64,000 bases of DNA from a virus, in the IMG/VR virus record IMGVR_UViG_3300045988_152778, positions 1-64,000 of that record. One strand, written 5' to 3'. Below the pieces are notes generated by a model. The model was not told the DNA's origin. It saw nothing but the letters and a program-made list of their open reading frames with translations, and searched no databases. Both the position numbers and the translations under genes were made by a program. Position 1 is the first letter of the stretch, and each line of letters opens with the position of its first letter. Below are positions 1 through 64,000 of this stretch, piece by piece.

Positions 1-92
1 TCGTGCTGACAATACTCGGAGGGCAGCCTCCCGGGAAGATAAGTCGACGCCGACACAAATTACCGCCCACTAATACTGGGCGGTAGTAACAT

Positions 93-168
93 TCCTCCTT
101 AGCTCAGTCGGTAGAGCATGCGGCTGTTAACCGCAGGGTCGTTGGTTCGAGTCCAACAGGGGGAGCCA
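93..168 (+). tRNA. tRNA-Asn (anticodon GTT), 76 nt with encoded CCA
   Basis: Cloverleaf read directly from sequence. Acceptor TCCTCCT/AGGGGGA (one G-U pair). D-arm GCTC-AGTCGGTA-GAGC. Anticodon stem TGCGG/CCGCA with loop CTGTTAA, giving anticodon GTT. T-arm GTTGG-TTCGAGT-CCAAC. Discriminator G then CCA. Confidence 0.9.
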
Positions 169-252
169 TCTCAGAAGCCTTGAGCCTCAACGGGTTCAGG
201 GCTTTTCCCTTTTCTAAAATAGCTCGAAATTCCCATGTGTCTAACATTTTGT

Positions 253-1407
253 CTAACACGCCCGAGCTAAAGTTTCGCGAATAATTTCAGAGGTCATCTT
301 TTTCCTCGACAAATCAAGGTGTCCATATATATTACAAGTCATCTTTATATCGGCGTGACCCATCCAATCTTGGACGTCCTTGAGCGAACAACCTTTGGCG
401 AGAAGAAGGCTCGCACAACTATGTCTCAGGTCGTGGAATCTTATATGCGGGAGATCATATTTTCTCAATAGGTCTCCGAATTTGTGCGATATATATGACG
501 GGTCATACATTGCGCCATTCGCCCATTTGAAGATATAATCATTCTCCACATAGGCGTCTCCAAAGAACTCTCTGTTCTTCTGTTCCTCTTCTTTGAGCTG
601 AAGCAGTAGCTCTCTAATTTCAGGAAACAGCGGAAACGACCGATAACTTGATTTGTTTTTGGTTTTGTCTTTTTCGACAACCTTGGTTGACATAGAGACC
701 GTGTGGCGTATAAGGATAGTATTTGTGTCAAAATCAATGCTTTGCCACTGTAGACCCAAAACCTCACTGCGCCGCAGTCCATACATGACTGTAGTTTGGA
801 TGAGTGGATGCAAAGGTTCGCCCTTTATGGTCTCAAGCAGAGTGTTAATTTCACTGGCGTTATACCACTCATACTCCCGTCTCTCAAGTTTTGGGAGTCT
901 CACGAGTTCACAAGGATTAGACCTTATGAGCTTATGCCGCATAGCCTCCTTAAAGGCAAGCTGAAGAACATTCTTGTGCAGACGAAGGGTTTTAGGTGAT
1001 AGACCGCCATTCCCATCTTTTCTGCCGTGGGTCGCCTTATAGTCAAAATATTGCTGTATATTGTCAAGGCTGGCATCCACTAATTTTATTTTGTGTTCCT
1101 CAAAATACGGTTGAACATGAGAATCGACTATAACCTTATAACCGTCCCACGTTACAGTGTCTATGAAGGGTTTCGTCTCCGTGAGCCACTGGTCTAAGTA
1201 GTCCGAGATAAGTATATTGGGTTCATAAATCAGCTGAGCACTTTCATACTCGCTAATTATTGACCGCATAGCCGCCTCAGCTTTACGCAGATTATTCTTT
1301 ACTTCATAACCTGTGTAAACCCACTTCTGCTTACGCTTTCCAGTGTTGTCTACGAAATTCAGAACGGCATAATATTTGCCGCGTTTTGCTTGCAAGCTTC
1401 CTGTCAA
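253..1407 (-). CDS. int: Tyrosine-type site-specific integrase (phage integrase family)
   Basis: 384 aa. C-terminal catalytic region HDLRHSCASLLL...GHADIKMTCNIYGHL carries the R..H..R..Y signature of tyrosine recombinases. Lies directly beside the tRNA with its 3' end facing the tRNA. Confidence 0.9.
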   Translation of the reverse strand: MTGSLQAKRGKYYAVLNFVDNTGKRKQKWVYTGYEVKNNLRKAEAAMRSIISEYESAQLIYEPNILISDYLDQWLTETKPFIDTVTWDGYKVIVDSHVQPYFEEHKIKLVDASLDNIQQYFDYKATHGRKDGNGGLSPKTLRLHKNVLQLAFKEAMRHKLIRSNPCELVRLPKLERREYEWYNASEINTLLETIKGEPLHPLIQTTVMYGLRRSEVLGLQWQSIDFDTNTILIRHTVSMSTKVVEKDKTKNKSSYRSFPLFPEIRELLLQLKEEEQKNREFFGDAYVENDYIFKWANGAMYDPSYISHKFGDLLRKYDLPHIRFHDLRHSCASLLLAKGCSLKDVQDWMGHADIKMTCNIYGHLDLSRKKMTSEIIRETLARAC

Positions 1408-1684
1408 TTAAATAATCTCCTTTCTGTAGTCCGCTTGCTGTTGTACGGTCATTTTAGCACAACAGCGCAAAATGTCAACTACCGGCAGAAAGAAAATTTT
1501 CAATACTCTTTTTAGTGATTAAGTAGCTTGTACCTATACGAACAGAGGGAATAGTGCCGTTATGTACAAGGTCATACGCAGCCTTTCTTCCTATTCGCAA
1601 CATTGTCTGCATCTCTTTAACAGTTACCACATCAGGATAATTGTCAAACAATCAAATCATTCCATTTCCTTTAAATTTTATCAA

Positions 1685-1834
1685 TCAATCAGTAACCACG
1701 AGCACAATAGAAGGTCCACTCGCTACAATTTCATCATCTCTATATGGCTCTACTATTGTCGCCTCTACACCCTCGCGCTTTTTAAGTTCTTCCACGAGGT
1801 CTTTTGTGGATATCTCAGTAAGAGAATAACTCAT
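1685..1834 (-). CDS. Small acidic hypothetical protein (49 aa) just upstream of int
   Basis: ATG preceded by AAAGGAG at 9 nt. Translation MSYSLTEISTKDLVEELKKREGVEATIVEPYRDDEIVASGPSIVLVVTD. Not in the ORF track (<60 aa). Position fits an excision-accessory gene, but its acidic composition is atypical for an excisionase. Confidence 0.4.
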   Translation of the reverse strand: MSYSLTEISTKDLVEELKKREGVEATIVEPYRDDEIVASGPSIVLVVTD

Positions 1835-2093
1835 TTAGCACACTCCTTTGCTTCGCACCATTTTGCCGATGTCGGCAATTTGGTTAATATAAGATTTTAT
1901 CAGTGCCCTGCGGGAACTGTCTACTCCTCATCAGTGGAGCGACTTTCTACCCGCAGGGTCTTTTAGTTCCCGCCGCGAGTTCACGGCTTCGTAAACCCTA
2001 CGACTCGTCTACCGCTTATGGTGCGGCGCATCCTCGTAGAGCGTAATCAGTAACTGCATAACCGCCATTATTGCAGTTTGCAAAAAAGTATCG

Positions 2094-2198
2094 TTATATC
2101 ACGCCGAGGCTCGCGAGCAGCTGGATAATTGCTACAATAGCAATACCACCAGTGAGAGCAAAGACGTTTAAAAAGTTGTAGATCAATGCAATCAGCAT
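2094..2198 (-). CDS. Possible small hydrophobic peptide (34 aa)
   Basis: ATG preceded by AAAGGAGAG. Translation MLIALIYNFLNVFALTGGIAIVAIIQLLASLGVI is a single predicted transmembrane helix. Speculative. Confidence 0.25.
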   Translation of the reverse strand: MLIALIYNFLNVFALTGGIAIVAIIQLLASLGVI

Positions 2199-2210
2199 AA
2201 TATCTCTCCT

Positions 2211-2501
2211 TTACAGGTCGGCGTAGTCGGGCTCAGTGCTCGGGAAGAACGCTACACCCGGCACGAACTTAATAACATCCGACGGCTCCGGCACACACAT
2301 CTCTCCCGTTACCGGGTGTCGGTAAGGCTTCGGCTTACGCCTAACCTTCTGAAATGTACCAAAACCATATATTGACAGCTTATCTCCATCGTTAACGACC
2401 TTGGAGATAGCGTTGCACACTGCATTAATGCAGAACTCTGAATCACCGAGGGTGAGAGAGTTATCTTTCGCCACAAGTCTTATAAGTTCCTTGCGATTCA
2501 A
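2211..2501 (-). CDS. HU/IHF-family histone-like DNA-binding protein (96 aa), TTG start
   Basis: Translation ..NRKELIRLVAKDNSLTLGDSEFCINAVCNAISKVVNDGDKLSIYGFGTFQKVRRKPKPYRHPVTGEMCVPEPSDVIKFVPG matches the HU fold consensus (GFGxF...R.GRNP.TGE...I.....V.F..G). The ORF-track ORF 2211..2627 overlaps the upstream gene. A TTG at 2501 preceded by AAAGGAAG gives a canonical HU length. Confidence 0.8.
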   Translation of the reverse strand: MNRKELIRLVAKDNSLTLGDSEFCINAVCNAISKVVNDGDKLSIYGFGTFQKVRRKPKPYRHPVTGEMCVPEPSDVIKFVPGVAFFPSTEPDYADL

Positions 2502-2520
2502 ATTATCTTCCTTTCTTTCC

Positions 2521-3504
2521 TCAAAAGGCGACAAGCTTCGTCGCCGACTCAATGTTATAACCATCTTTATCGAGACACACATAAATACAGCCCTGCTGCT
2601 GAGAGTTAACCAACGCGCCGTCACCATATCTCATTTTCTGTGTCTCACACGCCGCACCCTGCTCATACATAGTGGTGTTTCCGATTTTATACGAACCGAG
2701 CCTGTGCGTATGCGCCATTACAAGGCAGTTGAAATCATACCCTTCATTGCGGAACCACAGCACAGCTTTCTCCGCCGTCTTCATAGGTGAACTGCTAAAA
2801 GCCTTCGGGTGAACAAACATTACATGACCTATCTGCGAAAACCACTCGCCAGTATAAACGACTTCGATATCATCGAATGTCTCACGAAGCGGCTCAAACC
2901 ACGTCTTAATATGATTGCGACGGTCGTAATGATAGAAGCCATCAACGAAGATGTAGTCCAGTGCCGTCTCAGGCATAAGCTCCTGAAGGTCTGAATCGAG
3001 GTGGTTGGCGAGATATGCTCCGAGGCGAAGCTCATGGTTGCCGTAGTTTGCGATGACCTTCTTCGGTTTTATGTAGTCAATAAGGTCTATAATGTACTGC
3101 CGACCCTCAACCAGTTCCTCGATACACGGTATGCGATACGACTTCGAGAATTTGGATATCGACTGACAATCAAATATATCTCCGTTGAGCTGTAGGATGT
3201 CTACACGCCCGACATACTTTGAAAATGTCTCTATAGGCTTTGCGAACGGGAAGTGCAGGTCTGATATAGACAGAACCCTCGTCGCCACGCCGCGCTCAGC
3301 TATCTCACGTTCATAGTTGCGACCGCGATTGAAAGCGGCAAATTCTTTTCGATAAGCACTCTCGCCGAGCGTCTGACCGCTTTCTGTATTGAGCAACTCG
3401 GCTATCTGGTCGCAAGTGAGACCATAAATTTTCTTGTTGTCGAAGAGCCGAACGAAGTAGTCAACATAGGACTCTCCGCTCTGCTTCTTAGCGAAGTCTT
3501 CCAT
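2521..3504 (-). CDS. Calcineurin-like metallophosphoesterase (327 aa)
   Basis: Metallophosphatase motifs D-x-H (SISDLHFP), GDIFD and GNHE (VIANYGNHELR), plus a later AHTH. Lies between the HU-like gene and the putative RNA polymerase. Confidence 0.75.
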   Translation of the reverse strand: MEDFAKKQSGESYVDYFVRLFDNKKIYGLTCDQIAELLNTESGQTLGESAYRKEFAAFNRGRNYEREIAERGVATRVLSISDLHFPFAKPIETFSKYVGRVDILQLNGDIFDCQSISKFSKSYRIPCIEELVEGRQYIIDLIDYIKPKKVIANYGNHELRLGAYLANHLDSDLQELMPETALDYIFVDGFYHYDRRNHIKTWFEPLRETFDDIEVVYTGEWFSQIGHVMFVHPKAFSSSPMKTAEKAVLWFRNEGYDFNCLVMAHTHRLGSYKIGNTTMYEQGAACETQKMRYGDGALVNSQQQGCIYVCLDKDGYNIESATKLVAF

Positions 3505-3511
3505 CAGCGGC

Positions 3512-3691
3512 TCACCTCCACGGTTCGTGGCGAAGCTTCTTTAGGTAGCGCATCACCTTAAAGCCCTCGGTGCAGTAGTATGTTTTCTTTCGACTGGGAG
3601 CGTAGCGGTTCGTTACCGTTATATGCGTTCCCGGAAACTTCTTTCTAATCTTAAAAGCTTCCTCCTGCGAGATTTTAACTATATAAACCAT
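3512..3691 (-). CDS. Small basic hypothetical protein (59 aa)
   Basis: ATG with an adjacent AAAAAGGAA. Translation MVYIVKISQEEAFKIRKKFPGTHITVTNRYAPSRKKTYYCTEGFKVMRYLKKLRHEPWR. Fills the gap between the 893-aa gene and the phosphoesterase. Confidence 0.35.
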   Translation of the reverse strand: MVYIVKISQEEAFKIRKKFPGTHITVTNRYAPSRKKTYYCTEGFKVMRYLKKLRHEPWR

Positions 3692-3858
3692 TCCTTTTTA
3701 TTAATTTGGAGCGAGTTTTCTTACCCCTCTCCTATTGTAACCGCACGGGACGCCCCTAAAATTTGTCGCATAATACGGCTATTTTAGGGGGTCGTTTATC
3801 CCGTTTGGGTCGGATTTTAGCCTATTTTTTGTAAATTTTTGCGTGATTTGTTGTCAAT

Positions 3859-6540
3859 TTACGCGAAATATTTATATCGAGTGTATCTCTTTCCATATAG
3901 CTCAACATCACCCTCGTCGTCTTCTGCGAGCAGTCCGATAGGTTCTGCACCCGCTTCGAGAACCTCATAGAACGAGGTGTTGGGGTAGCCAAAGAGTATG
4001 TTAAATATCTTACGCTGAATCTGAGAATAACGAGGTTCTTCTATCTGGCGCAGGAGGTAGACCATATCGCTCTTGGTGAACGACATATTGCCCACATACT
4101 CTACGCACTCCTGCCTGATATCACAACACTGCATCTGTTTGACGGAAGATTCTATGTCCGAAGCATACACACTCTTTATCTCATTTGTCATGTCTGTTAC
4201 GGCATTGATGACGCGGATGACTTTCTCGTACTGTCTACGATGAACATCTATGCCGTTACCCACAAGAGCAGAGAAGGGAAGATACTCCTGCTTCTTTCCT
4301 ATCTCTTCTCTCTGAGCCCTGTACGAGTTAATACAAGTCTGCACATGATCCATGGTCGTCAAATGCTTCTTGTAATTCTTTCGCTTGCGGTCATAGTAAC
4401 CTTTGCCGATATCCTTCGCCTTGAAGAAGTTAGGTTTAATGGCTCTTCCGTCGTCGCCCTCAATCTTATATTTATCACGCAGTCGGCGAAGCTCCTTAGC
4501 ATTATTGATATTGAACTCTTTCTTTGCCTTGTCGATTTCAATGCCGCTCATAATATTCAAGATACATACATCTTTATATATTTCCTCAATATCACTATAA
4601 CTGCCGCCACGATTGAGGACATCCCATATGCGGGTATTGAGCTCCTGACTGAGGTTGATGATATCGCCTATAAGATTGTTGCTCGTTTTAACATCAAGGT
4701 CAACCTGCTCGTCGTGAGTATATCTGCGTTTTTTCTTAACGGACGAGACATCCGGAACTGCTATCAAAAACTTACCTTCGTTCTTAAGCGCGGCATTGAT
4801 AAGGTGAAGATTATCCGTAACAAGCGAGGTATCTGAATCAAAATCGCAGCCCGATAATTCGTTTAAGACATTTTCGCCAATACTGTTTATACAGACTATC
4901 TCGTTCGTCAGATTAAAGTAGCGGTCGATCTCGCTACACTCCACATTCGTCGGAACCCACACATTGCTCATTGAGATATGGGGGCTGCGCGAACCTACGA
5001 GCCTCTGCCCATACCCGAACCTCTTCGTATGTATGTTGCCAACACCCAGCACCGACACGCCGTCGAACTTGCCGATGCTCGCCTGTAACATCTCGATTGG
5101 ATTGCCAAACAAGGTTTCGTAATTACCCTCGACAAGCACATGACCGAGCCTAAGATTTTTTGTAAAAGACTTAAGAATATCTATCTTGAAGTCATGATAA
5201 AGCTTCGTCTGCGCAAATCTGTCATTGAGACCGAGAAGCTTATATACAACATCATTCTTCGACTCGGCAGGGGAGATATCAAATTCGTCTTCTATCGGAT
5301 ATTTGATATGGTAGCGCAGAACTGCGGGGTCTGTTCTGATAGCTGTCATATAGTCAAATGTCTCCTTAAGGAACGCCGCCGTCTCAGCCTTGTCCATCTG
5401 CAAGCTGTTGAGAAGCTGATAGTGCGTCTGCACCATGCGTCCATCAAAGAAGTGAGTTGGCTTATCATACTTAACAACGCCAAAAGTATTGTCGATGTGC
5501 TTCATCCAATCGTTTATCGTCCCGAACTTCAGATACTTGATGCTGCTCGGCGTGGTTACTATCTTTATATCTTCCACACGCTTCGCTTTAGTGTAGCCCT
5601 TTAGCTGGCTTACCTCTGTTATGCCGTGGTCGGCAAACCACTGCTGCAAGTTTGTATTGAAGCAACAGCATTTAAAGAAGAGGTTGCGGAGTAGTATCAT
5701 GCCCTTATCGCTGTATTTGCCCATAGCTGATATATCTATAAGCCCCTGTCCGTCCCAGATAGAGTTGGTTATCTGCTCGTCTTTTTCTTCGGCGATTAGG
5801 TGGTCGCCATCTTCGCTGACGGACATAACCTTATCGAAGAATTTGCTCTCGTAGTCGTCTATCACGAGAATGTTCTCGGGGTTTATTTCCAGTATATCAA
5901 TAATAGAGCTTGACGGCAGAGAGATATACGACTCAAGCGCAGCAAGGTCTACCTCCTCACCCTCGGCGACTTTCAGTCCACACATCTCCCACTTGTGCAT
6001 ACGAGCATACAGCTTCTCGTCAATAAAGAGACACTTGCCAACGCGAGAACTGCCGCTTGACCTCTTCCACCTGACATACCTTACTCCATTACACACAAAG
6101 CCGTCATTATACAGTGTCCTGCGCAGCTCCGCTGTGCTCTTCAGCGTCTTAGGTGTTTTGATAAGCGTGTATACGCCACCTTCAAAACCGAAGTATTTAC
6201 CGAGCACCTCGTCAGATACCGGATATTCCACAGGCTGTCCAAGTATTATTCCCACCAGCTCGCCGTCTTTTATAGCCACGCAGTCATTGAAGTTAAGGTC
6301 TGAGTCTTTATGTCCAAAGCGAATATACCTATTTCTGCCGGCTTTATTAAACTCCGCCACCGAGTATTTAAAGGTTACATTTATTACGCGCGAGGTATAC
6401 TCTTTCTTTCTTCCGTAAAAACTGAAGTTAGTGCGGCGGTACACTTTCTCATAAACCTCGCGCAGTTTTATCTGATCTAAACTGTAATCGAGTGTGTTGG
6501 CATATCGTCTATAATTGACCTTGCCGTCTTTATCCACCAA
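3859..6540 (-). CDS. Large (893 aa) protein; candidate YonO-like single-chain two-barrel RNA polymerase
   Basis: No Walker motifs. Contains RSPHISMSNVWVP...(about 35 aa)...CDFDSDTSLV. This resembles the beta-prime double-psi-beta-barrel segment RQPSLHRMSIQAFEP...NADFDGDQMAVH of multisubunit RNA polymerases and the DxDGD motif of YonO/QDE-1-type polymerases. An HU-like gene is adjacent, as yonN is to yonO in Bacillus prophage SPbeta. The assignment rests on motif resemblance only. Confidence 0.45.
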   Translation of the reverse strand: MVDKDGKVNYRRYANTLDYSLDQIKLREVYEKVYRRTNFSFYGRKKEYTSRVINVTFKYSVAEFNKAGRNRYIRFGHKDSDLNFNDCVAIKDGELVGIILGQPVEYPVSDEVLGKYFGFEGGVYTLIKTPKTLKSTAELRRTLYNDGFVCNGVRYVRWKRSSGSSRVGKCLFIDEKLYARMHKWEMCGLKVAEGEEVDLAALESYISLPSSSIIDILEINPENILVIDDYESKFFDKVMSVSEDGDHLIAEEKDEQITNSIWDGQGLIDISAMGKYSDKGMILLRNLFFKCCCFNTNLQQWFADHGITEVSQLKGYTKAKRVEDIKIVTTPSSIKYLKFGTINDWMKHIDNTFGVVKYDKPTHFFDGRMVQTHYQLLNSLQMDKAETAAFLKETFDYMTAIRTDPAVLRYHIKYPIEDEFDISPAESKNDVVYKLLGLNDRFAQTKLYHDFKIDILKSFTKNLRLGHVLVEGNYETLFGNPIEMLQASIGKFDGVSVLGVGNIHTKRFGYGQRLVGSRSPHISMSNVWVPTNVECSEIDRYFNLTNEIVCINSIGENVLNELSGCDFDSDTSLVTDNLHLINAALKNEGKFLIAVPDVSSVKKKRRYTHDEQVDLDVKTSNNLIGDIINLSQELNTRIWDVLNRGGSYSDIEEIYKDVCILNIMSGIEIDKAKKEFNINNAKELRRLRDKYKIEGDDGRAIKPNFFKAKDIGKGYYDRKRKNYKKHLTTMDHVQTCINSYRAQREEIGKKQEYLPFSALVGNGIDVHRRQYEKVIRVINAVTDMTNEIKSVYASDIESSVKQMQCCDIRQECVEYVGNMSFTKSDMVYLLRQIEEPRYSQIQRKIFNILFGYPNTSFYEVLEAGAEPIGLLAEDDEGDVELYGKRYTRYKYFA

Positions 6541-6940
6541 CGAATAACCTGCGTCGGGGTATAGCTCATTTGTTATGTATATATCCTTAGCGTCGATACC
6601 CGGTATATATATTGTATTACCTATAGTTAATTCTCCTCATCCATATCCGTATTTATGGCTTGATTTCCATAGTCTATGTAAGCGACCTCATCCCAACTGC
6701 CGTGGCAGGGGTAGTCGTTGTCGTCGTTGCCGCAGCAGTTAATCCACGGGCAACCCTCACAAAATCCTCTGTTCAACTTCTTTGTTTAATCCTTTCTTTA
6801 AAATGCCGTTCACACCTTTCCTTATATCAGCCATATCTCATTTCGTCCGAGTTTTGCTGTCTATATATTACAAACTTCGGTTTAAAGTGTCCCGGTAGGG
6901 TAGTTTATGCCCCGAGTTTCAATGTTTTATTTTTATGTAT

Positions 6941-7237
6941 TTAGCTTAGCCTTCTCCACTCTTCTCCATGATGAATGGTGCAGGTCTTTCCGCAAGTCGG
7001 ACAATCGTCAGCAATTACAACATGGTCGTCCTTAGACCACACCGCAACCCTCTTGCGTGAAGATATCCATTCTGTGTGGCAAGCGGAACACACGAAGCGC
7101 TCTTTATCGTTTACCATATCACTCTTCTTGGTTATGCGTCTGTGAGTGTGAGGCAGAGTTACTTCTAAAATAGAACCCACGATTGTACAAGACAGCAAAA
7201 TAAAAAAGACCAACATTGCTACCATCCCGTCTGTCAT
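6941..7237 (-). CDS. Small membrane-anchored zinc-ribbon protein
   Basis: 98 aa. N-terminal hydrophobic helix (MLVFFILLSCTIVGSIL) then CSAC....C..CGKTC Cys pairs. Confidence 0.5.
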   Translation of the reverse strand: MTDGMVAMLVFFILLSCTIVGSILEVTLPHTHRRITKKSDMVNDKERFVCSACHTEWISSRKRVAVWSKDDHVVIADDCPTCGKTCTIHHGEEWRRLS

Positions 7238-7452
7238 TATTTGTTGACCTCCTTATTAATAATACCATCTATCGTCTGCGCGACCTTAACGAAGTCTTCT
7301 TCCTTATAGCCCTTCGAGTATTTATTGGTTAAGCACGAACCAACCGCCTTTAGAACATTGTCACTAACAAAGCTCTCTAAAGCGATGAGTTCTATATTGT
7401 GGGCTTGTCTTTCTTCTTCATCTCTTATGTACTTAAATACTTTTGATCCCAT
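7237..7452 (-). CDS. Hypothetical protein (71 aa)
   Basis: ORF with codon usage like its neighbours; start/stop overlaps the neighbouring gene. Confidence 0.4.
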   Translation of the reverse strand: MGSKVFKYIRDEEERQAHNIELIALESFVSDNVLKAVGSCLTNKYSKGYKEEDFVKVAQTIDGIINKEVNK

Positions 7453-7470
7453 TCACTTAACCGCCTTTAT

Positions 7471-7809
7471 TTATTTTGTACTGTTTGATTTTCTTTCTTT
7501 TAACTTGCAATAATTTGGTGTGTCTTTAAGCATGTTAACCATATTTTCTTTACTAATTTCACACGGCTGTGGAAACGGCATCCAGTGTGTTACACAAATA
7601 GGCTGTCCTTCATCCCAATCATTTAAAGTATCAAAACCATATTCTCCATTTGCAGCTGGAATATAACCACCGCACCCTACAAGCCCTTCACATACTTTGA
7701 CACGCAGATCCGTCATTTTACCATGACTTTCATCTTCAAGTACCATAATCAAACAACTATCATTCGGAAATTCTGGCTTTTCATCAAATACACTAATCCA
7801 TTTATCCAT
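7471..7809 (-). CDS. DUF551-family phage protein
   Basis: 112 aa ending ...ICVTHWMPFPQPCE, which matches the W-x-P-L-P-x-P signature of DUF551 proteins common in prophage accessory regions. Confidence 0.6.
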   Translation of the reverse strand: MDKWISVFDEKPEFPNDSCLIMVLEDESHGKMTDLRVKVCEGLVGCGGYIPAANGEYGFDTLNDWDEGQPICVTHWMPFPQPCEISKENMVNMLKDTPNYCKLKERKSNSTK

Positions 7810-7822
7810 TAGTTCACCTCCC

Positions 7823-8588
7823 TCACGCGCATACCATAGGTGCGCCGATAAACCCCTTTTCTACAAGCTTCTTATGAAAGAATTGTTTGCCCTCCGGGGT
7901 GAAGAACACCCTTATCTTCACAATATCAGATTTCGTGTACCAGTCCTTGGTCTCGAATAAACCCTCGTTGCTCTTCTTGGCGTAAGGGCGAAGCTGCTGA
8001 GCGGGAGTACGGTATAGATATTTTTCATCTATCAGAAAGTTAACGAACTTACGCTCAGAGATACCAAGTTCTTTGGCGGTGTCTCGAAGCCCTGTACATT
8101 TATTAGGGGCTAACAAACGTATCATAGAAGTCCGCCTTGGGCTGAGCGACATCGAGCTTTGATTCCAAGACGTTCGTTTTGTCACGCAGCTTAAGAAGCT
8201 CTTCTGCAAACGCAAACATGACATTGGGGTCTTTCTGACATTTAGCGAGAAGCTCATCGGTCATGTAGCCGCCCGTCTTACGAATGGCGGGAAGGATATC
8301 TGCTGTAACCCAGCGTTTAAAAGCTTTGGCATTAGGGAGCTTGCTCGAAATGATGAGACTGTAAAGACCCGATTCATTGATAATAGCCATTTCCTGTGCT
8401 CCACCAAGGGTGTCACATTTCGTTACACCCTTATCCTCGGTGTCTACATGGTCTATCATTGCTTTGCGTGGATTACTATACCCGAGCACCGCAGCCACAT
8501 CTTTTCCCACAAACCACAGCTCGCCGTCAATAGTTATGGTGCGGATTTCTCCAAATTCCTCATTGTTAAATGCTGTCAGTTCATTCAT
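7823..8588 (-). pseudogene. Bro-N/KilA-C phage antirepressor disrupted by a +1 frameshift (Bro-N part 8103..8588; KilA-C remnant about 7823..8102)
   Basis: Frame 1 reads MNELTAFNNEEFGEIRTITIDGELWFVGKDVAAVLGYSNPRKAM... (Bro-N) and ends ...KADFYDTFVSP-TAA. A +1 frame continues NKCTGLRDTAKELGISERKFVNFLIDEKYLY... (KilA-C). The break lies at CCC TAA T after a C4 run. An intact paralog sits at 28903..29706. Confidence 0.75.
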
Positions 8589-8699
8589 TTCATTTTCTCC
8601 TTTATTTATAATGTTAAAATTTGCAAATGGGGGTAACTTTTCGTTACACCGCCTCTATCATTACGAGACTATCGGACATTTTTGTCCAATAGGTCTGCC

Positions 8700-9002
8700 T
8701 CACTTCTCCGCTCTGTACTTCGCTAACGCCGCCGTCGCCTTGCGTTTCTGTTCTTCGGAAATGCTTCGAGCGGCGTTCTTTCTTATAGTAACTGCGGAAG
8801 GGATAGCCTTTAGAATCATCCCGCACACAGTGCCGTCGTCGTAAACCGTCTGCTCTATAGGAGTCCAACCCTTACGCAGCGCGGCATTGAAGTCTTTCGG
8901 AACGGTGCTGTCCATTACCCAGCCGTCGCCACTTCTATATATGTGCGTCTCTCGCTCACTCACAGATATCTTACTCGTAATCGTCTTCGTCTTTATCGCC
9001 AT
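8700..9002 (-). CDS. Hypothetical protein (100 aa)
   Basis: ORF MAIKTKTITSKISVSERETHIYRSGDGWVMDSTVPKDFNAALRKGWTPIEQ...; overlaps the upstream gene end by about 30 nt. Confidence 0.4.
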   Translation of the reverse strand: MAIKTKTITSKISVSERETHIYRSGDGWVMDSTVPKDFNAALRKGWTPIEQTVYDDGTVCGMILKAIPSAVTIRKNAARSISEEQKRKATAALAKYRAEK

Positions 9003-10233
9003 TCTGAACCCTCTCCATCCAATCTTTTAAAAGTGTCCTCATTCTTCTGCTCGGCACATACAGCCATATCTCTTCTCCGCGTCTTATAGCCGATCTCCAT
9101 ATCCACTGCAACATAGTTGAAAGAGCGTACATATCTTGGTCTACCTCTACACCAAATTTCTCATACACACGCCTCTCCGCGACATTCATAAACAGGTTAA
9201 CGGCGTAGGCAAGATACCTCTTATTAATGTATGAATTAGTAGCCCTCTCGTTGAAGACGACGTAACTCTTGGTGTAACCTTTGCCCTTAACCTTGTTACA
9301 GGCGCTCTTATAGGTTCCCCACATACGCTCGTCCGCAGGTGAGTTCTTCCATATATGCTTGTAGCAGTTGGCTATATGATTCTTAACAGCCTTGAGCTCG
9401 CCATCCTCACCAGCCTTGCGTCTCTGATACCAATTCATAGACAGCGCATGGGGCGGGTCGCCTATACGGTTGAGCTTTGGCGACTCTACTATATGTATAA
9501 GGTCTTTGATGTGCTTGGTGTATTCCGGCACATAATCGGTATTATCCGAAAAACGGTAACCCCCGTCCTTTAGCGACACACCTATATATGTATAGGGGAT
9601 TTTATAAATCTTCATAAAATAGCAAAGCGCCTGTCCGGTAAACAAATACGTCAGCACGAACACCTCATCGAACGAGGTCAACAGCTCCTGCGGCAGAGCC
9701 CAGTAATAAAGCTTCTGCCCCTTTTGTCCATCAACACACAAAATATCGCGGGAGCGGAACATCTTCATCTCGTCCTCAAATTTACCTGAGTCGTACAGCT
9801 TGTCTGTCGCCCGATATGTCGTGCCGTCTGATTCTAAAAAGCCTGTAGCGACAAGCCCGCCGACATCATTGGTCTTCATTTGACTCTCGATAAGAATATC
9901 CAAGCTCTCGTCTATGATGAGGGTATAGCCAAGCTCTCTAATCATCGCCAGCGTATCACGGTTATAATTTCTGAAAGCCGCGTGGGTTGTCGTTATGTTG
10001 CGCCCCTCGCTTATAAGAGCTGCTGTGTGCTCTGTCTTTCTGAAATGGTATTCGCTCAGCTTGTTGCTCGGCTCGACGAAGTGCAGCTCCGGGCAACCCT
10101 CTTTGATACGATTGCTCTCCGCCAGATACGGCGTGATGTAAATGAATTTCTTCTCCTTGTGTTCGTTCATATAGGTAATGGCAGCTTCGGTTTTGCCGGT
10201 ACCCATAATCGCATCACATACTTTGACTTTGAT
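8971..10233 (-). CDS. P-loop NTPase of unknown function; probable non-AUG (ATC) start 27 nt upstream of the first ATG
   Basis: The first ATG gives MGTGKTEAA, which splits a Walker A. The in-frame upstream codons give ...AIMGTGKT = [AG]x4GK[ST]. A perfect AGGAGG lies 8 nt upstream of an in-frame ATC (10231..10233), with no ATG/GTG/TTG between. Walker B LIIDESLD is present. Confidence 0.55.
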   Translation of the reverse strand: MKVKVCDAIMGTGKTEAAITYMNEHKEKKFIYITPYLAESNRIKEGCPELHFVEPSNKLSEYHFRKTEHTAALISEGRNITTTHAAFRNYNRDTLAMIRELGYTLIIDESLDILIESQMKTNDVGGLVATGFLESDGTTYRATDKLYDSGKFEDEMKMFRSRDILCVDGQKGQKLYYWALPQELLTSFDEVFVLTYLFTGQALCYFMKIYKIPYTYIGVSLKDGGYRFSDNTDYVPEYTKHIKDLIHIVESPKLNRIGDPPHALSMNWYQRRKAGEDGELKAVKNHIANCYKHIWKNSPADERMWGTYKSACNKVKGKGYTKSYVVFNERATNSYINKRYLAYAVNLFMNVAERRVYEKFGVEVDQDMYALSTMLQWIWRSAIRRGEEIWLYVPSRRMRTLLKDWMERVQNGDKDEDDYE

Positions 10234-10339
10234 AGTGTTTTCCTCCTATTTTGAACTTATTTTTTTAAAATGGTTCCAAACTGGCTCACAGCCCTTGTGT
10301 ATCAAGGCATCTGAGCACCCCCTCTCTTAAAAAACAATT

Positions 10340-10700
10340 TTGTGTTATGTGAAGGTCACAAGTCCACTAACGTGTCCTTGCTCGCCACATAATTCCGCCT
10401 ACGGAGTAGGCGGGAGGCTACGCTATACCACCTCGGGAGAAGTTCTCTTCGCAAGCTTCGCTAACTTCTCTTCGGAGATACCGCTGACGCCTCCCTCAAA
10501 CATCTCCGTAGGCGGGTGGAAGGCTTCGCCTTATTTCTAAAGGAAGACTGCATCCTCGGTTCGCTCCATCTTGAGGCGAACTCAGCAAGCCTTTAACTGC
10601 GCTGCGCTCCGTTTCCGTTCGCCTTATTAGTGTCGCTCACCTCGGATTTGCCTTGAAACGGCTTACGCCGTAGCCTGTACCACCATGTTATGTATATACC
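10340..10700. ncRNA. GC-rich highly structured non-coding segment; candidate structured RNA of unknown class
   Basis: No credible ORF. Local hairpin CCGCCTAC-GGA-GTAGGCGG (10388..10406), whose 5' arm can instead pair with CTCCGTAGGCGG at 10504..10515. Long-range closing pair GGCTACG (10406..10412) / CGTAGCC (10667..10673). Internal direct repeat TTCTCTTCG x2. Strand not determined. Confidence 0.3.
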
Positions 10701-10797
10701 TTACACCCGAGGTTAGCCGATTTACCAAAATCTGAAGGTTAAATTTATGAATAAATTATTAACAGAAGTAGAGGGTAGAAGCTTGGCGCGTAGCGAT

Positions 10798-10831
10798 AAA
10801 CATAAATAAAAAAAACGCGCCCTTCGGCGCG
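10798..10831 (-). terminator. Rho-independent terminator for minus-strand transcription
   Basis: Minus-strand read gives CGCGCC-GAAG-GGCGCG followed by TTTTTTTTATTTATG (perfect 6-bp GC stem, tetraloop, U-tract). Confidence 0.7.
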
Positions 10832-11310
10832 TAAGACGATCGTATACATATAGAACTTGTAGAAGCTTTCTTCGAAGACGTCAGCCTGTTATAGGCTTAT
10901 ACCACGAACGAAAGACCGCTCGTAAGGTAGACTTTAGGGATTTTAGCCTGTACCACATCTTTATCTCGGATGCTCGTAGGGGTAACTTTGTGCGTAGAGC
11001 GGGCTTTTACCAGTTTTTTTAAAATTTTAAAAAGCACCAATCTACCTGACCCGTAGAAGATACCCTCCACTATGGGCGGGATTTGTGTAGTTCTGAGGGT
11101 CTATTTTGACGACGTGTGAGTGGGGTTGATTAACTAAGCGGTTTTTCACGATTATTTTTCTGCTATATGTTTAAAATAGCCCCCGTGGGGCTATAAATCC
11201 ATAAAGGCGTATTTTATGGATTATTATACCTATATAGTCGAGGTATACAAGCTATGATATTTTAGTGTTATATAAGCATTATTTTTTTGTTGTATTTACA
11301 ACGCCGTCTA

Positions 11311-11355
11311 CACGTCAACGTCAACACTGCATAATATCACCGTCAACACGTCAAT
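11311..11355. repeat. Iteron-like direct repeats (GTCAAC/GTCAAT x4)
   Basis: cACGTCAACGTCAACActg...ccGTCAACACGTCAATtac, beside a TTGTATTTACAA palindrome in an AT-rich tract. Confidence 0.5.
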
Positions 11356-11380
11356 TACATCTTATATGCTAAAATAAAAA

Positions 11381-11421
11381 AATACCTATACATCAAAAAG
11401 ATAAATTCCGTGTGTATAGGT
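11381..11421. promoter_or_regulatory. 12-bp perfect inverted repeat AATACCTATACA-N17-TGTATAGGTATT (candidate operator); a third TATAGGTAGGTA copy follows at 11428..11439
   Basis: Read directly from sequence. A dyad-symmetric site typical of dimeric repressor/regulator binding. Confidence 0.45.
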
Positions 11422-11543
11422 ATTATATTATATATTATATAGGTAGGTATATATCCTATAATGTCGGGACGGCTACACCGTCCCCATCGGCGGCACTTGT
11501 GCCGCCTAATAGACGCGCGAACATCTATTATTCTGCGCAAGAA

Positions 11544-11894
11544 TTATTTATCGTTGATTGGTAGGCGTAGAACGGCGCGGAGTGCATCGGGGGATATATG
11601 CGCGGCAGCGGCTACTACTGACACCGCCGTGTTCAGGTCAGGCGGCTCAGGTTCAGGGGTCGGGCGTTCGAGTAGAGCGTCTATAGATATATTTAAATAA
11701 TCGCATATACGGGCAAGCGTGATATAAGACGGCGCGCCGCCGTGCGTCATTTTAGTTAAAGCAGCATGATTGATGTTTAATTCTTGTAACATAGTTTTTA
11801 CCGTGATATTTTGTCTCGTGCATTCTTTTTTAATCTTTTCTGCAATAATAGTGGGGTCATAATTGTTAGTATTGCACAAGTTCATCAGCTCCAT
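11544..11894 (-). CDS. XRE/CI-like helix-turn-helix transcriptional repressor
   Basis: 116 aa. HTH_3-type segment ITVKTMLQELNINHAALTKMTHGGAPSYITLARICDYLNISIDALLE. Minus strand, divergent from the plus-strand early region; the usual lysogeny-switch position. Confidence 0.8.
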   Translation of the reverse strand: MELMNLCNTNNYDPTIIAEKIKKECTRQNITVKTMLQELNINHAALTKMTHGGAPSYITLARICDYLNISIDALLERPTPEPEPPDLNTAVSVVAAAAHISPDALRAVLRLPINDK

Positions 11895-11968
11895 TGCATA
11901 GGCTTATTGTGTATATGTTACGAAGATGTGTAAAATCTCTAAAAAGTTCATTATTTTTCTTTTTCGAG

Positions 11969-11997
11969 TATAACAATGCACTTTTTGGTGCTATAAT
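11969..11997 (+). promoter_or_regulatory. Candidate early (lytic) promoter with extended -10 (TGcTATAAT)
   Basis: TATAAT at 11992..11997 with TG at -15/-14 and ATAACA at -35 (16-nt spacer). Divergent from the repressor gene. The first convincing plus-strand gene starts about 900 nt downstream. Confidence 0.45.
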
Positions 11998-12009
11998 GTG
12001 CTTGCACTT

Positions 12010-12095
12010 GAGGGACAAGCCCCACGGACAAGCCGCCGACAACGAGCCGTTGAGCCGTGCGGACAAGGCGCGCGGGGTAAGCCCCAACAAGTACG
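12010..12095. repeat. Degenerate 9-11-mer direct repeats (GGACAAGCC / CGACAACGAGCC / GGACAAGGCGC / CCCAACAAG)
   Basis: GGGACAAGCCCCACGGACAAGCCGCCGACAACGAGCCGTTGAGCCGTGCGGACAAGGCGCGCGGGGTAAGCCCCAACAAG, immediately downstream of the candidate early promoter. Confidence 0.5.
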
Positions 12096-12913
12096 CAATA
12101 TATAAAATTATACACCAATGCCGCAAAAAGTCAAGCGGCGAAGGGCTTGCCCATAACAACAAGAAAGAGGGTGATTAATTTTTGCGCGGTTAGTCGGCTT
12201 TTAGCGGATTAATACGCGACAAGCGGAACACATAAATATTATTGTATGTCCTTGCAATACTTTGATATTGCTATCACGCTATGACGGCTTTATAGCTATC
12301 AGCCCGGGACGGCGCGCGCCGTTGCGCGTTTATCGTATGCAATAATATTGTAAAATATCGGTAACGGCGGCGGGACACTCTCATCCGTTACTATGCCGCA
12401 TAGGGGCGCTATGCGGGGCGAATAAAGGCATTTTATCACAAGTCCGTAAAAGGTCAAAGAAATAACTGCCATTTAAGCGGGTGTATTATCTGTTTAAATA
12501 CTTTGATTTTGTTGTGCTAAAGTGGAGAGTCCGGGGACGGTTGGAAGCCGTCCGAACCTTTTGAGTTCCTTTGCCGTTGGTGCTTGATATATACGCGATA
12601 AGTATATCGGCAATAAGAAAAAAATAAACCGTGCATTAATGCTATATTGATATTTTAGCTTTACACCGCCCGCGCTATTTCTCAGGAGATACGGACAACG
12701 GACGGTAATTTTTATTTTTAGGAATAAATATTTATTGTAAAGCGGGGATGTTAATGTTTCATTTTTGGAAAATGCACGGTGACGGGTAACAATTGATACG
12801 TTGGTACAATAGGACATTTTAACACATTCCGAGCGCGTGAGCTGTTATATGTTCGCGCGTTCTTTAATGTGCTAAAAGCATATAAAATATTTAAATAAGG
12901 ACGGTAAAAAATC

Positions 12914-14053
12914 ATGAAAAAGACAACAGAAAAGAAAGCATTACGGAATATTACGGAAATTAAAGCAGAGCTTGAAACACGCGCTAACGCCTACAACGCG
13001 GCAATAAATGCCGACGATACAAAGGCGGCAGAGCTCGAAAAGCTCGACAATGAAACATCAGAGCTTGAAAAAGAGTATGCCCGCGCCGCGTTTCATGCAA
13101 CGGCTCTCGAACTGCTCGACAACCCCGCGCCTATGCTTGCGGCGGCGACGGCTCTAACTTTCGAGACGCTGAAACACAAAGATAAAGAGGACGAAAACGG
13201 CATAAAATCGCGTGAACTCGTCGCGGCTGAACGCCCGCTTGATTTTGTCGCACTTGAATCATTCTTTGTCGAGCGCGGAAAGAAATTCGGCGCGGAATCT
13301 GCATGGGTTTACAAAGTCGCGGCTTTTAATCGTTTACTCTGCATGAGAACGGCGCAAAGTATCGGCGCGGATGTGAAAACAGTCGCGGAAAAGTTCGCTA
13401 CACCTACACAAGCCCGCGATATCAATCTCGGCAAAACTCCGACAAGCAACACACAATTACTCAAGCAATTACAGATGATAATTGACTCCATGCTTTATGT
13501 AGAGGGCGAAAAGGGCAATATCTATAAAGCAAATTCGCATGATGTCGGATATCTGTTATCCCTCTACGCGAAGAAGGGGCGCGGCGTTCTGAGTGTTGCC
13601 GCGGCACGCCCGAAGTATCTTGAAAAGCTCATAGCGGAAATACTTCACCGCATAGTCACCGAAAAGTCCTATAATATCGAGTTCAAGGAAAAGAAAGACC
13701 GCGCAAGCGGCAAGATAGATCCTAAACCCGCCGGGGCTGTTGAATCCGCGAGAAAATCCGCGAAAAAATCGAGCGCAAAGGCTCAGACGGAAATTGAACG
13801 CGCAAGACGCGCCGCCGATAAAGTTCGCAAAAAAGCAAAGGCGGAGGCGAAAAAAATTCAAGCTGAGAACGGCGGCGCGTCTGTAGCTGCGCCGTGGCTG
13901 CTCGACGCGATGCGTAAACTCGCCGAAGAGAAAAAAGCCGGAAAAATCACGGACGAAGAATTTAATAAATATCTTGAGTACGCCGAAAATAGAGACATCG
14001 AGGAAGGCGGCATAGGATTCTACGGTGTAAACAGCGAGGAAGAATCCGCATAA
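12914..14053 (+). CDS. Hypothetical early protein (379 aa); Ala/Lys-rich charged C-terminal region
   Basis: Long ORF with RBS AAGGACGG-N9-ATG. No recognisable catalytic motifs. Confidence 0.6.
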   Translation: MKKTTEKKALRNITEIKAELETRANAYNAAINADDTKAAELEKLDNETSELEKEYARAAFHATALELLDNPAPMLAAATALTFETLKHKDKEDENGIKSRELVAAERPLDFVALESFFVERGKKFGAESAWVYKVAAFNRLLCMRTAQSIGADVKTVAEKFATPTQARDINLGKTPTSNTQLLKQLQMIIDSMLYVEGEKGNIYKANSHDVGYLLSLYAKKGRGVLSVAAARPKYLEKLIAEILHRIVTEKSYNIEFKEKKDRASGKIDPKPAGAVESARKSAKKSSAKAQTEIERARRAADKVRKKAKAEAKKIQAENGGASVAAPWLLDAMRKLAEEKKAGKITDEEFNKYLEYAENRDIEEGGIGFYGVNSEEESA

Positions 14054-14090
14054 AAAATTTTACGCTCAAAAGTGAAATTAAATCAAAATT

Positions 14091-14141
14091 AAAAATCCCC
14101 GTCTGAAATGAAATGAAAATCAGTTTTGACGGGGATTTTAT
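14091..14141 (+). terminator. Possible rho-independent terminator (A-tract-CCCCGTC ... GACGGGG-ATTTTAT)
   Basis: 7-bp GC-rich stem with a large (24-nt) loop, flanked by A- and T-tracts. Confidence 0.4.
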
Positions 14142-14175
14142 ATCCAAAATCTAAATCAGAAAGGAATTGAAAATC

Positions 14176-14319
14176 ATGGATAAAAATCAGATTGAAATTT
14201 GGGATGCACTTTGCAATCTCGACGGCGAAACGGTTGCAAGGCTGTTTACAAATTACTATGGAAATCAGCTTTTAACCGACGATTTCCGCGAGTTTATGGA
14301 GGATGAAGGGGTAATATGA
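14176..14319 (+). CDS. Small hypothetical protein (47 aa)
   Basis: AGAAAGGAA RBS. MDKNQIEIWDALCNLDGETVARLFTNYYGNQLLTDDFREFMEDEGVI. Stop overlaps the next start (ATGA). Confidence 0.45.
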   Translation: MDKNQIEIWDALCNLDGETVARLFTNYYGNQLLTDDFREFMEDEGVI

Positions 14320-14495
14320 AAATCAAAAACGGAAACGAAACTGTATATGAAATCATAACTAATCACGATTTTACACTCGATGAAGCTATAGCCTTTGCGG
14401 GCGAGTACAGTAACGATGCTGCGATAAACGGCGAGCCGGAAATAACCATTGACGGCAAAAAATATTATTATGAGGAGTTGAGTTTAGAATGGTAA
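14316..14495 (+). CDS. Small hypothetical protein (59 aa)
   Basis: MKIKNGNETVYEIITNHDFTLDEAIAFAGEYSNDAAINGEPEITIDGKKYYYEELSLEW; translationally coupled to its neighbours. Confidence 0.45.
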   Translation: MKIKNGNETVYEIITNHDFTLDEAIAFAGEYSNDAAINGEPEITIDGKKYYYEELSLEW

Positions 14496-14929
14496 GTGCC
14501 TATGAGATAGAAGCCCGTGATTTTCTGATACGAAATAATATTAAAATGAGTATCATATTCAAAGACCGCGAAGCAAATCGACTTTGGCGCGACAACGCAA
14601 AACGAAATCGCTACTCGGTTTATATCAAAAACACCGATACCGGCGAGGTTGTGCACGTTACATTTTGGGATTCCATATATAACACAATACACAATATCAC
14701 GCCGACTTGCTATGACATTCTCGCGTGTTTGACGAAGTATGACCCCGGAAACTATGAGGATTTTTGTTCGGAATTTGGGTATGAAACCGAAACCGAAAAC
14801 GAATTCGGCAGACTAACGCGAAATCCGAACGCTTATAAGATTTGGGAGGCGTGTTGTCACGAATGGGAAGGAGTAAAGCGCGTATTCGACGAGGGCGAAA
14901 TACTCGAAGAATTGCGGGAAATAAACTAA
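14489..14929 (+). CDS. Hypothetical protein (146 aa)
   Basis: ORF-track ORF; overlaps the upstream stop. Confidence 0.5.
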   Translation: MVSAYEIEARDFLIRNNIKMSIIFKDREANRLWRDNAKRNRYSVYIKNTDTGEVVHVTFWDSIYNTIHNITPTCYDILACLTKYDPGNYEDFCSEFGYETETENEFGRLTRNPNAYKIWEACCHEWEGVKRVFDEGEILEELREIN

Positions 14930-15045
14930 AGAAAATCACTTCGGAAATTGGTAATGAAATTATATTCCCGAAGTGTTTCTATTCTCAAAACATAATCTAA
15001 ATACCACAAAATTAAAACGAAAATGAAAGGAGCGAATATTTTACT

Positions 15046-15252
15046 ATGTCATACGAAAAGTTTGTAAAGGGAGTGATATGGAAAGTCGGATTTGAAACGA
15101 AAATCCGTTTTGAAAACGACGGCGAAAAGTATACGGCATACATAACGGGCGGAATTATTATCTACGGAAATAGCATATCCGCTCTTGTATTGGTGCGCTG
15201 GGGCGACGGTCATTCGGCGCGAATAAAATTAGAGGAGGAAAGGAAATCATGA
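15046..15252 (+). CDS. Hypothetical protein (68 aa)
   Basis: RBS GAAAGGAG-N10-ATG. Confidence 0.45.
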   Translation: MSYEKFVKGVIWKVGFETKIRFENDGEKYTAYITGGIIIYGNSISALVLVRWGDGHSARIKLEEERKS

Positions 15253-15428
15253 GCTATAGTACCTATGGGGTCGAAGTTGAAAAGCAAAACGGTTTGGTAA
15301 TCGGAAAGCATTTCAACAATCTCGATGATGCTATGTGTGTAGCCGAACGGGCTGTATATGAGCGCGGCTGCGTGTGGTCGTGCGTATATATGCCTAACGG
15401 CGATATTTATGTTGAATACGAAGTATAG
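15249..15428 (+). CDS. Small hypothetical protein (59 aa)
   Basis: ATGA overlap with the upstream gene. MSYSTYGVEVEKQNGLVIGKHFNNLDDAMCVAERAVYERGCVWSCVYMPNGDIYVEYEV. Confidence 0.4.
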   Translation: MSYSTYGVEVEKQNGLVIGKHFNNLDDAMCVAERAVYERGCVWSCVYMPNGDIYVEYEV

Positions 15429-15568
15429 CTTTAGCTAATACGAAGAAAATGTGGCATAAAATTTTAAAAGATTTTTGGTAAATAACCGAAGTCGTGATAT
15501 AAGATAGAGCTGCCGTGAAAGGGAAAACAAACTCGGCTGCTAAATTTAAAATCAGAAAGGAAAACAAA

Positions 15569-15784
15569 ATGGAAATCAGAGAGGAAACGAAAGACTGGAT
15601 AGATTTTAACGAAATACGCTGCGGAGATGTGTTTCGTGCCGAGGACGACGATTACTATTACTATATGAGGGTAAGCGGGTCAGCAAAGTACAACGCTGTT
15701 GAAGTTGGTACTGGGCAGTTAGTCTGTTTTGGCGGCGAATTGGTGAGTCCAGTTCACAACGCGAAAATGGTGGTTAATTTCTGA
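15569..15784 (+). CDS. Hypothetical protein (71 aa)
   Basis: Internal ATG of ORF 15515..15784 preceded by the AATCAGAAAGGAAAACAAA RBS motif that recurs before neighbouring genes. Confidence 0.45.
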   Translation: MEIREETKDWIDFNEIRCGDVFRAEDDDYYYYMRVSGSAKYNAVEVGTGQLVCFGGELVSPVHNAKMVVNF

Positions 15785-15796
15785 AAGGAGATCAAA

Positions 15797-15991
15797 ATGA
15801 AAATCGAAATCAAAACCGGGAACGCCGCTTTTCATGACTGTGACGCGGAAAATGAATATGCCGACTACTACGCCACGGCGGCTGAGCTTGACCGAATTTT
15901 CGGGCAGATAAGCAGAGCTGTAGCCGAAGGGGGAACAGACGGCTTGGCGATAGACAGCAACGGAAACATATGCGGAGAGTGGAAAATCTGA
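15797..15991 (+). CDS. Hypothetical protein (64 aa)
   Basis: RBS GAAAGGAGATCAAA-ATG. Confidence 0.45.
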   Translation: MKIEIKTGNAAFHDCDAENEYADYYATAAELDRIFGQISRAVAEGGTDGLAIDSNGNICGEWKI

Positions 15992-15992
15992 A

Positions 15993-16202
15993 ATGAAAAT
16001 GATTTTTGTTGTGGTTGTCACTGCCGAAAACGGAAAGTATTTCGCCTTCGCCGACACGATAGCGACGGGTAATAACTTGATCGCCATACTTAAAAGATAC
16101 AACGCTGATATATGCCATTTATGCGAAAGCCGTAGAAAGGCGGAGGAACTGGCGCGAAAATGGAATGAGGCGTATAGACAAAACGGTACAAACTTATTTT
16201 AA
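15993..16202 (+). CDS. Hypothetical protein (69 aa)
   Basis: ORF-track ORF; compact spacing. Confidence 0.4.
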   Translation: MKMIFVVVVTAENGKYFAFADTIATGNNLIAILKRYNADICHLCESRRKAEELARKWNEAYRQNGTNLF

Positions 16203-16220
16203 ATCAGAAAGGGAATCAAA

Positions 16221-16424
16221 ATGGAATTGAGATTTGCAATCACAACTGTAATTGAAATTGCCTTCGTCGTCGCGTTTTTGTATGCGCTGTGGCACGAGGG
16301 TAAAATTATAGCTTTCGAGGAACGGATGGAGGATGCCGTAGCTCGATGGCTTGCGAAGAAAATCATAAACAGAAGGAGGAGAGCTGCGGTTGACAGAAGA
16401 AGACAGAATGAAAAGGTTCGTTAA
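16221..16424 (+). CDS. Small membrane protein (67 aa)
   Basis: RBS AGAAAGGGAATCAAA-ATG. Hydrophobic segment ITTVIEIAFVVAFLYALW then a basic tail. Confidence 0.45.
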   Translation: MELRFAITTVIEIAFVVAFLYALWHEGKIIAFEERMEDAVARWLAKKIINRRRRAAVDRRRQNEKVR

Positions 16425-16554
16425 ACACAAAATCAAAGTCCTAAAGGAATTGGGCGTGAGTTTGACAACCGAAGATGAAAAGCGTTTGGCGACGGCTTCC
16501 AGTTATATCGCTGTAGATAATATGGCGAGAACGATGATTCAGAAATTAAATTAA
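16408..16554 (+). CDS. Small hypothetical protein (48 aa; alternative TTG start at 16390) that contains the left copy of the 23-bp repeat
   Basis: MKRFVKHKIKVLKELGVSLTTEDEKRLATASSYIAVDNMARTMIQKLN. Low confidence. Confidence 0.3.
   Translation: MKRFVKHKIKVLKELGVSLTTEDEKRLATASSYIAVDNMARTMIQKLN
16478..16500. repeat. 23-bp exact direct repeat, copy 1 (AAAAGCGTTTGGCGACGGCTTCC)
   Basis: Identical 23-mer occurs again at 27432..27454. A chance match in 64 kb is expected at about 1e-4. Confidence 0.8.
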
Positions 16555-16573
16555 AATTCAGGAGGAAAATGAA

Positions 16574-16849
16574 ATGAACGAGGATTTTGAAATAGATACG
16601 GAGTTTGAGGAGGATAAGGGTTGTGAAAACACATTGCCTTGTTCGGAGTGCGTACATTATGTAGGGTGCTCAAAAATGATGTATGCGGAATATGGCTACG
16701 GGATTGCCCCTAACGAAGTTCTTGACCTCTGTAATTGTCCTCTACCGTTATCGGAAATTGAATTTGTTAATAATGAAACGAAGAAGAAGTTTTACAAGCA
16801 ACGCGAGAGGACAGCGCGGTTTGGTACGATCAGCATTTATTTTCGGTAA
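16574..16849 (+). CDS. Hypothetical Cys-containing protein (91 aa)
   Basis: RBS AGGAGGAAAATGAA-ATG. CSECVHYVGC...CNC. Confidence 0.45.
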   Translation: MNEDFEIDTEFEEDKGCENTLPCSECVHYVGCSKMMYAEYGYGIAPNEVLDLCNCPLPLSEIEFVNNETKKKFYKQRERTARFGTISIYFR

Positions 16850-16873
16850 AACTAAATTAAGGAGGAAAATGAA

Positions 16874-17140
16874 ATGATATTTAAAATAGGCGATAGAATT
16901 GTGTGCGGTGGTGAGGTTGACGGGCATTACAGCACCCGAGGCGAGCGCGGGGTGGTCATTGGTGATCCCAACAACGCCCTCATTCTTATACAGTTTGACA
17001 ACCTTATTCCGAACGCCCACGACGGCAACGGACGCGGTAGATACGGACATTGTTTGTGGGCAGACCCCAATATGCTTCAACTCGAAACGGCCGCGACCCC
17101 AATCATCCCCGCATCAGAACGCGAATATATTACACTTTGA
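16874..17140 (+). CDS. Hypothetical protein (88 aa)
   Basis: Same AAGGAGGAAAATGAA-ATG initiation motif. Confidence 0.45.
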   Translation: MIFKIGDRIVCGGEVDGHYSTRGERGVVIGDPNNALILIQFDNLIPNAHDGNGRGRYGHCLWADPNMLQLETAATPIIPASEREYITL

Positions 17141-17160
17141 AAATTAAGGAGGAAAATGAA

Positions 17161-18747
17161 ATGTGTTTCAAAAAGGAAAACGAAATCTTTAATGAAAACT
17201 ACCCGACGGACGCCGACGAGATAGAATATTACACCAATAAGGTAGAATACATCTTTCGAGAGATAGGTATAGATAATAGCTACACTCGTTACGGAATCGA
17301 GAGAAATGTCAAGGAGTGGTATAGCGCGAAGCAGCCTATATTCGAGATATTGCGGAAACACGAAAATTGGAATGAAGAAGCAAAAGCGGTTGTGTTTCTG
17401 CGCGACGAAGTTAGAAAGGCAAATGGAGGGGTTTTCAGACGAGATTTTATTGCGCTTCAGGATTATATAGCAAATGTGTTAGCGAAACACCAAGTTGTCG
17501 GAGATTACAGCGGACGTCGAGCACTTATATGTATACGGGACTCAGCCGATAAGGAAATCAGCGAGGACGAGGCTTGTGGAATAAATTCACTCGGGTATTA
17601 CAGAGAGATAAAAGCAGGAATGAAACGCAGTCGCGTTATAAATGCGATATACAAAGACTACCCCGTAAACGGTGACAAGAAAATCGATGCAACGAAGTTT
17701 GTTGATGAGCACGAAGAGGGGTCAAGAGATTATCAGAGCTATAACAAGCTGTTCGCGAAGGTAGCCGACGACACAAACCCGCTCAAAATAAAAAGGATTA
17801 CAGTTTTGAGTGCGAACATCTGCGACTACCTGCTGATGTCAAACGGAAATTCGTGGTCGAGTTGTCATTTCATAAACAGCAGCGGTGCGTATAACGGTTG
17901 CTATAAGGCTGGAACCCTGAGCTACTCTAACGACGGCACAAGTATGGTTTTCTATACGCTGTCGAGCGACTACAATGGAAATCAGTGGTTCTTTGAGCCG
18001 AAGATAACAAGACAGATGTTCTTCTATCAAAATGGAAATCTGCTACAGTCTCGTCTGTACCCGAAGGGTTGCGACGCGGAGGGCGAGGATTATAAAGACT
18101 ACCGCGCCGTGGTGCAGGATATAATATCGAATTGCCTCGGAGTGCCGAATCTGTGGAAGAAGCTTAACGGTGACGAGTGGCCCGATATCAATACATATGA
18201 TGACTCGTTCCACTACAAGGACTATGAAGAATTCCCGTTTGAGTGTGTTATGTCGTATAACAAGGAATTTAAAGATGAAATCAATGAAGGAATTGAAATC
18301 GGCGGCAGATCCTACTGCGTGGACTGCGGTGATGAGCGTTCTTATTACGGGGATGATGACTGTCGTGAGTTGCAGTGCAATTGTTGTGCAGCCTTTAATC
18401 GTTGTGAAAGATGCGGGTGTCATTACGACCAAGACGATATGCACGAAATAGACGGCGATTGGTACTGCGAGGATTGTTGCTTCTGGTGTGAAATTCACGA
18501 GGAGTGGGAGGTCAGATATAGCTACAGAGGTGAAGATTTTAAACAGGAAGTGGAAATAAACGGCGAGTGGTACACGATGTGTGAGGCAGCGTTTGATGAT
18601 GAAGTAGTTTATTGCGACAAGTGTGGAGATTATGAATGGAAAAACGAGGCTATGTATGTGGACGAGCTTGACGAGATTCTCTGCCGCGACTGCTACGAAG
18701 ATTTCATGAATAGAAAGGAAGAGGAAAACGAAGATGAAATTGCTTAA
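17161..18747 (+). CDS. Large hypothetical protein (528 aa) with C-terminal multi-CxxC (zinc-ribbon-like) region
   Basis: In-frame ATG after AAGGAGGAAAATGAA. C-terminal third holds at least six CxxC pairs (CVDCGDE, CNCCAAFNRCERCGC, CEDCCFWC, CDKCGD, CRDC). No known catalytic motif. Confidence 0.6.
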   Translation: MCFKKENEIFNENYPTDADEIEYYTNKVEYIFREIGIDNSYTRYGIERNVKEWYSAKQPIFEILRKHENWNEEAKAVVFLRDEVRKANGGVFRRDFIALQDYIANVLAKHQVVGDYSGRRALICIRDSADKEISEDEACGINSLGYYREIKAGMKRSRVINAIYKDYPVNGDKKIDATKFVDEHEEGSRDYQSYNKLFAKVADDTNPLKIKRITVLSANICDYLLMSNGNSWSSCHFINSSGAYNGCYKAGTLSYSNDGTSMVFYTLSSDYNGNQWFFEPKITRQMFFYQNGNLLQSRLYPKGCDAEGEDYKDYRAVVQDIISNCLGVPNLWKKLNGDEWPDINTYDDSFHYKDYEEFPFECVMSYNKEFKDEINEGIEIGGRSYCVDCGDERSYYGDDDCRELQCNCCAAFNRCERCGCHYDQDDMHEIDGDWYCEDCCFWCEIHEEWEVRYSYRGEDFKQEVEINGEWYTMCEAAFDDEVVYCDKCGDYEWKNEAMYVDELDEILCRDCYEDFMNRKEEENEDEIA

Positions 18748-19753
18748 TATATTCAAGTTTCCGCAGGAAAAGCTCAAGGCTGCGCTGGTGTGTAGCCTCA
18801 GAGATAGAGGGTATGACCCGGTGGCGCGAGACGGGTTTGTATACGCGGCGGGCGAGGTTCCGGTCTTGCTCGTCGCTCATATGGACACCGTACACAAACG
18901 GACTCCTGATATCATTTGTATGTCGGAAGATAAAAGTATAATGATGTCGCCGTATGGTATAGGTGGAGACGACAGGTGCGGTATCACTATGATTCTCGAA
19001 ATTATCAAAGAACTGCGGTGTCATGTGCTCTTTACGGAGGATGAGGAAATCGGCGGCGTGGGTGCGGGAAAGTTTTGCGCGAGTGGAATAAAACCAAAAA
19101 TCAATTTCATAATCGAATTTGACCGAGCGCACGAAAGGGACGCGGTTTATTATGAGCTTGATAACGAGGTGTTTGCTGAAACGGTAGAAAAATACGGATT
19201 TAAGCGAGACTACGGTTCTTATTCGGACATAGTGGATATAGCGCCGGTACTCGGGTGTGCTGCCGTTAATTTGTCGTGTGGATATTACAACGCTCACACT
19301 CAGCACGAATTTGTTTCTCTTCCCCAGATGTACGCGCAGATAGAAAGAGCAAAAGAGCTTATAACAAACGAGAACGGAAACTTTTTTGAATGGAAGGAGT
19401 TCGTGCGCGATAGAAGTTGGGATAGCGAAAATTGGTGCTACGGCGGATGGTACGATAATTATGACTACTATGACAGCAAAAACAAATCCAAATCTAAGAG
19501 TAAAGTCAAGCCTGTGTCCAAGGAAGTGTCACTTATACCAGACGACGCATACCTTCAATCGTCAGACGGTGACTGGATTGACGTCGGAGAGGAGATAGAT
19601 GATTTCTTTGTGGATGATTCGGGAACGGTATATGTATACGACTCCGAATACTTAATGGTAATTCCATTGTTTGAATATGTGGCGATAAGCGCAAATGGAG
19701 TGCCTTGTAAAATGGATCCGGACAACAGTTTTGTGGTTGAGGTTGAAGGATAA
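18734..19753 (+). CDS. M42/M20-like metallopeptidase family protein (339 aa)
   Basis: LLVAHMDTVH (H-x-D metal ligand), GIGGDDRCGI (Asp ligand), LFTEDEEIGGVGA (EE-G motif). Overlaps the upstream gene end by 14 nt. Confidence 0.55.
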   Translation: MKLLNIFKFPQEKLKAALVCSLRDRGYDPVARDGFVYAAGEVPVLLVAHMDTVHKRTPDIICMSEDKSIMMSPYGIGGDDRCGITMILEIIKELRCHVLFTEDEEIGGVGAGKFCASGIKPKINFIIEFDRAHERDAVYYELDNEVFAETVEKYGFKRDYGSYSDIVDIAPVLGCAAVNLSCGYYNAHTQHEFVSLPQMYAQIERAKELITNENGNFFEWKEFVRDRSWDSENWCYGGWYDNYDYYDSKNKSKSKSKVKPVSKEVSLIPDDAYLQSSDGDWIDVGEEIDDFFVDDSGTVYVYDSEYLMVIPLFEYVAISANGVPCKMDPDNSFVVEVEG

Positions 19754-19771
19754 AAGGAAAGGAGAGTTAAA

Positions 19772-20434
19772 ATGAATAACGGCTTAACAATCAAAGATGC
19801 AACTGAACGCTGGGTTCACGAAATGAACGCAATCCCGCAGGGCATGATCGAGAAGCTGATGAACATCGGCGACGGGGACATCCACGAGGTGACTGAACCT
19901 GTGGTTGGCGATAGTGTGTATTTTTACGCGGATCTCAAAGGAAGTGGAGACGGAGAAATTACAGGCGTAGATAATAAAGATGATGGTGTTGTGTATACGA
20001 TTGAACTTGAAACCTTTGAGACAGTTAAAGCTTACAGACAAGAGTTCGAAGTAGTATATGATGATGCTCTTCCAATGTGGGGTACAATGTGGTCGTTTGG
20101 CGACTCCGCAGATGATTGGTGGCTTGAAGACGGAGATGGAATCAAAATCATGTCGGAGTGCGGGTTTAGAATTTACGAATCTGACGAGTTCGGATATTTC
20201 TTTGGCATAGACGGAGCGGGTTATAATTTCTACGATGCACACTGGATTCCGCTCTATAAGGCAAGAGGACTTCAATGGCACGACCCAGTAGCGGAGCAGG
20301 AATACCAAATGTTAAGCAAAGGGTATAAGAAAGAAAAATTGGGCGCGAATACATACTGGATGGACAAAAACAATAATGTAATTGAAGAAGTAATCAAAGA
20401 CTATTTTAACATTTCTTACAAGGAGGAATTTTAA
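19772..20434 (+). CDS. Hypothetical protein (220 aa)
   Basis: RBS AGGAGAG-N7-ATG; acidic, Trp-rich. Confidence 0.5.
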   Translation: MNNGLTIKDATERWVHEMNAIPQGMIEKLMNIGDGDIHEVTEPVVGDSVYFYADLKGSGDGEITGVDNKDDGVVYTIELETFETVKAYRQEFEVVYDDALPMWGTMWSFGDSADDWWLEDGDGIKIMSECGFRIYESDEFGYFFGIDGAGYNFYDAHWIPLYKARGLQWHDPVAEQEYQMLSKGYKKEKLGANTYWMDKNNNVIEEVIKDYFNISYKEEF

Positions 20435-20435
20435 A

Positions 20436-21032
20436 ATGGGATGGACAAGTTATCATGCGTCGTTCTATAAGAACGGCAAAATAGATAGAAAAGCAGAGTG
20501 CGACAGCATAATGAATTGCGATATGGTAGGCAATAAGGGGAGATATGAAGTGCTCAAATCTGCTATGGTAGGCTCTACTTACTATGCTGCTGTAAAGAAA
20601 ACCATTTTCAAAACGGGAGCTAAGCCCGAAAAGGAAAGCGTTTTTGGAGTGGTGATGCTCACGTCCGTTAACAACAAAGACTATTTTAACTTTTCTTACA
20701 AGGATATGGATGAGAGCGCTGGTCCCGGTTACTATGATTGTCCGAAAGGAATACTTGATGTGCTTACCCCTACGGAGTATGAGTGGGCAAAGGAATGGCG
20801 AGAGCGCTGCTATGAGAATATAAAAAAGAAAAAGAGTCCAGACGCACTCAGCAATCTGCCAATCGGAAGTGAAATCAAATTTACTCTGTGGGACGGTACT
20901 GAAAAACGGTTAGTAAAGCATCCGGCTGCGTATCAGTTTAGTCGTCCGTTTTGGATGAACTTAAATGAATATACATATGTGCCGGTAAACAGAATCCCTA
21001 AAAACTATGAAGTGATAAGAAGAGGCGCGTAA
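20436..21032 (+). CDS. Hypothetical protein (198 aa)
   Basis: RBS AAGGAGGAATTTTAAA-ATG. Contains a near-identical 29-nt copy (20677..20705) of the 3' end of the previous gene (20397..20425). Confidence 0.5.
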   Translation: MGWTSYHASFYKNGKIDRKAECDSIMNCDMVGNKGRYEVLKSAMVGSTYYAAVKKTIFKTGAKPEKESVFGVVMLTSVNNKDYFNFSYKDMDESAGPGYYDCPKGILDVLTPTEYEWAKEWRERCYENIKKKKSPDALSNLPIGSEIKFTLWDGTEKRLVKHPAAYQFSRPFWMNLNEYTYVPVNRIPKNYEVIRRGA

Positions 21033-21078
21033 CCATGTTTGATTATCGATAATATTAATTCAAAAAAGGAGAATTAAA

Positions 21079-21651
21079 ATGCCAAATTGGGTAACAAATC
21101 GAATTGTGTTTCACGGAAATCAGGAGAATATAGACAGGGTTCTTCAGTACATAAAAGGAAATGGGTCTGAAATTGATTTCAACAAAATTATTCCAATGCC
21201 CGACAACATTTATCGCGGTGATTTAGACAAGAGAGCGATGGGGCTGTACGGCTCAAATAATTGGTATGATTGGAGTGTGGCGAATTGGGGCACGAAATGG
21301 AATGCGCAATACTCCTCACTCGACAACAAGAATACGCTGTGGTTTGATACGGCGTGGAGCTGCCCTATACCCGTACTCAATAAGCTTGCAGAGATATGTT
21401 GCATAAACGATATTAGGTTTGAAGGGGAATGGGCTGATGAGGATCGCGGTTGTAATGTTGGTGTGTTTTGGAGCGACAACTGTGTAGACAAAAACTATGA
21501 TTTTTATTATGAATCCATAGACGACAAGACAGACGAAGCATATGACATATATGTAAAACTCAAAGGCGAGAGTGATTGTATGGGTAAGGACAGCGATGGA
21601 CATTGGATCCGTTACGATTGTGATACTTGCCCAAACAAAGACAAATGCTGA
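21079..21651 (+). CDS. DUF1281/Api92-like family protein (190 aa)
   Basis: MPNWVTNRI... and the ANWGTKWNA...FDTAWSCP motif typical of this phage/plasmid family (from memory). Confidence 0.45.
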   Translation: MPNWVTNRIVFHGNQENIDRVLQYIKGNGSEIDFNKIIPMPDNIYRGDLDKRAMGLYGSNNWYDWSVANWGTKWNAQYSSLDNKNTLWFDTAWSCPIPVLNKLAEICCINDIRFEGEWADEDRGCNVGVFWSDNCVDKNYDFYYESIDDKTDEAYDIYVKLKGESDCMGKDSDGHWIRYDCDTCPNKDKC

Positions 21652-21686
21652 AACAAAAAAATAACAAACAGAAAGGAGAGGTAAAA

Positions 21687-22691
21687 GTGAAAGCATATAA
21701 AGGTTTTGACAAAGACTTAAAGTGTCGAAATTTTCAATACGAAGTGGGAAAAGCTTATGAAGAAAAAGACGCGCAGATTTGTAAAACTGGATTTCATGCT
21801 TGTGAGAATCCTTTAGAAGTATTTAGGTATTATCCTCCGTGTAACGGGCATCGATATTGCGAAGTAGAGCAGAGCGGAACGCTTTCCAAAAGCGGTGATA
21901 GCTTTAAAGTTGCTTCTACAAAAATAAAGGTTGGCGCCGAACTTGGACTTCAAGGACTTATACAGGCTGGCATTTCGTTTATCCTCAATAAAATCAACCA
22001 GAAAGATGATGCAGTCGCAAATATAGGTTTTCGGTCAGCCGTCATAGATACGATTGTCCAAACAGCAGCCGTAAATATGGACTGTCAGTCAGCGGCAATA
22101 AATTCAGGTGATCAATCAGCAGCAGTAAATACAGGTAGCCAATCGGTCGCAGAAAACACAGGAGAATTGTCAACAGCAACGAATACAGGTAGCCAGTCAG
22201 TTGCAGTAAATTCGGGTAGTTATTCAGCAGTAGTAAATACGGGTGAGAGTTCAGCAGCAATGAACACAGGCGACTTGTCAACAGCAACGAACACGGGCAT
22301 TTATTCAGCGGCAGTAAATACAGGCTATCAATCAGTCGCCGTAAATACAGGTAGTTGGTCAGCGGCTATGAGTATAGGCATTCACTCAGTAGCAACGAAT
22401 ACAGGTAAACTATCAATAGCAAAAAATACAGGTCGTCAGTCAGCAGCAATTAATGTAGGTGATGGCTCTGCAGCGGAAGTGACAAATAGAGGGTCCGTTG
22501 CGATAGCAACAGGTCGTTATTCTAAAGCAAAAGCCAGTCTTGGCTCAGCGATCGTCCTTGTGGAGCGTGGTGATTGGAACGGTCACGTATATCCACTAAA
22601 CAATATCAAGGCGGTAATCGTAGATGGAAAGGTAATTAAGGCTGATACTTGGTACACTCTTAGAAATGGCGAATTTGTTGAGTGTGATTAA
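21687..22691 (+). CDS. Repeat protein: N-terminal KAYKGF...GFHACENP domain plus about 15 tandem 9-residue repeats (NTGxxSxAx), GTG start
   Basis: GTG preceded by GAAAGGAGAGG. Middle region NTGSQSVAENTGELSTATNTGSQSVAVNSGSYSAVVNTGESSAAMNTGDLSTATNTGIYSAAVNTGYQSVAVNTGSWSAAM... has strict 9-aa periodicity, consistent with a beta-solenoid. Confidence 0.55.
   Translation: MKAYKGFDKDLKCRNFQYEVGKAYEEKDAQICKTGFHACENPLEVFRYYPPCNGHRYCEVEQSGTLSKSGDSFKVASTKIKVGAELGLQGLIQAGISFILNKINQKDDAVANIGFRSAVIDTIVQTAAVNMDCQSAAINSGDQSAAVNTGSQSVAENTGELSTATNTGSQSVAVNSGSYSAVVNTGESSAAMNTGDLSTATNTGIYSAAVNTGYQSVAVNTGSWSAAMSIGIHSVATNTGKLSIAKNTGRQSAAINVGDGSAAEVTNRGSVAIATGRYSKAKASLGSAIVLVERGDWNGHVYPLNNIKAVIVDGKVIKADTWYTLRNGEFVECD
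22000..22480 (+). repeat. Tandem 27-nt coding repeats (about 15 copies) inside gene 21687..22691
   Basis: 27-nt periodicity under the 9-residue protein repeat. The antisense ORF 22042..22287 is a repeat artefact. Confidence 0.7.
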
Positions 22692-22712
22692 CAGAGAGGA
22701 ATTGAATTTGGA

Positions 22713-23000
22713 ATGGAATTGAAATTTGATTTAGGAATGCAGGTCATGACGCAGGGTATAGCAAATATACTCGGCGACGGTAAAATTTGCGAGGAGCTGC
22801 TCGACGCTTTCGGGCGATACACAAAGTGCGATTGGGGTGATATCCCCGAAGAGGACAAGGCTTTAAACGACGAGGCGGTTCGGGTAGGCGATGGACAAAC
22901 GCTCGCCGCATATAACACAAGTAAGGGCGAGATTTGGATAATCACAGACTTCGGCGACGAGGGTAATGTGACGACCATGCTGTTGCCGGAGGAGTATTGA
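22713..23000 (+). CDS. Hypothetical protein (95 aa)
   Basis: RBS AGAGAGGAATTGAATTTGGA-ATG. Confidence 0.45.
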   Translation: MELKFDLGMQVMTQGIANILGDGKICEELLDAFGRYTKCDWGDIPEEDKALNDEAVRVGDGQTLAAYNTSKGEIWIITDFGDEGNVTTMLLPEEY

Positions 23001-23001
23001 A

Positions 23002-23382
23002 ATGAGAATAGTTTGTACAGTAAGCGAGCTGAGTAATTATCTCGGAGAAAGGGCGCGTAGATGTATTCGTGAGGGTAGTCGATTTCCGGATTGTGACTTC
23101 GCTGTAATAGACTCTGAGAACGCGAACAAAAGCTTTGACGAGTTGCGCGATGATAATTGTGGCTGGTATGGAATAAAGGCTGTAGATACGGGGTTTAACT
23201 CCGCAGACCTAATACTGTTCTCAGATTATTATGGCGGAGGGTGCGCGTCATTTTGCTCGATATGGGAAGATTCGTGGTGCTATCAAGACGCAGGCGAAGC
23301 TATTGAGAAAACGATATTAGACACACTAAGGTGCTCTGATGTGGTTATGGGTGACAGTATGCTCATAGTAGATTTTATTTAA
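23002..23382 (+). CDS. Hypothetical protein (126 aa)
   Basis: ORF-track ORF, closely spaced. Confidence 0.45.
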   Translation: MRIVCTVSELSNYLGERARRCIREGSRFPDCDFAVIDSENANKSFDELRDDNCGWYGIKAVDTGFNSADLILFSDYYGGGCASFCSIWEDSWCYQDAGEAIEKTILDTLRCSDVVMGDSMLIVDFI

Positions 23383-23396
23383 GAAAGGGAAACGAA

Positions 23397-23624
23397 ATGG
23401 AGTATCTTGTACAGTTCAACTATTCAGGACGAGTTACATATGAGATTGAAGCAGACAACGAAGAGATGGCGAAGAGAGAAGCTGCTAATAGGTGGTTGGT
23501 TTGGGTATCGGCGGATGCGGTGGGACACAATCCCGAGTTTGCGTGTGCGGGTATTAAGTATGACACTATGACGGCTGAACGGCTAATAGACGGTGATATA
23601 AAGGAGGTAAATGAAAATGTATAA
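23397..23624 (+). CDS. Hypothetical protein (75 aa)
   Basis: RBS AGAAAGGGAAACGAA-ATG. Confidence 0.45.
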   Translation: MEYLVQFNYSGRVTYEIEADNEEMAKREAANRWLVWVSADAVGHNPEFACAGIKYDTMTAERLIDGDIKEVNENV

Positions 23625-23949
23625 ACTTGACTTTTACACAGCGATATCTAACAGAAACGACCCTAAGACCCTTAATCACTTTGAGCGGGTTAGCGGTTAT
23701 GGACAGGTAGTAAGAACTCCACGAGGAAGAGAAATCGAATTTGGTTTTGATAAGCGGAGTGACGGATGGTATGTAACCGATGTTGCTTCCGGTATGAGGA
23801 TTCCTAAAAAATATGACACAAGGATGAAAGCACTCGCCGCTCTTAACGCAGAGCTGCTTAGTAAGGTTGATAAGGCAGTAGAGAACGATACATACAAAGC
23901 TGTAGTGAAAGCTCTTAGCGAATTTAAAACAAATTCGGAGGTAGCGTGA
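23611..23949 (+). CDS. Hypothetical protein (112 aa)
   Basis: RBS AAAGGAGGTAAATGAAA-ATG. Confidence 0.45.
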   Translation: MKMYKLDFYTAISNRNDPKTLNHFERVSGYGQVVRTPRGREIEFGFDKRSDGWYVTDVASGMRIPKKYDTRMKALAALNAELLSKVDKAVENDTYKAVVKALSEFKTNSEVA

Positions 23950-23950
23950 T

Positions 23951-24088
23951 ATGACGGTGTATGAAGTGTTGGGAACATATTGCAAAAACTGCGCACACAA
24001 CGGTAATTGTTGGAAGCCGTGTGCGGCGGCGATATCGGCGGTAATGAGCGACAAGGATAAGTATAAAGAGGAGGTAATAAAGATATGA
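23951..24088 (+). CDS. Small Cys-rich protein (45 aa)
   Basis: MTVYEVLGTYCKNCAHNGNCWKPCAAAISAVMSDKDKYKEEVIKI (4 Cys). Confidence 0.35.
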   Translation: MTVYEVLGTYCKNCAHNGNCWKPCAAAISAVMSDKDKYKEEVIKI

Positions 24089-24498
24089 TACAGAGAGGCG
24101 AGTTTTATACACATTCGGACGATGATGACTTTGAGCAGAAGATGAGAGATTTGCTTTTGTTCCATAAAGTGGTTAAGGTCGAAGGAGACGATCAAAACGC
24201 CGAGTTAACCCTCGATAACGGAGTGAAGCTCTACACGGAAGGAAATCTTGGTTGCGGTGGGTGTGGCAATGGTTGGTATTATCTCGTAGCCTTGAATAAT
24301 TGCGATAATGTTATTACTAATGTCGAGGCTTGTATAGACTATAGCGACAATTCGTGTTGCGATATATACCGTCTATTCGTTTATGCGGAGGACAAAAAGA
24401 TAAATCTTGTCCAGTACGAGGGTGAAGATAATGGGTATTATGGAACGGGGTATAATGTGTATGTGAATATCCCGAAGGAAACGAAGGCGGAAATATGA
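24085..24498 (+). CDS. Hypothetical protein (137 aa), Cys/Gly-rich centre
   Basis: RBS AAGAGGAGG-N9-ATG. ...GNLGCGGCGNGWYY... Confidence 0.45.
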   Translation: MIQRGEFYTHSDDDDFEQKMRDLLLFHKVVKVEGDDQNAELTLDNGVKLYTEGNLGCGGCGNGWYYLVALNNCDNVITNVEACIDYSDNSCCDIYRLFVYAEDKKINLVQYEGEDNGYYGTGYNVYVNIPKETKAEI

Positions 24499-24531
24499 GA
24501 ACAATTATAGCAAAGTTAAAGGAGAATATAA

Positions 24532-24696
24532 ATGAATATCAAAGTAAAAATCTGTGATAAAGCTATCGAGCTTATTGATCTGTTGGCTAATATGTCGCTC
24601 GCTGATGATGAATTTGTTGATGAGATAATAGACGGTATTCGGTACAACGAGCCGTACCGAATAGAAGCAATTAGAGATGAGGTACAGAATGGCTGA
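24532..24696 (+). CDS. Small hypothetical protein (54 aa)
   Basis: RBS AAAGGAGAATATAA-ATG. Confidence 0.4.
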   Translation: MNIKVKICDKAIELIDLLANMSLADDEFVDEIIDGIRYNEPYRIEAIRDEVQNG

Positions 24697-24850
24697 AGAA
24701 ATATACTATTACATAATGGACAAGCATGGAGTAATCTATGGTAGAAGTACAAGTAAAACTCGACTTCAGGAGAAAATGAAAAACAATTTCACCGAAGCTG
24801 TTATACGGAAGTTAGGAATAGAAATCGTTGAGGTGTATGATAGCATCTGA
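24689..24850 (+). CDS. Small hypothetical protein (53 aa) directly upstream of the MazF-like gene; possible cognate antitoxin
   Basis: MAEEIYYYIMDKHGVIYGRSTSKTRLQEKMKNNFTEAVIRKLGIEIVEVYDSI. No recognisable antitoxin fold; position only. Confidence 0.3.
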   Translation: MAEEIYYYIMDKHGVIYGRSTSKTRLQEKMKNNFTEAVIRKLGIEIVEVYDSI

Positions 24851-24915
24851 GCTATCGTAAGTAAAAAATAATATGGGAGAGGAAGATTAAAATAATTAAG
24901 AGAGGAGAAATCTAC

Positions 24916-25227
24916 TTGGTTTCGCTGGACGGAGTGGGGTCTGAGCAACGGAACACAAGACCTGCGATTATAGTGCAAAACGATGTGGGAAATGCCCACT
25001 CGCCGACGACGGTTATCGTGCCTTTATCGACAAAAATAAAACCGTCTATGGCGACGACGCACGTCAAAATAACAAGTAAGCAGGGCGTAAGAGATGAATC
25101 AGAGGCGTTATGTGAGCAGTTGAGAGTTGTGGACAAATCGAGATTAGGAAGGAGAGTGGGTAAAATCACCGACGAATCGGTTATGACGGATATAACAAGA
25201 AAAATAAAAGTAGTGTGCGGCTGTTAA
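24916..25227 (+). CDS. MazF/PemK-family endoribonuclease toxin (TTG start)
   Basis: ...GSEQRNTRPAIIVQNDVGNAHSPTTVIVPLSTKIK...THVKI...LCEQLRVVDKSRL matches the PemK/MazF core (GsEq.G.RPalVvs.d.fN...tvivaPlTs). TTG preceded by AGAGGAGAAA at 8 nt. Confidence 0.7.
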   Translation: MVSLDGVGSEQRNTRPAIIVQNDVGNAHSPTTVIVPLSTKIKPSMATTHVKITSKQGVRDESEALCEQLRVVDKSRLGRRVGKITDESVMTDITRKIKVVCGC

Positions 25228-25239
25228 TTGGAGGGAAAA

Positions 25240-25494
25240 ATGGAACATCAAACAGTAGTGGCAAAAACGAAAAATGGAAATGAGTTTGTGGCTTGTTCCG
25301 GTATCGGAAGCAAGCTCTGCTCAATACATAGCTGCGAGTCGTGTCCTAAGATGAAATCAATTCGGGACAGCGCAAATAAGCTTGGATATGCTGGAAAAGG
25401 AAATGACTTTGCAGAGCTATTAAATTATCTATTCGATAAGGAGTGTGAACAGTTTGGAAATTATGCTGTTGTGGAGGTGTGTATGTCAGATTGA
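25240..25494 (+). CDS. Putative HicB-like antitoxin (85 aa, no C-terminal DNA-binding domain evident)
   Basis: MEHQTVVAKTKNGNEFVACSGIGSKLCSIHSCESCPKMKSIRDSANKLGYAGK... follows the HicB N-domain pattern (y.a..e.dedG.yva.vPdlpGC...G.T.eEA..n..eAi). Directly upstream of, and overlapping, the HicA-like gene. Confidence 0.4.
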   Translation: MEHQTVVAKTKNGNEFVACSGIGSKLCSIHSCESCPKMKSIRDSANKLGYAGKGNDFAELLNYLFDKECEQFGNYAVVEVCMSD

Positions 25495-25676
25495 CTCAAT
25501 TCAAAGTAAAAGAGTTCAAGAGAATTTTACGGGATAACGGCTATAAGGAGGTGAGGTGTTGCGGTAGCCATCAAACTTGGAGCAATGGTGCAAGCAAAAT
25601 TACTTTGCCGACGGTTAAGCTAAGTCCTGTCATAGCGGCTCGCCTCATAAAGGAAAATGATTTGAGTGTCCGATAA
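25479..25676 (+). CDS. HicA-family mRNA interferase toxin (GTG at 25479 or TTG at 25491)
   Basis: (M)TQFKVKEFKRILRDNGYKEVRCCGSHQTWSNGASKITLPTVKLSPVIAARLIKENDL matches the HicA/YcfA consensus (k.kelik.L.k.Gw..vrq.GSH..f..). Confidence 0.7.
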   Translation: MYVRLTQFKVKEFKRILRDNGYKEVRCCGSHQTWSNGASKITLPTVKLSPVIAARLIKENDLSVR

Positions 25677-25709
25677 AAGTGACAACTTACAACTGGAAAA
25701 AATTCCCTG

Positions 25710-25738
25710 TTGACAAGAGAATTTTTTAGGACTATAAT
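25710..25738 (+). promoter_or_regulatory. Consensus sigma-70-type promoter TTGACA-N17-TATAAT
   Basis: TTGACA (25710..25715), 17-nt spacer, TATAAT (25733..25738). Upstream of the membrane-protein and recombinase genes. Confidence 0.7.
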
Positions 25739-25801
25739 AAAAAATGTAAACGGAACAAATGTTCGACTAAAGTTCGATTAATGAAAGGAGAAATTTGTAA
25801 A

Positions 25802-26176
25802 ATGGGATTTTTGGGTTCATTTCTTGGTCTGATTGGTGCTTCGGCGGTGTTTGTTGGAGCCGATGTTAAAGAGCGTTGGGACGAAATAGATAGAGAGCGG
25901 CAGCGCATTGCGGCAAATCCCGCACCGCCTCCGGAGATGAGGGGAAATTTAAGAGATAAATATGAATCTGAATGGCACAGAGGCGATAACACTCACTTCC
26001 CGGAAGAATATCTTCCAGCTCTTGAGAGCGATCCAGAGGTACTTTACTGGTGGATTGAGCTTCTTGCAGAGCGTGAGATAAGGCGTCAGGGTTACCGCGG
26101 TTATCCTATCAGTATTCAGGGCAATTTCAATCGAGTGTATAATGCTTGGAAGGAGCGTCAGAATTGGGTCAGATAA
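25802..26176 (+). CDS. Small membrane protein (124 aa)
   Basis: ATG after GAAAGGAG-N10. N-terminal TM MGFLGSFLGLIGASAVFVGA. Confidence 0.5.
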   Translation: MGFLGSFLGLIGASAVFVGADVKERWDEIDRERQRIAANPAPPPEMRGNLRDKYESEWHRGDNTHFPEEYLPALESDPEVLYWWIELLAEREIRRQGYRGYPISIQGNFNRVYNAWKERQNWVR

Positions 26177-27117
26177 CCAGTGTTGATGTTAATAAAGACA
26201 TACTTATTGATAGTCTGAAAGCCCAGAACGCAAGACTAAAAAAGCTCCTCCGCGAAACAGCAGAAGAGCGAGATAGATATAAATCCTTGTGGGAAACAAA
26301 TCGGATTCAAAATGAATTTTCAGAAAAGGAGCGAAAAGCAAATCGGCGATTAGAACAAGAGAAAAAGCAAGAGCGGCTGTTGTCCGGTGTAAAATCGGAT
26401 GGCGTTCCGGTAGCTCATGCGGCGGATTCGATTCGTTCCTATGATGAAATGTGTGTTGTACTGGATAAGCTCAAAAACACAGGACGAATGGGAATACGAA
26501 ACTGGGCTATGTTCCGTTGCGGCATTTGCTTCGGTCTTAGAGCAAGCGACCTCGTTAAATTAAAATGGGGTTGGATCATGGACGACGACGGCGAGTTCAG
26601 AGACCGTATACCCGTAGTCGAGAGCAAGACATCTAAAATCAATCGGTGTTTCATATCCGATGCGATAAAGGAAACGCTTACAGAATATCGCAAGTGGCTC
26701 GGCGGACGCAACTGTTCTCCCGATGATTATATCTTCTCGAAGAACAACGGCGGGAGACTACAGGAGCAAAGCTATTCACGATATCTCAAAAGCGCGGGAA
26801 AGGAAGCGGGGTTGCCGATACACATCTCGTCTCACACCATGAGGAAATCATTTGCCAATATAGTGCTGTGTTGTCACGACGGCGGTGCGAATGATTATGC
26901 TATGAGAGACTTACAGGGTATGCTCGGACATTCAGATGTAAGAATTACGATGAGCTACCTCAAAGACACAATCCTCAGATACGACGAAGCGAGAAAGGCG
27001 GTGTCAGATTTCGTCCTCGGAAAGACAGATATAAACGAGCTGGTTACTTCAAAACAGGTCTCCAATAATGAAATTTACGAGCTTTGCAAAGAAATGTTTG
27101 AAAAACAAGTTGCGTAA
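26164..27117 (+). CDS. Second tyrosine recombinase (phage-integrase/Xer-like), TTG start (alternative TTG at 26146)
   Basis: RASDLVKLKW (Arg I box), HISSHTMRKSFA (H-x-x-R box II), LGHSDVRITMSYL (catalytic Tyr region). N-terminal coiled-coil. GGAAGGAG-N8-TTG. Confidence 0.8.
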   Translation: MGQITSVDVNKDILIDSLKAQNARLKKLLRETAEERDRYKSLWETNRIQNEFSEKERKANRRLEQEKKQERLLSGVKSDGVPVAHAADSIRSYDEMCVVLDKLKNTGRMGIRNWAMFRCGICFGLRASDLVKLKWGWIMDDDGEFRDRIPVVESKTSKINRCFISDAIKETLTEYRKWLGGRNCSPDDYIFSKNNGGRLQEQSYSRYLKSAGKEAGLPIHISSHTMRKSFANIVLCCHDGGANDYAMRDLQGMLGHSDVRITMSYLKDTILRYDEARKAVSDFVLGKTDINELVTSKQVSNNEIYELCKEMFEKQVA

Positions 27118-27163
27118 ATTATTTTCATAGTTTTTGGTAAATCAACAAAGTGAGGTGATATAC

Positions 27164-27403
27164 TTGACTCGTAAGAACAAGAGAGCACTCGCGAGAGCTG
27201 CTCGATACATAAACGATAGGGTCGAATTTGCAAACGACATCTTAGATGACGAAGAGGATCGACTCGATGGTTGGGCGGAGAATCTGAAAGGTTCTCAAAA
27301 ACACATGGACGCAGAAGACTTTGTTGAAGATGTCCGCGAACAGTTTGATATAATAACTGATGCGGTAGAAGAAATACGGTCTTTGTGCGGAATAGAAGAC
27401 TAA
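27164..27403 (+). CDS. Small acidic hypothetical protein (79 aa) downstream of the recombinase
   Basis: TTG after GTGAGGTG. (M)TRKNKRALARAARYINDRVEFANDILDDEEDRLDGWAENLKGSQKHMDAEDF... Confidence 0.4.
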   Translation: MTRKNKRALARAARYINDRVEFANDILDDEEDRLDGWAENLKGSQKHMDAEDFVEDVREQFDIITDAVEEIRSLCGIED

Positions 27404-27431
27404 AAAAAAAGAAGACTCCCCACGAAAGGGT

Positions 27432-27454
27432 AAAAGCGTTTGGCGACGGCTTCC
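27432..27454. repeat. 23-bp exact direct repeat, copy 2 (AAAAGCGTTTGGCGACGGCTTCC)
   Basis: Identical to 16478..16500; lies 29 nt after the recombinase-associated small gene. Confidence 0.8.
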
Positions 27455-27590
27455 CAATTCGATGAGGAGGAACGACATTCGTATGCTCTTATACTAAACA
27501 CTGGCGTGTTTTTATAGGGGCATAGTCCTGCCATTGTCATTATAACACAAGGGCGGTTGAATGTCAACGAGAAAATAGGAGGAACTTATT

Positions 27591-27863
27591 GTGCAGAAAC
27601 CTAAAATTGTTTACATTGCCGTTGACGACGACGATTATGAGCTTCCGTTTGCTATGGGCGACACAATGCGAGAGCTCGCCGAAGAGATTGGCGTCTCTAC
27701 TTGGGATATATGGAACTGCGTTAAGAATCGCGGACGCAGTACAACGCCTTTCGATCATACATATCGTGTCGAGAAAGTTAGACTTGCCTCTGACATAGAG
27801 GACATACTCGACTTTGGCACGGACAGAGACATTTACAACATAACAATTAATGCCTATGTATAA
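27591..27863 (+). CDS. Small putative HTH DNA-binding protein (90 aa)
   Basis: GTG after AGGAGG-N8. ...MRELAEEIGVSTWDIWNCVKNRGRS... resembles a helix-turn-helix. Confidence 0.4.
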   Translation: MQKPKIVYIAVDDDDYELPFAMGDTMRELAEEIGVSTWDIWNCVKNRGRSTTPFDHTYRVEKVRLASDIEDILDFGTDRDIYNITINAYV

Positions 27864-28473
27864 GTCAAATTCAAAAATAATAAAAGGTCTTTCGTTTGCT
27901 CTGGTGCTGAGCATAGGAGCGTTTCTTATGGTCGGTAATGCCTTGCCGGTAGAAGCTCCGAGCGCAGAGGTAATTGAAATCGAAACTGAAAACGAATCGG
28001 TTTTGGATTTGAAAACGGAAATTGAATCCGGAACAGAAATCGCCTCTACCACAGAGCAACAAAGACCCACCGATTCAAAGACAAAATACGACGAAATAAT
28101 TGCCGAGATTGCCGAGAAGTACGGTGTCCCGGCGGCTCTTATCAAGGCGGTTATCAAAACGGAAAGCAATTTTAATCCGACTTTGATTAGCGCAACCAAC
28201 GACTACGGTTTGATGCAAATCAACGCTTGTAATGTATCGTGGCTTACAGACGAGTTGGGTATCACAGATTTATTCGATCCAGCACAGAACATCGAAAGCG
28301 GCGTGTACATCCTTAGCGGGTATCTGAAGCGCTATTCACTTGCAGATGCGCTGATGGCTTACAACTGCGGCGAGGGTGGAGCAAAACGCCTATGGAAACA
28401 GGATATTCACTCTACTCACTACACGAAAAGGGTATTGAAAAACTTGGATGAATTTGGAGGACTTTATGAATAG
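27850..28473 (+). CDS. Secreted or membrane-anchored lytic transglycosylase (SLT domain)
   Basis: N-terminal hydrophobic anchor. SLT signature ...IKTESNFNPTLISATNDYGLMQIN... (E-S-x-F-N-P ... G-L-M-Q-I). Confidence 0.75.
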   Translation: MPMYKSNSKIIKGLSFALVLSIGAFLMVGNALPVEAPSAEVIEIETENESVLDLKTEIESGTEIASTTEQQRPTDSKTKYDEIIAEIAEKYGVPAALIKAVIKTESNFNPTLISATNDYGLMQINACNVSWLTDELGITDLFDPAQNIESGVYILSGYLKRYSLADALMAYNCGEGGAKRLWKQDIHSTHYTKRVLKNLDEFGGLYE

Positions 28474-28702
28474 ACATAAATGTTTTGCGGACAGAGGAAG
28501 CTGTTGTGCTGTGCTTACAGAAAAGCTGTGCGAATATGGCGGGTGCCGGTTCTACAAGACCGAACAGCAACTCTACAACGAAAGGCAGTTTGTAGACAGA
28601 TACATACAGAAGAAATACGGAGTTAGCCGTAGGGAATATGTGAGAAGCAAATATGGCAGTGAGCTTTTGAAGTATAGGAGGAGAAGAAATGAGGAAGTCT
28701 AA
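28466..28702 (+). CDS. Small Cys-rich basic protein (78 aa)
   Basis: ATG after GGAGGA-N6. MNRHKCFADRGSCCAVLTEKLCEYGGCRFYKTEQ... Confidence 0.45.
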   Translation: MNRHKCFADRGSCCAVLTEKLCEYGGCRFYKTEQQLYNERQFVDRYIQKKYGVSRREYVRSKYGSELLKYRRRRNEEV

Positions 28703-28925
28703 GCTTCTCACTCTAATAGCTCACGAGGTTGTGTCTCGGAAATGTGTAAACAACATAGAGTTTGTCGGCTATGTTGCTCGGTGCAGTCAGTGTGGCGAAC
28801 CAATAGCAATCTACTATAAACTCGACGACGAGCTGAGGGTTTCGATTTTGCCGAGATTCAAAAGATATAAGGAACAGATAGAAAACAAATTAAGGAAAGG
28901 AAATGATTTATCAAGTGGAAAATAA
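28689..28925 (+). CDS. Small protein with CxxC zinc-ribbon (78 aa)
   Basis: ...VSRKCVNN...ARCSQCGEPIAIYY... Confidence 0.4.
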   Translation: MRKSKLLTLIAHEVVSRKCVNNIEFVGYVARCSQCGEPIAIYYKLDDELRVSILPRFKRYKEQIENKLRKGNDLSSGK

Positions 28926-29706
28926 AATGACATTATTTACGAACGAAGAGCTTGGAAATGTTAGGGCTTTGGAGATCGACGGCGAGCCGTATTTCGTCGG
29001 CAAGGATGTCGCCGAGATACTCGGATATAGTAATCCGCGAAAAGCAATCGGCGACCACGTAGACGATGAAGATAAAACCGATGGGGTAACGATTCGTGAC
29101 TCCATCGGTAGGGAGCAAAAACCCATAATCATCAACGAGTCAGGTCTTTACAGCCTTATCCTCTCAAGCAAACTCCCGAAAGCCAAAGAGTTCAAGCGCT
29201 GGGTAACGGCGGAAGTGCTTCCAGCAATCCGCAAAACAGGCGGCTATGTAAACGATACGAAACAGTTCGTCGATTACTACTTTGCGGACTGCAATACATA
29301 TGGGCGAGAAGCTATTACGCTTATGCTCAACGAAACAAAACGAATGGCAAATCAGCTAAAGGCTCAGGCTCCGAAGGTGCTGTTTGCCGAAGCAGTAGAA
29401 GGCTCGAAGACATCTATTCCAGTCGGCGACCTTGCGAAGATTATAAAGCAGAACGGCGTCGATATTGAACAGAATCGTCTCTTCTCGTGGCTGAGAATGA
29501 ACGACTATCTGATAAAGTCGGGTGACAGACGAAATATGCCAACACAGAAATCTATGGATTTGGGGTTATTTGAGGTTAAGATATCAACCTATTATCGACC
29601 CGACGGCACGGTAGATATTACGAAGACTCCAAAGGTTACGGGCAAGGGTCAGACCTACCTTATTAATAAGTTTTTGTCAAGCGCGAGAGGAGTAGAGTCG
29701 GCATAA
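28903..29706 (+). CDS. Intact Bro-N/KilA-C phage antirepressor
   Basis: Bro-N: FTNEELGNVRALEIDGEPYFVGKDVAEILGYSNPRKAIGDHV...KRWVTAEVLPAIRKTGGY. KilA-C: ...KVLFAEAVEGSKTSIPVGDLAKIIKQNGVDIEQNRLFSWLRMNDYLIK...YYRPDGTVDITKTPKVTGKGQTYL. Paralog of the frameshifted copy at 7823..8588. Confidence 0.85.
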   Translation: MIYQVENKMTLFTNEELGNVRALEIDGEPYFVGKDVAEILGYSNPRKAIGDHVDDEDKTDGVTIRDSIGREQKPIIINESGLYSLILSSKLPKAKEFKRWVTAEVLPAIRKTGGYVNDTKQFVDYYFADCNTYGREAITLMLNETKRMANQLKAQAPKVLFAEAVEGSKTSIPVGDLAKIIKQNGVDIEQNRLFSWLRMNDYLIKSGDRRNMPTQKSMDLGLFEVKISTYYRPDGTVDITKTPKVTGKGQTYLINKFLSSARGVESA

Positions 29707-29774
29707 TTAAAATTCTTATAGGCGGTAGTCCTTGTACTAAGTGGAGTATCGCTCAGAAAAACGGAAGAGAAGTT

Positions 29775-30845
29775 TTGCCTGAAGGTGTCGGTTGGGAGCT
29801 GTTCGAGAACTATCGGATAGCGAAAGATAAATTCCAGCCCGACATCTTTTTATATGAGAATAACAAGTCGGCGGCTCAGTCGATAAAAGACGCGATTTAC
29901 TCTGCTCTTGGTGGGGGCAAAGACTCATCAGTCCGGCTTACGCATATAAATAGCGCGTTGGTTTCGGCACAACATCGTGAGAGGTTTTATGTTACGAATT
30001 TTGGCGACATAGAACAACCGAAAGACAGAGGAATTTTGTTACGCACTGTACTTGAGACTGACCGGGCTACCGACCAGTTTAATTATTATAGGCTTGAATC
30101 GGTTGTACCAATCAACACTACCGCCGGCGGCAAAGCAAGGACTGTTAAGGCTCAATATCATCATAGCTCTATGGCTAACTTTGTTACAAATGGAGGTTAT
30201 CCCGCAACTGCGGTTGCAATGCCGATACGCATAGGAACTATAGAGAGCAATGTAGAAAATAAGTCGCACGACAGCAAACAATATCGTGTATATAGTCCCG
30301 ACGGAAAAGCAACTACGCTTTGTGGACAAGGCGGCGGAGTCGGCGCAAAAACTGGATTGTATGCTGTTCCTGTTGGCGGTAAAGGAAAGGAACTCCCCGT
30401 TTATGAGGTTAGAGATGGGCTTATAACTATCAAGGACAAACAATACCCGATTGAGCTCGCCGATGGCTATTACCTTATACGAAAGCTTACACCGTTAGAA
30501 TGTGAAAGACTGCAAACTCTTCCGGACGGTTATACGAGCGGAGTTAGTGATACTCAGCGATATCGTGCTATCGGCAACGGGTGGACGGCAGAGGTTATTA
30601 TACATATCTTGAATCATGCTCTTAAAGACATCCCGAGAGACGAAGAGCTTGTAGTCTTGTCACTTTACGACGGTATAGCAACCGGTCGGTATTGCTTGGA
30701 TAAAATGGGCTTTACGAATGTCAAGTATTATGCTTATGAAATAGACCCTTATGCGCAAAAAATAGCGATGTCAAATTACCCGGATATCGTGTGGTGCGGA
30801 GATGCGTTTCGGGTTAGGGATGATGATTGGAAAATTCCAGACTAA
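29775..30845 (+). CDS. DNA (cytosine-5)-methyltransferase with circularly permuted motif order (IV-VI-VIII-TRD-IX-X-I-II-III); possibly rearranged or non-functional
   Basis: Reading frame opens at 29670 just after the antirepressor stop. The catalytic IGGSPCTKWSIAQK (motif IV, PC dipeptide) is at 29721..29760 with no ATG/GTG/TTG upstream. The first canonical start, TTG 29775, lies after the PC motif. Then LYENN (VI), QHRERFYV (VIII), RKLTPLECERLQTLPDGYT (IX), QRYRAIGNGWTAEVI (X). The same ORF ends with VVLSLYDGIATG (I), YAYEID (II), GDAFRV (III)...DDWKIPD-stop. Confidence 0.55.
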   Translation: MPEGVGWELFENYRIAKDKFQPDIFLYENNKSAAQSIKDAIYSALGGGKDSSVRLTHINSALVSAQHRERFYVTNFGDIEQPKDRGILLRTVLETDRATDQFNYYRLESVVPINTTAGGKARTVKAQYHHSSMANFVTNGGYPATAVAMPIRIGTIESNVENKSHDSKQYRVYSPDGKATTLCGQGGGVGAKTGLYAVPVGGKGKELPVYEVRDGLITIKDKQYPIELADGYYLIRKLTPLECERLQTLPDGYTSGVSDTQRYRAIGNGWTAEVIIHILNHALKDIPRDEELVVLSLYDGIATGRYCLDKMGFTNVKYYAYEIDPYAQKIAMSNYPDIVWCGDAFRVRDDDWKIPD

Positions 30846-30894
30846 AAGGAATCGGGTTTTGATTTGAAAAATGAAAATGAAAAGGGGAGATGAA

Positions 30895-31497
30895 ATGGCT
30901 CAGGATTGGAGCGGCGATGCAAACTCTGTGTACAAAATTATCGGGGCGTCTAACCACTCAAACGAAAACAGGGCAGACGACGACTACTACGCGACTGACC
31001 CGAAGGCAGTTGAAGAGCTGCTGAAAAGAGAGAAATTTTCTCACTATGTGTGGGAACCTTGTTGTGGTGGAGGACACATATCAAAAGTGTTGGAAGCTCA
31101 TGGCTACGACGTTCTGTCGAGTGACATTGTGGATAGGGGTTGTCCAAATACATATGTGGCGGACTTCTTAAGTGTTGCTCCCCCTGTTGAGTGTATATCA
31201 CGCGATATAATCACAAACCCGCCGTACAAACGTGCCAAGAAATTCATAGAGAAAGCTTTGGAGATATCTATGGATTCAACTAAGATAGCGATGTTCCTAA
31301 AAACTACTTTTCTCGAAAGCAAAGGACGAAGAGAGTTTTTTCGTGAGAATCCGCCAAAATATGTATATGTTTTTTCAGACAGAATGAAGTGTGCCCCAAA
31401 CGGCGATTTTAGCAAAATAAAGTCGAGCGCAATATCGTATGCGTGGTTTATTTGGGAAAAGGGGTTCAAGGGCGAACCGAAAATTAGATGGATATAA
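30895..31497 (+). CDS. N6-adenine (or N4-cytosine) DNA methyltransferase, small type
   Basis: VWEPCCGGGHIS (SAM-binding motif I) and IITNPPYK ((D/N)PPY catalytic motif IV). ATG after AAAGGGGAGATGAA. Confidence 0.75.
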   Translation: MAQDWSGDANSVYKIIGASNHSNENRADDDYYATDPKAVEELLKREKFSHYVWEPCCGGGHISKVLEAHGYDVLSSDIVDRGCPNTYVADFLSVAPPVECISRDIITNPPYKRAKKFIEKALEISMDSTKIAMFLKTTFLESKGRREFFRENPPKYVYVFSDRMKCAPNGDFSKIKSSAISYAWFIWEKGFKGEPKIRWI

Positions 31498-31515
31498 AAT
31501 CAGGGAGGAAATCAA

Positions 31516-32412
31516 ATGATATTTAATATTGTAATGATGGTTATAGCTGCGGTTCTTGCGGCTGTAGGTGTGATTTTAGCTTACAAAGAGATAGAATACG
31601 GAGACGACATTCCGGTGGCAATTCCTATAGTAAGTTTTGTGTTGGCGATATGTCTGTTTGTACTCTCAGCTTCAGCGGCTATTGTGCCGACCGGATATAC
31701 GGGAGTGAGAACGACGCTCGGTCAGATAAGCGACCAGCCTGTACATAGTGGTTTCAACTGGAAAGTGCCCATTGTTCAGAGCATAAAGCTCGTAAATAAC
31801 AAACAGCAGGACGCGCAGTTCGGCGGCGACAAAATCTGGTCGGAGACTGAAAGCAGAACAGCAATTTACTACGCAGACGTGACCGTTACTTATCAGATTA
31901 ACCCCGACAGGTCGGCGTGGATCTACGCTAATGTCTCGGATTACAAAAAATCTCTGGTGTCCGAAAACATAGTTGCTTCGGCTATTAAATCCAGTAGCAA
32001 AGTGCTTAGCGATACCGACGCGACGAACCGCTCGATAGTTGAGCCTCTGATAATGAAAAATCTTCAGGCTTCTATAGACGAGAAGTACGGCGAGGATGTT
32101 GTTGCGATACTCAAAGTGACGGTAAACGACATTGACTTTGACGAGTCATATCAGGCGGCGATAGCAGCAAAACAGCAGGCTCAGCTTGCGGCAGAACAGC
32201 AGGAAATCGAAAATAAAAAGGCTGTGGATAAGGCAAAGGCAGACGCAGAGGCGAAGCTTATAAAATCTAAGGCTGAAGCTGAAGCAAATGACACTCTTGA
32301 GAAGTCTCTGACGGATAAGATTCTTAAAGAAAAATACATAGAGAGGTGGGACGGAAAGCTCCCGAGTGTGATGACCGGCGACGATGGAAGTTCGATAATG
32401 ATTCAAAAGTAA
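31516..32412 (+). CDS. SPFH/Band-7 (stomatin/prohibitin/HflC-like) membrane protein
   Basis: Two N-terminal TM helices, then VPTGYTGVRTTLGQISDQPVHSGFNWKVPIVQSIKLVNNKQQD (SPFH core), then a long Ala/Glu/Lys coiled-coil. Confidence 0.7.
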   Translation: MIFNIVMMVIAAVLAAVGVILAYKEIEYGDDIPVAIPIVSFVLAICLFVLSASAAIVPTGYTGVRTTLGQISDQPVHSGFNWKVPIVQSIKLVNNKQQDAQFGGDKIWSETESRTAIYYADVTVTYQINPDRSAWIYANVSDYKKSLVSENIVASAIKSSSKVLSDTDATNRSIVEPLIMKNLQASIDEKYGEDVVAILKVTVNDIDFDESYQAAIAAKQQAQLAAEQQEIENKKAVDKAKADAEAKLIKSKAEAEANDTLEKSLTDKILKEKYIERWDGKLPSVMTGDDGSSIMIQK

Positions 32413-32423
32413 GGAGGGAATGA

Positions 32424-34658
32424 ATGAGGGTATTACTGTTGTTGCGCGGTAGTGCTGGGTGTGGTAAGTCAACATGGATTGAACAAAATGGACTTGAACC
32501 CTATACACTATCCGCCGACGAGATAAGGTTGATGTACGCTTCGCCCACTTTAAATGTTTGTGGTGAAGAGTGTATAAGTCAGTTAAATGACACTAAGGTC
32601 TGGAAGACACTCTTTCAGATTCTTGAGTCTCGAATGGAGCGAGGAGAGTTCACCGTTATTGACGCGACGAACTCCAAAACTTCCGAGATGAAGCGCTATG
32701 CGGAGCTTTGTAACCGTTATCGCTATAGGATTTATTGTGTAGACTTTACCGACATTCCTATTGAGGAAACCAAAAGGCGAAATAAAATGCGACCTATAGT
32801 TAAACAGGTTCCTGAAACGGCAATCGACAATATGTACGCTCGTTTCGCTACTCAGAAAATTCCGTCGGGGATAACCGTTATAAAACCGGATGAACTTTCA
32901 AGAGTGTGGTTCAAACCTATGGATGTTTCGAAATACGATGCGGTTCACTTTGTTGGAGATGTTCATGGCTGCTATACGGCACTCAAAGAAGCAATCGGGG
33001 ATGTAACTGAGAAACCTAATGAGCTGTTTGTGTTCTGCGGAGACTATACTGACAGAGGAGTTGAAAATGCAGAGGTAGTAAAGGAGCTTCTTCGCATCTA
33101 TAAAGAACCGAATGTATATCTCATAGAGGGAAATCATGAGAAACATATGTGGGTTTGGGCTAATGACGGAACTACCGGGTCAAAAGAGTTTGAGATGCAT
33201 ACAAGAGCTCAGCTTGAAAGCGCTTCTTTTACTAAAAAGGATGTTCGCAAACTTTACAGAAGTTTCGGGCAATGCGCCTATTATATATATCGTGGCAAAA
33301 CTATATTGGCTACACACGGTGGTCTTAGTACGCTGCCCAACAATCTCACGCTGGTAGCTACCGACCAAATGATTAAAGGCTCCGGGAATTATAGCGACGC
33401 CGATGTTGTTGATCAGTCTTTCTGTGAAAACACTGACGCTTATCAGGTGCATGGGCACAGAAATCTTAAAGGAAATCCCATTCAGGCTTGCAGAGCCTTC
33501 AATCTTGAGGGGAATGTTGAGTTTGGAGGCTCTATAAGAGTTGTTAGTTTTGTTGGCAATGAGATAAAGGTGAGCGAGTTTAAAAACAATATATATTTAC
33601 CGACTGAAGAGAGAATTGATTATACTGCAAAGATAAAAAAGAACGAGTCTGTTGCAGATGCTATTCTGGCTCTGAGAGGTAATAAGCAGGTAGTCGAGAA
33701 GCAGTTCGGTGATATCTCGTCTTTTAACTTCTCAAAACAGGCTTTCTTTGACAAGATATGGGATGAGCAGACGATTAGGGCACGAGGTTTGTATATCAAC
33801 ATTCCCAAAGGAAAAATAGTCGCAAGAGGCTATACAAAGTTCTTTAATGTAAACGAGCGACCGGAGACAAAATTTGATATGTTACAGCACAAGCTTAAGT
33901 TTCCTGTAACTGCGTATGTTAAAGAAAACGGGTTTCTCGGGTTAGTTTCATATAACGAGATAGATGATTCGCTGTTTGTTACAACGAAATCTAATCCGGA
34001 TGGTAATTATGCATCGTGGCTTAAAGAGATGATAGATAAGAAAATCCCTGTTGATACACAGCAGAAAATGAAAGAATTTTCAAGGGAGAACAATGTAACA
34101 TTTGTGTTTGAGTGTATTGATATGCAGAGAGATCCACACATAATTGATTATCCGGAAAATCATCTTTTCTTGCTTGATATTGTTTACAACGAGTTGAAGT
34201 TCAAAAAGTTCAGTTATGACGAGCTTATAAGTGTTGCAGACAAGTTCGGGCTCGAACACAAAGAGCGAGCTGTCGTAATTAACGATTGGCAGACATTCTT
34301 CGATTGGTATTACACAGTCACAGCACCTGATTATCTGTATAACAACAGGCATATAGAGGGATTTGTCGTCGAAGATGCCGACGGTTATATGGTTAAGCTT
34401 AAACTTGCTTACTATAATCTCTGGAAATACCTTCGCGGCGTTTCCTACAAGGTTCTTAGACGCGGACATCTTGATGGCAAGGAAACTTCGTCTCTTACAA
34501 CGTCATTAATGAATCAGTATTATGCGTGGCTTAAACGAATTTACGCAGAAACAGAGGATAAAGAGTCGATACCGCGTGATATCTGCTCGCTTAGAAAACT
34601 ATTCTACGCATCGGACGAAGGAAGAAATTTTACAAAGGAGGAAAGCAATAATGATTGA
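32424..34658 (+). CDS. Pnkp-like trifunctional RNA repair enzyme: P-loop polynucleotide kinase + calcineurin-type phosphoesterase + ATP-dependent ligase-like nucleotidyltransferase
   Basis: N-terminus LLLRGSAGCGKST (Walker A). Middle HFVGDVHGCY...FCGDYTDRG...IEGNHE...ATHGG...HGH (binuclear metallophosphoesterase set). C-terminal domain with a ligase motif-I-like AYVKENGFLG (K-x-N-G). Same domain order as the Clostridium thermocellum Pnkp RNA-repair protein (from memory). Confidence 0.6.
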   Translation: MRVLLLLRGSAGCGKSTWIEQNGLEPYTLSADEIRLMYASPTLNVCGEECISQLNDTKVWKTLFQILESRMERGEFTVIDATNSKTSEMKRYAELCNRYRYRIYCVDFTDIPIEETKRRNKMRPIVKQVPETAIDNMYARFATQKIPSGITVIKPDELSRVWFKPMDVSKYDAVHFVGDVHGCYTALKEAIGDVTEKPNELFVFCGDYTDRGVENAEVVKELLRIYKEPNVYLIEGNHEKHMWVWANDGTTGSKEFEMHTRAQLESASFTKKDVRKLYRSFGQCAYYIYRGKTILATHGGLSTLPNNLTLVATDQMIKGSGNYSDADVVDQSFCENTDAYQVHGHRNLKGNPIQACRAFNLEGNVEFGGSIRVVSFVGNEIKVSEFKNNIYLPTEERIDYTAKIKKNESVADAILALRGNKQVVEKQFGDISSFNFSKQAFFDKIWDEQTIRARGLYINIPKGKIVARGYTKFFNVNERPETKFDMLQHKLKFPVTAYVKENGFLGLVSYNEIDDSLFVTTKSNPDGNYASWLKEMIDKKIPVDTQQKMKEFSRENNVTFVFECIDMQRDPHIIDYPENHLFLLDIVYNELKFKKFSYDELISVADKFGLEHKERAVVINDWQTFFDWYYTVTAPDYLYNNRHIEGFVVEDADGYMVKLKLAYYNLWKYLRGVSYKVLRRGHLDGKETSSLTTSLMNQYYAWLKRIYAETEDKESIPRDICSLRKLFYASDEGRNFTKEESNND

Positions 34659-34755
34659 CGCATTTCTTTTTAACATTCTTAATCTGATTGGTCTTTATGG
34701 TAAAGCAATTCTTGTGTTCATCGAGAAAATACTTGGACTGTAAGGTGGTGAAACT

Positions 34756-35748
34756 ATGCAGGGCAAAAACATTAAAGTACACCTTAAAAGAAAAATAGGT
34801 GATTGGGTGTCGAGTGTTGATGACGAAGCCATAAAAGATGCTATTAGCGACAATGCTATTATAACTGGCGGTGCGATTGTGTCACTTCTTCAAGACGAGA
34901 AACCGCATGATTATGACGTATATTTCAGAAACGAAAAAGCGTTAATACAGGTGGCGGAATATTATGTCAAAAAATATACTGAATTTGTCAAGGATAAACT
35001 TGATGATAAAGGCGTAAAACCTACTGTACAGAGGTGCTATTGGAACAAATCGTCAGAGAGATGGACTGTATTAAAAGAAAACGATAAGAAACGAGACGAT
35101 GAGAGGGTGCGTGTTTTCGTTCGTAGTGTCGGAGCAGTTGGCGTTGACTATATTCCTCACGAGGAAACTGATGCCCAATATCGCAGAGCGATGGCGTTAA
35201 TAGGCAACGAGTTGAAGAAGAGCACTAAAATTTCGGTTGACGACTTACCGCCATACAGTCCGATATTTATTACAAATAATGCTATTACACTAAAAAATGG
35301 AGTTCAGATTGTACTTAGATTTTACGGAGAACCCGAAGAGATACATAAGAACTATGATTTCGTCCATTGTACTTCATATTGGACGAGCTGGAATAACGCA
35401 TTAGTTATGCCGCCGAGAGCTCTTGAGGCTATTATTAACAAAGAACTCTATTACATCGGTAGTAAATATCCGCTTTGCTCGGTAATTCGTGCGCGAAAGT
35501 TTTTAAAGCGCGGATGGAATATAAATGCAGGACAATATGTCAAAATGATACTACAGCTTAACGCTCTCGATCTTACTAATCTTCATGTTTTTGAAGAACA
35601 GCTTATCGGGGTTGATAGCGCGTATTTTGGCGCTGTTATTAATAAGGTAAACACACTACGAGAGGAAGGACAAAAGGTTGATGAGACTTATCTAATAAAC
35701 CTCATTAACGAAGTGTTTGATGAAGGCGTTGAGGAGAATTACGGTTAA
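34756..35748 (+). CDS. Pol-beta-superfamily nucleotidyltransferase (330 aa)
   Basis: ITGGAIVSLLQDEKPHDYDVYF fits hG[GS]-x(9-13)-D-x-D. Immediately downstream of the Pnkp-like gene. Confidence 0.45.
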   Translation: MQGKNIKVHLKRKIGDWVSSVDDEAIKDAISDNAIITGGAIVSLLQDEKPHDYDVYFRNEKALIQVAEYYVKKYTEFVKDKLDDKGVKPTVQRCYWNKSSERWTVLKENDKKRDDERVRVFVRSVGAVGVDYIPHEETDAQYRRAMALIGNELKKSTKISVDDLPPYSPIFITNNAITLKNGVQIVLRFYGEPEEIHKNYDFVHCTSYWTSWNNALVMPPRALEAIINKELYYIGSKYPLCSVIRARKFLKRGWNINAGQYVKMILQLNALDLTNLHVFEEQLIGVDSAYFGAVINKVNTLREEGQKVDETYLINLINEVFDEGVEENYG

Positions 35749-35793
35749 AATCCGAAATGGTTTTAATAATAAAAATGAAAAGGAGTAAAACAA

Positions 35794-36735
35794 ATGGGAT
35801 TTCAGAAAGCAAAAAGAGAACAGATTTGGCTTAAGGTGCTACTCGCGGGTCCAAGTGGAAGCGGTAAGACTTTTTCGGCGCTGAGACTGGCGAAGGGCAT
35901 AGCCGCCGCTGCGGGTGGTAGAGTTGCCGCAATCGACACGGAGAATGGTCGTATAAGATATTACGCAAATGAGTTCGACTTCGACGACCTTCAGCTTCAG
36001 GCTCCGTATACTCCCGAGAAATACATTCAGGCTATTGAGGATGCGGTTGACGGCGGATATAAGGCTCTTGTTATCGACAGCATAACTCATGAGTGGGATT
36101 ACTGTGTTGATTATCACGACAAGATGCCGGGCAATTCTTATACCAACTGGGGTAAGGTAACTCCGAGACATGACGCCTTTATGGAAAAGGTTCTTCAGTC
36201 TCCTATACATATTATATCCACCGTTAGAGGCAAGGACACTTATGTTCTTGAGGATAGAAACGGAAAACAGGTTCCTAAGAAAGTCGGTATGGGCTACAAG
36301 CAGAGAGATAACACGGAGTACAACTACACTCTAACCTTTAATATCGCGCAGGACACCCACATAGCGGAAGCTCAGAAAGATAATACACACCTCTTCGAGG
36401 GCAGATACGATGTGCTGACCGAGCGCGACGGCAAGGCTCTGTTTGACTGGGCAAACGCTGGCGACGCCCCCGCTCCGAAGCCGGTTAATAAATCCACCGC
36501 AGAGGAAGAGCCGGTTGCAGATGTTCCTGTGGCTGAGAAGTCTAAGATAGAAATGGCTATAGACAGCATTAACAAAATCGCTAAAGAACTTGCAGACCGT
36601 GGTGTGGCGAAGAAAATAATTTCAGATATAATCAAGTCGGTTTCGGGCAGTGCAAACTATAATAAGATAACTGACCTTGAGGTAGCGACAGATGTTTATA
36701 AGGAGCTTGTAGCCCTTAAAAATAAGGAGGATTAA
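35794..36735 (+). CDS. Sak4-like (AAA_24) phage recombination/ssDNA-annealing ATPase
   Basis: KVLLAGPSGSGKTFSAL Walker A, ALVIDSITHEW Walker B/sensor. Typical position ahead of SSB. Confidence 0.7.
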   Translation: MGFQKAKREQIWLKVLLAGPSGSGKTFSALRLAKGIAAAAGGRVAAIDTENGRIRYYANEFDFDDLQLQAPYTPEKYIQAIEDAVDGGYKALVIDSITHEWDYCVDYHDKMPGNSYTNWGKVTPRHDAFMEKVLQSPIHIISTVRGKDTYVLEDRNGKQVPKKVGMGYKQRDNTEYNYTLTFNIAQDTHIAEAQKDNTHLFEGRYDVLTERDGKALFDWANAGDAPAPKPVNKSTAEEEPVADVPVAEKSKIEMAIDSINKIAKELADRGVAKKIISDIIKSVSGSANYNKITDLEVATDVYKELVALKNKED

Positions 36736-36741
36736 TTATTT

Positions 36742-37158
36742 ATGGTAGAGAATAATGTAACAATCATCGGTAGACTTACGGGCGACGTAGAAATAAGAAC
36801 CGCCGGTAACACAGACAACAGAGTGGCGAATTTCACTGTAGCTGTTAATCGTCCCAAAAGAAAGGACGCAGAAGACGAAGCAGATTTCATCCGTGTCAGG
36901 GCGTGGAACTCAACCGCCGATTTTATCGAAAAGTATTTCGGCAAGGGTTCCAAGATAGGTGTCAGAGGTTCCATTCGTACAGACTCGTATAAAAACAAGG
37001 ACGGCGAGAACAGAAGCGTGACATATGTCCTTGCTGATGAGGTCTGCTTTATCGAGTCTAAGTCAACTTCCAACGGCAGTTCTGAACCGAAAGCAAAGGC
37101 GAGCACAAAGAAAGCAAATGTTGATGTCACTGCTGACGATGACGATCTGCCGTTCTGA
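36742..37158 (+). CDS. ssb: Single-stranded DNA-binding protein
   Basis: OB-fold start MVENNVTIIGRLTGDVEIRTAGN...ANFTVAVNR and the acidic C-terminal tail DDDDLPF characteristic of bacterial/phage SSB. Confidence 0.85.
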   Translation: MVENNVTIIGRLTGDVEIRTAGNTDNRVANFTVAVNRPKRKDAEDEADFIRVRAWNSTADFIEKYFGKGSKIGVRGSIRTDSYKNKDGENRSVTYVLADEVCFIESKSTSNGSSEPKAKASTKKANVDVTADDDDLPF

Positions 37159-37166
37159 TAAGGTAT

Positions 37167-37919
37167 ATGGAAAAATACAGCTTTTCTAAGTTGTCTTCTT
37201 TCCATCAGTGTCCGTTGCAATATTGGTATACATATATAGCTCGTGAGCAGGGAGAAAATAATGCTTTCGCACAGTACGGAAGTTTCGTTCACTCCCTGCT
37301 CGAACGCTGGGGCAAAGATGAACTTGCCGAGTATGAGTTGCTGGGTGAATATGAAGATAAGTTCTTCGACCGCGTAACTCAGGAATTTCCACCCAACAAA
37401 TACACCGACTTGAGTAAGAAATATTACGACGACGGCGTACAGTTTTTGTCAAACTTCGAGGGCGTGGATGCGAAAGAGATACTCGGTGTAGAAGAACACT
37501 TCGAGGAGCCAATTGCGGCGGCGGACGGAAGAGACAGCTTCATCATTCAGGGCTTTATAGACCTTATATACATAGACTCGGCGGGACGGTTGGTAGTTCA
37601 CGACTGGAAATCAAAAGCAAAATTTAAAAACCCCGCCGAGCAGAAGAAGTATGCGAGACAGTTATACATATATTCAATTTATGTCAAGCTGAGATATGGT
37701 AAGTTCCCCGATCTACTGAGATTCCATATGTTCCGTAACAGCAAAGATGTAGATATCAAGTTCAACATTGACGACTATTACGAAGCAATAAACTGGATGC
37801 AGGAGACGGTAAAGGAAATCCGGGATTGCGGTGAGTTTGAAAGCCGACCGGATGATTTTTATTGCCAATATCTGTGCGACATGAGACTAAAATGCTGTGG
37901 GGAGACGGCAACGAAGTAG
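37167..37919 (+). CDS. PD-(D/E)XK nuclease, Cas4/RecB-like exonuclease with Fe-S Cys cluster
   Basis: N-terminus YSFSKLSSFHQCPLQYWYTY (Cas4/RecB-type). Core DLIY...HDWKSK (D...E-x-K). C-terminal CQYLCDMRLKCCGE cysteines. Confidence 0.65.
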   Translation: MEKYSFSKLSSFHQCPLQYWYTYIAREQGENNAFAQYGSFVHSLLERWGKDELAEYELLGEYEDKFFDRVTQEFPPNKYTDLSKKYYDDGVQFLSNFEGVDAKEILGVEEHFEEPIAAADGRDSFIIQGFIDLIYIDSAGRLVVHDWKSKAKFKNPAEQKKYARQLYIYSIYVKLRYGKFPDLLRFHMFRNSKDVDIKFNIDDYYEAINWMQETVKEIRDCGEFESRPDDFYCQYLCDMRLKCCGETATK

Positions 37920-38011
37920 CATAAAGTAAAGGAGGTTGATGATTTATACAGGTATTAAAAAGCGATATTCAAAGAGCGAAAGAGAAATTAGGGGATAGAA
38001 ATGCTGAGATT

Positions 38012-39892
38012 ATGGTTAAGTTGCTCGGTATTACGAACTGGAATCCCTCAAGAAGAGTCGGGTGTTGCCCGAACCCCGAACACATAGACAAGAATCCGTC
38101 GTGCTCGTATAACCCCAAGACTTATTCTTTTCATTGCTTTGCGTGTGGCTTTACCTGTGACATCATAGATGCCTATATCACATCCAAGAAGTGTACTTTT
38201 CTTGAAGCGTGTGAGATGCTTTTTGATGAGGCGGGTATACAGTATTCATTCGCAGAGCGCGGAACAAAAGACAGGGCATACAAATACCCCAAGCCCAAGT
38301 ACGCCGACAACAAAGAAGAGGTGTATAAGTATTGGCGGAAGAGAAAAATATCACCTGAAACAATAGATTATCTGAATATACAGCAGGACGAAAAAGGAAA
38401 CACCTTGTTCCAGTATTTCGACCTGAATGACGTGCTCGTAATGTGTAAAGTCCGCAAGTCACGCGCAGTGCCTCACGGTGAACTTAAGATATGGTATCTC
38501 GAAAACAGCGATTGCTGTAATGTCCTTTACAACATCAATAAAATAAATACCACTCAGCCGTTGATAATATGTACCGGCGAAGGCGACTGTGCCGCACTCA
38601 TTGAGTGCGGTTTTTACAACTCCGTAAGCATTAACGGCGGCGACCAGAATACGAAGTGGATTGAAGAGTGCTGGGATTTTCTGCAAGAGTTTGAAGAAAT
38701 CATCCTCGTCCACGACAACGACAGAAGCGGCGAGGAATACATAAAGAAAGTTGCTCCGAGGTTGGGCGAATATCGTGTCAAGGTTGCGGAAATCCCATTG
38801 TCTCACACCAATACAGACGGTGAGAAAGTTCGCATAAAAGACATAAACGAACTGCTGTTCTTTGAGGGGAAAGAGGCGGTCAGAGATGTAATCAATAACG
38901 CGAAAGAGTCTGAGATTCCCGCGATAGTCGATTACACCGAAGTAAAGAGATTTGATATGTCGGATGTCGAGGGATTTACAACGGGCTTTGAAGATTTGGA
39001 CGCTGCGCTCGGCAAGAACTATATGGGTTCTACAACGCTCATAACCGGAATAGCTTCTGCGGGTAAAAGCTCTCTGATATCGACGCTTGTATGCCGATCT
39101 ATAGAGCAGGGTTATCCTTGTTTTATATACAGCGGAGAGCTTTCAAACCCGTCGTTGAAAAACTGGATTGACTTTGTTCACGCAGGACAGCGGGGGCTTG
39201 AAGAAGTGCAGGGCGAACACGGCAAGTATTACAGAATCAAGTCTGATGTGTACAGAAAAATCAATTCCTATTATCGCGGACAGCTTTACTTCTACAAAGA
39301 TTCGTTCTCGCATAAGACCGAAGACCTCCTCGCGACGGCGGAGAGTGCGGTAAGAAGGCTTGGAGTAAAAACGGTATTCTTCGACAATCTCACATCTGTG
39401 GATCTGTCGTGCGACGATAACTCAAAGTGGACTAAGCAGGAAGATTTTATAAGACAAATCATTGACTTTGCAAAACGATGGAATGTAGCTTGCTTTGTGG
39501 TTATTCACCCGAAGAAAATGGAGCAGGTACGCAAGATGAGCATCTTTGACCTACAGGGCGTCGCTGCTGCTGCCAACCTTGCACAGCGTGTTATATCGCT
39601 GTACCGAGTATCACCTAAAGATAAAAAGGGTGTTGTTGGCAGAAACGGCAAGTTCATTACGCCGCCCATGAAAGGCAGTGTTGTCCTTGAAGTTCTCAAA
39701 GACCGATATGGTAGTGCGAACAACAAGGAATTTGCTCTGTACTACGACAACCCGAGTAAGAGATTCTACACAACGCCGCAGAATCTTGCCCATGCTTATG
39801 GGTGGGAAGTCGCCGACGGCGTGACAAGTGCGGAGTTGCCTTATGGCACTCCTGCTTATGACGAAGATATGGACGAGGAGGTGTTTGGTTGA
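38012..39892 (+). CDS. Bifunctional DNA primase/helicase (zinc-ribbon + TOPRIM primase fused to DnaB-family helicase)
   Basis: Zinc-binding CCPNPEHIDKNPSCSYN...FHCFACG. TOPRIM LIICTGEGDCAALIECGFYNSVSINGG and ILVHDNDRSGEE. Helicase Walker A TLITGIASAGKSSLIS and Walker B VFFDNLTS. Confidence 0.8.
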   Translation: MVKLLGITNWNPSRRVGCCPNPEHIDKNPSCSYNPKTYSFHCFACGFTCDIIDAYITSKKCTFLEACEMLFDEAGIQYSFAERGTKDRAYKYPKPKYADNKEEVYKYWRKRKISPETIDYLNIQQDEKGNTLFQYFDLNDVLVMCKVRKSRAVPHGELKIWYLENSDCCNVLYNINKINTTQPLIICTGEGDCAALIECGFYNSVSINGGDQNTKWIEECWDFLQEFEEIILVHDNDRSGEEYIKKVAPRLGEYRVKVAEIPLSHTNTDGEKVRIKDINELLFFEGKEAVRDVINNAKESEIPAIVDYTEVKRFDMSDVEGFTTGFEDLDAALGKNYMGSTTLITGIASAGKSSLISTLVCRSIEQGYPCFIYSGELSNPSLKNWIDFVHAGQRGLEEVQGEHGKYYRIKSDVYRKINSYYRGQLYFYKDSFSHKTEDLLATAESAVRRLGVKTVFFDNLTSVDLSCDDNSKWTKQEDFIRQIIDFAKRWNVACFVVIHPKKMEQVRKMSIFDLQGVAAAANLAQRVISLYRVSPKDKKGVVGRNGKFITPPMKGSVVLEVLKDRYGSANNKEFALYYDNPSKRFYTTPQNLAHAYGWEVADGVTSAELPYGTPAYDEDMDEEVFG

Positions 39893-42800
39893 CAGACAAC
39901 TTAGTAATTTATCATCTACATAGTGATAACAGTCTGCTGGATAGTTGCACGGGCTACAAGCTGTATATCGACAGAGCCGCTGAACTTGGACAACCAGCTA
40001 TAGCGTTCAGCGAACACGGAAAACCACTCAACTGGGTCAAGAAAAAGATGTATTGTGACGAAAAAGGAATTAAATACATTCACGGCGTTGAGATATATTT
40101 AACCGAAAGCCTTGACGAAAGGGTTAGGGATAACTACCACACGGTGCTTTTGGCTCGGAACGAACAGGGCGTGAAAGAACTCAACCTTGCAGTGTCGAAA
40201 TCATGCGATAAAGACCACTTTTATTATGTAAATAGATTGAGTTTTGACGAGTTTCTGAAGCTGTCCAACAACATTATCACGACGAGCGCGTGTCTTGCAA
40301 GTCCTCTAAATAAGCTTCCTATAGACCATCCGATGTACGAGAGTCTTGTCAAGCGATATGACTTCCTTGAGATACAGGCACATGACTGTCAGGAGCAGAG
40401 AGACTTTAATGTGCATTTGGCGGAGCTTGCGAAGAAGTACAGTAAACCGCTGATAGCAGGAACCGATACTCACTCGCTTGACAAATATAAAGCCGAGTGC
40501 CGCAAGATATTGCTTAAATATAAAAACAAGTCCTACGGCGACGAAGATACATACGACCTTACATATAAGTCCCGCGAAGAGTTGGACGCTGCATTTGCAA
40601 GGCAAGGCGTTCTACCTCCCGAGCTTTACAGACAGGCTATGGACAACACGCTTGTAATGGCTGACATGGTAGAACCGTTCGAGCTTGATACATCTATTAA
40701 ATACCCGATACTGTACGGGTCGGCTGAAGAGGATAGCCGAATAGAAGCTGAGCGTGTTGACCGAATGTTCAAAGAGAAGCTTGAGACAGGGGTTATACCG
40801 CCTGAGCAGGAAGATGGTTTTAGGTCGGCGTTAGTGGAAGAAAGACGAGTTTTTGAGAAGCTTGGTATGAGTGGTTTTATGCTCTGTATGAGCGAGTTGA
40901 TATGTTGGTGCAAAGAAAATGATGTACCGGTTGGTCCCGGGCGAGGTTCTGCGGGTGGTTCGAGAACCGCTTTTGTTACAGATATAATTGACTGTAATCC
41001 GGAGCAGTGGCATACAGTATTCTCTCGTTTTGCAAACGAAGATAGGAAAGAAATTGGGGACATCGACGTCGATGTTAAGAAGACCGACCAACCCAAAGTC
41101 TTTAATTACATATATAAGCGTTTCGGGGCTCGTAAGACGTCGAGAGTCCCGTCGTTCGGAACTTTACAGAAAAGCGCTGTTATAAAATGTGTCGGCAACG
41201 CTCTTGCAAAATATTGGGAAGAAGAGAGAACCGGCAAACCTTTTAGACCCGCTGATAAATTTTCGCCAGACAATCCGTATTCTCTGTCTAATGTGGATAA
41301 GATTGCAAGTCAGTTCGCAACGGACGAGGGCGGTACAAGGACTAAATTTCCTAAACTTTTTTACTATTACGATGGGCTTTTAGATACGAAAGTTTCTCAG
41401 TCGATTCATGCTGCGGGTATAGTAATCAGCCCGTTAACCCTCGATGATACATATGGGGTCTTCGATAAGGATGGCGACCCGTGCCTTTTTATAGATATGG
41501 ACGAGTTGCACGAAGTCGGAGCGGCAAAGTTTGACTTTCTCCCGCTTAGTAATGTTGGAATTATTAGCGATACCTGTAAACTCGCGGGTATACATTATCC
41601 GCGTATGAATGAGATTAATTTTGACGACCAAGCAGTATGGAAAGATATGCTAAGAAGTCCCGTAGGAATTTTTCAGATGGAATCATCTTTTGCGTTCTCG
41701 CTGTTAAAGACGTTTGAGCCCCATTCAATTTTTGATATGGCTTTGGTGACAGCCGCTATTCGACCGTCGGGAGCTTCGTATAGAGATAGGCTAATGAAAA
41801 AGATTCCTAATAAAAACCCGTCAAAGGAAATAGACGAGCTCCTTAAGAATAACTTGGGGTATCTAATATTTCAGGAGGATATTATAGCGTTTCTTCAGCA
41901 AATGTGTGGGTTGTCAGGTAGTGAGGCTGATAATGTTAGACGGGCTATAGGGCGTAAAGACGCCGAGAGGTTAGAGAAAGCAATACCAAAGATACTTAAC
42001 GGGTATTGTGAGCATTCGAGTAAACCAAGAAAAGAAGCAGAAGAGGATGCGAAGGCTTTCTTAAAGGTAATCGAGGACGCATCTGAGTACAGTTTTGGTT
42101 ACAACCACGCTGTAGAATATTGTCTTACGGGGTATTTGTGTGCATATCTTCGCAAATATTATCCCTGTGAATTTATTACGACTTATCTGAACAGAGCTGC
42201 CAAAGAAGAGGATGTCGTCAACGGTACTACGCTTGCCGCCGAATATGGGTTTAAGGTAACACCTCCTCGTTTCGGCGCGTCGAGAGATGTCTTCTATTTT
42301 AACAAGGAGAAAAAAGAAATAGCAAAGGGGTTGACGAGTGTTAAGTATATGTCCGCTGCTCTTGCAAATGAGCTGTATGACATATACGACGAGGTAAAAG
42401 GGAAGCCGTTTATGGAAGTTCTCAAAGCTCTCTCGAAAACCTCTATTGATGCGCGTCAGCTCGATATCCTGATTAAAATTGGCTACTTTGAAGAGTTCGG
42501 GAACATGGGAGAGCTATTGAAGCTTGTGCAAGTGTACTCGTTCTTCAAAAACGGAACTGCAAAATCTGTTAGCAAGTCCAAGGTTGTAGGTTTCCTTACG
42601 GATATCATCTCAGATTATGCGACGGATAAGGGTGTCAAGGGGAACGAGCTTAAGTCCTATACAATAACCGATATGGATGGGCTTTTAGCTACCTGTGAAG
42701 AGCAAATCAGAAAATCAGATGTTCCGGACTTAACCCTTAAAGTCAAAATACAGAATAGTATCGAGTATCTTGGCTATGTTGGTATTCAGACCGGACTGCC

Positions 42801-43038
42801 CGAAGACAGGAGAAGGCTTTTGATAACAGAAGTATTCCCCATGCGTGGACAGAATGGCGTACCGTGGGGATATAAAGTGAATACGCAGAGTCTGGGTACA
42901 GGTAAGCAGTCGTCGTTGACGATACCGGTGAGAATATATGCCGAGAATCAGGTAGCAAAGGGCGATATTGTTTACGCCGAAAACTGCTACAAGAATCCAA
43001 AAGGATATTGGTATCTTAATTCCTATAGAAAGATATGA
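39889..43038 (+). CDS. DNA polymerase III alpha-subunit-like replicative polymerase (DnaE/PolC family, PHP domain N-terminal)
   Basis: PHP motif IYHLHSDNSLLDSCTGYK...AFSEHG. Polymerase core GPGRGSAGGSRTAFVTDI and IGDIDVDV (PDX-type acidic motif). 1049 aa. Confidence 0.8.
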   Translation: MTDNLVIYHLHSDNSLLDSCTGYKLYIDRAAELGQPAIAFSEHGKPLNWVKKKMYCDEKGIKYIHGVEIYLTESLDERVRDNYHTVLLARNEQGVKELNLAVSKSCDKDHFYYVNRLSFDEFLKLSNNIITTSACLASPLNKLPIDHPMYESLVKRYDFLEIQAHDCQEQRDFNVHLAELAKKYSKPLIAGTDTHSLDKYKAECRKILLKYKNKSYGDEDTYDLTYKSREELDAAFARQGVLPPELYRQAMDNTLVMADMVEPFELDTSIKYPILYGSAEEDSRIEAERVDRMFKEKLETGVIPPEQEDGFRSALVEERRVFEKLGMSGFMLCMSELICWCKENDVPVGPGRGSAGGSRTAFVTDIIDCNPEQWHTVFSRFANEDRKEIGDIDVDVKKTDQPKVFNYIYKRFGARKTSRVPSFGTLQKSAVIKCVGNALAKYWEEERTGKPFRPADKFSPDNPYSLSNVDKIASQFATDEGGTRTKFPKLFYYYDGLLDTKVSQSIHAAGIVISPLTLDDTYGVFDKDGDPCLFIDMDELHEVGAAKFDFLPLSNVGIISDTCKLAGIHYPRMNEINFDDQAVWKDMLRSPVGIFQMESSFAFSLLKTFEPHSIFDMALVTAAIRPSGASYRDRLMKKIPNKNPSKEIDELLKNNLGYLIFQEDIIAFLQQMCGLSGSEADNVRRAIGRKDAERLEKAIPKILNGYCEHSSKPRKEAEEDAKAFLKVIEDASEYSFGYNHAVEYCLTGYLCAYLRKYYPCEFITTYLNRAAKEEDVVNGTTLAAEYGFKVTPPRFGASRDVFYFNKEKKEIAKGLTSVKYMSAALANELYDIYDEVKGKPFMEVLKALSKTSIDARQLDILIKIGYFEEFGNMGELLKLVQVYSFFKNGTAKSVSKSKVVGFLTDIISDYATDKGVKGNELKSYTITDMDGLLATCEEQIRKSDVPDLTLKVKIQNSIEYLGYVGIQTGLPEDRRRLLITEVFPMRGQNGVPWGYKVNTQSLGTGKQSSLTIPVRIYAENQVAKGDIVYAENCYKNPKGYWYLNSYRKI

Positions 43039-43226
43039 GGTGCAAAATGAAGCCACAATCCAAGAGAGATAAAAGAGCTCAGATTCTTTACGATGAATTA
43101 CAGTATTGGGGTTTAATTAGTTATGAGTCGGATATGAGAGCTGTAAAAGCTATTGCTAATGAGTTGCCTCAAAGAATGTTAGTAAGGGTCATTTCGAAAT
43201 TAAGAAGGATGCGCGGCGCTTCGTGA
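43035..43226 (+). CDS. Hypothetical protein (63 aa)
   Basis: ORF-track ORF overlapping the polymerase stop. Confidence 0.4.
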   Translation: MRCKMKPQSKRDKRAQILYDELQYWGLISYESDMRAVKAIANELPQRMLVRVISKLRRMRGAS

Positions 43227-43230
43227 GGTA

Positions 43231-43491
43231 TTGAATCGAGTTTATCGAAACACAGATGATTGCGAAATGCGTCTTGTTCATAATGCGGGCGAGGGTTGGA
43301 TAATGGATATTGAGAAGCCAGTTAAGGTAGCGCTTGATAGCGCGGTTATGGTTGTAGGTGGTGCGCGTGGCACCATTGATGTAAGTGCTGCGACATTAAC
43401 AGATATGGTTGAGTCGGTTAAGGCAGTTAATGATAAGCTTTATGAGATTGCTTATAAAGACGGTAATCTTGAAATGAAAGAAATAAAATGA
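43231..43491 (+). CDS. Hypothetical protein (86 aa)
   Basis: ORF-track ORF. Confidence 0.4.
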   Translation: MNRVYRNTDDCEMRLVHNAGEGWIMDIEKPVKVALDSAVMVVGGARGTIDVSAATLTDMVESVKAVNDKLYEIAYKDGNLEMKEIK

Positions 43492-43528
43492 TGGTTGCGC
43501 GCAACTGTAGGAAAGGAGATTAGGTAGC

Positions 43529-43816
43529 ATGATGATTTATGTGATACCTAAAGACGATGATAAACCTATTAAAATCGTTTTTGAGGGTGGGAAAGGGTCT
43601 AATCCCATAGTAGAGGATGATCAGGTATATTTTATTGATGAGCACCCAAGTCCTGAAGAAGTTGGAAAAGCGTTTAGAACATTATATGAAAGATTAATGT
43701 CTATAGAAGAAGGAGTTTTCGAGAAGCAGATACCAAAGAAGCCGATAAACGAAGGGTGCTATTACTTATGTCCTTGTTGCGGACGTGCGCTTGACTGGTC
43801 GGAGGTAAAAAAATGA
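43529..43816 (+). CDS. Hypothetical protein with C-terminal CxxC pair (95 aa)
   Basis: RBS GGAAAGGAGATTAGGTAGC-ATG. ...CYYLCPCCGRALDW. Confidence 0.45.
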   Translation: MMIYVIPKDDDKPIKIVFEGGKGSNPIVEDDQVYFIDEHPSPEEVGKAFRTLYERLMSIEEGVFEKQIPKKPINEGCYYLCPCCGRALDWSEVKK

Positions 43817-44205
43817 GTGATTATATTGACCGCGATGAATTGATAAAACACGTCAAAGATTTACCGACATGGTGGGAAGACGGCGGTGGCGTGTATGGAC
43901 CGCCCATGAAATATCCAGAGGGTCTTTTCTATCCGGAAGATGTGATAGCGAGTATTGAGAACGCTCCTGCTGCTGATGTACAAGAGATTAAACACGGCGA
44001 GTGGATTGAGGACGGCTATTACGATATTCCTTGCGTGTGTTCGTGCTGTGGAGCGGAAGCGCAATATATAAGCACCTTTAAAGAAACATTTGACTATGAC
44101 TGGGAAGAAAACTTATGCCCTACAGGGTACGAAGAAATAAGAGAATATATTAAAACACCGTTTTGCTCTAACTGCGGCGCAAAAATGGACGGAGGCAAAA
44201 AATGA
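43813..44205 (+). CDS. Hypothetical protein with zinc-ribbon (130 aa)
   Basis: ...CVCSCCGAEA...CSNCGAKMDGG. Confidence 0.45.
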   Translation: MSDYIDRDELIKHVKDLPTWWEDGGGVYGPPMKYPEGLFYPEDVIASIENAPAADVQEIKHGEWIEDGYYDIPCVCSCCGAEAQYISTFKETFDYDWEENLCPTGYEEIREYIKTPFCSNCGAKMDGGKK

Positions 44206-44426
44206 GCTTAGGAAGCGATTATTTAGCTGAATATGCGTTTGAGCGGGATTATCCACACGGGGTCAACGGCGACGAGTGGAGAGATACTTGTGGCGTAGTA
44301 CACAAGCTTAAAGATATGTCGGAGTCATATATTAAAAATGTGATGAGGTTCATTGGTGAAGATGACGACTTTTGGTATGCGTGTGAGGCTGAGCTAAATA
44401 GGAGACTGGACTATGACAGACATTAA
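44202..44426 (+). CDS. Hypothetical protein (74 aa)
   Basis: ORF-track ORF, overlapping stops and starts. Confidence 0.4.
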   Translation: MSLGSDYLAEYAFERDYPHGVNGDEWRDTCGVVHKLKDMSESYIKNVMRFIGEDDDFWYACEAELNRRLDYDRH

Positions 44427-44730
44427 TGTGGTAAAAGAAAGAGTGATTGAAGAATTAAAAAAGCAGGGTATAGATGTGTACTTCATCGACTTCTATGTTG
44501 ACGACGGCGGCGAGCCGTATTTTGTTTACACCTTCGACGAGTTGATGATAGAAGAAGCGACTGAGTATTATAAAAACAATTGGATAATCGAAGGTGCGTT
44601 TGACGATTGGTCTTTTTGGTATGCAGATGAACCGGACGATTGGCTTGTCGCAGATATATGTGACACAATCAAACACAGAAACAGGAGGGAACAACAATGC
44701 GTGAAAACAAATACACACCGGAAGATTTAA
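44413..44730 (+). CDS. Hypothetical acidic protein (105 aa)
   Basis: ORF-track ORF. Confidence 0.4.
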   Translation: MTDINVVKERVIEELKKQGIDVYFIDFYVDDGGEPYFVYTFDELMIEEATEYYKNNWIIEGAFDDWSFWYADEPDDWLVADICDTIKHRNRREQQCVKTNTHRKI

Positions 44731-45698
44731 AGACAATGCAAGCGTGGTCGCTTGAAAGAAAAATACAGGTCACACAAACAAGGCTTATTGAATGGTATCA
44801 GAAGTTCAAGGGTAAGGTGTATGTCAGCTTTAGCGGAGGCAAGGATAGCACGGTACTGTTACATATTGCCCGACAGCTTTATCCTGACATAGAAGCTGTG
44901 TTTGTAGACACAGGTCTTGAGTACCCTGAAATCAGGAACTTTGTTAAGACTTTTGACAACGTGACTTGGCTTAGACCGGAAATGAATTTCCATGATGTTA
45001 TAAAAACTTACGGCTATCCAATGATAAGCAAAGAAGTATCACGATACATTTCAGTGGCACGCAGATGCCCGAACGGCAAAACAGCAATAAAATTTAACGC
45101 CAATAATCCTCACGATGCTAAATATGGCGGACGATATTCGGTTGTCAAATGGAAAAAGCTAATCGGTTCCAAAATCCCCATAAGCCACCAATGTTGTGAT
45201 GTTATGAAAAAGAAGCCTGTAAAAAAATACGAGAAGGCGAGCAGAAATAAGGCTATACTTGCTACTATGGTTACTGAGAGTAATTTGAGGAAAAACGGTT
45301 GGATGGCAAACGGCTGCAATGCTTTTGGCGCTAAACGCCCCACCTCTCAACCTATGTCGTTTTGGACAGAGCAGGACGTATTTGAATATTTACGCAGATA
45401 TAAAGTGCCTTATGCGTCTGTCTACGGCGATATCGTTGAAGAAAACGGTAAGCTTAAAACCACAAGGTGCGACCGCACAGGCTGTGTTTTCTGCGGATTT
45501 GGAGCGCACCTTGAAAAAGAGCCAACAAGGTTTCAGCGGCTCAAGGAAACGCACCCGAGGCTTTATAGTTACTGCCTGAACGGCGGAAAGTACGACGATG
45601 AGGGTTTGTGGAAGCCCACAAAAGACGGGCTGGGTATGCGTCATGTGTTCGACGAGTTAAACCGTCTGTATGGCGACGGATTTATAAAATATGAATAA
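44697..45698 (+). CDS. PAPS-reductase-like PP-loop ATP pyrophosphatase family protein (DndC/SspD/CysH-like fold)
   Basis: PP-loop VSFSGGKDS. C-terminal CDRTGCVFCGFG Cys cluster. 333 aa. Confidence 0.6.
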   Translation: MRENKYTPEDLKTMQAWSLERKIQVTQTRLIEWYQKFKGKVYVSFSGGKDSTVLLHIARQLYPDIEAVFVDTGLEYPEIRNFVKTFDNVTWLRPEMNFHDVIKTYGYPMISKEVSRYISVARRCPNGKTAIKFNANNPHDAKYGGRYSVVKWKKLIGSKIPISHQCCDVMKKKPVKKYEKASRNKAILATMVTESNLRKNGWMANGCNAFGAKRPTSQPMSFWTEQDVFEYLRRYKVPYASVYGDIVEENGKLKTTRCDRTGCVFCGFGAHLEKEPTRFQRLKETHPRLYSYCLNGGKYDDEGLWKPTKDGLGMRHVFDELNRLYGDGFIKYE

Positions 45699-45713
45699 GG
45701 AGGTAGAAGAATA

Positions 45714-46115
45714 ATGCGTGATATTGAATTTCGTGGCAAAACAATAGGCAACGGTGAATGGGTTGAGGGATATTATTATAAAGCTAAGTATTGCAGAACT
45801 GACGACGAGCTTTGTGATTATATTACTGTTCCGCACCCAAAAGAATACAACGAGCCGAGTTCGCACTATATTGTAAACCCTGAAACCGTAGGACAGTACA
45901 CAGGTCTCAAAGATAAAAACGGCACAAAGATTTTTGAGGGCGATATAGTAAAGAGAGTTTGGTTCGGCAAAAAGAGCATTTATCAAGTTGTCTATGACAA
46001 CGATCTCACGAGTTTTATCGGGCGAGCGGGTGTGAGATTTACAACATTTGACTATGGTTCAACCGAATTTGAGGTCATCGGCAATATCTACGATAATAAG
46101 TTGGAGGATTTTTAA
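45714..46115 (+). CDS. YopX-family phage protein
   Basis: MRDIEFRGKTIGNGEWVEGYY...FEVIGNIYDN matches the YopX consensus (MREIKFRaW...vIGNIyeNpELL). Confidence 0.6.
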   Translation: MRDIEFRGKTIGNGEWVEGYYYKAKYCRTDDELCDYITVPHPKEYNEPSSHYIVNPETVGQYTGLKDKNGTKIFEGDIVKRVWFGKKSIYQVVYDNDLTSFIGRAGVRFTTFDYGSTEFEVIGNIYDNKLEDF

Positions 46116-46116
46116 A

Positions 46117-46482
46117 ATGGATTATAGCGATTGTTTAGGATATCAGTTTGGATTTTGTCGGTTTAGCAGAGAACGACTGGTTTATTTGATTATCCATGCT
46201 AAAAAATCAGCCCCCGAAACAGGAAGCTTTACTGAGTACCTTGCCGAATATCTTCTTGAACATGGAGTCATCGTGCCTCCCTTAAAAGTGGGGGACACAA
46301 TCTATCAAATCGACGGTGTAAGGATATACACAAGCACAATCCATGAAATTACATATACCGAAAACAAAGTGATTTTTGTGTCTGAAAATGTCGTTTTTGA
46401 TGAGCGAGCAATAAATAATTCAATTTTCCTCATCCGTGAAAAGGCAGAACGAGCATTAAAGGAGCGTAAAAACAATGGCTGA
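46117..46482 (+). CDS. Hypothetical protein (122 aa)
   Basis: Internal ATG of ORF 46048..46482 preceded by TTGGAGGATTTTTAAA. Confidence 0.45.
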   Translation: MDYSDCLGYQFGFCRFSRERLVYLIIHAKKSAPETGSFTEYLAEYLLEHGVIVPPLKVGDTIYQIDGVRIYTSTIHEITYTENKVIFVSENVVFDERAINNSIFLIREKAERALKERKNNG

Positions 46483-46765
46483 TGCAGATAGATGTGTTTG
46501 TTGCGGAGAAAAAATTCCCGAGGGACGGCAGGTATGCCCGCAGTGTGAGATTGAATTACAGTCTAAACCAGATGTAGGAGCAGTCTTAGGCATTGAAGGA
46601 AAAATAGACGAGAATTTAATAAGTGAAGATTGGATAAAATTTTATAAAGTATGTCCTATTGCATTTTATGAGCTATGTGGACTTCGCCTTACTTTTACTC
46701 AAAAAATAATTCTGCGTACCATGTGCCTTTATGAGAGAACAAAAGATAGGAGAAGATTAAAATGA
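46475..46765 (+). CDS. Hypothetical zinc-ribbon protein (96 aa)
   Basis: MADADRCVCCGEKIPEGRQVCPQCE... Confidence 0.45.
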   Translation: MADADRCVCCGEKIPEGRQVCPQCEIELQSKPDVGAVLGIEGKIDENLISEDWIKFYKVCPIAFYELCGLRLTFTQKIILRTMCLYERTKDRRRLK

Positions 46766-46938
46766 ATTGTCCAATATGTGGTAAAGAAGTGCCATTAGAC
46801 CTTACTCAAAAAAGTAATATGGACTTCATGGGGCAAGGAAGTTTGTTGTGCAAGTCACTCCAAAGAGCAATGCACTCTGATGGATTTTATTTAGAGGACG
46901 GTGACTCCGAGCAGTTTATTAAGGAGATGTTTAAGTGA
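46762..46938 (+). CDS. Small zinc-ribbon protein (58 aa)
   Basis: MNCPICGKEVPLD...; ATGA overlap with the upstream gene. Confidence 0.35.
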   Translation: MNCPICGKEVPLDLTQKSNMDFMGQGSLLCKSLQRAMHSDGFYLEDGDSEQFIKEMFK

Positions 46939-47135
46939 AAAAAGAGTTTAATGAGTGCGTCGGATGTCCGCCTGAACTTGGGTGTATCGGTGACTCGTGT
47001 CCACATAGGCGTGTTACTCGATACTTCTGCGACAGGTGCGGTGAAGAGGAGACACTTTATTATGTGGACGGCGACGAGCTGTGTGCAGAGTGTGTGCTTG
47101 ACGGACTCGATGTTGTCGAGGGTTCGGACGAATAG
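46935..47135 (+). CDS. Small Cys-rich protein (66 aa), GTG start
   Basis: CVGCPPELGCIGDSCPHRR...CDRCGEE...CAEC. Confidence 0.4.
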   Translation: MKKEFNECVGCPPELGCIGDSCPHRRVTRYFCDRCGEEETLYYVDGDELCAECVLDGLDVVEGSDE

Positions 47136-47149
47136 AGAGGAGAGGTTCA

Positions 47150-47908
47150 ATGATAAAAATTGAGAATGTTGTAGCACCTTCTACTGAACAGTGGGAGGCG
47201 ATTATTAGGGGCTGCCGAAATCCAATGAATAGCTGGAGTAAGAGTGATAGTTTTTATCCCGAAGAGTATCGTTACGGCGATCTTCCCAGTGATGCCGTTG
47301 ATATCGGCGACAACGACCTTAATCTTATGAAGCGTCTTTGTAGCGCGGGTACTGACCATCGTAAGTTTATGAGAATGATCCCTGTTTACTTAGACATTAT
47401 TGCTCCTTTGTATTTTTGGAAAGAATTTTCGACTTACAAGGTGGGCACCGTTGCCAATTCCTGTTCTACCATGCACAAGATTCATGCGAAGGAATTTACG
47501 TTGGAGGATTTTTCACACGAACACCTATTGAGTGGAAAAGGGTTTAAGCTTGTTTATGATGATTGTAATCCAGATAGAGAAGTTGACTTTCACCTTAAAA
47601 TGGCAAGTCACCAACTTCTTGAACTAATCATTAATACATTAAATTATTACCGTAAGATATTTCTCGAAACCAAAGACAAAAAATACTGGTGGCAACTTAT
47701 TCAGTTGCTTCCATCCTCCTATAACCAGCGCCGCACTGTAATGTTGAATTATGAAGTGCTTGCCAACATTTATAAGTCTCGAAAAGGGCATCGTTTGGAC
47801 GAATGGAAGACCATGCTTGATTGGATCAAAACCCTTCCATATTCAGAGTTGATAACAGGGGAGTCCAAAGACAAGAATGAAACCGAGGGCGAGGACGAGG
47901 AGGACTAA
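47150..47908 (+). CDS. Hypothetical protein (252 aa) with weak ThyX (flavin-dependent thymidylate synthase)-like pattern; catalytic RHR motif not conserved
   Basis: MIKIENVVAPSTEQWEAIIRGCRNP and ...IIAPLYFWKEFSTYK... loosely parallel the ThyX MKIdIL....AaRvSf and APIFVARQWFRHR segments, but RHR is replaced by STY. Weak. Confidence 0.3.
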   Translation: MIKIENVVAPSTEQWEAIIRGCRNPMNSWSKSDSFYPEEYRYGDLPSDAVDIGDNDLNLMKRLCSAGTDHRKFMRMIPVYLDIIAPLYFWKEFSTYKVGTVANSCSTMHKIHAKEFTLEDFSHEHLLSGKGFKLVYDDCNPDREVDFHLKMASHQLLELIINTLNYYRKIFLETKDKKYWWQLIQLLPSSYNQRRTVMLNYEVLANIYKSRKGHRLDEWKTMLDWIKTLPYSELITGESKDKNETEGEDEED

Positions 47909-47909
47909 T

Positions 47910-48362
47910 ATGGACGCAGTAGATTACCTTAAGACAAAAGAACGAATGTGTGGAAAGTCATCTGGTTGCTCCATGTGTCCGCTTGCTATGGGCGAACCCT
48001 TTGGCTGTGAGACCGTTGAATCTCAGCACCCCGAAGAGGCTGTAGAGATGGTTGAGAAGTGGGGTGTGGAACATCCGGTAGAAACATACATGAGTGACTT
48101 CCTCAAGAAGTTCCCGAACGCGATATTTAGCAATGATGGCTATCCCTCTGATTGCGTGAGATACCTTTACGGCAACGACCATGCTCCACTCGGCGACCGT
48201 GGGTGCGTCGGTGTTTCTTGCTCAACTTGTTGGAATAGACCCATAAAGAAAGAGAAGTGTGGATATTATAAGGCTGAACACGGAGCAAAAGTGTGCATCG
48301 GTCAAAAGGGTGAGCCGTCGTGTAAGTGTGGCGGCGACGTGAATTGCTGTGAGAGAGACTAA
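47910..48362 (+). CDS. Hypothetical Cys-rich protein (150 aa)
   Basis: ATG after GAGGAGGA-N6. Multiple Cys (CGKSSGCSMCP...CVGVSCSTCWN...CKCGGDVNCCE). Confidence 0.5.
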   Translation: MDAVDYLKTKERMCGKSSGCSMCPLAMGEPFGCETVESQHPEEAVEMVEKWGVEHPVETYMSDFLKKFPNAIFSNDGYPSDCVRYLYGNDHAPLGDRGCVGVSCSTCWNRPIKKEKCGYYKAEHGAKVCIGQKGEPSCKCGGDVNCCERD

Positions 48363-48375
48363 AAGGAGAAGATAA

Positions 48376-48723
48376 ATGGGTTATTACTTTAACAGAGAAG
48401 ATATTTTAAATGGCGCAAAAGACTGCGTTTGCAGGAGCAGGGAGGCGGAATACAGCTCGCCTGAGAACAGCTTTACCGCGATAGCAAATTTGTGGACGAG
48501 CTATCTCGATGCGGCATTCCCGGACGAAAAGGTTTTGCTGACCTGTAAAGATGTCGCCGCTATGATGGTGCTTTTTAAAATGGCAAGGGTGGCGACCGGT
48601 AGAGGCAAGGCTGATAACTGGATAGACGCGGCGGGGTATGCGGCGTGTGGTGGTGAGACCGAGAAGATAATTCGACCCGACACAGAAGCCTCGAAGGACA
48701 CTGACTGTGTGGTGGTTGTGTGA
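48376..48723 (+). CDS. Hypothetical protein (115 aa)
   Basis: RBS AAAGGAGAAGATAA-ATG. Confidence 0.45.
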   Translation: MGYYFNREDILNGAKDCVCRSREAEYSSPENSFTAIANLWTSYLDAAFPDEKVLLTCKDVAAMMVLFKMARVATGRGKADNWIDAAGYAACGGETEKIIRPDTEASKDTDCVVVV

Positions 48724-49064
48724 GAAAGAAAAAGCTAAAACGGGAGCTAAATTCTCTACGCACCGACCTCGAAGCCGCTAAGAGCAATGCTGATTTTTGG
48801 AAGGGATATGCAGAGTTCAGTCAAGAAAAATTAGAAGATAACAAACAACTCCGCGAGGAGAACTTAAGACTAAGCAGGCTGCTCGCAGAGGTGACAAGTG
48901 ACCTTAACGCACTTCGCCGAAGTAGTGGATTCGCTCATGCTTACTGCGCTTACGATGAGTGGTTAGACAAAGAATACTGTGACCGTTGCAGAGAGAACGG
49001 ATATAACGATTGGAAATGGAGAGGAGTTTTAAAAAATGAAGAGAATCATTGGCGAGATATTTGA
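48720..49064 (+). CDS. Hypothetical coiled-coil protein (114 aa)
   Basis: ORF-track ORF (GTG start). Confidence 0.4.
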   Translation: MRKKKLKRELNSLRTDLEAAKSNADFWKGYAEFSQEKLEDNKQLREENLRLSRLLAEVTSDLNALRRSSGFAHAYCAYDEWLDKEYCDRCRENGYNDWKWRGVLKNEENHWRDI

Positions 49065-49464
49065 CTGGATTACAGCAATAGATGAGGCGATAGAAATAAC
49101 TGCCAAAGATGAGGCTCATAGCGACCACAAGGGTGACGAGCCACAGATACATACGTGTCCCGCAGACTGCAAGGGAGCACCCGGTGCCAACTGGCACTCA
49201 ATAGAAACTGTCGGCGACCTGCCCGAGTACAGTGGCAAATTTATCGTGACGATTGAGGAGATTTTCTATTCAATCAATTGTATGCACTCGGGACCCCGCA
49301 ACGAGAGAGCGACCGTTACAGCGTGGTACGACGCCGACTCGATGACTTGGGAGATTGACGGCGTGGACGAACCTATAGACGCAGTTGAGGGTGGAAGTGT
49401 TGACGGTGTGCTCACCTTTGTGGTGGCATGGCAGATACTTCCTGAACCTTACGAGGAGGACTGA
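49036..49464 (+). CDS. Hypothetical protein (142 aa)
   Basis: RBS GGAGAGGAG-N9-ATG. Confidence 0.45.
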   Translation: MKRIIGEIFDWITAIDEAIEITAKDEAHSDHKGDEPQIHTCPADCKGAPGANWHSIETVGDLPEYSGKFIVTIEEIFYSINCMHSGPRNERATVTAWYDADSMTWEIDGVDEPIDAVEGGSVDGVLTFVVAWQILPEPYEED

Positions 49465-49468
49465 TAGG

Positions 49469-49681
49469 ATGATTAATATTCTTAGAAATGGAGCAAGCAA
49501 AACACTTGAGTTTAAGTGTTCGACCTGCGGGTGCGTTTTCGAAGCAGACATAAATAGCTATGTTCTGACGGGAGAGGAGATCGTTCGTGAGTCATACGAT
49601 GGGGCGCACAAAGTTGTTGTGTATGCACCTTATACAATGTCAAAATGCCCGTGCTGCGGACGAGTAGCATACGAGGCTTAA
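49469..49681 (+). CDS. Small zinc-ribbon protein (70 aa)
   Basis: ATG after GAGGAGGA-N8. FKCSTCGC...SKCPCCGR. Confidence 0.45.
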   Translation: MINILRNGASKTLEFKCSTCGCVFEADINSYVLTGEEIVRESYDGAHKVVVYAPYTMSKCPCCGRVAYEA

Positions 49682-49707
49682 CTTATATATACGGAGGTTT
49701 ACAAAAC

Positions 49708-49911
49708 ATGAAAGTAATACTTTATACAACGCATTGCCCTAAATGCAATGTACTGACGACCAAACTGAAATCGAAGGGAGTGGACTACGAAGAAATTACC
49801 GACGTGGATGTTATGAGAGACAAGGGTTTTATGTCGGCTCCTATGCTTGAGGTTGACGGAAAGACAATGACTTTCGTCGAAGCAATTAAATGGGTTAACG
49901 AGGTGATGTGA
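49708..49911 (+). CDS. nrdH: NrdH-like glutaredoxin (thioredoxin fold, CPKC active site)
   Basis: MKVILYTTHCPKCNVLTTKLKSKGVDYEEI... Redoxin CxxC at the helix-1 N-terminus. Immediately upstream of nrdD. Confidence 0.65.
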   Translation: MKVILYTTHCPKCNVLTTKLKSKGVDYEEITDVDVMRDKGFMSAPMLEVDGKTMTFVEAIKWVNEVM

Positions 49912-49914
49912 TAT

Positions 49915-51843
49915 ATGAAGTTCAATATAGATAGTCTCGATAGAAGTTTTGTAATTGAATATAATCGTCTGCAAAATGCTTACCCAGAGAGGCTGGGCGA
50001 GCTCAATGGTTTTGGAGATAAACAGCTCAACTATACCGATTTCATCGACAATTTTGTTGATAAGCAAACCATAGCAGACGCGAGTATAGATGGCAACGCG
50101 AATGTTGCACACAAGGATATTGTTTCGCTCATAAACGAAATGTCGAAGCCCCATTCAAAACTTTTGGCGTTCAACAAGATATTTCATGAGCTGACTAAGA
50201 AGTATGGACACGAGGATGCCACTGAGTGGCTGAAGGGCGAGTGGGACGGACACTTTTATCTGCACGACGCTCATAGCTCGTCTTGGGTTCCGTATTGCTT
50301 CGCTTATGATATAGACGAACTGGTGAAGCGCGGACTCTATTTCATAGATAACTTTAATGCGGCTCCGCCTCAGCACCTCAATACATATACTGATTTTGTC
50401 AGCGAATTTGTGTCGTGGACGTGCAATAGGTCTTCAGGCGCGGTTGGGCTTCCGAGTTTTCTCGTCTATTCGTATTACTTCTGGAAGAAAGATTGCGACG
50501 AGGGTTACTTTGTAAAGTCTCCTGAATATTACAGAGATCAGTCTTTTCAGGAGATAATATATCGACTTAATCAGCCCTATCTGAGGGGCGGAATCCAGTC
50601 GGCTTTTACCAACTTCTCAATATTTGATAAGCCATATCTTGAAGCGCTCTTCGGCGGTAAAGAGTTCCCCGACGGCACATTCATTATAGATTATATCGAC
50701 GAGATTAAAGAATATCAGAAGGCGTTTATGAAAGTGCTTTCAGATACAAGAAGAGAGAACCTTATGACATTTCCGGTTGTTTCGTTCGCTCTTCTCAGAC
50801 AGAACGGTAAGTTCGTAGATGAGGATTTTGCAAAGTGGTGTTGCCGTCATAACATGAAGTGGGCGGATAGTAACATTTTCGTATCAGAGGATGTTACAAG
50901 CTTGAGTAACTGCTGTCGCCTGAAAAGCAACATAAAGGAGCTTGGTTACTTCAATAGTATCGGCGGGTCGGCGCTTGAGGTTGGATCTATTAAGGTAAAC
51001 ACAATAAACCTTGCCCGTCTTGCCTACGAGACAACATCAAAGGAAGAGTATCTTGAAGCTCTTAAGGGTCGAGTAATTACCTGTGCAAAAACTCTTGATG
51101 TTATTAGAGATATTATGAAGCGAAACACAGAAAAGGGGCTGCTTCCCAACTACGCGCTCGGTATTATTAACATGAAGTCACAGTACAACACCGTTGGCAT
51201 CATTGGTGTGTACGAAGCGTTGCAGAAGTTTGGCTACACTTACCACGACGAGTTCGGCAATACATACTATAAAGACGAGGGCGTAGAGTTTGCCAAGAAG
51301 ATACTCGCGACAATCACCGAGATTAAAGACGAGTTCGTCAAGGACAAGGACTACATGATGAACATCGAACAGGTTCCCGGAGAGAGAGCTGCGGCTGTTC
51401 TTATGGAAAAAGACAAGCTATTCTTTCCCGATGAGAAATACGACCTTCCTCTGTACGGCAACCAGTGGATTCCGCTCGGCATAAAGACAACCATAGCTGA
51501 AAAGGTTAGAGTGAGTGCTATCCTTGACAAGGCTTGTTCAGGCGGCAGTATAGTCCATATTAACATCAGTTCTCCATTCAACAGTTTCGATGAAGCTTGG
51601 TATATGATGAATTATGTTGCGGACGCGGGTGTTAACTACTTTGCTTTTAATCTTCGCATATCGGCTTGTGACAACAATCATGGATTCTTTGGAGATACTT
51701 GTCCCGAGTGTGGACACCCCGTTGAGACGACATATCAGCGTATAGTCGGTTTCCTTACGCCTACTAAGACCTACTCTGAGGCTCGTAAGAAAGAGTTTGC
51801 TATGCGTGACTGGTTTGACCTTAACAATATAGGAGAACTTTAA
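49915..51843 (+). CDS. nrdD: Anaerobic ribonucleoside-triphosphate reductase (class III RNR large subunit)
   Basis: 642 aa. C-terminal zinc ribbon CDNNHGFFGDTCPECGH and glycyl-radical-type motif YQRIVGFLTP (R-x-x-G-[YF]). Followed by an NrdG-like gene. Confidence 0.75.
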   Translation: MKFNIDSLDRSFVIEYNRLQNAYPERLGELNGFGDKQLNYTDFIDNFVDKQTIADASIDGNANVAHKDIVSLINEMSKPHSKLLAFNKIFHELTKKYGHEDATEWLKGEWDGHFYLHDAHSSSWVPYCFAYDIDELVKRGLYFIDNFNAAPPQHLNTYTDFVSEFVSWTCNRSSGAVGLPSFLVYSYYFWKKDCDEGYFVKSPEYYRDQSFQEIIYRLNQPYLRGGIQSAFTNFSIFDKPYLEALFGGKEFPDGTFIIDYIDEIKEYQKAFMKVLSDTRRENLMTFPVVSFALLRQNGKFVDEDFAKWCCRHNMKWADSNIFVSEDVTSLSNCCRLKSNIKELGYFNSIGGSALEVGSIKVNTINLARLAYETTSKEEYLEALKGRVITCAKTLDVIRDIMKRNTEKGLLPNYALGIINMKSQYNTVGIIGVYEALQKFGYTYHDEFGNTYYKDEGVEFAKKILATITEIKDEFVKDKDYMMNIEQVPGERAAAVLMEKDKLFFPDEKYDLPLYGNQWIPLGIKTTIAEKVRVSAILDKACSGGSIVHINISSPFNSFDEAWYMMNYVADAGVNYFAFNLRISACDNNHGFFGDTCPECGHPVETTYQRIVGFLTPTKTYSEARKKEFAMRDWFDLNNIGEL

Positions 51844-52316
51844 TGCGAGTAAAAGCAATCGAAGTAGAGGCGTTTGGGGACTATAAATATCCTGCAATGC
51901 TTATAGGTGCTAACGGTTGCGACTGGAAATGCGAGAGAGATTGCGGGGAGAAGCTGTGTCAAAACTCTTCCCTTGCAACTTCTCCCACTATCGAGGTTGC
52001 TCCGCATAGACTGTTTGAGCTTTATCAGTCGAGCACTGTGACGAAAGCAGTTGTGTTTGGCGGGTTGGAGCCCATACTTCAAATAGAAGAGATTCTTGAA
52101 GTTATTGATTATTTTCGTCAGCGCACAGACGACCCTATCATAATTTACACGGGGTATATACCCGATGAAATTGAGTCTAAACTAAACGAGCTCAGACGAT
52201 ACAAAAACATTATCGTAAAGTTCGGGCGGTTTATCCCAAACCAAGAGCCCCACAGAGACGATGTTCTTGGGGTGATGTTAGCAAGTAACAACCAGTATGC
52301 GAAAAAGATAAGCTAA
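51843..52316 (+). CDS. nrdG: Anaerobic RNR activating protein (radical-SAM, NrdG-like)
   Basis: Cys cluster GANGCDWKCERDCGEKLC near the N-terminus, VVFGGLEP (GGEP-type motif), 157 aa. ATGA overlap with nrdD. Confidence 0.6.
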   Translation: MRVKAIEVEAFGDYKYPAMLIGANGCDWKCERDCGEKLCQNSSLATSPTIEVAPHRLFELYQSSTVTKAVVFGGLEPILQIEEILEVIDYFRQRTDDPIIIYTGYIPDEIESKLNELRRYKNIIVKFGRFIPNQEPHRDDVLGVMLASNNQYAKKIS

Positions 52317-52325
52317 GGAGGTAAT

Positions 52326-52595
52326 ATGGAAGATAGACTTACAATTAAGTTTGAATTAAAGACCCAGAAAGGGTATCAATCTACAAAGTCTATATCTACT
52401 CAACCACCTAATAAAGGCTCAAATGTTCAGCCGGCAAAAAACGATAATATCTTCCTTGTGCAGTGTGGTTATTCGAGACGAGACAATATTTTTATGGAGT
52501 CTCTTACAGACGACGAGCTTGAGGCGGTAGCTTACTTTCTTGAGGATTATAGACTGGCTAAGAAGAATAAGGAGAAGAATAATGAAGAAGATTAA
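52326..52595 (+). CDS. Hypothetical protein (89 aa)
   Basis: RBS AAGGAGGTAAT-ATG. Confidence 0.45.
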
Positions 52596-53013
52596 AATAA
52601 AGTATCATGACGCGAATATGGAGCGTCTTCAGAAAATATCACAGGGCGACTGGATAGATCTCAGGGCTGCTGAAACTGTAGAACTTAAGAGGGGAGAGTT
52701 TAAGATTATATCCCTCGGCGTATCTATGAAGCTTCCCGACGGTTACGAGGCTCATGTTGTACCGAGAAGCAGTACATACAAGAACTTCAAGGTCATACAG
52801 GCTAACAGCATGGGAATTATAGATAACAGCTACAGCGGTGACAACGATGTGTGGATGTTCCCTGCGATAGCTCTTGAAGATACAAAAATTGAAAAGGGTG
52901 ACAGAATATGCCAGTTTCGCATAGTGAAATCTATGCCTAAAGTGCGTCTCGACGAAGTAGACCATCTCGATGACCAGTCCAGAGGCGGGTTCGGTTCTAC
53001 GGGAGTGAAGTAA
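52582..53013 (+). CDS. dut: dUTP diphosphatase (trimeric dUTPase)
   Basis: dUTPase motifs [11 protein letters not shown] (M1), PRSS (M2), [12 protein letters not shown] (M3), RICQFRIV (M4), [11 protein letters not shown] (M5). ATG after AAGGAGAAGAATA. Confidence 0.85.
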
Positions 53014-53037
53014 TGAAGAATAACAAGCTTTTGTTTT

Positions 53038-53445
53038 ATGTCTTGTCGTTCACTTGGGGTTTTGCCTATGACGCTTGTCGGCGTGGTTGCCGCCGCAGTT
53101 ATGCTGTTGCTCTTCAGGAAGCCGGAGCTGTGTGGCTATTGTATAAGGTTTAGGATTGGCAACGGCTGGGGTGGTGTGTCGCTTGGACTAACGATAATTA
53201 CAGACAACCAGTCAGAGAGCGAGATTACATACCACGAACACGGTCATGCAATTCAGAACACGCTCTATGGTTTCTTTATGCCGGTTTTCGTATGTATTCC
53301 CTCGATGATACGATATTGGCACAGAGAATACCTTGTGCGGATAAAAGGGTATAGATATAGCTCTTTACCCGCTTACGACGACGCATGGTATGAGGGACAG
53401 GCGACCAGATGGGGCACAGAATTTATGGCAAATCTCGGACGGTAA
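53038..53445 (+). CDS. Putative membrane protein with HExxH motif (possible zincin-like metallopeptidase); start uncertain
   Basis: TM segments then ...ITYHEHGHAIQN... An alternative short ORF in another frame starts at 53012 ([19 protein letters not shown]...). Confidence 0.4.
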   Translation: MSCRSLGVLPMTLVGVVAAAVMLLLFRKPELCGYCIRFRIGNGWGGVSLGLTIITDNQSESEITYHEHGHAIQNTLYGFFMPVFVCIPSMIRYWHREYLVRIKGYRYSSLPAYDDAWYEGQATRWGTEFMANLGR

Positions 53446-53535
53446 TTTTAGCCTACAAGTTAACTCGTGAGATATTTAAACTTCAAGTTTATAATCTAAA
53501 AACAGTAAAAAGTGAGCTAAAATAAAGAATAACGG

Positions 53536-53563
53536 TTGACTTCCTTTATTAATGTGGTATAAT
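53536..53563 (+). promoter_or_regulatory. Consensus promoter TTGACT-N16-TGgTATAAT
   Basis: TTGACT (53536..53541), TATAAT (53558..53563) with TGn extension. Confidence 0.65.
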
Positions 53564-53600
53564 TCCAGTAGAGAACCTCTCGGTTCCTATACACCTATTT

Positions 53601-53632
53601 AAGAGCGGTTTTGCTTAAGCAAAACCGCTCTT
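53601..53632. promoter_or_regulatory. Perfect 14-bp-arm palindrome AAGAGCGGTTTTGC-TTAA-GCAAAACCGCTCTT between two promoters
   Basis: Exact inverted repeat. Could be an operator or attenuator hairpin. Confidence 0.5.
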
Positions 53633-53647
53633 GTCCTATAAAAGGTA

Positions 53648-53675
53648 TTGACAATATATTTCTATAAGTTATAAT
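53648..53675 (+). promoter_or_regulatory. Second consensus promoter TTGACA-N16-TATAAT
   Basis: TTGACA (53648..53653), TATAAT (53670..53675). Confidence 0.65.
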
Positions 53676-53712
53676 TAGCCTGTAGATAAAACAAACGGTA
53701 AGGAGGAGCTTT

Positions 53713-53958
53713 ATGACTTTAGAGAAGTATTTCGAAAAGACCGGCAAAATTTATGGCGTTTCAAGTAAGTTTGATTTCGGTAAGTGGCATCACCGATTAG
53801 CCGAGTTTGACAGCTTAGAAGAAGCTTATAAGTGGCTTAACACTGAAGAGGGCGACTTCCGCACAAGAGAGATTGGGTCAAAGACTCACATTGCTAAGAT
53901 TGCCGGTATAACCCCTCAAAAGTTAGACGAAGAACTAAAGCCTTATTTTATGAGATAA
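53713..53958 (+). CDS. Small hypothetical protein (81 aa) in a single-gene transcription unit
   Basis: RBS AAGGAGGAGCTTT-ATG. MTLEKYFEKTGKIYGVSSKFDFGKWHHRLAEFDSLEEAYKWLNTEEGDFRTREIGSKTHIAKIAGITPQKLDEELKPYFMR. Two strong promoters upstream, terminator directly downstream. Confidence 0.55.
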   Translation: MTLEKYFEKTGKIYGVSSKFDFGKWHHRLAEFDSLEEAYKWLNTEEGDFRTREIGSKTHIAKIAGITPQKLDEELKPYFMR

Positions 53959-53964
53959 TTTAGG

Positions 53965-54006
53965 TAAAAAAAACGGGTAGGGAGAAATCCCTACCCGTTT
54001 TTTTTA
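53965..54006. terminator. Bidirectional rho-independent terminator separating convergent plus-strand (early/replication) and minus-strand (late/lysis) transcription
   Basis: AAAAAAAACGGGTAGGGA-GAAA-TCCCTACCCGTTTTTTTTT: 11-bp perfect stem, GAAA loop, A-tract upstream and T-tract downstream. Confidence 0.85.
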
Positions 54007-54007
54007 C

Positions 54008-54331
54008 TTAGCCTTCTTCGTTCTCGTTTGCGTCTTCGTCGGGCTTTACTTCACTCTGTTCTTTAGCATTGCCCTGAGCATGAAGAAACTCGTCCGCCGC
54101 CTGAGCTGCCGCAGTGAAGCTGTTATTCTTCCAGTAGCTGACGACGCCAGTTACGATGGCGAGCACGACACTGACTATTGCGTACAGCTGATTCTCATCA
54201 AAACTGATGCCCGCAACGCCAAATGCGCCGAGTGTGAGGTTGACAAGAGAGCCTACCATAAGAATAAGGCGAACCCAAGTACCAACCGATACATTACTAA
54301 GATTCTCAATAATGTCTTTGAATTTTTGCAT
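54008..54331 (-). CDS. Holin
   Basis: ATG after GGGAGGTAAGATT. MQKFKDIIENLSNVSVGTWVRLILMVGSLVNLTLGAFGVAGISF...LYAIVSVVLAIVTGVVSYW gives two TM helices and a charged C-terminal tail. Adjacent to the endolysin. Confidence 0.7.
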   Translation of the reverse strand: MQKFKDIIENLSNVSVGTWVRLILMVGSLVNLTLGAFGVAGISFDENQLYAIVSVVLAIVTGVVSYWKNNSFTAAAQAADEFLHAQGNAKEQSEVKPDEDANENEEG

Positions 54332-54335
54332 AATC

Positions 54336-54620
54336 TTACCTCCCAAATATAAATGCGATAAAGGCTGTCATAGCAGCACCGATAAGAGCAGACACAATGG
54401 TCTCCCAACGCTTGCTGGGGCGGTCTTTTAAATCGTCTATTGCTTGCTGAAGCTTTCCGAGGGTTTCAATAACCGTGTTAAGCTTAGAAGTAACAACGCC
54501 CTGAGTTTTATCTATATCGTCAACCTCTTTATCAAGAGTGGTGTACTCTTTTTCAAGCACCTCGACGCGCCTTTTGAGGTTCTTTATCTCTGTCTCTAAG
54601 GCGTCCATACTGATTGCCAT
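54336..54620 (-). CDS. XhlA-like lysis-associated protein (coiled-coil + C-terminal TM)
   Basis: 94 aa. Coiled-coil ETEIKNLKRRVEVLEKEYTTLDKEVDD..., C-terminal TM WETIVSALIGAAMTAFIAFIF. Architecture of XhlA family proteins in Firmicutes phage lysis cassettes. Confidence 0.55.
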   Translation of the reverse strand: MAISMDALETEIKNLKRRVEVLEKEYTTLDKEVDDIDKTQGVVTSKLNTVIETLGKLQQAIDDLKDRPSKRWETIVSALIGAAMTAFIAFIFGR

Positions 54621-55633
54621 TACGATACCTCCTTAAGATATTTAACGGCAACCCATGACATGATATCCGAAAGCAGAGCCTCCTTCACGCCACGGTTTAT
54701 TTGAATTTTTGAGACCTTGTGTTTTGTGGGCGCAAGCTGAGCTTTAGGCACAGCCTTACCTCTCGTATTAGAGAGTCCACCGTAAACCGCCCCAGTCTTA
54801 ATTGTTACTGTGGAGCCTACACCTATTTTTTTTGACGTACTCTTAACCAACGAAAGGTCTACCGCGTACACCCATGAGTTAATCTCCTTAAGCAAAACTT
54901 TGTTTCCACTCACAGACTTAACTGTGTGTTTACGGAGCTTAACCCATACAGGAATACTCTGTCCTGTGGCATACTTCTTGCCCGTAATCTTAACGATATC
55001 TCCCGCCTTTATGGCAGAAGCGGGCTGGGTAGGAGTGGATGGCGTTGTCGGCGTAACAGCTGGCGCACTCGCTGTTCTATTCTTAAGTTTATATACAGAG
55101 GCAACCGCGTCGGCTATTGCAATACCGCACTGTTTCTGCCCAGATGCGTTCTCAACGTGTTTACGATCAGAGGTTGTATCAATAAAAACGGTCTCGACGA
55201 GGAGGCTCTGACATTTGACCTCTCTAACGAAACCAAAGTAGTTTGTGTTATTTTGTACCTTAACTTTTGCGCCACGATTTGGGATGCCGAACTTTGTAGC
55301 AATACTCTTACTAATCGCACCGGCTATTGTCTTGCCGGCGTTGTTGCCTACTTTATAGTAAACCTCAGAGCCCATGCCGTGTGCGGCGTTAAGATGTATC
55401 TCCATAGCAAGGTCATACTTGCCAGCGTTTATAGTCTTAATACGACTATAAAGACTCTTGTCTGCGTCGTAATTTATCAGCGTTACATTACAGCCGTACT
55501 CACGAAGGGCTGCCGCCGCGTACTTACCGATTTCTCGACCTATCTTAAATTCTTGAAAACCGCCGCCACACGCTCCGCTGTCGTAGCCGCCCCTTTCATT
55601 TTTACCGTGTCCGATAGACATAGCTATGTTCAT
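54620..55633 (-). CDS. N-acetylmuramoyl-L-alanine amidase endolysin (Amidase_3/CwlA-type catalytic domain + C-terminal cell-wall-binding repeats)
   Basis: MNIAMSIGHGKNERGGYDSGACGGGFQEFKIGREI...AMEIHLNA... (Amidase_3 zinc-ligand pattern). C-terminal duplicated about 45-aa modules (IKAGDIVKITGKKYATGQSIPVWV / VGSTVTIKTGAVYGGLSNTRGKAVP). ATG after AGAAAGAGAGG. Confidence 0.8.
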   Translation of the reverse strand: MNIAMSIGHGKNERGGYDSGACGGGFQEFKIGREIGKYAAAALREYGCNVTLINYDADKSLYSRIKTINAGKYDLAMEIHLNAAHGMGSEVYYKVGNNAGKTIAGAISKSIATKFGIPNRGAKVKVQNNTNYFGFVREVKCQSLLVETVFIDTTSDRKHVENASGQKQCGIAIADAVASVYKLKNRTASAPAVTPTTPSTPTQPASAIKAGDIVKITGKKYATGQSIPVWVKLRKHTVKSVSGNKVLLKEINSWVYAVDLSLVKSTSKKIGVGSTVTIKTGAVYGGLSNTRGKAVPKAQLAPTKHKVSKIQINRGVKEALLSDIMSWVAVKYLKEVS

Positions 55634-55665
55634 GTTTAATCCTCTCTTTCTATGCCGTCTCAAAA

Positions 55666-55989
55666 TTATTTATCTTTAGGCGCGAATATCTTTCCGTAGA
55701 CAATAGGTGATTTAACAATAAATTTATCGTTCCCCGCTAAAACCTGTATGGATATCTCACCGTCTTTCTTTGTTAAAATAGAAGGAACGATATATGATAA
55801 AAACTCGTCATCTACTTTAATATCGCTAACACTTTTTACAGTGTCGCCCACAAGAAAATCTATAGAATAAAAGCTCGCACCTTGTAAATCTGGTGTAAGT
55901 TGAAAAATAAGCTTAGTCGCCTCATTTTCTCCGACATAACCCATATTAAAGCGAGAGCTTCTCCATAAATCAATTATTACTTCTCGCAT
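55666..55989 (-). CDS. Small tail-associated protein (107 aa); founding member of an MREVxIDL N-terminal domain shared with two downstream tail-fiber-like genes
   Basis: MREVIIDLWRSSRFNMGYVGENEATKLIFQLTPDLQG... is homologous to the N-termini of the genes at 57714..58529 and 58526..59104. Confidence 0.5.
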   Translation of the reverse strand: MREVIIDLWRSSRFNMGYVGENEATKLIFQLTPDLQGASFYSIDFLVGDTVKSVSDIKVDDEFLSYIVPSILTKKDGEISIQVLAGNDKFIVKSPIVYGKIFAPKDK

Positions 55990-56417
55990 TAGCTCAATTC
56001 CTCAAAATATACTCCGACGAGCTGCGACGGCAGATAGTGCAGTATAGTACCTTGACCGTTGCTGTCGTCGCGTATGCATCTGTAAATTTTGCCGCCGTCG
56101 AGATAATACTTGTCCTTGAAATACCGCATACCGGCAGCGGCGGTTATCGGATTATCAATCGTGCCGTCCTCGCCGACCGTGATAGGCTCCCAATGCGCGG
56201 CGGTGTTTTCCGGCAACCATGTAGGATTTGCCGATATTGCGTTGTAACACTTATACAGCCCGCTCGGTCTGCGGACTATACTGCCGACGGCATAATCGAC
56301 ATACCCGCTCCAAAGCGGATAAAGCTCTGCATACTCCAAAGCTTCTGCGTCCGTAGTGACCTTCGTCAACACGCCATCTATCTTGTTGCGATAAGCTTTT
56401 GCTTCTGCTCGCGTCAT
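55989..56417 (-). CDS. Hypothetical tail-region protein (142 aa)
   Basis: ORF-track ORF; start overlaps the upstream stop. Confidence 0.45.
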   Translation of the reverse strand: MTRAEAKAYRNKIDGVLTKVTTDAEALEYAELYPLWSGYVDYAVGSIVRRPSGLYKCYNAISANPTWLPENTAAHWEPITVGEDGTIDNPITAAAGMRYFKDKYYLDGGKIYRCIRDDSNGQGTILHYLPSQLVGVYFEELS

Positions 56418-56620
56418 ATATCTGCACCTCCTGTAATTATTTCTAATGCTTCGGAATCGGATATTTCCTCGTCAGATTTGTCGATTTCCGTCCAGTTACC
56501 TGCACTGTCGTTGACTCCGAGGTGGACGGTTGCCGCGATAACATCGCCTTTTTGCAGTGCCTTACCGTCGTCTGCCGTGAGTATGTTACCGTTAATTGTC
56601 ATGCCGTCACCACCGTCCAT
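56414..56620 (-). CDS. Hypothetical protein (68 aa)
   Basis: ORF-track ORF. Confidence 0.35.
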   Translation of the reverse strand: MDGGDGMTINGNILTADDGKALQKGDVIAATVHLGVNDSAGNWTEIDKSDEEISDSEALEIITGGADI

Positions 56621-57714
56621 CCCTTATTTGTTGCTATTGCAAGAGTCTCATCGGGTATGCCGACCGCCGTCGCGGGCGTTATCGCGAGTTTTATAGTTCT
56701 CGCAGTGCCTCCCGAAATATCAGGCAGAGAATTAAACATTTCTGTAACCGCCGCAACGGAAAGATTTGTTTTGCTAAAGTTGATATTACCGGGAAACGCG
56801 GTCATATTTTCCGTTCCGCTAAAAACGACTTTGCGGAGCGACCTTAAGCTGGCGTTGATTCCGTTAGCTGTGAACTCCGATATATCAACAACTAACTCCT
56901 CAAGTAAATCAGAAGCGACTATCTTTCCAACTTTCGGACAACCCGTCAAACGTCTAAGTTCCGGAGCAACGTCAAGCCTGCCGTACCCCGTTCCTGCGTT
57001 GCTGTTGGTGGGCGACACGCCCAACCCTTCAAGACCATATGCTCTGTTGAGAGCAGGAAAGCCTTCTATCAAATAGATGTATTTAATGCCGTAAAAATAT
57101 AGGTCAGCGGCGTAAAAGTCACTGGCGCTTACATTATATATCACATCTCGGATTATCGTCGGGCAATAATAGCTGTAGGTGTTGTTAAACCCGATGTTGC
57201 GGTAAGGCGTTGTAAGAGTGATTCTGACAACTATTTGTTTTTTCCCGTTCGACAGCGATTTCGCCCAATCAAACTCATTAAAATCGTAGTCAAGCGTAAT
57301 GGTTGCGTCATTATTAATACCATTCCCCGCGATTGTCCTGCTTGCCTTTGAAACAAAAGCACCATTAACCACGATTCCCTCGTCCACGGTTGCAGAGGTA
57401 GCGCGAAACGTGAATTTTCCCTTGTTAGGATAATTCTCTTTCAGCTCGACAAGCAAATACATAGTATTCTGTTCGACCTTGTCATAATCCGGCAACCTTA
57501 GCCACTCGGCGGGGCGTGTGCCGCCATAAACTTCGCGCGGGTCAGACTCCGGCGCAGAAGAGCCACCTGTTATAGTGTCAACTGCATCACCAAAGCCTTT
57601 GGCAGAATCCCATGCTATCTGGTCTGTACCACCTGTCTTGTTGCGGATGCGACCAGCTGTATAAGTCATAGCTGCGTCAAGCATAGCGGAGTCAACTACC
57701 TTATCATATGCCAT
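56599..57714 (-). CDS. Tail/baseplate structural protein (371 aa), putative receptor-binding component
   Basis: Long ORF in the tail module with a Gly/Thr/Asn-rich beta-rich composition. Confidence 0.5.
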   Translation of the reverse strand: MAYDKVVDSAMLDAAMTYTAGRIRNKTGGTDQIAWDSAKGFGDAVDTITGGSSAPESDPREVYGGTRPAEWLRLPDYDKVEQNTMYLLVELKENYPNKGKFTFRATSATVDEGIVVNGAFVSKASRTIAGNGINNDATITLDYDFNEFDWAKSLSNGKKQIVVRITLTTPYRNIGFNNTYSYYCPTIIRDVIYNVSASDFYAADLYFYGIKYIYLIEGFPALNRAYGLEGLGVSPTNSNAGTGYGRLDVAPELRRLTGCPKVGKIVASDLLEELVVDISEFTANGINASLRSLRKVVFSGTENMTAFPGNINFSKTNLSVAAVTEMFNSLPDISGGTARTIKLAITPATAVGIPDETLAIATNKGWTVVTA

Positions 57715-58529
57715 TAGTAACTACCTCCTGTCCATGTCGGCAGAGCGGCGAGCGTGTCCGCTACTATTTCCTCTTTGTCTGCCGTCGTCCAGTAGTCTGT
57801 ACCTTTGACAGGCGTTTTGCCGTCTTTGCCGTCCGCACCTTTATCACCTTCGAGTCCGACATCGGAGCCGTTGTATTGGAGTTTGCCGTTCGAGACAGAG
57901 AGCTTGTCGAGTGTGTCTTTGTTATCGTGGCTGTGAGATTTGGGAACAAGCTCGTCGAGTGCCGTCTCAACATTTTTGACATTCGGCAACTGCGTGTTGG
58001 TATAACTGACGTTTTCAGCGGTTGACGCCCCGCCGGTACCACCGCTACCAATAGCTATGCCGTCATAGGTTGGCTTGCCGTCTTTTGACTCAGCAAACTT
58101 ATCCAAGACAGCCTTATTGCTGTGGCTGTGTTTAGCCGCCATCAGTTGTTCAACTTTTGTCGAGATATCTGTGGGGGTATTAGAAGCTACTTCAGTAGAA
58201 TCCAGCAAGCTACTTCCAATATAAGCCTCTACTATTGGGGATTTAATAATGTTCTCTCCGTTGTTTCCTATAACCTGAATACCCATAACGGACTCTATTA
58301 TAGGCATTAGTGTGATGTCCTGCGGAATGGCATAGTTAATTACGCCGTTACTTGCAGTTACTGTGTTCGACGCGATTACCTTTCCGCAGGTACTAAACTC
58401 TATCTTGTAAGAGATTGCGTCTTTGAGGTCGGGCGATAAAGCGATTATAAGCTTGGTGGCTTTATGCTCGCCAATATATCCTATGTTTACTTTAACAGGA
58501 CGCTGTAAATCTATATATACTTCTCTCAG
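57714..58529 (-). CDS. Tail fiber protein with short collagen-like (G-x-y) stretch; probable CTG start (or N-terminally degraded)
   Basis: The ORF-track ORF starts at ATG 58307. The frame is open upstream and encodes (L)REVYIDLQRPVKVNIGYIGEHKATKLIIALSPDLKD..., homologous to the MREV(I/Y)IDL N-domains of the neighbouring genes. The position where the paralogs have ATG is CTG, overlapping the upstream stop as CTGA. Contains GDKGADGKDGKTP and an internal duplication (HSHSNKAVLDKF.../SHSHDNKDTLDKL...). Confidence 0.5.
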   Translation of the reverse strand: MREVYIDLQRPVKVNIGYIGEHKATKLIIALSPDLKDAISYKIEFSTCGKVIASNTVTASNGVINYAIPQDITLMPIIESVMGIQVIGNNGENIIKSPIVEAYIGSSLLDSTEVASNTPTDISTKVEQLMAAKHSHSNKAVLDKFAESKDGKPTYDGIAIGSGGTGGASTAENVSYTNTQLPNVKNVETALDELVPKSHSHDNKDTLDKLSVSNGKLQYNGSDVGLEGDKGADGKDGKTPVKGTDYWTTADKEEIVADTLAALPTWTGGSY

Positions 58530-59104
58530 ATTAAGTCACCATCCTTACTTTTAATTATTAAAATCAAGACGGGCGTCTTGACTACTTGTTCATTTGCAAC
58601 GAGTAGAACGCTATCAGTTGCAACCCACTCCACCCCATACTTAGCTTCTACGGCATATGCCCCGTCATTAATCTTGAATTTGAGCGTCCATATATCATAA
58701 TTTTCAAACTCATCAACAGATAGAACCCTTGAGTCATTTTTCGCCAAAGTGATAGTTTGCGAGCCTATCACAAGTCTGATTTTCTCTGCTGACTTAGGGG
58801 CTTTTACTTTATACACACCCGTCGTCGCCGTCTTAGGGCTAACTCCGACGACCTGTATTTTCAGTCGTCCGCCAACAGCTAAACTTTTTGTAAGCAACAC
58901 AGAACACACACCGTCGGTTGCCGTCGCACCAACAGATGACTCTTTGTTGAAGGCGTCTTTAAAATGAACCGTGTAATTGAACTTCTCCCCGACCATAAAA
59001 TCGGGGAGTTTTATTTTTAGGTCTGCACTATTGTTTTCGCCATCGTACCCCCACACCACTTCTTGCGTGTTGGGATATTCGGCGTTTATGTAGATTTCAC
59101 GCAA
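58526..59104 (-). CDS. Tail fiber/receptor-binding-like protein (192 aa) with MREIYIN... N-terminal domain
   Basis: MREIYINAEYPNTQEVVWGYDGENNSADLKIKLPDFMVG..., a paralogous N-domain; the C-terminal part is unrelated. Confidence 0.5.
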   Translation of the reverse strand: MREIYINAEYPNTQEVVWGYDGENNSADLKIKLPDFMVGEKFNYTVHFKDAFNKESSVGATATDGVCSVLLTKSLAVGGRLKIQVVGVSPKTATTGVYKVKAPKSAEKIRLVIGSQTITLAKNDSRVLSVDEFENYDIWTLKFKINDGAYAVEAKYGVEWVATDSVLLVANEQVVKTPVLILIIKSKDGDLI

Positions 59105-59110
59105 ATAGCA

Positions 59111-59485
59111 TCAATCCTCTTCAATAAAGTCATAGATCGCGGCTATGTCGTCGGGGGAGAGCTCAACGTTATCAAGCTCCGACAAATAAATCTTTGTGTC
59201 GGGCGTAGTAGCCTCTATCCCACTAAGCTCTTTAATAGCAGCGGCACACTCATCCGTCTTATCTTCTTGGATTTTGTAGCCGTTACCACTTATGACGGGT
59301 TCGCCATTTTCGTCTTTTTCTCCGTACTGTTCAATTATTTGAGAGAGACGCTCTGTGTAAAAATTCGCGTCGTCCTTCAGGAAGTTAGACAGCTTTGAGA
59401 TTTTGTATGCCGTTTTGGCGGGCATAGCATTACAACTTATTTTATTAAGAGCCGCACGGGCTCTGTAAGCATTTTCTATTGTCAT
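59111..59485 (-). CDS. Hypothetical tail-region protein (124 aa)
   Basis: ORF-track ORF. Confidence 0.45.
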   Translation of the reverse strand: MTIENAYRARAALNKISCNAMPAKTAYKISKLSNFLKDDANFYTERLSQIIEQYGEKDENGEPVISGNGYKIQEDKTDECAAAIKELSGIEATTPDTKIYLSELDNVELSPDDIAAIYDFIEED

Positions 59486-59514
59486 TTATATAAGCTCCTT
59501 TTATTCGTGTTGGG

Positions 59515-62500
59515 TTATACACCTATAATCTTGCGCAGAACAAACTTTTGGGGTGCAGACTGTATGCCGCCAATAGTGGCGTCGGCAGTATTTAGCGAGA
59601 TTCCCAAAACCTCGTTATCCCAAACATATATATATTTAAGTGCTACATATTTAAAGCTTGCACTTCCGGCAAGAAATACCGACACGCCATCTCCATTTCG
59701 ATTTTTAACGTGTTCTTTAGGAATGAAAGTGTAATTCCAGCAATAATCTTCTGCTTTGTCTGTATACGCACTCCACACAAGAACAATCCCGTTAGGCATA
59801 GCTGAAACATTTTGGGCTAAGGAAGCTCTTTGGTCTCCGCCCATAAATGATCCAGAACTCGTCCAAAGCTCAGGGTACGAACCTATTTCTACCCCCTTAA
59901 CATAAACACCCGATGTCGCTTTCAGAACCCCCGTTTTGATAGCGGGGTTAATCTCCCACAAGGCATTAATTTTATTATAATTAATTTTTCCTGTATTGGC
60001 TGTGGTTTCGCCTTCGCAAGTTACATTAAAACCGTTAGGACAAGAAATTGTTACCCTTCCACCCTTTGCGGTTTTATTACTCGTAAATCCGAGAGATTGA
60101 ATTACTATATTATTTGTCGCCTGTATACTTAAATAACCTGTACTCTGTAATAATAGATTATTAGCAAAATTACTATCGCTGCTTGTTGCGCCGATTACTA
60201 TTGTTTCCCCGGCTATAGCTACGCAAGTATCTCCGGAGGTATCTTCATAAAGGACAACTCTGCCATTAGTATCTGAACCATCTGTCTTGGTTAAATAAAG
60301 ACCAACCTCGGTTTCTCCATCTGCCGTTTCACTCTTCAGCCACACGTCGTAGTTAGTGCCTTTAACTCTAACCGTACCCGTGAGCTGCGCGTCACCGGTA
60401 TCAAGGTTAATATAAGTCTCGCCGTCTTTTGATTTAAGCAGACCCGCAGTTATTTCACCCGCAGAAGCTCTACGAACTTCAAGGTTGTTAACTGCGTACC
60501 AACCCGCAGTAACATTAGTCTTAGTAGAGGTGTCTTTGACAAATGTAGCTATGGCAATAGAGAAATTAACCGGAGTAAGTGCGGTGCTTTCAAGGCTTTT
60601 AGTGTCGATAGTGACGGTGCTGTTGAGCGTCGTATAGCCGCCGTTTGAAGGCGGTACTTTATCGGAATATATGTTTTTCTTACTCTCTACGCCCTGGGCG
60701 TTACGCACGGTAATAACAAGAGCAATCTTAACATCCAACGAATTATTGTGATACGCTCGGCTATACACGTTACCTGTAATTCTGAATGAGTCGCCAATCT
60801 TACACGGATATGATTTACTGATGTAAGTGAAATATGGCGAAGCGGTAGGGTAGGAGATAGGGGTAAGCCAACGCTCATTTATATACGGCTTGTGAGCTGC
60901 TTCAGCGGCATACTCGGCGGCGGATTTGAATCCGTACACATCAGCAGTTTCTTCGCTTAGGTTAATATAGTTTGTGTAGTCGCCGACCGCAATAGAGTCT
61001 ATAGACAAACTGCCAGTAGCTACAATACTGCCATCCAAATACATCTGCCCGTCTTCAACACCGAACACTTTTTTGCCGTTCGGGTCCTTAATAAGGATAT
61101 CGCCGTTGTTAATCGTAAGTCCTTTATCATCTATAGTTACGCTGTAGTCTCCGTTTTCTTCAGATCCGCCAGCTATAATGAGGTTGTTACCGGCTATAAT
61201 CTTACCTATAATGACATCTCCGGCTACGCCGTACTTGTAAACATCATTGCCGCTTTTGTCTTTCCCGAGATACAGTTTGCCGACAGCTGTTTTAGCCGTC
61301 TCCCACCCATCGTCAGTAAAGACTATGCAATTGTTAACAATGCGGAGCTGTTCGCCGTCGTATATAGGATTACCCTGTGAATCCGTAAGAAAGATAGGGT
61401 TGCCGTCGGCGTCGAGAGCATCCATACCCTGCGCGTCCTTTTGTGTTTTACGCAAGCGACCGAGATATCCGCCGTCGTCTATGATAACTTCTTGATTTTT
61501 AGCCGAGAGAGCTTTGTCTTTTGTAAGTATCAGAGCCTCGTCGATCCACTTGGAAGCATCGCTGACCCGCTTAGACATATCTTCGACTATACCTGTGACA
61601 TACTGCAAGGTAGCCTTTGACTTTGATACATCGCCGAACACATCATCAAACAACGACCTTAGGTCATACTGATTGTATTTGTTACCAAAGGTTAGAGATA
61701 TGGTTTTGGACTCAAAATCTATGTCTATAGTGAGCAAGTGCAGTTGCTCAAATTGGTCGTCGTCTACTTCTGCGGTCACTATACAGCCGCTCTCAAGTTG
61801 CGAAGTAAATGAGGCAAATTGCTGCGAAAAAATAAACGAACGAGTTGTGACTTCAAACTTTCTGTTGGGTGTTGAAATTTTAGAAAGCTGAGTTTTGGCT
61901 CGTTTCATAAGCTCAACACACCAGTCAAATATCTCATCCTGAGACATAATATCCGTCTTAGTGATATTGTCGTCGGTGTAGTCGGCTTGCTTTATATAGG
62001 CAGACAACTCGCGAAGAAGCTCGTCCGTAAATATGACTTTGCCGTTGACGTCTCTTGCGGTTGTAGACAAGCTACACGTCGCCTGAATGGCATCTATCTG
62101 AGCTTTAGTTGCGTCTGCTTGTGATTTTTGAGAATTATATAGCGTCTGCTTCTGCGCCTTAGTTATAGATAATTCTGCGATTTTGGCATTAACAGTCGCG
62201 AGAGCGACGGGCACAGCATCCGTAGTCGCGTCGTCGCCAACCGCGCCACTCTTTTTGAGCTGGCTAAGCAACGATGTCTTCTTTGAACTTATCGTGCCGG
62301 AAAGAATACAATCACGACAGGTGTAATAGATATCAATCTGAGTATTCAGCTTGTCTATATCCATCTGCGTTTCGCTCATAGCGAGATACTGGTTGTAATA
62401 CTCTCTGTTGAGGGCTACATAACTTTCTTCCACAGAGGCAATTTTTGCTTCCCAGCGCGTAACCGCGTCCTGTAACTCAGGAGACATCCAATGTTTATGG

Positions 62501-63303
62501 TATGTGAAGTCGTAAATAACGGTTGTACCGATAGGGTTAACTCGGCGAATACTCATATTCTCGTCACCGGTAACACTTAACGCCGTGTAGAGGTCGTCGT
62601 AGTCCTGCGAAATATCAAGCCCTTCAATAATATTATTCCTTGCAAGATGAATACTTGTAAGGTGTTGGTCGGCGTAGGCAGCTCTATCATATACAGATAT
62701 CTTGCGGTTAATTATGTCATAGCAGAACACACAATCGAACTTGTCCTGCAAGTCGTTCATAAAGAACTCGTATATGCTCGTAGACTCTGCGATCTCAAAA
62801 TATCTACTGCGAGCCTTAACCTTGTCGTCTATATGGTCGAGAGACCACGACGGACATTTAGCTATAGCAAGGGTTAACACGCCGTCTTTGGTATCATTAG
62901 ATATCAGCGGATAAACACCCGCCTTATAGAACGGCGCTTCAAGCTCCTCAAGCTCACGCTCAACGGACACACAGGATATCTCTTTTACTCGCCCCTCTTG
63001 GGAGAACGAGTCTTCAACACTGTCTATTATGAAATATCCAATATCCGAGGCGTATATATATCTTCCAGTTTCGAGGTCACTATAGGTATTACGCACCTTT
63101 TCGTCGATAAGCGGAAGAGTAAAGGCTAACTCAGAGAGAGAGCCAAAATTGAGGGTAGCATCTATATCTTTGGCATACGGCAACGCGCACACCGAATTGG
63201 TGAGTAAATTATCTGAAGCCACATAACTGCCGGGGTTGCACACCGTGAGCAGGGGAGTCTCGAAGCGTTTGAATTTGTCAAACCTTGCTATCACGTCATC
63301 CAC
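59515..63303 (-). CDS. Large tail tip / tail-associated lysin-like protein (Tal-like, 1262 aa)
   Basis: Size and position (between the Dit-like gene and the fiber genes) are typical of siphovirus Tal/minor structural proteins of Firmicutes prophages. Long coiled-coil centre and Gly/Thr/Asn-rich beta-rich C-terminus. Confidence 0.65.
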   Translation of the reverse strand: MDDVIARFDKFKRFETPLLTVCNPGSYVASDNLLTNSVCALPYAKDIDATLNFGSLSELAFTLPLIDEKVRNTYSDLETGRYIYASDIGYFIIDSVEDSFSQEGRVKEISCVSVERELEELEAPFYKAGVYPLISNDTKDGVLTLAIAKCPSWSLDHIDDKVKARSRYFEIAESTSIYEFFMNDLQDKFDCVFCYDIINRKISVYDRAAYADQHLTSIHLARNNIIEGLDISQDYDDLYTALSVTGDENMSIRRVNPIGTTVIYDFTYHKHWMSPELQDAVTRWEAKIASVEESYVALNREYYNQYLAMSETQMDIDKLNTQIDIYYTCRDCILSGTISSKKTSLLSQLKKSGAVGDDATTDAVPVALATVNAKIAELSITKAQKQTLYNSQKSQADATKAQIDAIQATCSLSTTARDVNGKVIFTDELLRELSAYIKQADYTDDNITKTDIMSQDEIFDWCVELMKRAKTQLSKISTPNRKFEVTTRSFIFSQQFASFTSQLESGCIVTAEVDDDQFEQLHLLTIDIDFESKTISLTFGNKYNQYDLRSLFDDVFGDVSKSKATLQYVTGIVEDMSKRVSDASKWIDEALILTKDKALSAKNQEVIIDDGGYLGRLRKTQKDAQGMDALDADGNPIFLTDSQGNPIYDGEQLRIVNNCIVFTDDGWETAKTAVGKLYLGKDKSGNDVYKYGVAGDVIIGKIIAGNNLIIAGGSEENGDYSVTIDDKGLTINNGDILIKDPNGKKVFGVEDGQMYLDGSIVATGSLSIDSIAVGDYTNYINLSEETADVYGFKSAAEYAAEAAHKPYINERWLTPISYPTASPYFTYISKSYPCKIGDSFRITGNVYSRAYHNNSLDVKIALVITVRNAQGVESKKNIYSDKVPPSNGGYTTLNSTVTIDTKSLESTALTPVNFSIAIATFVKDTSTKTNVTAGWYAVNNLEVRRASAGEITAGLLKSKDGETYINLDTGDAQLTGTVRVKGTNYDVWLKSETADGETEVGLYLTKTDGSDTNGRVVLYEDTSGDTCVAIAGETIVIGATSSDSNFANNLLLQSTGYLSIQATNNIVIQSLGFTSNKTAKGGRVTISCPNGFNVTCEGETTANTGKINYNKINALWEINPAIKTGVLKATSGVYVKGVEIGSYPELWTSSGSFMGGDQRASLAQNVSAMPNGIVLVWSAYTDKAEDYCWNYTFIPKEHVKNRNGDGVSVFLAGSASFKYVALKYIYVWDNEVLGISLNTADATIGGIQSAPQKFVLRKIIGV

Positions 63304-63992
63304 CTCGCATTATTCCAAGTAAACTTTACCGACGACACACCGCCGGTAACAGAGATGATATTCTCGCCCGGAACAAGCCTCAAGAAATGCTGATTGATAA
63401 GCTTGTTGTAATACTCGGCATTGGCGTCATTCACAATCGTTCCTATAGCACAATCGGCGTACAACACAGCCTTTGCCGTTGCATCTTTAATCTGCATAGC
63501 ACGGTTGTTATCGCTTTTGTTCGTTATAGTCACATTCGCTTTTGTGTTGCCGCAGGTGATAACAAGATACGGATAGACGTAATCCTGTATGTCCGTATCA
63601 ACATTAAGCGTTATATCCGAGCTGAAAGAGGTGGCTGTGACCTCCACTTTTTCCTGTATAGCCATTGTGGATGAGCACATACAAGTACAACGCCAGCCGA
63701 CAGTGCCCTCGGCATATTCAATTTTCTCAGGGTTACAGAATACGCACTCAAGATATTGTCTTTTTATTGTACCGCTCACATACTCGGCTTCTTTGTCGTC
63801 CTCGGGGTCTATATAAAGCTCTTTGAAGGTAGGGGAGTTGAAGAGCCAATTCTTTATAGCTCGCTCATGTACAGAGCAATACCCCTCTTCGCCGATTATC
63901 TCGACCTCGAACTCAAGCGGAGCGCTCTCGCGGGAGACTCCTGTAATATATCTTTTATTCTGCGCAGGAAAGAACGACGACGAGTATTCCAC
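63291..63992 (-). CDS. Distal tail protein (Dit-like); start within 8 nt of the window edge
   Basis: 233-aa ORF directly upstream of and overlapping the Tal-like gene. Position and size fit Dit. The tape-measure gene is expected beyond the window. Confidence 0.5.
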   Translation of the reverse strand: MEYSSSFFPAQNKRYITGVSRESAPLEFEVEIIGEEGYCSVHERAIKNWLFNSPTFKELYIDPEDDKEAEYVSGTIKRQYLECVFCNPEKIEYAEGTVGWRCTCMCSSTMAIQEKVEVTATSFSSDITLNVDTDIQDYVYPYLVITCGNTKANVTITNKSDNNRAMQIKDATAKAVLYADCAIGTIVNDANAEYYNKLINQHFLRLVPGENIISVTGGVSSVKFTWNNARWMT

Positions 63993-64000
63993 AGAACCCT

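What the first reader, a model, noticed from the sequence alone, without database searches (positions are those of the whole stretch)
10340..10700. About 360-nt GC-rich, ORF-free segment with mutually exclusive helices: candidate structured RNA
Against an AT-moderate background this segment is packed with GC hairpins. The 5' arm of CCGCCTAC-GGA-GTAGGCGG (10388..10406) can instead pair with CTCCGTAGGCGG about 100 nt downstream (10504..10515). A GGCTACG/CGTAGCC pair (10406/10667) could close the whole domain. Alternative pairings like this are typical of riboswitch/attenuator or large-ncRNA architectures. Large ornate RNAs (GOLLD, ROOL) are known to reside in Firmicutes prophages. I cannot match this segment to a named class.
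Basis: seen in the sequence. Interest (0 to 1): 0.6.

Follow-up and report, generated by a model that had tools for sequence, protein, structure and literature searches.

The report
Structured leader RNA before phage helicase

Summary
The segment is real. It is ORF-free in practice, lies in the 99th GC percentile of the window, and contains a perfect 12-bp long-range inverted repeat.

The structure belongs to the minus strand. It folds into three domains: D1 10684-10516, D2 10515-10395, D3 10392-10345.
- RNA-energy z-score is -4.9 on the minus strand and -2.8 on the plus strand.
- The alignment-based fold scores -124 against -94 kcal/mol.
- In a 90-pair model, 12 pairs carry compensatory double changes, against 4.4±1.6 in shuffles.
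- Almost all of that covariation comes from one divergent lineage (L026/L145), so support is moderate.

In all 65 related loci with enough downstream sequence, the element lies about 110 nt upstream, on the same strand, of a YonV-like gene with an SF2-helicase fold. The phages are SPβ-like and carry a YonO-type RNA polymerase. I found the element only in human-gut phages whose YonV is at least 72% identical.

There is no Rfam match (GOLLD, ROOL, T-box and riboswitches included). Covariance models found nothing in 142 more distant loci.

The proposed riboswitch-like switch and the domain-closing GGCTACG/CGTAGCC helix are not supported. My best reading is a long cis-acting 5' leader of the early helicase/antirepressor operon. 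That reading is inferred, not shown.

The parts
10516..10684 (-). Domain 1. A multi-branched long hairpin: ACGGC-GUAA-GCCGU hairpin, stacked helices AAGGC/GYCUU, AUCC/GGAU, GGU/ACC and AGGCGAAC/GUUCGCCU, an invariant apical loop GGAAACGRAGCGNAGCGNAGUUNAAGG, and an AAGGC-GAA-GCCUU mini-hairpin.
   Evidence: Folds. Pair counts, helices 1-5: 98-100% paired. Pairs 81-146 and 82-145 change on both sides. Pair 62-166 is seen as G-U, G-C and A-U. The tandem G.A pairs of the window are replaced by Watson-Crick pairs in L026 (read from the alignment).
10395..10515 (-). Domain 2. A long hairpin closed by the 12-bp helix CCGCCUACGGAG/CUCCGUAGGCGG. Inside are GGGAGGC/GCCUCCC, GUAUC/GGUAU and GAGAAGUU/AACUUCUC helices. 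The apical loop is made of GCGNAG pentamer repeats. The domain is dispensable: it is deleted in at least 6 natural variants.
   Evidence: I10. helices 6-9: 5 pairs with both-sided changes. The deletion between the direct repeats GTAGGCGGGAGG/GTAGGCGGGTGG (D10) is seen in L031, L230, L233, L236, L242 and L244.
10345..10392 (-). Domain 3. A hairpin with a conserved internal loop (GCGAG / GUGACCUU) and a GUUA loop. The outer stem is UUAUGUG/CACAUAA. The inner stem contains tandem G.A pairs.
   Evidence: The inner stem is replaced wholesale by a fully complementary version in L002, L026 and L145, and a third version occurs in L142. The outer stem has 2 both-sided changes in the counted model (helices 10-11).
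10686..10712 (-). Conserved motif GGGTGTAAGGTATATACATAACA immediately 5' of domain 1. It is a possible promoter or transcription-start region, or alternatively the 5' strand of a closing helix with GCCUUCCACC (10524-10515).
   Evidence: Conserved in the window type and, as TGGTGTATGGTATAGAT, in L026/L145 and, as GGGTGTAAGATAT, in L143. A near-copy (AAGGATATATACATAACA; 16 of 18 bases identical to the window's own copy) sits at 6588-6571 just upstream of the 893-aa gene. No sigma-70 consensus was found. The role is inferred.
10234..10344 (-). Variable linker with a short U-run (10331-10326), a conserved hairpin (10316-10284), and the ribosome-binding site AGGAGG (10247-10242).
   Evidence: Sequence. 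Conservation falls to 82% in 10201-10300. The hairpin is conserved across the window, L026 and L143.
8971..10233 (-). The downstream gene, YonV-like (Pfam PF27199 YonV_C), with an SF2-helicase-like fold. The probable start is the non-canonical ATC at 10233-10231. The first ATG is at 10206.
   Evidence: Pfam labels. AlphaFold model with pLDDT 77; Foldseek best hits are XPD, DinG, PriA and DEAD-box helicases, E 9e-6 and TM about 0.4. The homolog consensus begins MxKVCDAIMGTGK. The ATC is conserved 8 nt after AGGAGG in the aligned window-type loci and has a counterpart at a slightly shifted position in L026.
10808..11208 (-). Upstream conserved non-coding block B. It ends in a strong intrinsic terminator (10832-10815 plus a U-run) and is inherited together with block A and the gene.
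   Evidence: Conservation is 97-99% at 10801-11100. Terminator. Fold z is only -1.2. A recombination junction lies at about 11208 in at least 16 loci.

Best explanation
The segment encodes a structured RNA of about 340 nt on the minus strand, made of three helical domains. It forms the bulk of a long (about 450 nt) 5' leader of an early-operon transcript. That operon begins with a YonV-like SF2 helicase gene, followed by a 100-aa protein and Bro/Ant antirepressor genes, in an SPβ-like temperate phage of human-gut Clostridia.

Inferred mechanism: transcription starts downstream of the terminator at 10832-10815, near the conserved GGTGTAAGGTATATACATAACA motif. The leader folds into D1-D3. Through its invariant single-stranded loops and CU-rich segments (CUUCCUU, CCUUCC, CCUCCC, all complementary to the Shine-Dalgarno AGGAGG) it sets the stability or translation of the downstream helicase message. 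A protein partner is likely, possibly the helicase itself acting in feedback.

Shown here: the conserved structure, the strand, the fixed linkage to the gene, and the restricted distribution.
Inferred only: that the segment is transcribed as part of the yonV mRNA, and how it regulates.

The confidence of 0.5 is for this cis-leader reading. That the segment is a conserved structured RNA of some kind on the minus strand I put at about 0.7.
For: Thermodynamics:
- RNA z-score -4.94 for 10340-10700 on the minus strand and -5.0 for the whole leader 10190-10700.
- Plus strand -2.76.
- With DNA energy parameters the two strands do not differ (-2.82 and -2.64).

Strand:
- RNAalifold gives -123.8 on the minus strand and -93.9 kcal/mol on the plus strand.
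- Single-sequence MFE differs by 19-25 kcal/mol in the window, L026 and L145.
- The G-U and tandem G.A pairs only work on the minus strand.

Covariation:
- RNAalifold finds 13 of 103 pairs with both-sided changes.
- The hand-specified 90-pair model has 96.5% of cells paired and 12 pairs with double changes, against 4.4±1.6 in shuffles (0/500) and 0-1 in slid controls.
- With the structure predicted from the window alone, L026 keeps 22 of 38 changed pairs (null 15.3±2.8, P=0.012). L145 gives P=0.0007.

Linkage: in all 65 loci with enough downstream sequence, the yonV-like gene follows on the same strand at a fixed distance.

Not coding.

Conservation: 99.2-99.7% over 10401-10700, while the adjacent gene drops to 80-90% and the linker to 82%.

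Transcript boundaries: a strong terminator lies upstream, and no canonical terminator separates block A from the ribosome-binding site. Both fit read-through into the gene.
Against: - No transcript data, and no recognisable sigma-70 promoter.
- Nearly all covariation comes from one divergent lineage (L026/L145) plus two small events (the L002 hairpin swap; L004/L023). The number of independent events is therefore small.
- Among 41 window-type variants, single-base changes do not avoid or compensate in stems (about 9 keep the pair and 13 break it).
- Some coding stretches of the same operon (8701-9200) are equally conserved (96-99%), so recent recombination could explain part of the conservation.
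- Domain 2 is deleted in several natural variants, and L143 carries only about 130 nt of leader. Much of the structure is therefore not essential.
- YonV relatives at 50% identity or less have no such element.
- No ligand, protein partner or switch was identified.
Confidence: 0.5

Rival explanations
1. A stand-alone, trans-acting non-coding RNA. Possible roles include a protein sponge, a scaffold, or an immunity or anti-defence RNA. It would be made from its own promoter and end after domain 3 at the weak U-run (10331-10326), and would merely neighbour the helicase gene.
For: - The structured core stops at 10345 and is followed by A-rich sequence and then UUGUUUUUU.
- The linker beyond it is the least conserved part (82%).
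- The invariant loops carry period-5 NAG-NN repeats. This is significant in L026/L145 (15-17 against about 4.7±1.9, 0/500 shuffles). The repeat number varies between lineages, which would suit an oligomeric RNA-binding protein.
- The core is more conserved than the gene next to it.
Against: - The U-run lies about 8 nt from the stem, so it is not a canonical intrinsic terminator (one search finds none).
- In the window itself the repeat periodicity is not significant (6 against 3.6; 63/500).
- No complementary target above chance was found in the 64-kb window.
- The candidate neighbouring 100-aa protein has no TRAP-like or HutP-like fold, nor any other known RNA-binding fold.
- The element is never found detached from yonV.
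Confidence: 0.22
2. A DNA-level element rather than an RNA. It would be a single-stranded-DNA structure, such as a priming or helicase-loading signal or a replication origin next to the helicase gene. Its GC-GNA-GC mini-hairpins and long hairpins would form when the minus strand is unwound.
For: - The downstream protein has an SF2 helicase fold whose best matches include PriA, XPD and DinG, which are DNA helicases.
- GCGNAGC motifs are enriched on this strand: 4-8 per 1.5 kb, against 0.17 per kb in distant loci.
- From my own knowledge, d(GCGAAGC) forms unusually stable DNA mini-hairpins and occurs in ssDNA phage origins.
- Compensatory changes also preserve hairpins in ssDNA.
- With DNA parameters the fold is still better than shuffles (z -2.8).
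Against: - With DNA parameters the two strands are equivalent (-2.82 and -2.64), whereas the strand asymmetry appears only with RNA energies.
- There are no iterons or AT-rich unwinding region inside the element.
- YonV relatives elsewhere lack it.
- Its orientation and position fit a transcribed leader.
Confidence: 0.1
3. No dedicated function. The segment would be a promoter/operator-rich intergenic spacer whose high identity reflects recent recombination of a mosaic module, and whose hairpins come from local duplications of GC-rich repeats.
For: - Mosaic conservation, with a sharp junction at about 11208 and equally conserved coding stretches.
- Internal direct repeats, and a deletion between them.
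- Window-type polymorphisms show no selection for pairing.
- Hairpin modules are gained and lost between lineages.
Against: - L026/L145 are only 70-77% identical in sequence yet keep the helices, with 12 double compensatory changes against 4.4 expected and 0-1 in slid controls.
- Two whole-stem replacements keep perfect complementarity and the loop.
- z = -4.9 on one strand only.
Confidence: 0.1
4. A riboswitch or transcription attenuator that switches between the local hairpin CCGCCUAC-UCC-GUAGGCGG and the long-range 12-bp helix.
For: - Both pairings are perfect in the window.
- The L004/L023 changes weaken the long-range helix more than the local one (pairs 214-329 and 215-328).
- The natural deletion variants retain exactly the local hairpin.
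Against: - The only double compensatory change (C-G to A-U in L026/L145) supports the long-range helix alone and creates a C.U mismatch in the local hairpin.
- Most window-type sequences carry an A that mismatches in both helices.
- Neither alternative is followed by a U-tract terminator or overlaps the ribosome-binding site.
- No known aptamer matches.
Confidence: 0.06

Closest known systems
Long structured 5' leaders of bacterial and phage operons (protein-binding or self-regulating leaders, such as those described for helicase genes rho and deaD/csdA)
   Same: Same-strand position directly upstream of a helicase-like gene. Several hundred nucleotides of conserved helices. CU-rich segments complementary to the Shine-Dalgarno sequence. 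No terminator between the element and the gene.
   Different: No homology to any of them. Feedback by the helicase is pure inference. The promoter and the 5' end are unknown. That rho and deaD have such leaders is from my own knowledge.
Orphan phage-associated RNA motifs found by comparative genomics (Weinberg et al. 2017, PMC5737381), for example DUF3800-VIII RNA, which hits the 1.7-kb ORF-free yonN-yonK gap of SPβ
   Same: A clade-restricted structured RNA in a large ORF-free gap of an SPβ-like phage that carries a YonO-type RNA polymerase. SPβ also has an unannotated ncRNA at the start of its YonO-dependent operon (PMC5467207).
   Different: No sequence or covariance-model similarity to the SPβ region. 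Different position in the genome: upstream of yonV here, upstream of yonK in SPβ. No Rfam hit.
GOLLD and ROOL large ornate RNAs
   Same: Found in prophages of Firmicutes. Multi-domain. Function unknown.
   Different: No Rfam match to either model. At about 340 nt it is smaller than those RNAs as I recall them. It is tied to one gene rather than standing free.
Phage RNA-based immunity regions (P4 CI RNA with seqA/seqC; P1/P7 c4 RNA upstream of icd-ant)
   Same: A structured RNA in the leader of an early operon that contains an antirepressor gene. One sequence (GUAGGCGG) is complementary to two upstream copies of CCGCCUAC.
   Different: Covariation shows that the complementarity forms an intramolecular helix closing domain 2. 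No target near the ribosome-binding site of yonV or ant was found. The sequence is nearly identical across phages, unlike immunity determinants. The P4 and P1 features are from my own knowledge.
TRAP-type (G/U)AG-repeat leaders
   Same: NAG triplets separated by 2-nt spacers in loops. The period-5 pattern is significant in L026/L145.
   Different: Only 3-5 consecutive repeats, against 9-11 for TRAP (from my own knowledge). The spacers are conserved CG. The pattern is not significant in the window. No TRAP-like protein was found nearby.

Membership tests
Any Rfam 15 family (including GOLLD, ROOL, T-box, riboswitch classes, DUF3800 motifs) | A covariance-model score at or above the family's gathering threshold | tested here: not met
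   Whole window at gathering thresholds: only the tRNA-Asn. E<=10 search of 10100-13000: nothing coherent inside 10340-10700 except a 19-bit PhotoRC-I fragment (gathering score 45). The L026 homolog gives no block A hit.
Riboswitch / transcription attenuator | Mutually exclusive helices, one of which is a terminator (stem plus U-tract) or sequesters the ribosome-binding site | tested here: not met
   The alternative pairings exist. Neither is followed by a U-tract or overlaps the ribosome-binding site. Covariation supports only the long-range helix.
Riboswitch / transcription attenuator | A conserved ligand-binding core shared with a known aptamer class | tested here: not met
   No Rfam aptamer model matches. 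A novel aptamer cannot be excluded with these tools.
Structured non-coding RNA (generic) | Secondary structure conserved through compensatory substitutions, on one strand | tested here: met
   12 of 90 pairs have double changes, against 4.4±1.6 in shuffles and 0-1 in slid controls. P=0.012 and 0.0007 with a structure derived from the window only. Minus-strand energy advantage. Caveat: few independent lineages.
Structured non-coding RNA (generic) | The region is transcribed | not testable with these tools
   No expression data are available. Promoter scans are uninformative.
Terminator-delimited small RNA gene | Its own promoter, and an intrinsic terminator at the 3' end | tested here: not met
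   No terminator-like site on the minus strand between 10700 and 10207. The only one is upstream, at 10832-10815.
TRAP-like NAG-repeat binding site | About 9-11 (G/U)AG triplets with 2-3-nt spacers (number from my own knowledge) | tested here: not met
   The longest run is 3 in the window, 4 in L026 and 5 in L145. Periodicity in the window is not significant.
Antisense immunity RNA of P4/P1 type | RNA loops complementary to target sites at or before the regulated gene's translation start | tested here: inconclusive
   Internal complementarity is present but behaves as an intramolecular helix. No complementarity above chance elsewhere in the window.
Single-strand DNA initiation signal / replication origin | Functions as ssDNA hairpins recognised by a primase or helicase; origin activity | not testable with these tools
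   Only indirect data: DNA-parameter z is -2.8 on both strands, and the neighbouring protein has a helicase fold.

The most novel reading that the evidence does not exclude
The element is a previously undescribed RNA class that works together with the YonV-like SF2 helicase, possibly also with the co-inherited 100-aa protein. It would be the helicase's dedicated RNA substrate, sensor or scaffold in SPβ-like phages that bring their own YonO-type RNA polymerase. The period-5 NAG-CG loop repeats would be the protein-binding code. In that case the RNA is a functional partner of a phage ribonucleoprotein, not merely a leader.
Probability: 0.12. Interest if true: 0.7.

Novelty: new member of a known kind. 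Interest (0 to 1): 0.42.

Why it matters
If the RNA is real, it adds a new, fairly large structured RNA to the small set known from temperate phages of gut Clostridia. The lineage is common in human-gut metagenomes: 48 metagenome contigs and 28 viral-contig stretches carry it.

Its fixed linkage to a helicase of unknown role (YonV, conserved from SPβ to gut phages), in front of antirepressor genes, gives a concrete handle on how the early operon of YonO-polymerase phages is controlled.

It also supplies a defined test case for RNA-helicase feedback or leader-mediated control in phages. There are three domains, natural deletion variants and natural stem swaps to work with.

It is not a new principle. 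Orphan structured leaders are found regularly.

Tried and rejected
- Rfam at gathering and at E<=10, on the window and on the divergent homolog: no family.
- tRNA/tmRNA scan: only the tRNA-Asn attachment site.
- BLAST of the region against the phage and plasmid collections: no match.
- nhmmer profile of the whole leader against YonV loci of about 50% identity: only the gene start matches.
- Covariance models of D3 (R1) and D1 (R2) against 142 distant YonV/RdRP loci, including SPβ: no hit, apart from a truncated D3 in L142, which belongs to the same clade.
- Looking for the element next to distant homologs of the 100-aa protein (L280, L281): AT-rich gaps with no similar element.
- Antisense-target search within the 64-kb window: only chance-level matches.
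- TRAP/HutP-like binding protein: the 100-aa neighbour has no significant fold match.
- Protein-coding remnant: rejected on codon-position pattern and indels.
- Polymorphism test for selection on pairing among 41 near-identical variants: uninformative.
- Block B as a second structured RNA: z is only -1.2.
- Sigma-70 promoter scan: nothing on the minus strand.
- G-run/R-loop idea for GGGGG at 10322-10318: dropped, because L143 has CCCCC there.

Full report
**Setting.** The window is a prophage integrated next to a tRNA-Asn gene (93-168). A tyrosine integrase lies at 253-1407 on the minus strand.

The finding lies inside a 1.3-kb stretch with no ORF of 100 aa or more (10207-11543). On the minus strand the order of features is:
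- a Cro/CI-type HTH gene (11894-11544);
- an AT-rich region with TTGACG repeats;
- a conserved block B (about 11100-10840), ending in a strong intrinsic terminator (10832-10815 plus a U-run);
- the segment in question, block A (10700-10340);
- a variable linker, a conserved hairpin (10316-10284), and the ribosome-binding site AGGAGG (10247-10242);
- a 411-aa P-loop gene (to 8971), an overlapping 100-aa gene, Bro-N/ANT antirepressor genes, DUF551, and an 893-aa protein (6540-3859).

**The neighbouring proteins.** The 411-aa protein carries Pfam PF27199 (YonV_C) in the precomputed tables. It is 35-37% identical to YonV of SPβ and phi3T. Its AlphaFold model (pLDDT 77) is closest to SF2 helicases (XPD, DinG, PriA, DEAD-box). 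The best E-value is 9e-6 and TM is only about 0.4, so the family is certain but the substrate is not.

The 893-aa protein has distant phage relatives annotated as RNA-dependent RNA polymerase. Other phages that carry the 100-aa family also carry a PF05183 (RdRP) gene, though I did not test its homology to the 893-aa protein. The 893-aa protein is therefore probably YonO-like. This looks like an SPβ-like gut phage with its own single-subunit RNA polymerase.

**Checking the observation.**
- GC content is 0.526 against 0.438 for the window, the 99.4th percentile.
- The hairpin CCGCCTAC-GGA-GTAGGCGG is at 10395-10413, 7 nt from the stated coordinates.
- The 12-nt perfect complement is at 10504-10515, as stated.
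- GGCTACG and CGTAGCC are at 10416 and 10669. A 7-mer pair of this kind is expected by chance.
- A mechanical 66-aa ORF on the plus strand is not coding. Substitutions against L026 fall 9/19/15 by codon position, and the two lineages differ by many indels.

**Which strand.**
- As RNA, the minus strand folds at -140.9 kcal/mol, z = -4.94 (0/100 shuffles).
- The plus strand folds at -116.8 kcal/mol, z = -2.76.
- The alignment-based fold gives -123.8 against -93.9 kcal/mol.
- All three lineages tested show a 19-25 kcal/mol advantage for the minus strand.
- The G-U pairs and the tandem G.A pairs only make sense on the minus strand.
- With DNA energy parameters the asymmetry disappears (z -2.82 and -2.64). 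This mildly favours RNA over single-stranded DNA.

**Relatives.**
- A peptide-pattern scan with the YonV-like protein gave 25 viral contigs. Most of the longer ones are 85-95 kb.
- An exact DNA pattern from the D1 loop gave 28 viral and 48 metagenome stretches, mostly labelled human gut.
- All of these are 94-100% identical to the window in block A.
- Averaged over 24 loci, 10401-10700 is 99.2-99.7% identical. The linker 10201-10300 is 82%, and parts of the helicase gene are 80-90%. The stretch 8701-9200 is also 96-99%, so mosaic recombination contributes to this conservation.
- Protein look-ups produced the divergent versions: L026 and L145 (70-77% DNA identity in the leader), L142 (only D3 lies on the contig), and L143 (a leader of about 130 nt between the same flanking motifs).
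- At least six contigs carry a clean 102-nt deletion of domain 2 between the direct repeats CCCGCCTAC.

**Structure.** RNAalifold on 14 sequences predicts three domains and 103 pairs, 13 of them with both-sided changes.

I then fixed a 90-pair model by hand and counted:
- 96.5% of cells are paired;
- 12 pairs have double changes, against 4.4±1.6 in shuffles (0/500);
- the slid controls give 0-1.

To avoid circularity I also predicted the structure from the window alone and scored it on the divergent lineage. L026 keeps 22 of 38 changed pairs, 12 of them changed on both sides (null 15.3±2.8, P=0.012). L145 gives P=0.0007, but it is not independent of L026.

The most convincing individual events:
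- The inner stem of D3 is replaced by a different, fully complementary sequence, with the GUUA loop and the flanking internal loop unchanged, in L002, L026 and L145. L142 has a third version.
- The outer stem of D3 has two both-sided changes in the counted model.
- In D2, GGGAGGC/GCCUCCC changes G-C to A-U at two different positions in two different lineages.
- In D2, the GUAUC/GGUAU helix is rebuilt as GGAACC/GGUUCU.
- In D1, the tandem G.A pairs of the window are Watson-Crick pairs in L026.

Weak points:
- Nearly all of the covariation rests on one deep split.
- Among 41 near-identical variants, single-base changes break pairs about as often as they keep them.

The 12-bp long-range helix is real and closes domain 2. 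In L026/L145 a C-G pair becomes A-U there, and that same change puts a C.U mismatch into the local hairpin. Most window-type sequences carry an A that mismatches in both helices. L004/L023 weaken the long-range helix slightly more than the local one.

No terminator and no ribosome-binding site is involved in either alternative. I therefore see no evidence for a switch, though I cannot exclude one. The GGCTACG/CGTAGCC closing helix is refuted, because its 5' half is absent in L026/L145.

**Linkage and range.** In every locus with enough downstream sequence (65 of 65), the yonV-like gene follows on the same strand at a fixed distance. One further contig (L238) is a remnant truncated 65 nt into the gene. 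Upstream, homology to the window ends sharply at about 11208 in at least 16 loci. Some loci have a MobA/MobL relaxase region upstream instead of the HTH gene. Blocks B and A, yonV and the 100-aa gene therefore travel as one module.

The following show no sequence-profile or covariance-model match:
- YonV relatives at 53% identity or less (viral contigs);
- 79 species-representative genomes, mostly Clostridia, with some Bacillus;
- SPβ itself.

GCGNAGC motifs are also not enriched in these distant loci.

**What it is, and how it may work.** The most economical reading is a structured 5' leader of the early helicase/antirepressor operon.
- An upstream terminator isolates it.
- A conserved motif sits at its 5' edge. 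A near-copy lies just upstream of the 893-aa polymerase-like gene, which suggests a shared promoter or start element.
- No terminator separates it from the gene.

The leader contains three invariant CU-rich segments complementary to the Shine-Dalgarno sequence. In the full-length minimum-energy fold one of them (UCUUCCU, about 10547-10541) pairs with AGGAGGA. That complementarity is generic, and I treat it as a lead only.

The invariant apical loops of D1 and D2 consist of NAG-NN pentamer repeats. The period-5 signal is strong in L026/L145 (15-17 against about 4.7±1.9, 0/500 shuffles) but not in the window (6 against 3.6). This hints at a protein partner. The co-inherited 100-aa protein gave no informative fold match.

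Feedback by the helicase on its own leader is an attractive idea, but it is inference.

**Rivals, in order.**
1. A stand-alone RNA that ends after D3.
2. A single-stranded-DNA signal for the helicase.
3. A functionless mosaic spacer.
4. The riboswitch/attenuator reading.

**Comparison with known systems.** The element is not a member of any Rfam family. It resembles orphan phage-associated motifs such as those of Weinberg et al. 2017 (PMC5737381).

SPβ also has a 1.7-kb ORF-free gap, between yonN and yonK. That gap holds an Rfam DUF3800-VIII hit, and the YonO-dependent start site there lies upstream of an 'unannotated non-coding RNA' (PMC5467207). That region is unrelated in sequence and in position.

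**Verdict.** Covariation support is moderate and the function is unproven.

Noticed in passing
window 10231-10248 (minus strand): The yonV-like gene probably starts at a non-canonical ATC (10233-10231), 8 nt after AGGAGG and right after an in-frame TAG. The first ATG (10206) would cut off the beta-strand before the Walker A motif. Homologs begin MxKVCDAIMGTGK, and the ATC is conserved in the aligned window-type loci, with a counterpart at a slightly shifted position in L026.
   Followed up: partly
window 6571-6588 and 10686-10703 (minus strand): An 18-mer, TAAGGTATATACATAACA at the 5' edge of the structured element and AAGGATATATACATAACA upstream of the 893-aa gene, is nearly repeated (16 of 18 bases identical; the run TATATACATAACA is shared exactly). 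The second copy lies about 30 nt upstream of that YonO-like polymerase gene. It may be a shared promoter or start signal of unknown type, with no sigma-70 -35 box.
   Followed up: partly
window 3859-6540 (minus strand): An 893-aa protein with no Pfam or NCBIfam hit in the local libraries contains a CDFDSDT motif. It is distantly similar to phage proteins annotated as RNA-dependent RNA polymerase, so it is probably a YonO-type single-subunit RNA polymerase.
   Followed up: partly
window 10808-11208 (minus strand): A second highly conserved non-coding block (97-99% identical at 10801-11100) ends in a strong terminator (10832-10815). It shares a 13-nt repeat, GTGGTACAGGCTA, with block A (10956-10944 and 10683-10671), and it contains several CTACGAG-like motifs. 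The overall fold is not better than shuffles (z -1.2). The window lacks a hairpin of about 20-30 nt that most relatives have near 10890.
   Followed up: partly
window 11300-11356: Five closely spaced TTGACG repeats (as read on the minus strand) lie next to the Cro/CI-type HTH gene (11544-11894). They look like operators or overlapping -35 boxes.
   Followed up: no
window about 11208; loci L030-L033: A sharp recombination junction. In at least 16 related contigs, homology to the window stops at about 11208. In some, a MobA/MobL relaxase, DUF3847 and TetR region replaces the HTH side. Many metagenome contigs also break about 1.0-1.1 kb upstream of yonV.
   Followed up: partly
window 10406-10519; loci L031, L230, L233, L236, L242, L244: A natural 102-nt deletion of domain 2 lies exactly between the direct repeats GTAGGCGGGAGG and GTAGGCGGGTGG. 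It leaves the local hairpin CCGCCUAC-UCC-GUAGGCGG.
   Followed up: yes
window 8700-9002 (minus strand): A 100-aa gene overlaps the stop of yonV. Its family is tiny (about 90 proteins in 5.8 billion) and has invariant ERETH and DGxVC motifs. It also occurs in RdRP-carrying phages without YonV (L280, L281). The model is confident (pLDDT 82) but has no known fold match.
   Followed up: partly
L279 (SPβ NC_001884) 873-2555 and 1130-1195: SPβ has a 1.7-kb ORF-free gap between yonN and yonK, with an Rfam DUF3800-VIII RNA hit. This is the region where the YonO-dependent late transcript is reported to start upstream of an unannotated ncRNA.
   Followed up: no
L026 about 3485-3499 and 3640-3659; L145 about 735-749 and 890-914: Tandem pentamer repeats of the form NAG-CG, for example UAG CG UAG CG AAG CG GAG CG UAG in L145. 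They occupy the apical loops of D1 and D2, the variable base comes every fifth position, and the copy number differs between lineages.
   Followed up: partly

Follow-up and report, generated by a model that had tools for sequence, protein, structure and literature searches.

The window, by which we mean the whole stretch of 64,000 nucleotides that was analysed, comes from a temperate phage of about 90 kb with a Firmicutes-type gut host. AGGAGG ribosome-binding sites were strong in the window, which marks the host type as Firmicutes-type and Gram-positive-like. Between a leftward gene for a helix-turn-helix (HTH) protein (11544-11894, minus strand) and the first rightward gene, which starts at 12914, lie about 910 nt without coding signal. 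The HTH gene is likely the CI-like repressor gene of the phage; its start codon lacks a Shine-Dalgarno sequence. The replication genes were found at 38-43 kb, far from this tract. When positions 11200-14100 were searched by blastn in 50,697 phage records, no known phage DNA matched. At the gathering threshold the only Rfam match in the window was a tRNA, and a scan of the region 11100-13000 at E <= 10 added just the weak twister-sister match discussed below. The features of the locus are listed in Table 1.

Table 1. Genes, promoters and RNA modules around the gene-free tract (window coordinates).
Feature	Position	Strand	Basis or description
Hairpin 1, GGGACGG-CTACA-CCGTCCC	11466..11484	.	3' of HTH gene
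CI/Cro-type HTH gene, 116 aa	11544..11894	-	Pfam HTH_26, E 4e-8; PHROG transcriptional regulator/repressor families
Inverted repeat AAAAAGTTCATT ... AATGCACTTTTT flanking the P1 -35 region	11941..11986		20-nt arms, 80% complementary
Rightward early promoter P1, ATAACA-16-TATAAT, extended -10 TGcTATAAT	11970..11997	+	Consensus scan
E1, 5'-terminal GC-rich multi-hairpin domain with GGACAAGCC-type repeats	12003..12095	+	96% of cells paired
Convergent promoter TTGACT-16-TATAAT	12107..12134	-	11/12 consensus positions
Three small hairpins (block B): 12254-12271, 12286-12297, 12311-12330 (loop GCCGUU)	12254..12330	+	Alignment and covariation
Swappable cassette, about 290 nt	12330..12619	+	Cassette swap among relatives
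Hairpin 3, GGACGG-UUGGAAG-CCGUCC	12535..12553	+	Structure kept in both cassette types, L052 and L063; sequence not
D domain, three-way junction, about 150 nt	12629..12779	+	44 pairs, 98.1% paired
Two-tier hairpin: lower stem 12817-12828 / 12866-12877; upper stem 12831-12842 / 12851-12862; small internal loop	12817..12877	+	
First rightward gene, 379 aa	12914..14053	+	No Pfam or PHROG family match

The gap was upheld, at 865-1040 nt, in all 24 of the 24 IMG/VR and MAG loci compared. A scan of gut metagenomes added 25 further loci that carry the leader tract, all of the same lineage, and the tract is preserved in about 50 related loci. Pattern scans of IMG/VR with two conserved leader motifs returned the same contigs again and, besides these, only four chance matches. 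Sequence identity of the leader among relatives was similar to that of the adjoining gene.

We analyzed whether the tract encodes protein. Variable columns in three blocks of the leader alignment were spread over the codon phases (32/39/34, 17/17/18 and 35/36/39), unlike those of the adjacent gene (53/26/176, p 2e-33), and the gaps were mostly not multiples of three, with frame-breaking indels all along the tract. Six-frame ORF clustering and comparison of the relatives revealed no conserved ORF before the ATG at 12914, and there were no Pfam or PHROG matches inside the tract. An overlooked gene, for example a split or unusual cro, has in its favor that reading frames of 57-107 aa exist in the window, but these candidates were lost in relatives; substitutions in the 57-aa ORF fell 8/10/9 by codon position and were nearly all non-synonymous, and the 57-aa and 107-aa ORFs, the ORF clustering and the codon-phase test all gave negative results. 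We therefore regard a missed gene as extremely unlikely. An earlier, sequence-only reading of this DNA had allowed for a missed or split cro; phase, ORF-conservation and family tests were all negative for it. That reading's two statements about the tract, that it contains no Cro-like ORF and that a long untranslated early leader follows the promoter, are both supported, and the leader is highly structured and begins at a repressor-proximal promoter.

The start proposed for this leader also stood: a promoter-like ATAACA-16-TATAAT with an upstream TG is present at P1, where the -10 occupies 11992-11997. Of 26 loci with sequence at the P1-equivalent place, 23 had an extended -10 (TGnTAnnnT) there, although the flanks diverge; L003 has a fitting TGCTAATAT beyond the scanned stretch, and L024 has no extended -10. 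The inverted repeat around the -35 region persisted where the HTH gene was similar and differed in loci with other HTH types. We consider it a candidate operator pair. The GGACAAGCC repeats were ruled out as operators for the HTH protein, because L013 has a near-identical HTH gene (88%) and a different E1 type.

A second promoter, recognized by its sequence and overlooked in the sequence-only reading, is conserved inside the leader. It faces P1, with a predicted start at about 12100, and would read via E1 and P1 toward the HTH gene. TTGACT-16/17-TATAAT, with differing spacers, was present in 26 of 26 close loci and TTGCCA-17-TATAAT in L063; counting the window, the convergent promoter is thus found in all 27 sequences that hold this part of the leader. 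No minus-strand terminator-like site was found in the scan between it and the HTH gene. Other promoter-like sites did not hold up. A minus-strand candidate (12457 to 12430) was rejected because its -35 covaries within an RNA helix (12450-12459 / 12501-12510), and the extended -10 look-alikes TGCTAAAGT and TGCTATATT both lie within helices.

Folding of the whole leader gave -285.8 kcal/mol (z -4.07). Judged by comparison of the sequences, the leader is modular in build, consisting of E1, the three small hairpins, the cassette ending in hairpin 3, the D domain and the two-tier hairpin, and the modules are separately conserved. E1 has a long-range closing helix and the hairpins CGG-ACAAG-CCG, an irregular one of 9 bp (12036-12062) and GCG-GACAAGG-CGC. 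The GGACAAGCC-type repeats that had been described before are present, exactly at 12013 and 12026 and as GGACAAGGC at 12061 and GGGTAAGCC at 12075, but they are not free repeats: they are the loops and stems of this one multi-hairpin domain. Two E1 pairs covaried in 5-6 of 14 sequences, which are few events among close relatives. E1 occurs in three swappable sequence types, and unrelated types replace it in 10 of 26 typed loci. Its alifold energy was slightly better for the minus strand (-56.8 vs -52.0), suggesting that E1 may act in antisense RNA.

Block B showed 17 pairs (98.9% paired), 11 of which had changes on both sides, and none of 500 shuffles was as good; its single-stranded linkers UAUCACGCUAUGAC and AUCAGCC were conserved, and L052 and L063, at 53-55% protein identity, have the block too. 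The cassette came in two versions in the IMG/VR and MAG set, that of the window in 14 of 25 loci (window included) and a shorter, unrelated one in 11. It forms hairpins at 12363-12392 and 12392-12420 and an extended 96-nt hairpin at 12429-12524; plus-sense G.U pairs were abundant in its helices, one or two pairs per helix covaried, and alifold favored the plus strand (-121.6 vs -103.7). The plus strand had the better alifold energies for blocks C1 and D, and G.U asymmetry is toward this strand.

The D domain is closed by an outer helix (12629-12637 / 12771-12779) and contains a 16-bp helix (12649-12665 / 12736-12752) and, at the junction, hairpins with a UCAG loop (12676-12691) and a UUAG loop (12711-12728). 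Eleven of its pairs varied solely between U-A and U.G or between G-C and G.U, which fits a plus-sense RNA. The outer helix occurred in four compensating versions among relatives; it was read from the sequences, MAFFT having failed to align its two versions in register, and the covariation of the domain comprises few events among close relatives. An antiterminator pairing of CGCGCU (12672-12677) with the 5' arm of the terminator was dropped because it was not kept in L052 or L063.

The two-tier hairpin is followed by UUCUUUAAU and ends 36 nt before the ATG at 12914. Its 12-bp upper stem (12831-12862) contains plus-sense G.U pairs and is followed by the U-run TTCTTTAAT, the make-up expected of an intrinsic terminator, and by its sequence the top of the hairpin looks like one. 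It was the strongest plus-strand terminator-like site between 12.8 and 32 kb, with no further strong plus-strand terminator in the next 19 kb. The upper stem was 100% paired in the close family, where six pairs had changed on both sides, and 9 of 12 pairs had done so across the gene family. Every distant relative that was examined had the two-tier architecture, 21-41 nt ahead of the ATG, and 11 such hairpins from 10 loci gave z scores of -5.1 to -9.5; in nearly all relatives the distance from hairpin to start codon was about 32-41 nt. The U-run, as TTTTTTAAT or TTTTTAAT, was present in many close relatives, L052 and L063. It was missing after the upper stem in L048, L066, L067 and L068, suggesting that termination is not family-wide. 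Elsewhere in the window, matches to the lower-stem motif did not exceed chance.

Not every feature of the tract speaks for RNA. It contains direct and inverted repeats, candidate operator palindromes lie at 11941-11986 and, as ATATGCTAAAAGCATAT, after the hairpin in relatives, and A.C mismatches, which would be G.U on the minus strand, occur in the lower stem of the two-tier hairpin among the close relatives. These would suit a function at the DNA level, such as a replication origin, iterons, operators or a packaging site. However, many helices hold via exchanges of U-A with U.G and of G-C with G.U, which pair on the plus strand only, at least 20 base pairs, unrelated in sequence, showed compensating double changes, and the tract lies between promoters, away from the replication genes. 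A DNA-level function is very unlikely.

The sequence-only reading had centered on three hairpins said to reuse one GGACGG/CCGUCC stem. The TATAAT at 11457-11462 was confirmed and the sequence of hairpin 1 is where it had been placed, but this hairpin lies outside the leader, about 500 nt upstream of P1. On the plus strand it would be antisense to the HTH gene; a second GC-rich hairpin (11489-11506) lies beside it, also 3' of the HTH gene, and 13 of 23 sequences compared have an unrelated hairpin region instead. For hairpin 2, a palindrome ACGGCGC/GCGCCGT is present at 12309-12322 within GGGACGG..., but it shares the GGACGG half only, and the form kept in relatives uses another register (12311-12317 / 12324-12330, loop GCCGTT) without CCGUCC. 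Hairpin 3 exists 2 nt from the position first given, as GGACGG (12535-12540), TTGGAAG and CCGTCC (12548-12553); its stem appeared in relatives as GGAGG/CCUCC, GGAGAUGGG/CCCAUCUUCC, GGAGACGG/CCGUCUUCC and GGAGACGG/CCGUCU. GGACGG occurred 30 times in the window (17.4+-4.3 expected), seven of these within 11467-12904, and there were two perfect GGACGG-N-CCGTCC hairpins where none was expected. The notion of one shared stem failed nonetheless: variants of the hairpin 1 region and of hairpin 3 assorted independently (7, 2, 6 and 7 loci in the four combinations), and when we looked for the GGACGG stem in relatives, as had been proposed, it was not kept, the stem of hairpin 3 changing freely. The shared GGACGG stems are incidental.

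These results bear on the proposal that the three hairpins are nut/put-type recognition elements or processing sites, with the GGACAAGCC repeats as accessories. The hairpins are present and would hardly arise by chance in the window, the first gene is preceded by a terminator-like hairpin, and E1 follows the promoter immediately, as is the case for put RNAs. Yet one hairpin lies outside the transcription unit, another is conserved in a different register, lacking CCGUCC, and the third varies in sequence, and GGACGG stems are absent from relatives. Of nut features we found none: boxA (CGCUCUUUA-like) sequences were at chance level (73 vs 66.7 expected), the sole one in the leader being the terminator tail; no boxB-type loop was conserved across relatives; and there was no N-like gene, the 379-aa product having no family match and an N-terminus that is not arginine-rich. 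Nor do the next 19 kb contain strong plus-strand terminators that would call for processive antitermination. This proposal is very improbable. What survives of it is the general idea, since a conserved terminator-like hairpin just before the first gene makes read-through, antitermination or processing reasonable.

We also analyzed homologues of the downstream gene (31-53% identity), which likewise have gene-free upstream tracts. The tract measured at least 540-1040 nt in seven of eight distant homologues; the contig of L064 ends 127 nt upstream of the gene. RAGATH-16 (RF03047) was found upstream in four of the eight (L048, 91.7 bits; L051, 75.2; L066, 83; L068, 39.2), RAGATH-4 (RF03153) in two that also carry RAGATH-16 (L048, 89.9 bits; L066, 68), and a type-P1 twister ribozyme in L067 (54.8 bits, E 2.6e-10). 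Rfam gave chance-level matches only at L063 and none at L052, and the RAGATH-16, RAGATH-4 and twister models had no match in 11100-13000 of the window at E <= 10 or in the close relatives scanned. Because the window has no Rfam match except the tRNA, the link to RAGATH and twister is one of position and gene family, not of RNA homology. Together with the gene-free tracts of the family and the recurring two-tier hairpin, it makes the leader an uncatalogued local version of the RNA-rich region that goes with 'genes associated with twister and hammerhead ribozymes'. This neighbourhood had gone unnoticed in the sequence-only reading. RAGATH RNA motifs and the neighbourhoods of bacterial and phage twister ribozymes were reportedly described by Weinberg and colleagues in 2015 and 2017. 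Why bacterial and phage twister, hammerhead and RAGATH RNAs share gene associations 'has not yet been determined', according to a 2019 review (PMC6765202).

Given ribozymes in this neighbourhood (twister in L067, RAGATH motifs in others), a self-cleaving module might process the leader. Candidates would be E1, taken as a four-way junction distantly like twister-sister, and blocks B, C and D, where a ribozyme of a new class might lie. The twister-sister model RF02681 gave a weak full-length match at 12008-12090, and like twister-sister E1 has P1, an internal loop, P2 and three hairpins, with CAAG-type loops. The score, however, was 19.6 bits against a gathering threshold of 34 bits (E 0.035 in 141 nt and 0.47 in 1.9 kb, roughly chance for 64 kb), and the match was absent from 15 relatives at the gathering threshold and from six at E <= 5. 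In the twister-sister core, the 5' strand of L1 must read GCAAG, its G5 touching the scissile phosphate, and the 3' strand GCUCAU, which contains the C-A step where cleavage occurs; a conserved SL4 loop docks into L1 (PMC5660989). The equivalent strands of E1 are ACAAG and UAAG: G5 is missing, and with UAAG in place of GCUCAU the C-A cleavage step is absent. The SL4 loop is missing too, since the P4-aligned hairpin has the loop CGUUGA and variants of it and no GUGCAAGUC-type loop. Type-A relatives have a continuous helix for the internal loop (L004, when scanned, had no Rfam match), features of the fold being lost in relatives, and E1 is exchanged for unrelated types as described above. We rejected E1 as a twister-sister ribozyme on the core nucleotides and the absence from relatives, and consider processing of the leader by any such module very doubtful, about as improbable as the nut/put proposal.

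The alternative with the strongest claim is that the tract yields one or more stand-alone non-coding RNAs. They would start at P1 or at internal promoters, stop at the 12831-12862 terminator and act in trans, in the manner of ROOL, GOLLD or the RAGATH RNAs, and the early genes would depend on a weak promoter of their own or on leakage. Consistent with this, the tract ends in a canonical-looking terminator, its structure is ornate and conserved, its design is modular with an exchangeable cassette, and the RAGATH motifs that occupy this position in relatives are entered in Rfam as sRNA genes. Against it, there is no convincing promoter between the terminator hairpin and the ATG at 12914 (weak candidates only), the near-fixed hairpin-to-ATG distance points to a cis link with the gene, the U-run is missing in several relatives, and the ROOL and GOLLD models were unmatched. 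We consider it a real but minority possibility.

Taken together, these data lead us to favor, with some reserve, the reading that the tract from P1 up to the ATG at 12914 makes a densely folded, plus-sense RNA that does not code for protein: an early leader, or an ncRNA of about 870 nt. We infer start sites, termination and processing from consensus and structure, and the following sequence of events may be proposed for this leader. P1, beside the CI-like repressor gene and the candidate operator pair, would fire once repression lifts. The convergent promoter (12134 to 12107) would transcribe the first 95 nt or so, that is E1, in antisense, and continue through P1 into the repressor gene. The structured sense/antisense overlap of about 100 nt could then tie early transcription and repressor expression together, through interference or RNA pairing. 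Transcription of the early genes would have to pass the two-tier hairpin, where the upper stem and U-run may stop part of the transcripts and so release a discrete structured RNA. Read-through transcripts would form the full hairpin, which resembles T7-type RNase III processing sites, and the structured RNA might thereby be separated from the mRNA.

It is conceivable, though we would not count on it, that at least one leader module (D, the block of three small hairpins, the cassette or E1) constitutes a novel functional RNA class of the kind found in twister, hammerhead and RAGATH neighbourhoods, for example self-cleaving or polymerase-modifying. If so, this lineage would reveal the purpose of such RNAs: placed in the early leader, after the repressor-controlled promoter and ahead of the first early gene, they would gate or process early transcripts at the lysis-lysogeny switch. 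Here an RNA-rich tract is placed precisely on a phage regulatory map, with a CI-side promoter, an overlapping convergent promoter and a terminal two-tier hairpin, and an inducible prophage with defined promoters and terminator would be a testable setting. The tract also adds several structured RNA motifs that are uncatalogued and backed by covariation. Should the motifs be ordinary leader hairpins, a clean RNA-heavy switch without a Cro-like gene would still be left.

The promoter arrangement recalls coliphages 186 (pR and pL) and P2 (Pe and Pc), whose lytic and lysogenic promoters are face to face, with converging transcripts that overlap by 62 bp in 186 and about 35 bp in P2. As in these phages, the lytic promoter has the repressor gene on its left, and a leftward promoter past the lytic start would read back across it, so that the transcripts would overlap. 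Unlike in 186 and P2, the predicted overlap is about 100-170 nt and covers a GC-rich structured module, the leftward promoter is near-consensus, and no Apl-, Cox- or Cro-type gene follows the lytic promoter. In HK022, each early promoter is followed at once by a put RNA, a pair of stem-loops that works in cis on RNA polymerase. With put and with lambda nut the leader shares a structured RNA right after the early promoter and upstream of a terminator to be passed. It differs from lambda nut in lacking boxA, boxB and an N-like gene, from put in having one domain of at least three hairpins, with no second copy seen, rather than two stem-loops at both early operons, and from both in that E1 is swapped for unrelated types among close relatives and one strong terminator follows.

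RNase III processing signals of the T7 type are two-tier hairpins with an asymmetric internal loop. The hairpin before the first gene appears similar by analogy, being about 22-27 bp long and two-tiered, with a small asymmetric internal loop, between upstream RNA and the next gene; unlike the T7 signals, its upper tier and U-run also fit an intrinsic terminator, and the host is Gram-positive-like. ROOL and GOLLD (PMC5737381) resemble the leader as large (about 0.9 kb), ornate, conserved non-coding RNAs of Firmicutes-type prophages. Their models had no match at the gathering threshold in the window or at E <= 10 in the region, and the leader differs from them in its swappable modules and in its 5' leader position, which is not next to tRNAs. 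The RAGATH and twister regions share with it a gene-free RNA-rich tract, the same gene family downstream, the phage setting and the two-tier hairpin before the ATG. The motifs of the window are different RNAs from theirs and, unlike in those loci, the tract is placed exactly, from a repressor-proximal promoter to the first early gene.

The window is a large temperate phage whose genes, besides those in the table, include DNA polymerase, primase-helicase, Pnkp/RNA ligase, NrdD and tail protein genes; its strong AGGAGG ribosome-binding sites and GC content of 44% fit a Firmicutes-type host with sigma-A promoters. For the 379-aa protein behind the gene-free leader, no Pfam or PHROG match and no functional clue was found, and no deposited phage genome was similar to the region. 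We compared the leader among relatives carrying the 379-aa gene at 74-98% protein identity (23 IMG/VR contigs, one MAG and 25 human-gut metagenome contigs).

Features of the window considered here
Feature	Position	Strand	Remarks
Integrase gene	253-1407	minus	adjoins tRNA-Asn (93-168)
Cro/CI-type HTH gene	11544-11894	minus	
E1 (5' domain)	12003-12095		closed multi-hairpin domain
Convergent promoter	12134->12107	minus	TTGACT-16-TATAAT, within the leader
Three small hairpins	12254-12330	plus	17 pairs, 98.9% paired, 11 changed on both sides; 0/500 shuffles as good
D domain	12629-12779	plus	44 pairs, 98.1% paired
Two-tier hairpin	12817-12877	plus	upper stem 12831-12862
379-aa protein gene	start 12914	plus	next rightward gene after the HTH gene

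The HTH and 379-aa genes lie 865-1040 nt apart in 24/24 loci of the IMG/VR and MAG set, and the gap is a mosaic: 12096-12330 and 12619-12913 are common to all relatives, the cassette at 12330-12619 has two unrelated versions, and the ~100-170 nt that directly follow the promoter have three. The leader was still recognisable in L052 and L063, loci at 53-55% protein identity. The window's 12135-12225 is a patchwork of an L012-type start (GGCGAAGGGCTTGCCCAT), a unique insert (AACAACAAGAAAGAGGGTGATTAATTTTTG) and L002-type sequence. L007 (675-890), L012 (2806-3021) and L018 (316-531) carry a second, shorter HTH gene (~72 aa), which lies on the same strand and separates the 116-aa HTH gene from the leader, and have their own 5'-domain type (type C).

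The sequence-only reading had taken the leader to be untranslated, and the alignments bear this out. Variable columns fell 53/26/176 by codon position in the 379-aa gene (p 2e-33, zero indels), and 32/39/34, 17/17/18 and 35/36/39 by phase in three leader blocks, where nearly all gap runs were not multiples of three. ORFs in the gap varied in length and frame among loci, and the only one whose length stayed the same (57 aa, minus strand) changed 8/10/9 by codon position. The absence of codon-phase bias, the frame-breaking gaps and the inconsistent ORFs show, as judged from alignment, that the tract is non-coding.

The whole 870-nt tract has a predicted fold of -285.8 kcal/mol (z -4.07). Stems of the three-hairpin block were fully compensated in L052 and L063 (GCAAUA/UAUUGC to GCUUUA/UAAAGC; GGCGCGC/GCGCGUU to GCACGCU/AGCGUGU), with the loop GCCGUK and the linker UAUCACGCUAUGACGG invariant. 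Four versions of the D-domain outer helix were seen: CGUGCAUU/AAUGCACG, UAUUCAUU/AAUGAAUA, CGUUAUUC/GAAUAACG and CGUUGCC/GGCAACG. Eleven D-domain pairs vary solely as U-A<->U.G or G-C<->G.U, and ~10% of its cells are G.U, that is, A.C mismatches on the opposite strand; the long helices contain many plus-sense wobble pairs. By alifold energy the plus strand was favoured over the minus strand, at -121.6 vs -103.7 for the cassette and -104.3 vs -92.0 for the D domain. In E1, covariation was confined to two pairs of the central hairpin, and alifold gave no firm strand preference. Taken together, these comparisons show a conserved tract with plus-sense RNA structure.

The features listed in the sequence-only reading were present: the TATAAT at 11457-11462, the 7-bp hairpin 1 at 11466-11484, the hairpin 2 palindrome at 12309-12322, four GGACAAGCC-like repeats at 12013-12083, and the GGACGG/CCGTCC hairpin 3 at 12535-12553, 2 nt from where it had been placed. 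Hairpin 2 has only half of the supposed shared stem, and hairpin 1, assigned to the leader, lies beyond the HTH gene and so cannot be part of a rightward leader. The window has more of these features than chance predicts: 30 GGACGG copies where 17.4+-4.3 are expected, 7 of the 30 within 1.44 kb, and two perfect GGACGG-N-CCGTCC hairpins where none was expected. The 3' flank of the HTH gene (11466-11506 and its equivalent in relatives) has two unrelated versions, one with GGGACGG...CCGTCCC and GGCGGCAC hairpins and the other with a CACGGC-GUA-GCCGUG hairpin; no clear U-run was found after either, on either strand. Hairpin 3 also has two main versions, and the four combinations with the 3'-flank versions occurred in 7, 2, 6 and 7 loci, so the two are not linked. 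The idea of one GGACGG stem reused as a set thus failed in relatives. Because hairpin 3 keeps its form while its stem sequence varies freely, it is a real element whose signal is not GGACGG. The specific pattern is incidental, but the finding points to a real phenomenon of greater interest than the hairpin set.

With UUCUUUAAU, the upper stem of the two-tier hairpin was the top plus-strand terminator-like site in 12.8-32 kb. Across 17 sequences it was 100% paired and six of its pairs had changed on both sides; no convincing promoter was found from it to the ATG at 12914. The distance from the end of such a hairpin to the start codon is 21-41 nt (mostly 32-38 nt) in every distant relative examined; a small asymmetric internal loop separates a lower stem of 6-11 bp from an upper stem of 11-16 bp, and the hairpins have z-scores of -5.1 to -9.5. 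Family-wide, the upper stem was 94% paired, 9/12 pairs had changed on both sides and 0/500 shuffles matched this, showing that this terminator-like hairpin is conserved. A U-run follows it in part of the family only, so termination is not its universal property; in layout it resembles T7-type RNase III sites. The hairpin would stop or process the transcript, releasing a structured RNA and setting early-gene expression. The tract may be a large trans-acting RNA, or it may be a cis-acting antitermination or attenuation device.

The Rfam RAGATH-4 model has a conserved 3' tail (GUUUAUCAUUGA; L048 4903-4913, L066 552-562) that provides the 5' strand of the lower stem in the distant homologues L048 and L066. 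It pairs there with downstream sequence, and the model seems to end mid-helix. After the hairpin, L001, L052 and L063 have ATATGCTAAAAGCATAT, an operator-sized 17-bp palindrome with 7-bp arms, which the window replaces by AATGTGCTAAAAGCATAT at 12866-12883; the site overlaps the lower-stem 3' strand, so that a DNA-level role is possible.

P1, the putative rightward early promoter, has an extended -10 (TGcTATAAT), and TGnTAnnnT stood at the equivalent place in 23/26 loci with sequence there, in divergent flanks; among the exceptions, L003 has a fitting TGCTAATAT beyond the scanned stretch and L024 has none. A 12-bp inverted repeat (11941-11952/11975-11986) brackets the P1 -35 region and varies with HTH type, which makes it a candidate operator pair. 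The convergent promoter was kept in 26/26 close loci, with 16- or 17-nt spacers differing in sequence, and reads TTGCCA-17-TATAAT in L063, showing that its motifs are conserved. As predicted from these motifs, transcription would start near 12100 and run antisense across E1 and P1 to reach the HTH gene, a stretch in which no terminator-like site was found on the minus strand. TCAAGCG boxes recur beside its -35 in relatives. P1 would be the repressor-controlled early promoter, and the convergent promoter would supply both repressor mRNA and an RNA antisense to E1, a face-to-face switch like that of 186/P2.

Elsewhere, the window has 9 copies of TATAGGTA where 1.74+-1.29 are expected: four of them, with both orientations represented, cluster at 11227-11445 in the AT-rich 1.3-kb gap between a YonV_C-type gene and the HTH gene, and others (1531-1538, 6618-6625, 10170-10177) lie just upstream of the leftward integrase, 893-aa and 411-aa genes. 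It looks like a candidate site for a regulator of leftward promoters. The same gap holds (C)GTCAAC(A)C direct repeats (cgtctacacgtcaacgtcaacac ... caccgtcaacacgtcaa) at 11300-11355, possibly iterons or binding sites. The rightward gene block contains two perfect sigma-70 consensus promoters (TTGACA-17-TATAAT, 12/12) at 25710-25738 (+) and 27567->27539 (-), the minus-strand one with an extended -10.

A permissive Rfam scan matched RF02681 (twister-sister) over its full length to 12008-12090, exactly the GGACAAGCC tract, scoring 19.6 bits where the threshold is 34 (E 0.47 in 1.9 kb). E1 resembles twister-sister in its P1 (here the RNA element), loop, P2, three hairpins and CAAG loops. We did not file it as such a ribozyme, given the sub-threshold score, the continuous helix replacing the E1 loop in type-A relatives, the lack of any Rfam match in L004, the one type-A relative scanned, and the lack of the core nucleotides that twister-sister requires (PMC5660989).

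We also examined eight homologues of the 379-aa protein, at 31-53% identity, with their contigs. In 7/8 the gene is preceded by at least 540-1040 nt without genes; the L064 contig ends 127 nt upstream. Rfam matches upstream of the gene were RAGATH-16 in L048 (91.7 bits), L051 (75.2), L066 (83) and L068 (39.2), RAGATH-4 in L048 (89.9) and L066 (68), neither of which reaches the 104.4 threshold though E is <= 1e-13, and, in L067, a twister ribozyme of type P1 (54.8 bits, E 2.6e-10). These matches show an association of the gene family with RAGATH and twister RNAs. L048 also has a ~57-nt direct repeat (cggcagagcgaaagccgccgccgcacagaccccctttacggtctagagtgacgg; 4018-4126) running into an assembly gap just upstream of its RAGATH-16/RAGATH-4 tract, and a RAGATH-36 match and tRNA at 8186-8586.

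All of the evidence comes from computation, and it covers a narrow family: a single gut phage lineage with a few distant relatives. RAGATH denotes RNAs associated with genes associated with twister and hammerhead ribozymes, an association whose reason is still unexplained (PMC6765202). Rfam scans found no RAGATH or twister motif in the window's tract, which holds another set of RNAs in the same place; it is best filed with the phage RNA-rich regions of RAGATH/twister neighbourhoods, as a variant not seen before.

Follow-up and report, generated by a model that had tools for sequence, protein, structure and literature searches.

Reference work on C5-cytosine DNA methyltransferases (C5-MTases) treats the order of motifs I to X as nearly universal, with one type of natural exception, permutation in the variable region. 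The eukaryotic DRM enzymes of RNA-directed DNA methylation, which carry UBA domains, place motifs VI-X ahead of I-V and are thus broken between V and VI. As seen for plant DRM/DRM2 (PDB 4onj, 4onq, and 7l4f), these Dnmt3-like circular permutants pass directly from motif X to motif I. The natural bacterial permutants M.BssHII, M.Alw26I, M2.Eco31I, M.Esp3I, and M2.BsaI ("Type H") also place motif X before motif I, in the order IX-X-I-VIII, with the new N terminus in the variable region. A 2018 survey of REBASE found natural C5-MTase permutations solely of the variable-region type, and engineered C5-MTases with a new N terminus between motifs II and III or III and IV were reported to be enzymatically active (PMC5944983). 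The latter comprise cpM.MpeI/cpM.SssI Types B and C and M.HaeIII permutants from directed evolution, all with the native termini fused.

The window analyzed here is a 64,000-nucleotide stretch of viral DNA, in which the frame of interest, a prophage gene, opens at 29670, behind a TAA at 29667 to 29669, and closes with a TAA at 30843 to 30845. The sequence-only reading had assigned 29670 to 30845 to a permuted C5-MTase, and Pfam, PDB-sequence, and BLASTP comparisons bore this out: motifs IV to X are encoded before I to III, in the order IV-V-VI-VIII-TRD-IX-X-I-II-III (TRD, target-recognition region). With the start placed as argued below, the coding sequence would span 29703 to 30845 on the + strand, 380 codons plus TAA. 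Positions 62 to 320 (of 324) of the PF00145 profile matched frame residues 13 to 315, passing the gathering score (77 bits; cut-off, 22), while profile positions 3 to 59 were matched weakly by the C-terminal 76 aa (13.9 bits; E = 0.036). In an artificial de-permuted construct, positions 3 to 320 of 324 were covered in a single stretch at 93.4 bits, a higher score than for the native order. NCBIfam TIGR00675 (dcm superfamily) covered profile positions 62 to 327 only, at 75.4 bits; a score below the curated cut-off of 100.65 is to be expected from the permutation and was not counted against homology. Searching the PDB chains with phmmer returned three stretches of DNMT3A in permuted order (query residues 313 to 369 on 14 to 71, 4 to 107 on 86 to 188, and 244 to 303 on 227 to 285). 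With gp12 of the Roseobacter phage CRP-9 (MW514246), BLASTP split the native order into two HSPs, and a single HSP ran from end to end once the window protein was de-permuted, with 35% identity over the whole length and an E value of 2e-50. The N-terminal part of the canonical profile phrog_363 (positions 53 to 113) corresponded to residues 315 to 378. Joining the two ends of the frame had been said to recreate the canonical III-to-IV spacing, and the joined distance was indeed 18 aa (12 aa after GDA and 6 aa before GGSPC), compared with 17 aa in a canonical Vibrio phage relative. Together, these comparisons support the reading of the predicted protein as a circularly permuted C5-MTase whose break falls between motifs III and IV.

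Across 59 family members, the catalytic and AdoMet motif residues were invariant or at least 90% conserved. Motif IV, ILIGGSPC (29712 to 29735, + strand), aligns to LVIGGSPC of DNMT3A and has the catalytic Cys codon TGT at 29733 to 29735; within GGSPC (residues 7 to 11), G7, G8, S9, and P10 were invariant and C11 was at least 90% conserved. Motif VI is the ENV-like triplet E-N-N (29856 to 29864, +; E52, N53, and N54 invariant), and motif VIII is QHRER, of the form QxRxR (29970 to 29984, +; Q90, R92, and R94 invariant), aligning to AAHRARYF of DNMT3A. The variable or target-recognition region occupies 30060 to 30347 (+), approximately residues 120 to 215; whole cassettes are exchanged there among close relatives, and lengths and inserts differ in P0035, P0086, P0110, and P0120. 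Motifs IX (RKLTPLECERLQTLPDGYT) and X (GNGWTAEVIIHIL) lie at 30480 to 30611 (+), with Q271, T272, P274, G291, G293, and W294 invariant, and this region aligns to M.HhaI 271 to 314 and DNMT3A 227 to 285. The linker NHALKDIPRDEEL (30612 to 30650, +) connects the helix of motif X with motif I. Canonical relatives end in HIMKGMM before the stop and begin with MNVLSLFDG, and by comparison with these termini, the linker appears to correspond to the fused ancestral C and N termini. The AdoMet-binding half, consisting of motifs I (VVLSLYDGIATG), II (YAYEID), and III (GDAFRV), is placed at the C terminus (30651 to 30815, +), with LYDGIATG at residues 321 to 328, E346/D348, and G366-D367. Here V318, S320, Y322, D323, G324, E346, D348, G366, and A368 were invariant, and identity to residues 3 to 57 of CRP-9 gp12 reached 51%.

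The order found in the window differs from those of the known natural permutants. Residues 259 to 338 matched tobacco DRM across the X-to-I junction in one stretch, but this junction alone is held in common, motif IV of the window protein being N-terminal (residues 4 to 11). Nor does the protein belong to Type H, since it breaks between motifs III and IV. The engineered permutants were active, and the topology is therefore compatible with catalysis, although these are laboratory constructs from unrelated parent enzymes. Among solved structures, the best sequence match was the catalytic domain of mammalian DNMT3A/3B (E of about 1e-9), with motifs I (VLSLFDGIATG), IV (IGGSPC), and VIII (SAxHRxRYF) in common. 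DNMT3 differs from the window protein in its canonical motif order, in the regulatory domains at its N terminus, and in its short target-recognition region; the two share little identity, and the likeness says nothing about oligomerization or CpG specificity of the window protein. CRP-9 gp12 and NVP1133O_50 of Vibrio phage 1.133.O (MG592504) are, like the window protein, orphan phage enzymes. The signatures shared with such canonical phage enzymes were VLSLFDG, AEID, GD, LLIGGSPC, LENV/YENN, and SAQNRxR, as well as RKLTPxExERLQTxPDGYT and GNGWTVxVI. The canonical enzymes run from I to X with ordinary termini, whereas in the window protein motif IV comes first and motif III last. Matches in cultured phages looked colinear in tblastn (94 to 98% coverage), but translation of the CRP-9 and Vibrio phage 1.133.O genes showed them to be canonical I-X, two pieces having been joined, and these matches were treated as a canonical outgroup and excluded from the family.

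The AlphaFold model of the protein had a pTM of 0.75, with pLDDT values of 85 to 97 in both catalytic-domain pieces (90 to 97 for the motif I-III half) and below 50 for residues 120 to 191 and 207 to 215. Its best Foldseek matches in the PDB were DRM (top), M.HhaI, and DNMT3A/B, with TM-scores of only about 0.4 to 0.5, held down by the permutation and by the poorly predicted variable region. The families retrieved were the right ones, but such low TM-scores add little to the sequence evidence.

The same motif order recurred at more than 130 loci, in viral contigs as well as in genomes of gut Clostridia, at 41 to 96% identity, and most of the proteins start with M-IKLLIGGSPC. The sequence-only reading had allowed that the permuted order might be that of an established family with a normal start, and such a family is what was observed. 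Colinearity with the query held for 80 viral and 76 genome loci (156), down to 41% identity, and by this colinear full-length similarity the window protein belongs to a III|IV-permuted C5-MTase family of Clostridia phages, as defined in this analysis. Named hosts were mostly Clostridia (Oscillospiraceae, Acutalibacteraceae, Ruminococcus, Lachnospiraceae, and Christensenellaceae), the exceptions being a few MAG bins labeled Bacteroidales, Bacteroides, or Alphaproteobacteria. The 120 closest clusters mostly covered 95 to 100% of the query at 69 to 95% identity, with 82 to 91% coverage for clusters called from a downstream TTG and a few fragments. Permuted topology was present in 93/120 and 117/120 database matches, the rest being truncated gene calls, and in a neighbor-joining tree 72 of 73 permuted representatives fell in one clade and all 24 canonical proteins in another. 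As to whether related phages hold a normal I-to-X gene, canonical genes were found in marine phages, and the relatives in Clostridia phages share the permuted order. A megablast of 28900 to 31500 against GenBank phages gave no match. The family ancestor was probably a canonical I-X phage enzyme, permuted a single time by tandem duplication and trimming, a step that would belong to the origin of the family and not to the present locus. Polypeptides of the family begin at the motif IV beta-strand, continue through V-VIII, the target-recognition region, and IX-X, and pass through a linker of about 12 residues to motifs I-III, with the AdoMet-binding half last.

Upstream of the methyltransferase lies an antirepressor gene (28903 to 29706, +) with Bro-N and ANT/KilAC domains (Pfam Bro-N, 2.6e-30; ANT, 1.1e-33). 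Its TAA stop (29704 to 29706) overlaps the putative methyltransferase start codon as ATAA. Downstream, in the same module, is a second DNA methyltransferase with an NPPY motif (30871 to 31497, +; phrog_799 "DNA methyltransferase," 1e-69), a conserved neighbor in L001, L004, L005, and L165. Synteny of antirepressor and methyltransferase was also seen in L001, L004, and L165. In L001-type loci, a 245-bp insert, missing from the window, separates the two genes, and an Rfam scan of this insert gave no match; in L005-type loci, a dUTPase gene takes the place of the antirepressor. No promoter-like or terminator-like site was found on the + strand where the antirepressor gene gives way to the methyltransferase.

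The frame had been noted to lack a canonical start ahead of the catalytic Cys, and this was confirmed. No in-frame ATG, GTG, or TTG precedes it; the first is the TTG at 29775 to 29777 (+), the choice of gene callers, and a protein begun there would lack the catalytic Cys. Inclusion of that residue calls for the ATA behind GAGAGGAG, which sits exactly at the family start column. This putative start (29703 to 29705, +), which would derive from ATG by G to A at 29705, lies 10 nt downstream of the Shine-Dalgarno-like tract GAGAGGAG (29685 to 29692, +), and the ATT at 29706 to 29708 lies 13 nt downstream. The polymorphism is seen directly in the syntenic locus L165, which has the same gene order, an ATG at the ATA position, and an otherwise identical start region and 86 nt upstream. 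At column -6 from GGSPC, the codon in 136 loci was ATG in 73, ATA in 23, GTG in 5, and TTG in 3, and a GGAG/GAGG tract was present 7 to 11 nt upstream in all 23 ATA loci. Over the 23 codons from ATA to TTG, dN/dS within the ATA clade was 0.062, from pairs that are not phylogenetically independent, compared with 0.07 to 0.10 for the rest of the gene, indicating purifying selection. In the TSIKK-type loci (L004, L010, L018, L022, and L023), a stop (TGA in L004 and L010) stands directly before TS-ATA, where the frame opens, and ATA is thus the only near-cognate codon able to include motif IV. A single transition from ATG is expected to give ATA, so its recurrence is weaker evidence of selection than the counts suggest.

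ATA is not the sole option at every locus, an upstream in-frame TTG being present in L001-type loci and L097 and a GTG in L107. The gene callers' TTG in L001-type loci was rejected, the Shine-Dalgarno tract falling downstream of it, 11 nt before ATA; the same TTG frame in L010, L022, and L023 is closed by a stop two codons before ATA. Stop-codon recoding was also set aside on the sequence, the upstream in-frame stop being TAA and a normal ATG allele existing.

Several other explanations of the locus were weighed. The G-to-A change could have inactivated the gene, leaving no product or a Cys-less protein from TTG 29775 in a frame still intact because the loss is recent. One substitution separates the window from the ATG allele of L165, which could fit such a loss, as would the gene callers' choice of TTG 29775 and the poor performance of AUA as an initiator in E. 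coli, at about 0.02 to 3% of AUG (bioRxiv 10.1101/063800). We nevertheless consider a start loss unlikely. The ATA is carried by 23 loci that are many synonymous changes apart, with a dN/dS of 0.06 in the motif IV codons before TTG; Shine-Dalgarno tracts stand at the proper distance in all of them, even with the 245-bp insert; and ATA-type starts outnumber ATG starts at the start column among the 120 closest clusters. Initiation at ATT 29706 instead of ATA 29703 appears improbable. ATT is near-cognate, and a lineage of the L167, P0098 type has it at the family start column, but the family ATG aligns with ATA, the next codon in SIKK-type ATA loci is AAG rather than ATT, and a spacing of 13 nt fits worse than one of 10 nt.

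A -1 ribosomal frameshift yielding an antirepressor-methyltransferase fusion that includes the catalytic Cys was given very little weight. The methyltransferase frame is indeed -1 relative to the antirepressor frame, with an overlap of 37 nt (29670 to 29706) and a T run, AAG TTT TTG, at 29668 to 29676. However, G TTT TTG does not follow the heptamer pattern X XXY YYZ, and L165 has a normal ATG behind the same upstream sequence. L004-type loci have a TGA that shuts the -1 frame two codons ahead of ATA, and the overlap there is 10 nt without a slippery site; the 245-bp insert of L001-type loci and the upstream dUTPase gene of L005-type loci likewise argue against a fusion. Least credible of all was a local rearrangement or assembly artifact, for instance a tandem duplicate that collapsed by recombination at AAAATTC, along the lines of the duplication or deletion event in the sequence-only reading. 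The 7-mer does occur near both ends (29709 and 30831), and the joined ends give canonical spacing, but its frequency in the window is that of chance (21 copies observed versus 21.4 expected), and it was dropped as a recombination site. A recent event at this locus is contradicted by the recurrence of the topology at over 130 independent loci, with identities as low as 41% and differing C termini, and by the permuted proteins forming a clade apart from the canonical ones. An artifact is contradicted by the presence of the topology in independent IMG/VR, Logan, ENA, and NCBI genome assemblies.

The gene, which belongs to an old and monophyletic family of permuted Dnmt3-like C5-MTases in temperate phages of gut Clostridia, is therefore regarded as likely to be intact and is presumably translated from ATA, and the most likely reading is that of a functional orphan methyltransferase with low-level translation from that codon. 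An ancestral ATG would have overlapped the antirepressor stop as ATGA, and G to A at 29705 would have produced ATAA with the antirepressor stop kept. Translation would still begin at ATA 29703, driven by the GAGAGGAG tract and possibly helped by coupling to the terminating antirepressor ribosome, at a fraction of the ATG yield. A comparable arrangement is known from native genes of the Firmicute S. aureus, where the AUA/AUU starts of infC, ccpN, citZ, and cvfC1 combine a weak near-cognate codon with a strong or extended Shine-Dalgarno motif and attenuated translation; AUA with extended motifs in infC, ccpN, and citZ gives about 10 to 30% of AUG (PMC13009471). Those starts were mapped by retapamulin ribosome profiling, whereas the ATA start of the window is inferred from comparative sequence only. 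The full-length product would methylate cytosines of the phage (and host), and its most likely role, together with the neighboring second methyltransferase, would be to shield phage DNA from restriction by the host. The accepted role of such enzymes in phages is unchanged by these results.

No described natural III|IV permutant was found in the literature searched, which lay outside REBASE itself and subscription-journal reviews; as the 2018 survey reported variable-region permutations alone, a break at III|IV seems to be a natural variant not described before. For annotation, the findings point to a systematic error: ATA-start genes are called from the downstream TTG and deposited without the catalytic cysteine, as in the 23 of the 120 closest clusters that begin MPEGVGW or MPKGVGW, and curated full-length models score the family below threshold. 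The ATGA-to-ATAA change would illustrate how one transition can attenuate a downstream gene and preserve the upstream stop. We tentatively propose, at slightly less than even confidence, that a large natural III|IV-permuted family, known before only by engineering, includes one phage lineage that has repeatedly swapped ATG for ATA/ATT behind a strong Shine-Dalgarno tract, heritably keeping expression low. The family offers natural sequences for studying a Rossmann-fold AdoMet site whose first three strands are supplied last, and its abundance shows that nature has adopted a topology attained until now only through directed evolution and design in the laboratory.

The methyltransferase (MTase) frame opens at 29670 directly behind a TAA (29667-69), lies in the -1 frame relative to the upstream antirepressor gene (28903-29706; Bro-N and ANT domains by Pfam) and closes at a TAA (30843-45). 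Its first in-frame ATG, GTG or TTG is TTG 29775, which would yield a protein missing the catalytic Cys, as the Cys codon of GGSPC (29733-35) sits 14 codons before it. A Shine-Dalgarno-like tract, GAGAGGAG, occupies 29685-92, with ATA 29703 and ATT 29706 located 10 and 13 nt downstream. These frame limits, positions and spacings were re-derived and agreed with the sequence-only reading.

Pfam PF00145 matched frame residues 13-315 at profile positions 62-320 of 324 (77 bits), and the last 76 residues gave a weak match to positions 3-59 (13.9 bits, E 0.036). When the C-terminal piece was artificially placed first, one continuous match to positions 3-320 was obtained and the score rose to 93 bits. 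The best PDB-sequence matches were DNMT3A catalytic domains, aligned as three stretches in rotated order (query 313-369, 4-107 and 244-303 to 14-71, 86-188 and 227-285, respectively). Canonical-order relatives are present in cultured marine phages. Roseobacter phage CRP-9 gp12 matched the native protein in two HSPs (2-303 to 77-361 and 318-372 to 3-57) and the de-permuted protein in a single end-to-end HSP (35% identity, E 2e-50). By these three comparisons, the permuted order noticed in the frame is real, and it is a true circular permutation. Joining the end of the frame to its start did restore the canonical III-to-IV spacing (18 residues versus 17 in a canonical Vibrio phage enzyme). An AlphaFold model based on 59 family sequences had a pTM of 0.75 and pLDDT of 85 to 97 for both catalytic-domain pieces, including the C-terminal beta-alpha-beta-alpha-beta unit with motifs I-III; only the variable region was poorly defined. 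The top solved-structure matches were plant DRM, M.HhaI and DNMT3A/B, with TM-scores of just 0.4 to 0.5, as expected when a permutant is aligned sequentially.

The 120 closest database clusters (69-95% identity) had the same order as the query, with coverage of 95-100% for most and 82-91% for calls from a downstream TTG and a few fragments. Colinear relatives were found down to 41% identity (80 loci in a viral-contig scan and 76 in a one-genome-per-species scan), and a second search from a member 41% identical to the window protein returned 120 proteins, 117 of them permuted. Since the permuted order recurs across the family down to this identity, an assembly artefact or a local rearrangement was rejected. 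The rearrangement had been proposed at AAAATTC, a word found 21 times in the window versus 21.4 expected, and diverged members have different ends. The window MTase is an ordinary member of a large permuted family, and the permutation belongs to the family as a whole and did not arise at this locus.

When 50%-identity representatives were searched exhaustively, 937 clusters scored E<=1e-30. A motif-order classifier assigned 68 of the best 150 as permuted and 22 as canonical, the remainder being fragments, 1 unclassified protein and 2 proteins in which motif IV has a motif I before and after it. In a neighbor-joining tree of de-permuted cores, 72/73 permuted sequences fell in one clade and 24/24 canonical sequences in another; this separation, in a tree without support values, suggests that the permuted family arose once. 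Across 59 members, the catalytic and cofactor-binding motif residues were all invariant or nearly so (GGSPC, ENN, QxRxR, motif IX, GNGW, motif I DG, motif II E/D and motif III GD). Named hosts were mostly gut or rumen Clostridia (Oscillospiraceae, Acutalibacteraceae, Ruminococcus, Lachnospiraceae, Christensenellaceae, Butyricicoccus pullicaecorum and Criibacterium bergeronii), plus a few MAG bins assigned to Bacteroidales, Bacteroides or Alphaproteobacteria. The closest GenBank phage record was Phage nd4 (OR777945; locus L164 2501-4177), whose 558-aa homologue, 51% identical over residues 1-378, is annotated merely as "hypothetical protein." C-terminal extensions of 150 to 250 aa past motif III were seen at loci L034-L039, L042, L048, L052, L063, L074, L090 and L091 and in proteins P0174 and P0209, two of the extended members having a precomputed PF25680 match.

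Judged from its sequence, which is closest to the Dnmt3-like branch, the window MTase should work like any C5-MTase. Two natural permutation types are known, and the topology of this MTase fits neither: the M.BssHII group is ordered IX-X-I-VIII rather than IV-X then I-III, and plant DRM, ordered VI-X, I-V, shares only the X-to-I junction. Ten permutation types were engineered in M.MpeI and M.SssI in 2018, and permutants with the new N-terminus between motifs II/III or III/IV were active (PMC5944983). In the full-text literature searched, no description of a natural III|IV permutant was found; one may already exist in REBASE or in subscription-journal reviews. C5-MTases are a well-known enzyme class, and the III|IV topology of this family appears to be a natural variant of it that has so far gone undescribed.

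For the start codon, 136 loci were anchored on GGSPC and the codon six positions upstream was tabulated. It was ATG in 73 loci, ATA in 23, GTG in 5 and TTG in 3; in 14 more, ATG stood one codon earlier, and the others had 16- to 22-codon leaders. ATA 29703 falls exactly in this column. The most telling comparison is with the related locus L165: gene order is as in the window (SLT lysozyme, two 78-aa genes, antirepressor, methyltransferase, 201-aa methyltransferase and Band_7) and the 86 nt upstream of the start are identical, but the start is an ATG overlapping the antirepressor TGA as ATGA (GGCATGATT in L165, GGCATAATT in the window). This supports the proposed ATA start. A G-to-A change at 29705 would have produced ATAA, keeping the antirepressor stop and leaving the MTase with ATA. 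ATT, a further type of non-canonical start for this gene, occupies the column in the P0098-type lineage (L167, about 1480-1520) and also in P0067, P0080, P0099, P0100 and P0106; gene callers begin the P0098-type proteins at a TTG one codon before GGSPC ("MGGSPC...").

The window allele, one mutation from ATG, might be dead, but loss of function is unlikely: loci separated by many substitutions have ATA in common, in several sequence contexts (GGC-ATA-ATT, AGT-ATA-AAG and two members with about 50% identity to the window), and all of them retain a GGAG/GAGG tract 7 to 11 nt upstream. These include loci with a 245-bp insert after the antirepressor gene, and the start is therefore independent of the ATAA overlap. 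In TSIKK-type loci (L004, L010, L018, L022 and L023), the frame opens just two codons before ATA, following a stop that reads TGA in L004 and L010, so no other near-cognate codon can include motif IV. In the insert-carrying loci L010, L022 and L023, this stop also shuts off the upstream TTG from which gene callers start in L001-type loci. In the ATA clade, dN/dS was 0.062 for the 23 codons from ATA to TTG versus 0.07 to 0.10 for the rest of the gene, indicating that this segment is conserved at the protein level in lineages that lack a canonical start, although the sequence pairs were not independent. Other routes to the catalytic Cys were rejected. An antirepressor-MTase fusion through a -1 frameshift has no X XXY YYZ site; in L004-type loci a stop shuts the -1 frame two codons before ATA, and other lineages have the insert or a dUTPase gene upstream. 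Stop-codon recoding was dismissed because the in-frame stop lying upstream is a TAA. The + strand between the antirepressor and MTase genes showed no promoter-like or terminator-like site. Functional initiation at ATA is thus the probable reading, with the ATGA-to-ATAA change acting as a putative start attenuation. AUA starts behind extended Shine-Dalgarno motifs in S. aureus infC, ccpN and citZ give about 10 to 30% of AUG, and ccpN is conserved in B. subtilis (PMC13009471); in E. coli, AUA yields 0.02 to 3% of AUG (bioRxiv 10.1101/063800), and an ATG>ATA change in rpoS lowers RpoS (PMC12864459). By analogy, such an initiation mechanism is plausible in Firmicutes.

The ~245-bp insert, absent from the window, lies between the antirepressor stop and the MTase ATA (L001 2766-3012; also L002, L003, L010, L013, L017, L020-L023, L025, L026 and L059). 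Its ends are 48-nt inverted repeats, 79% complementary and separated by 151 nt. The insert is flanked on both sides by similar short sequences, duplicates the Shine-Dalgarno tract and had no match in Rfam. Possible identities are a MITE-like mobile element and a structured RNA.

The window MTase belongs to a conserved early or accessory module of a temperate phage, ordered integrase (26146-27117), SLT lysozyme, antirepressor, MTase, NPPY methyltransferase, SPFH protein and kinase-phosphatase-RNA ligase fusion. The second DNA methyltransferase (30871-31497, + strand; 208 aa, EPCCGGG and NPPY motifs) matched phrog_799 (1e-69) and no Pfam or NCBIfam model above threshold (best, Dam, E 0.008). The 744-aa fusion (32424-34658, + strand) combines an AAA_33 kinase, a calcineurin-like phosphoesterase and a T4 Rnl1-type RNA ligase and looks like a single-chain RNA-repair enzyme of the Pnkp/Rnl type; a role against host anticodon nucleases is plausible. 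Related phages also carry it downstream of their methyltransferases. The prophage has, upstream, a 354-aa ORF (21627-22691, +) with an N-terminal DUF7666 domain (1.5e-34).

Within the MTase, whole cassettes of the variable target-recognition region (30060-30347; residues about 120-215) differ among relatives that elsewhere share 70-95% identity; the proteins are 334 to 435 aa long, with a different insert each in P0086/P0110, P0035 and P0120. This pattern suggests that specificity may be exchanged as modules. Of the neighboring genes examined, none was identified as a restriction endonuclease. From gene context and known phage orphan methyltransferases, the enzyme is most likely an orphan methyltransferase that would protect phage DNA from host restriction, with specificity from the exchangeable variable region.

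Gene callers chose the downstream TTG in 23 of the 120 closest protein clusters, giving an MPEGVGW or MPKGVGW N-terminus (P0056, P0059, P0068, P0072, P0075, P0076, P0079, P0081, P0083, P0087, P0091-P0094, P0097, P0101, P0102, P0109, P0112-P0115 and P0118), and the deposited proteins therefore lack the catalytic Cys. ATA-start alleles of this family are thus systematically shortened in databases, with the catalytic Cys lost.
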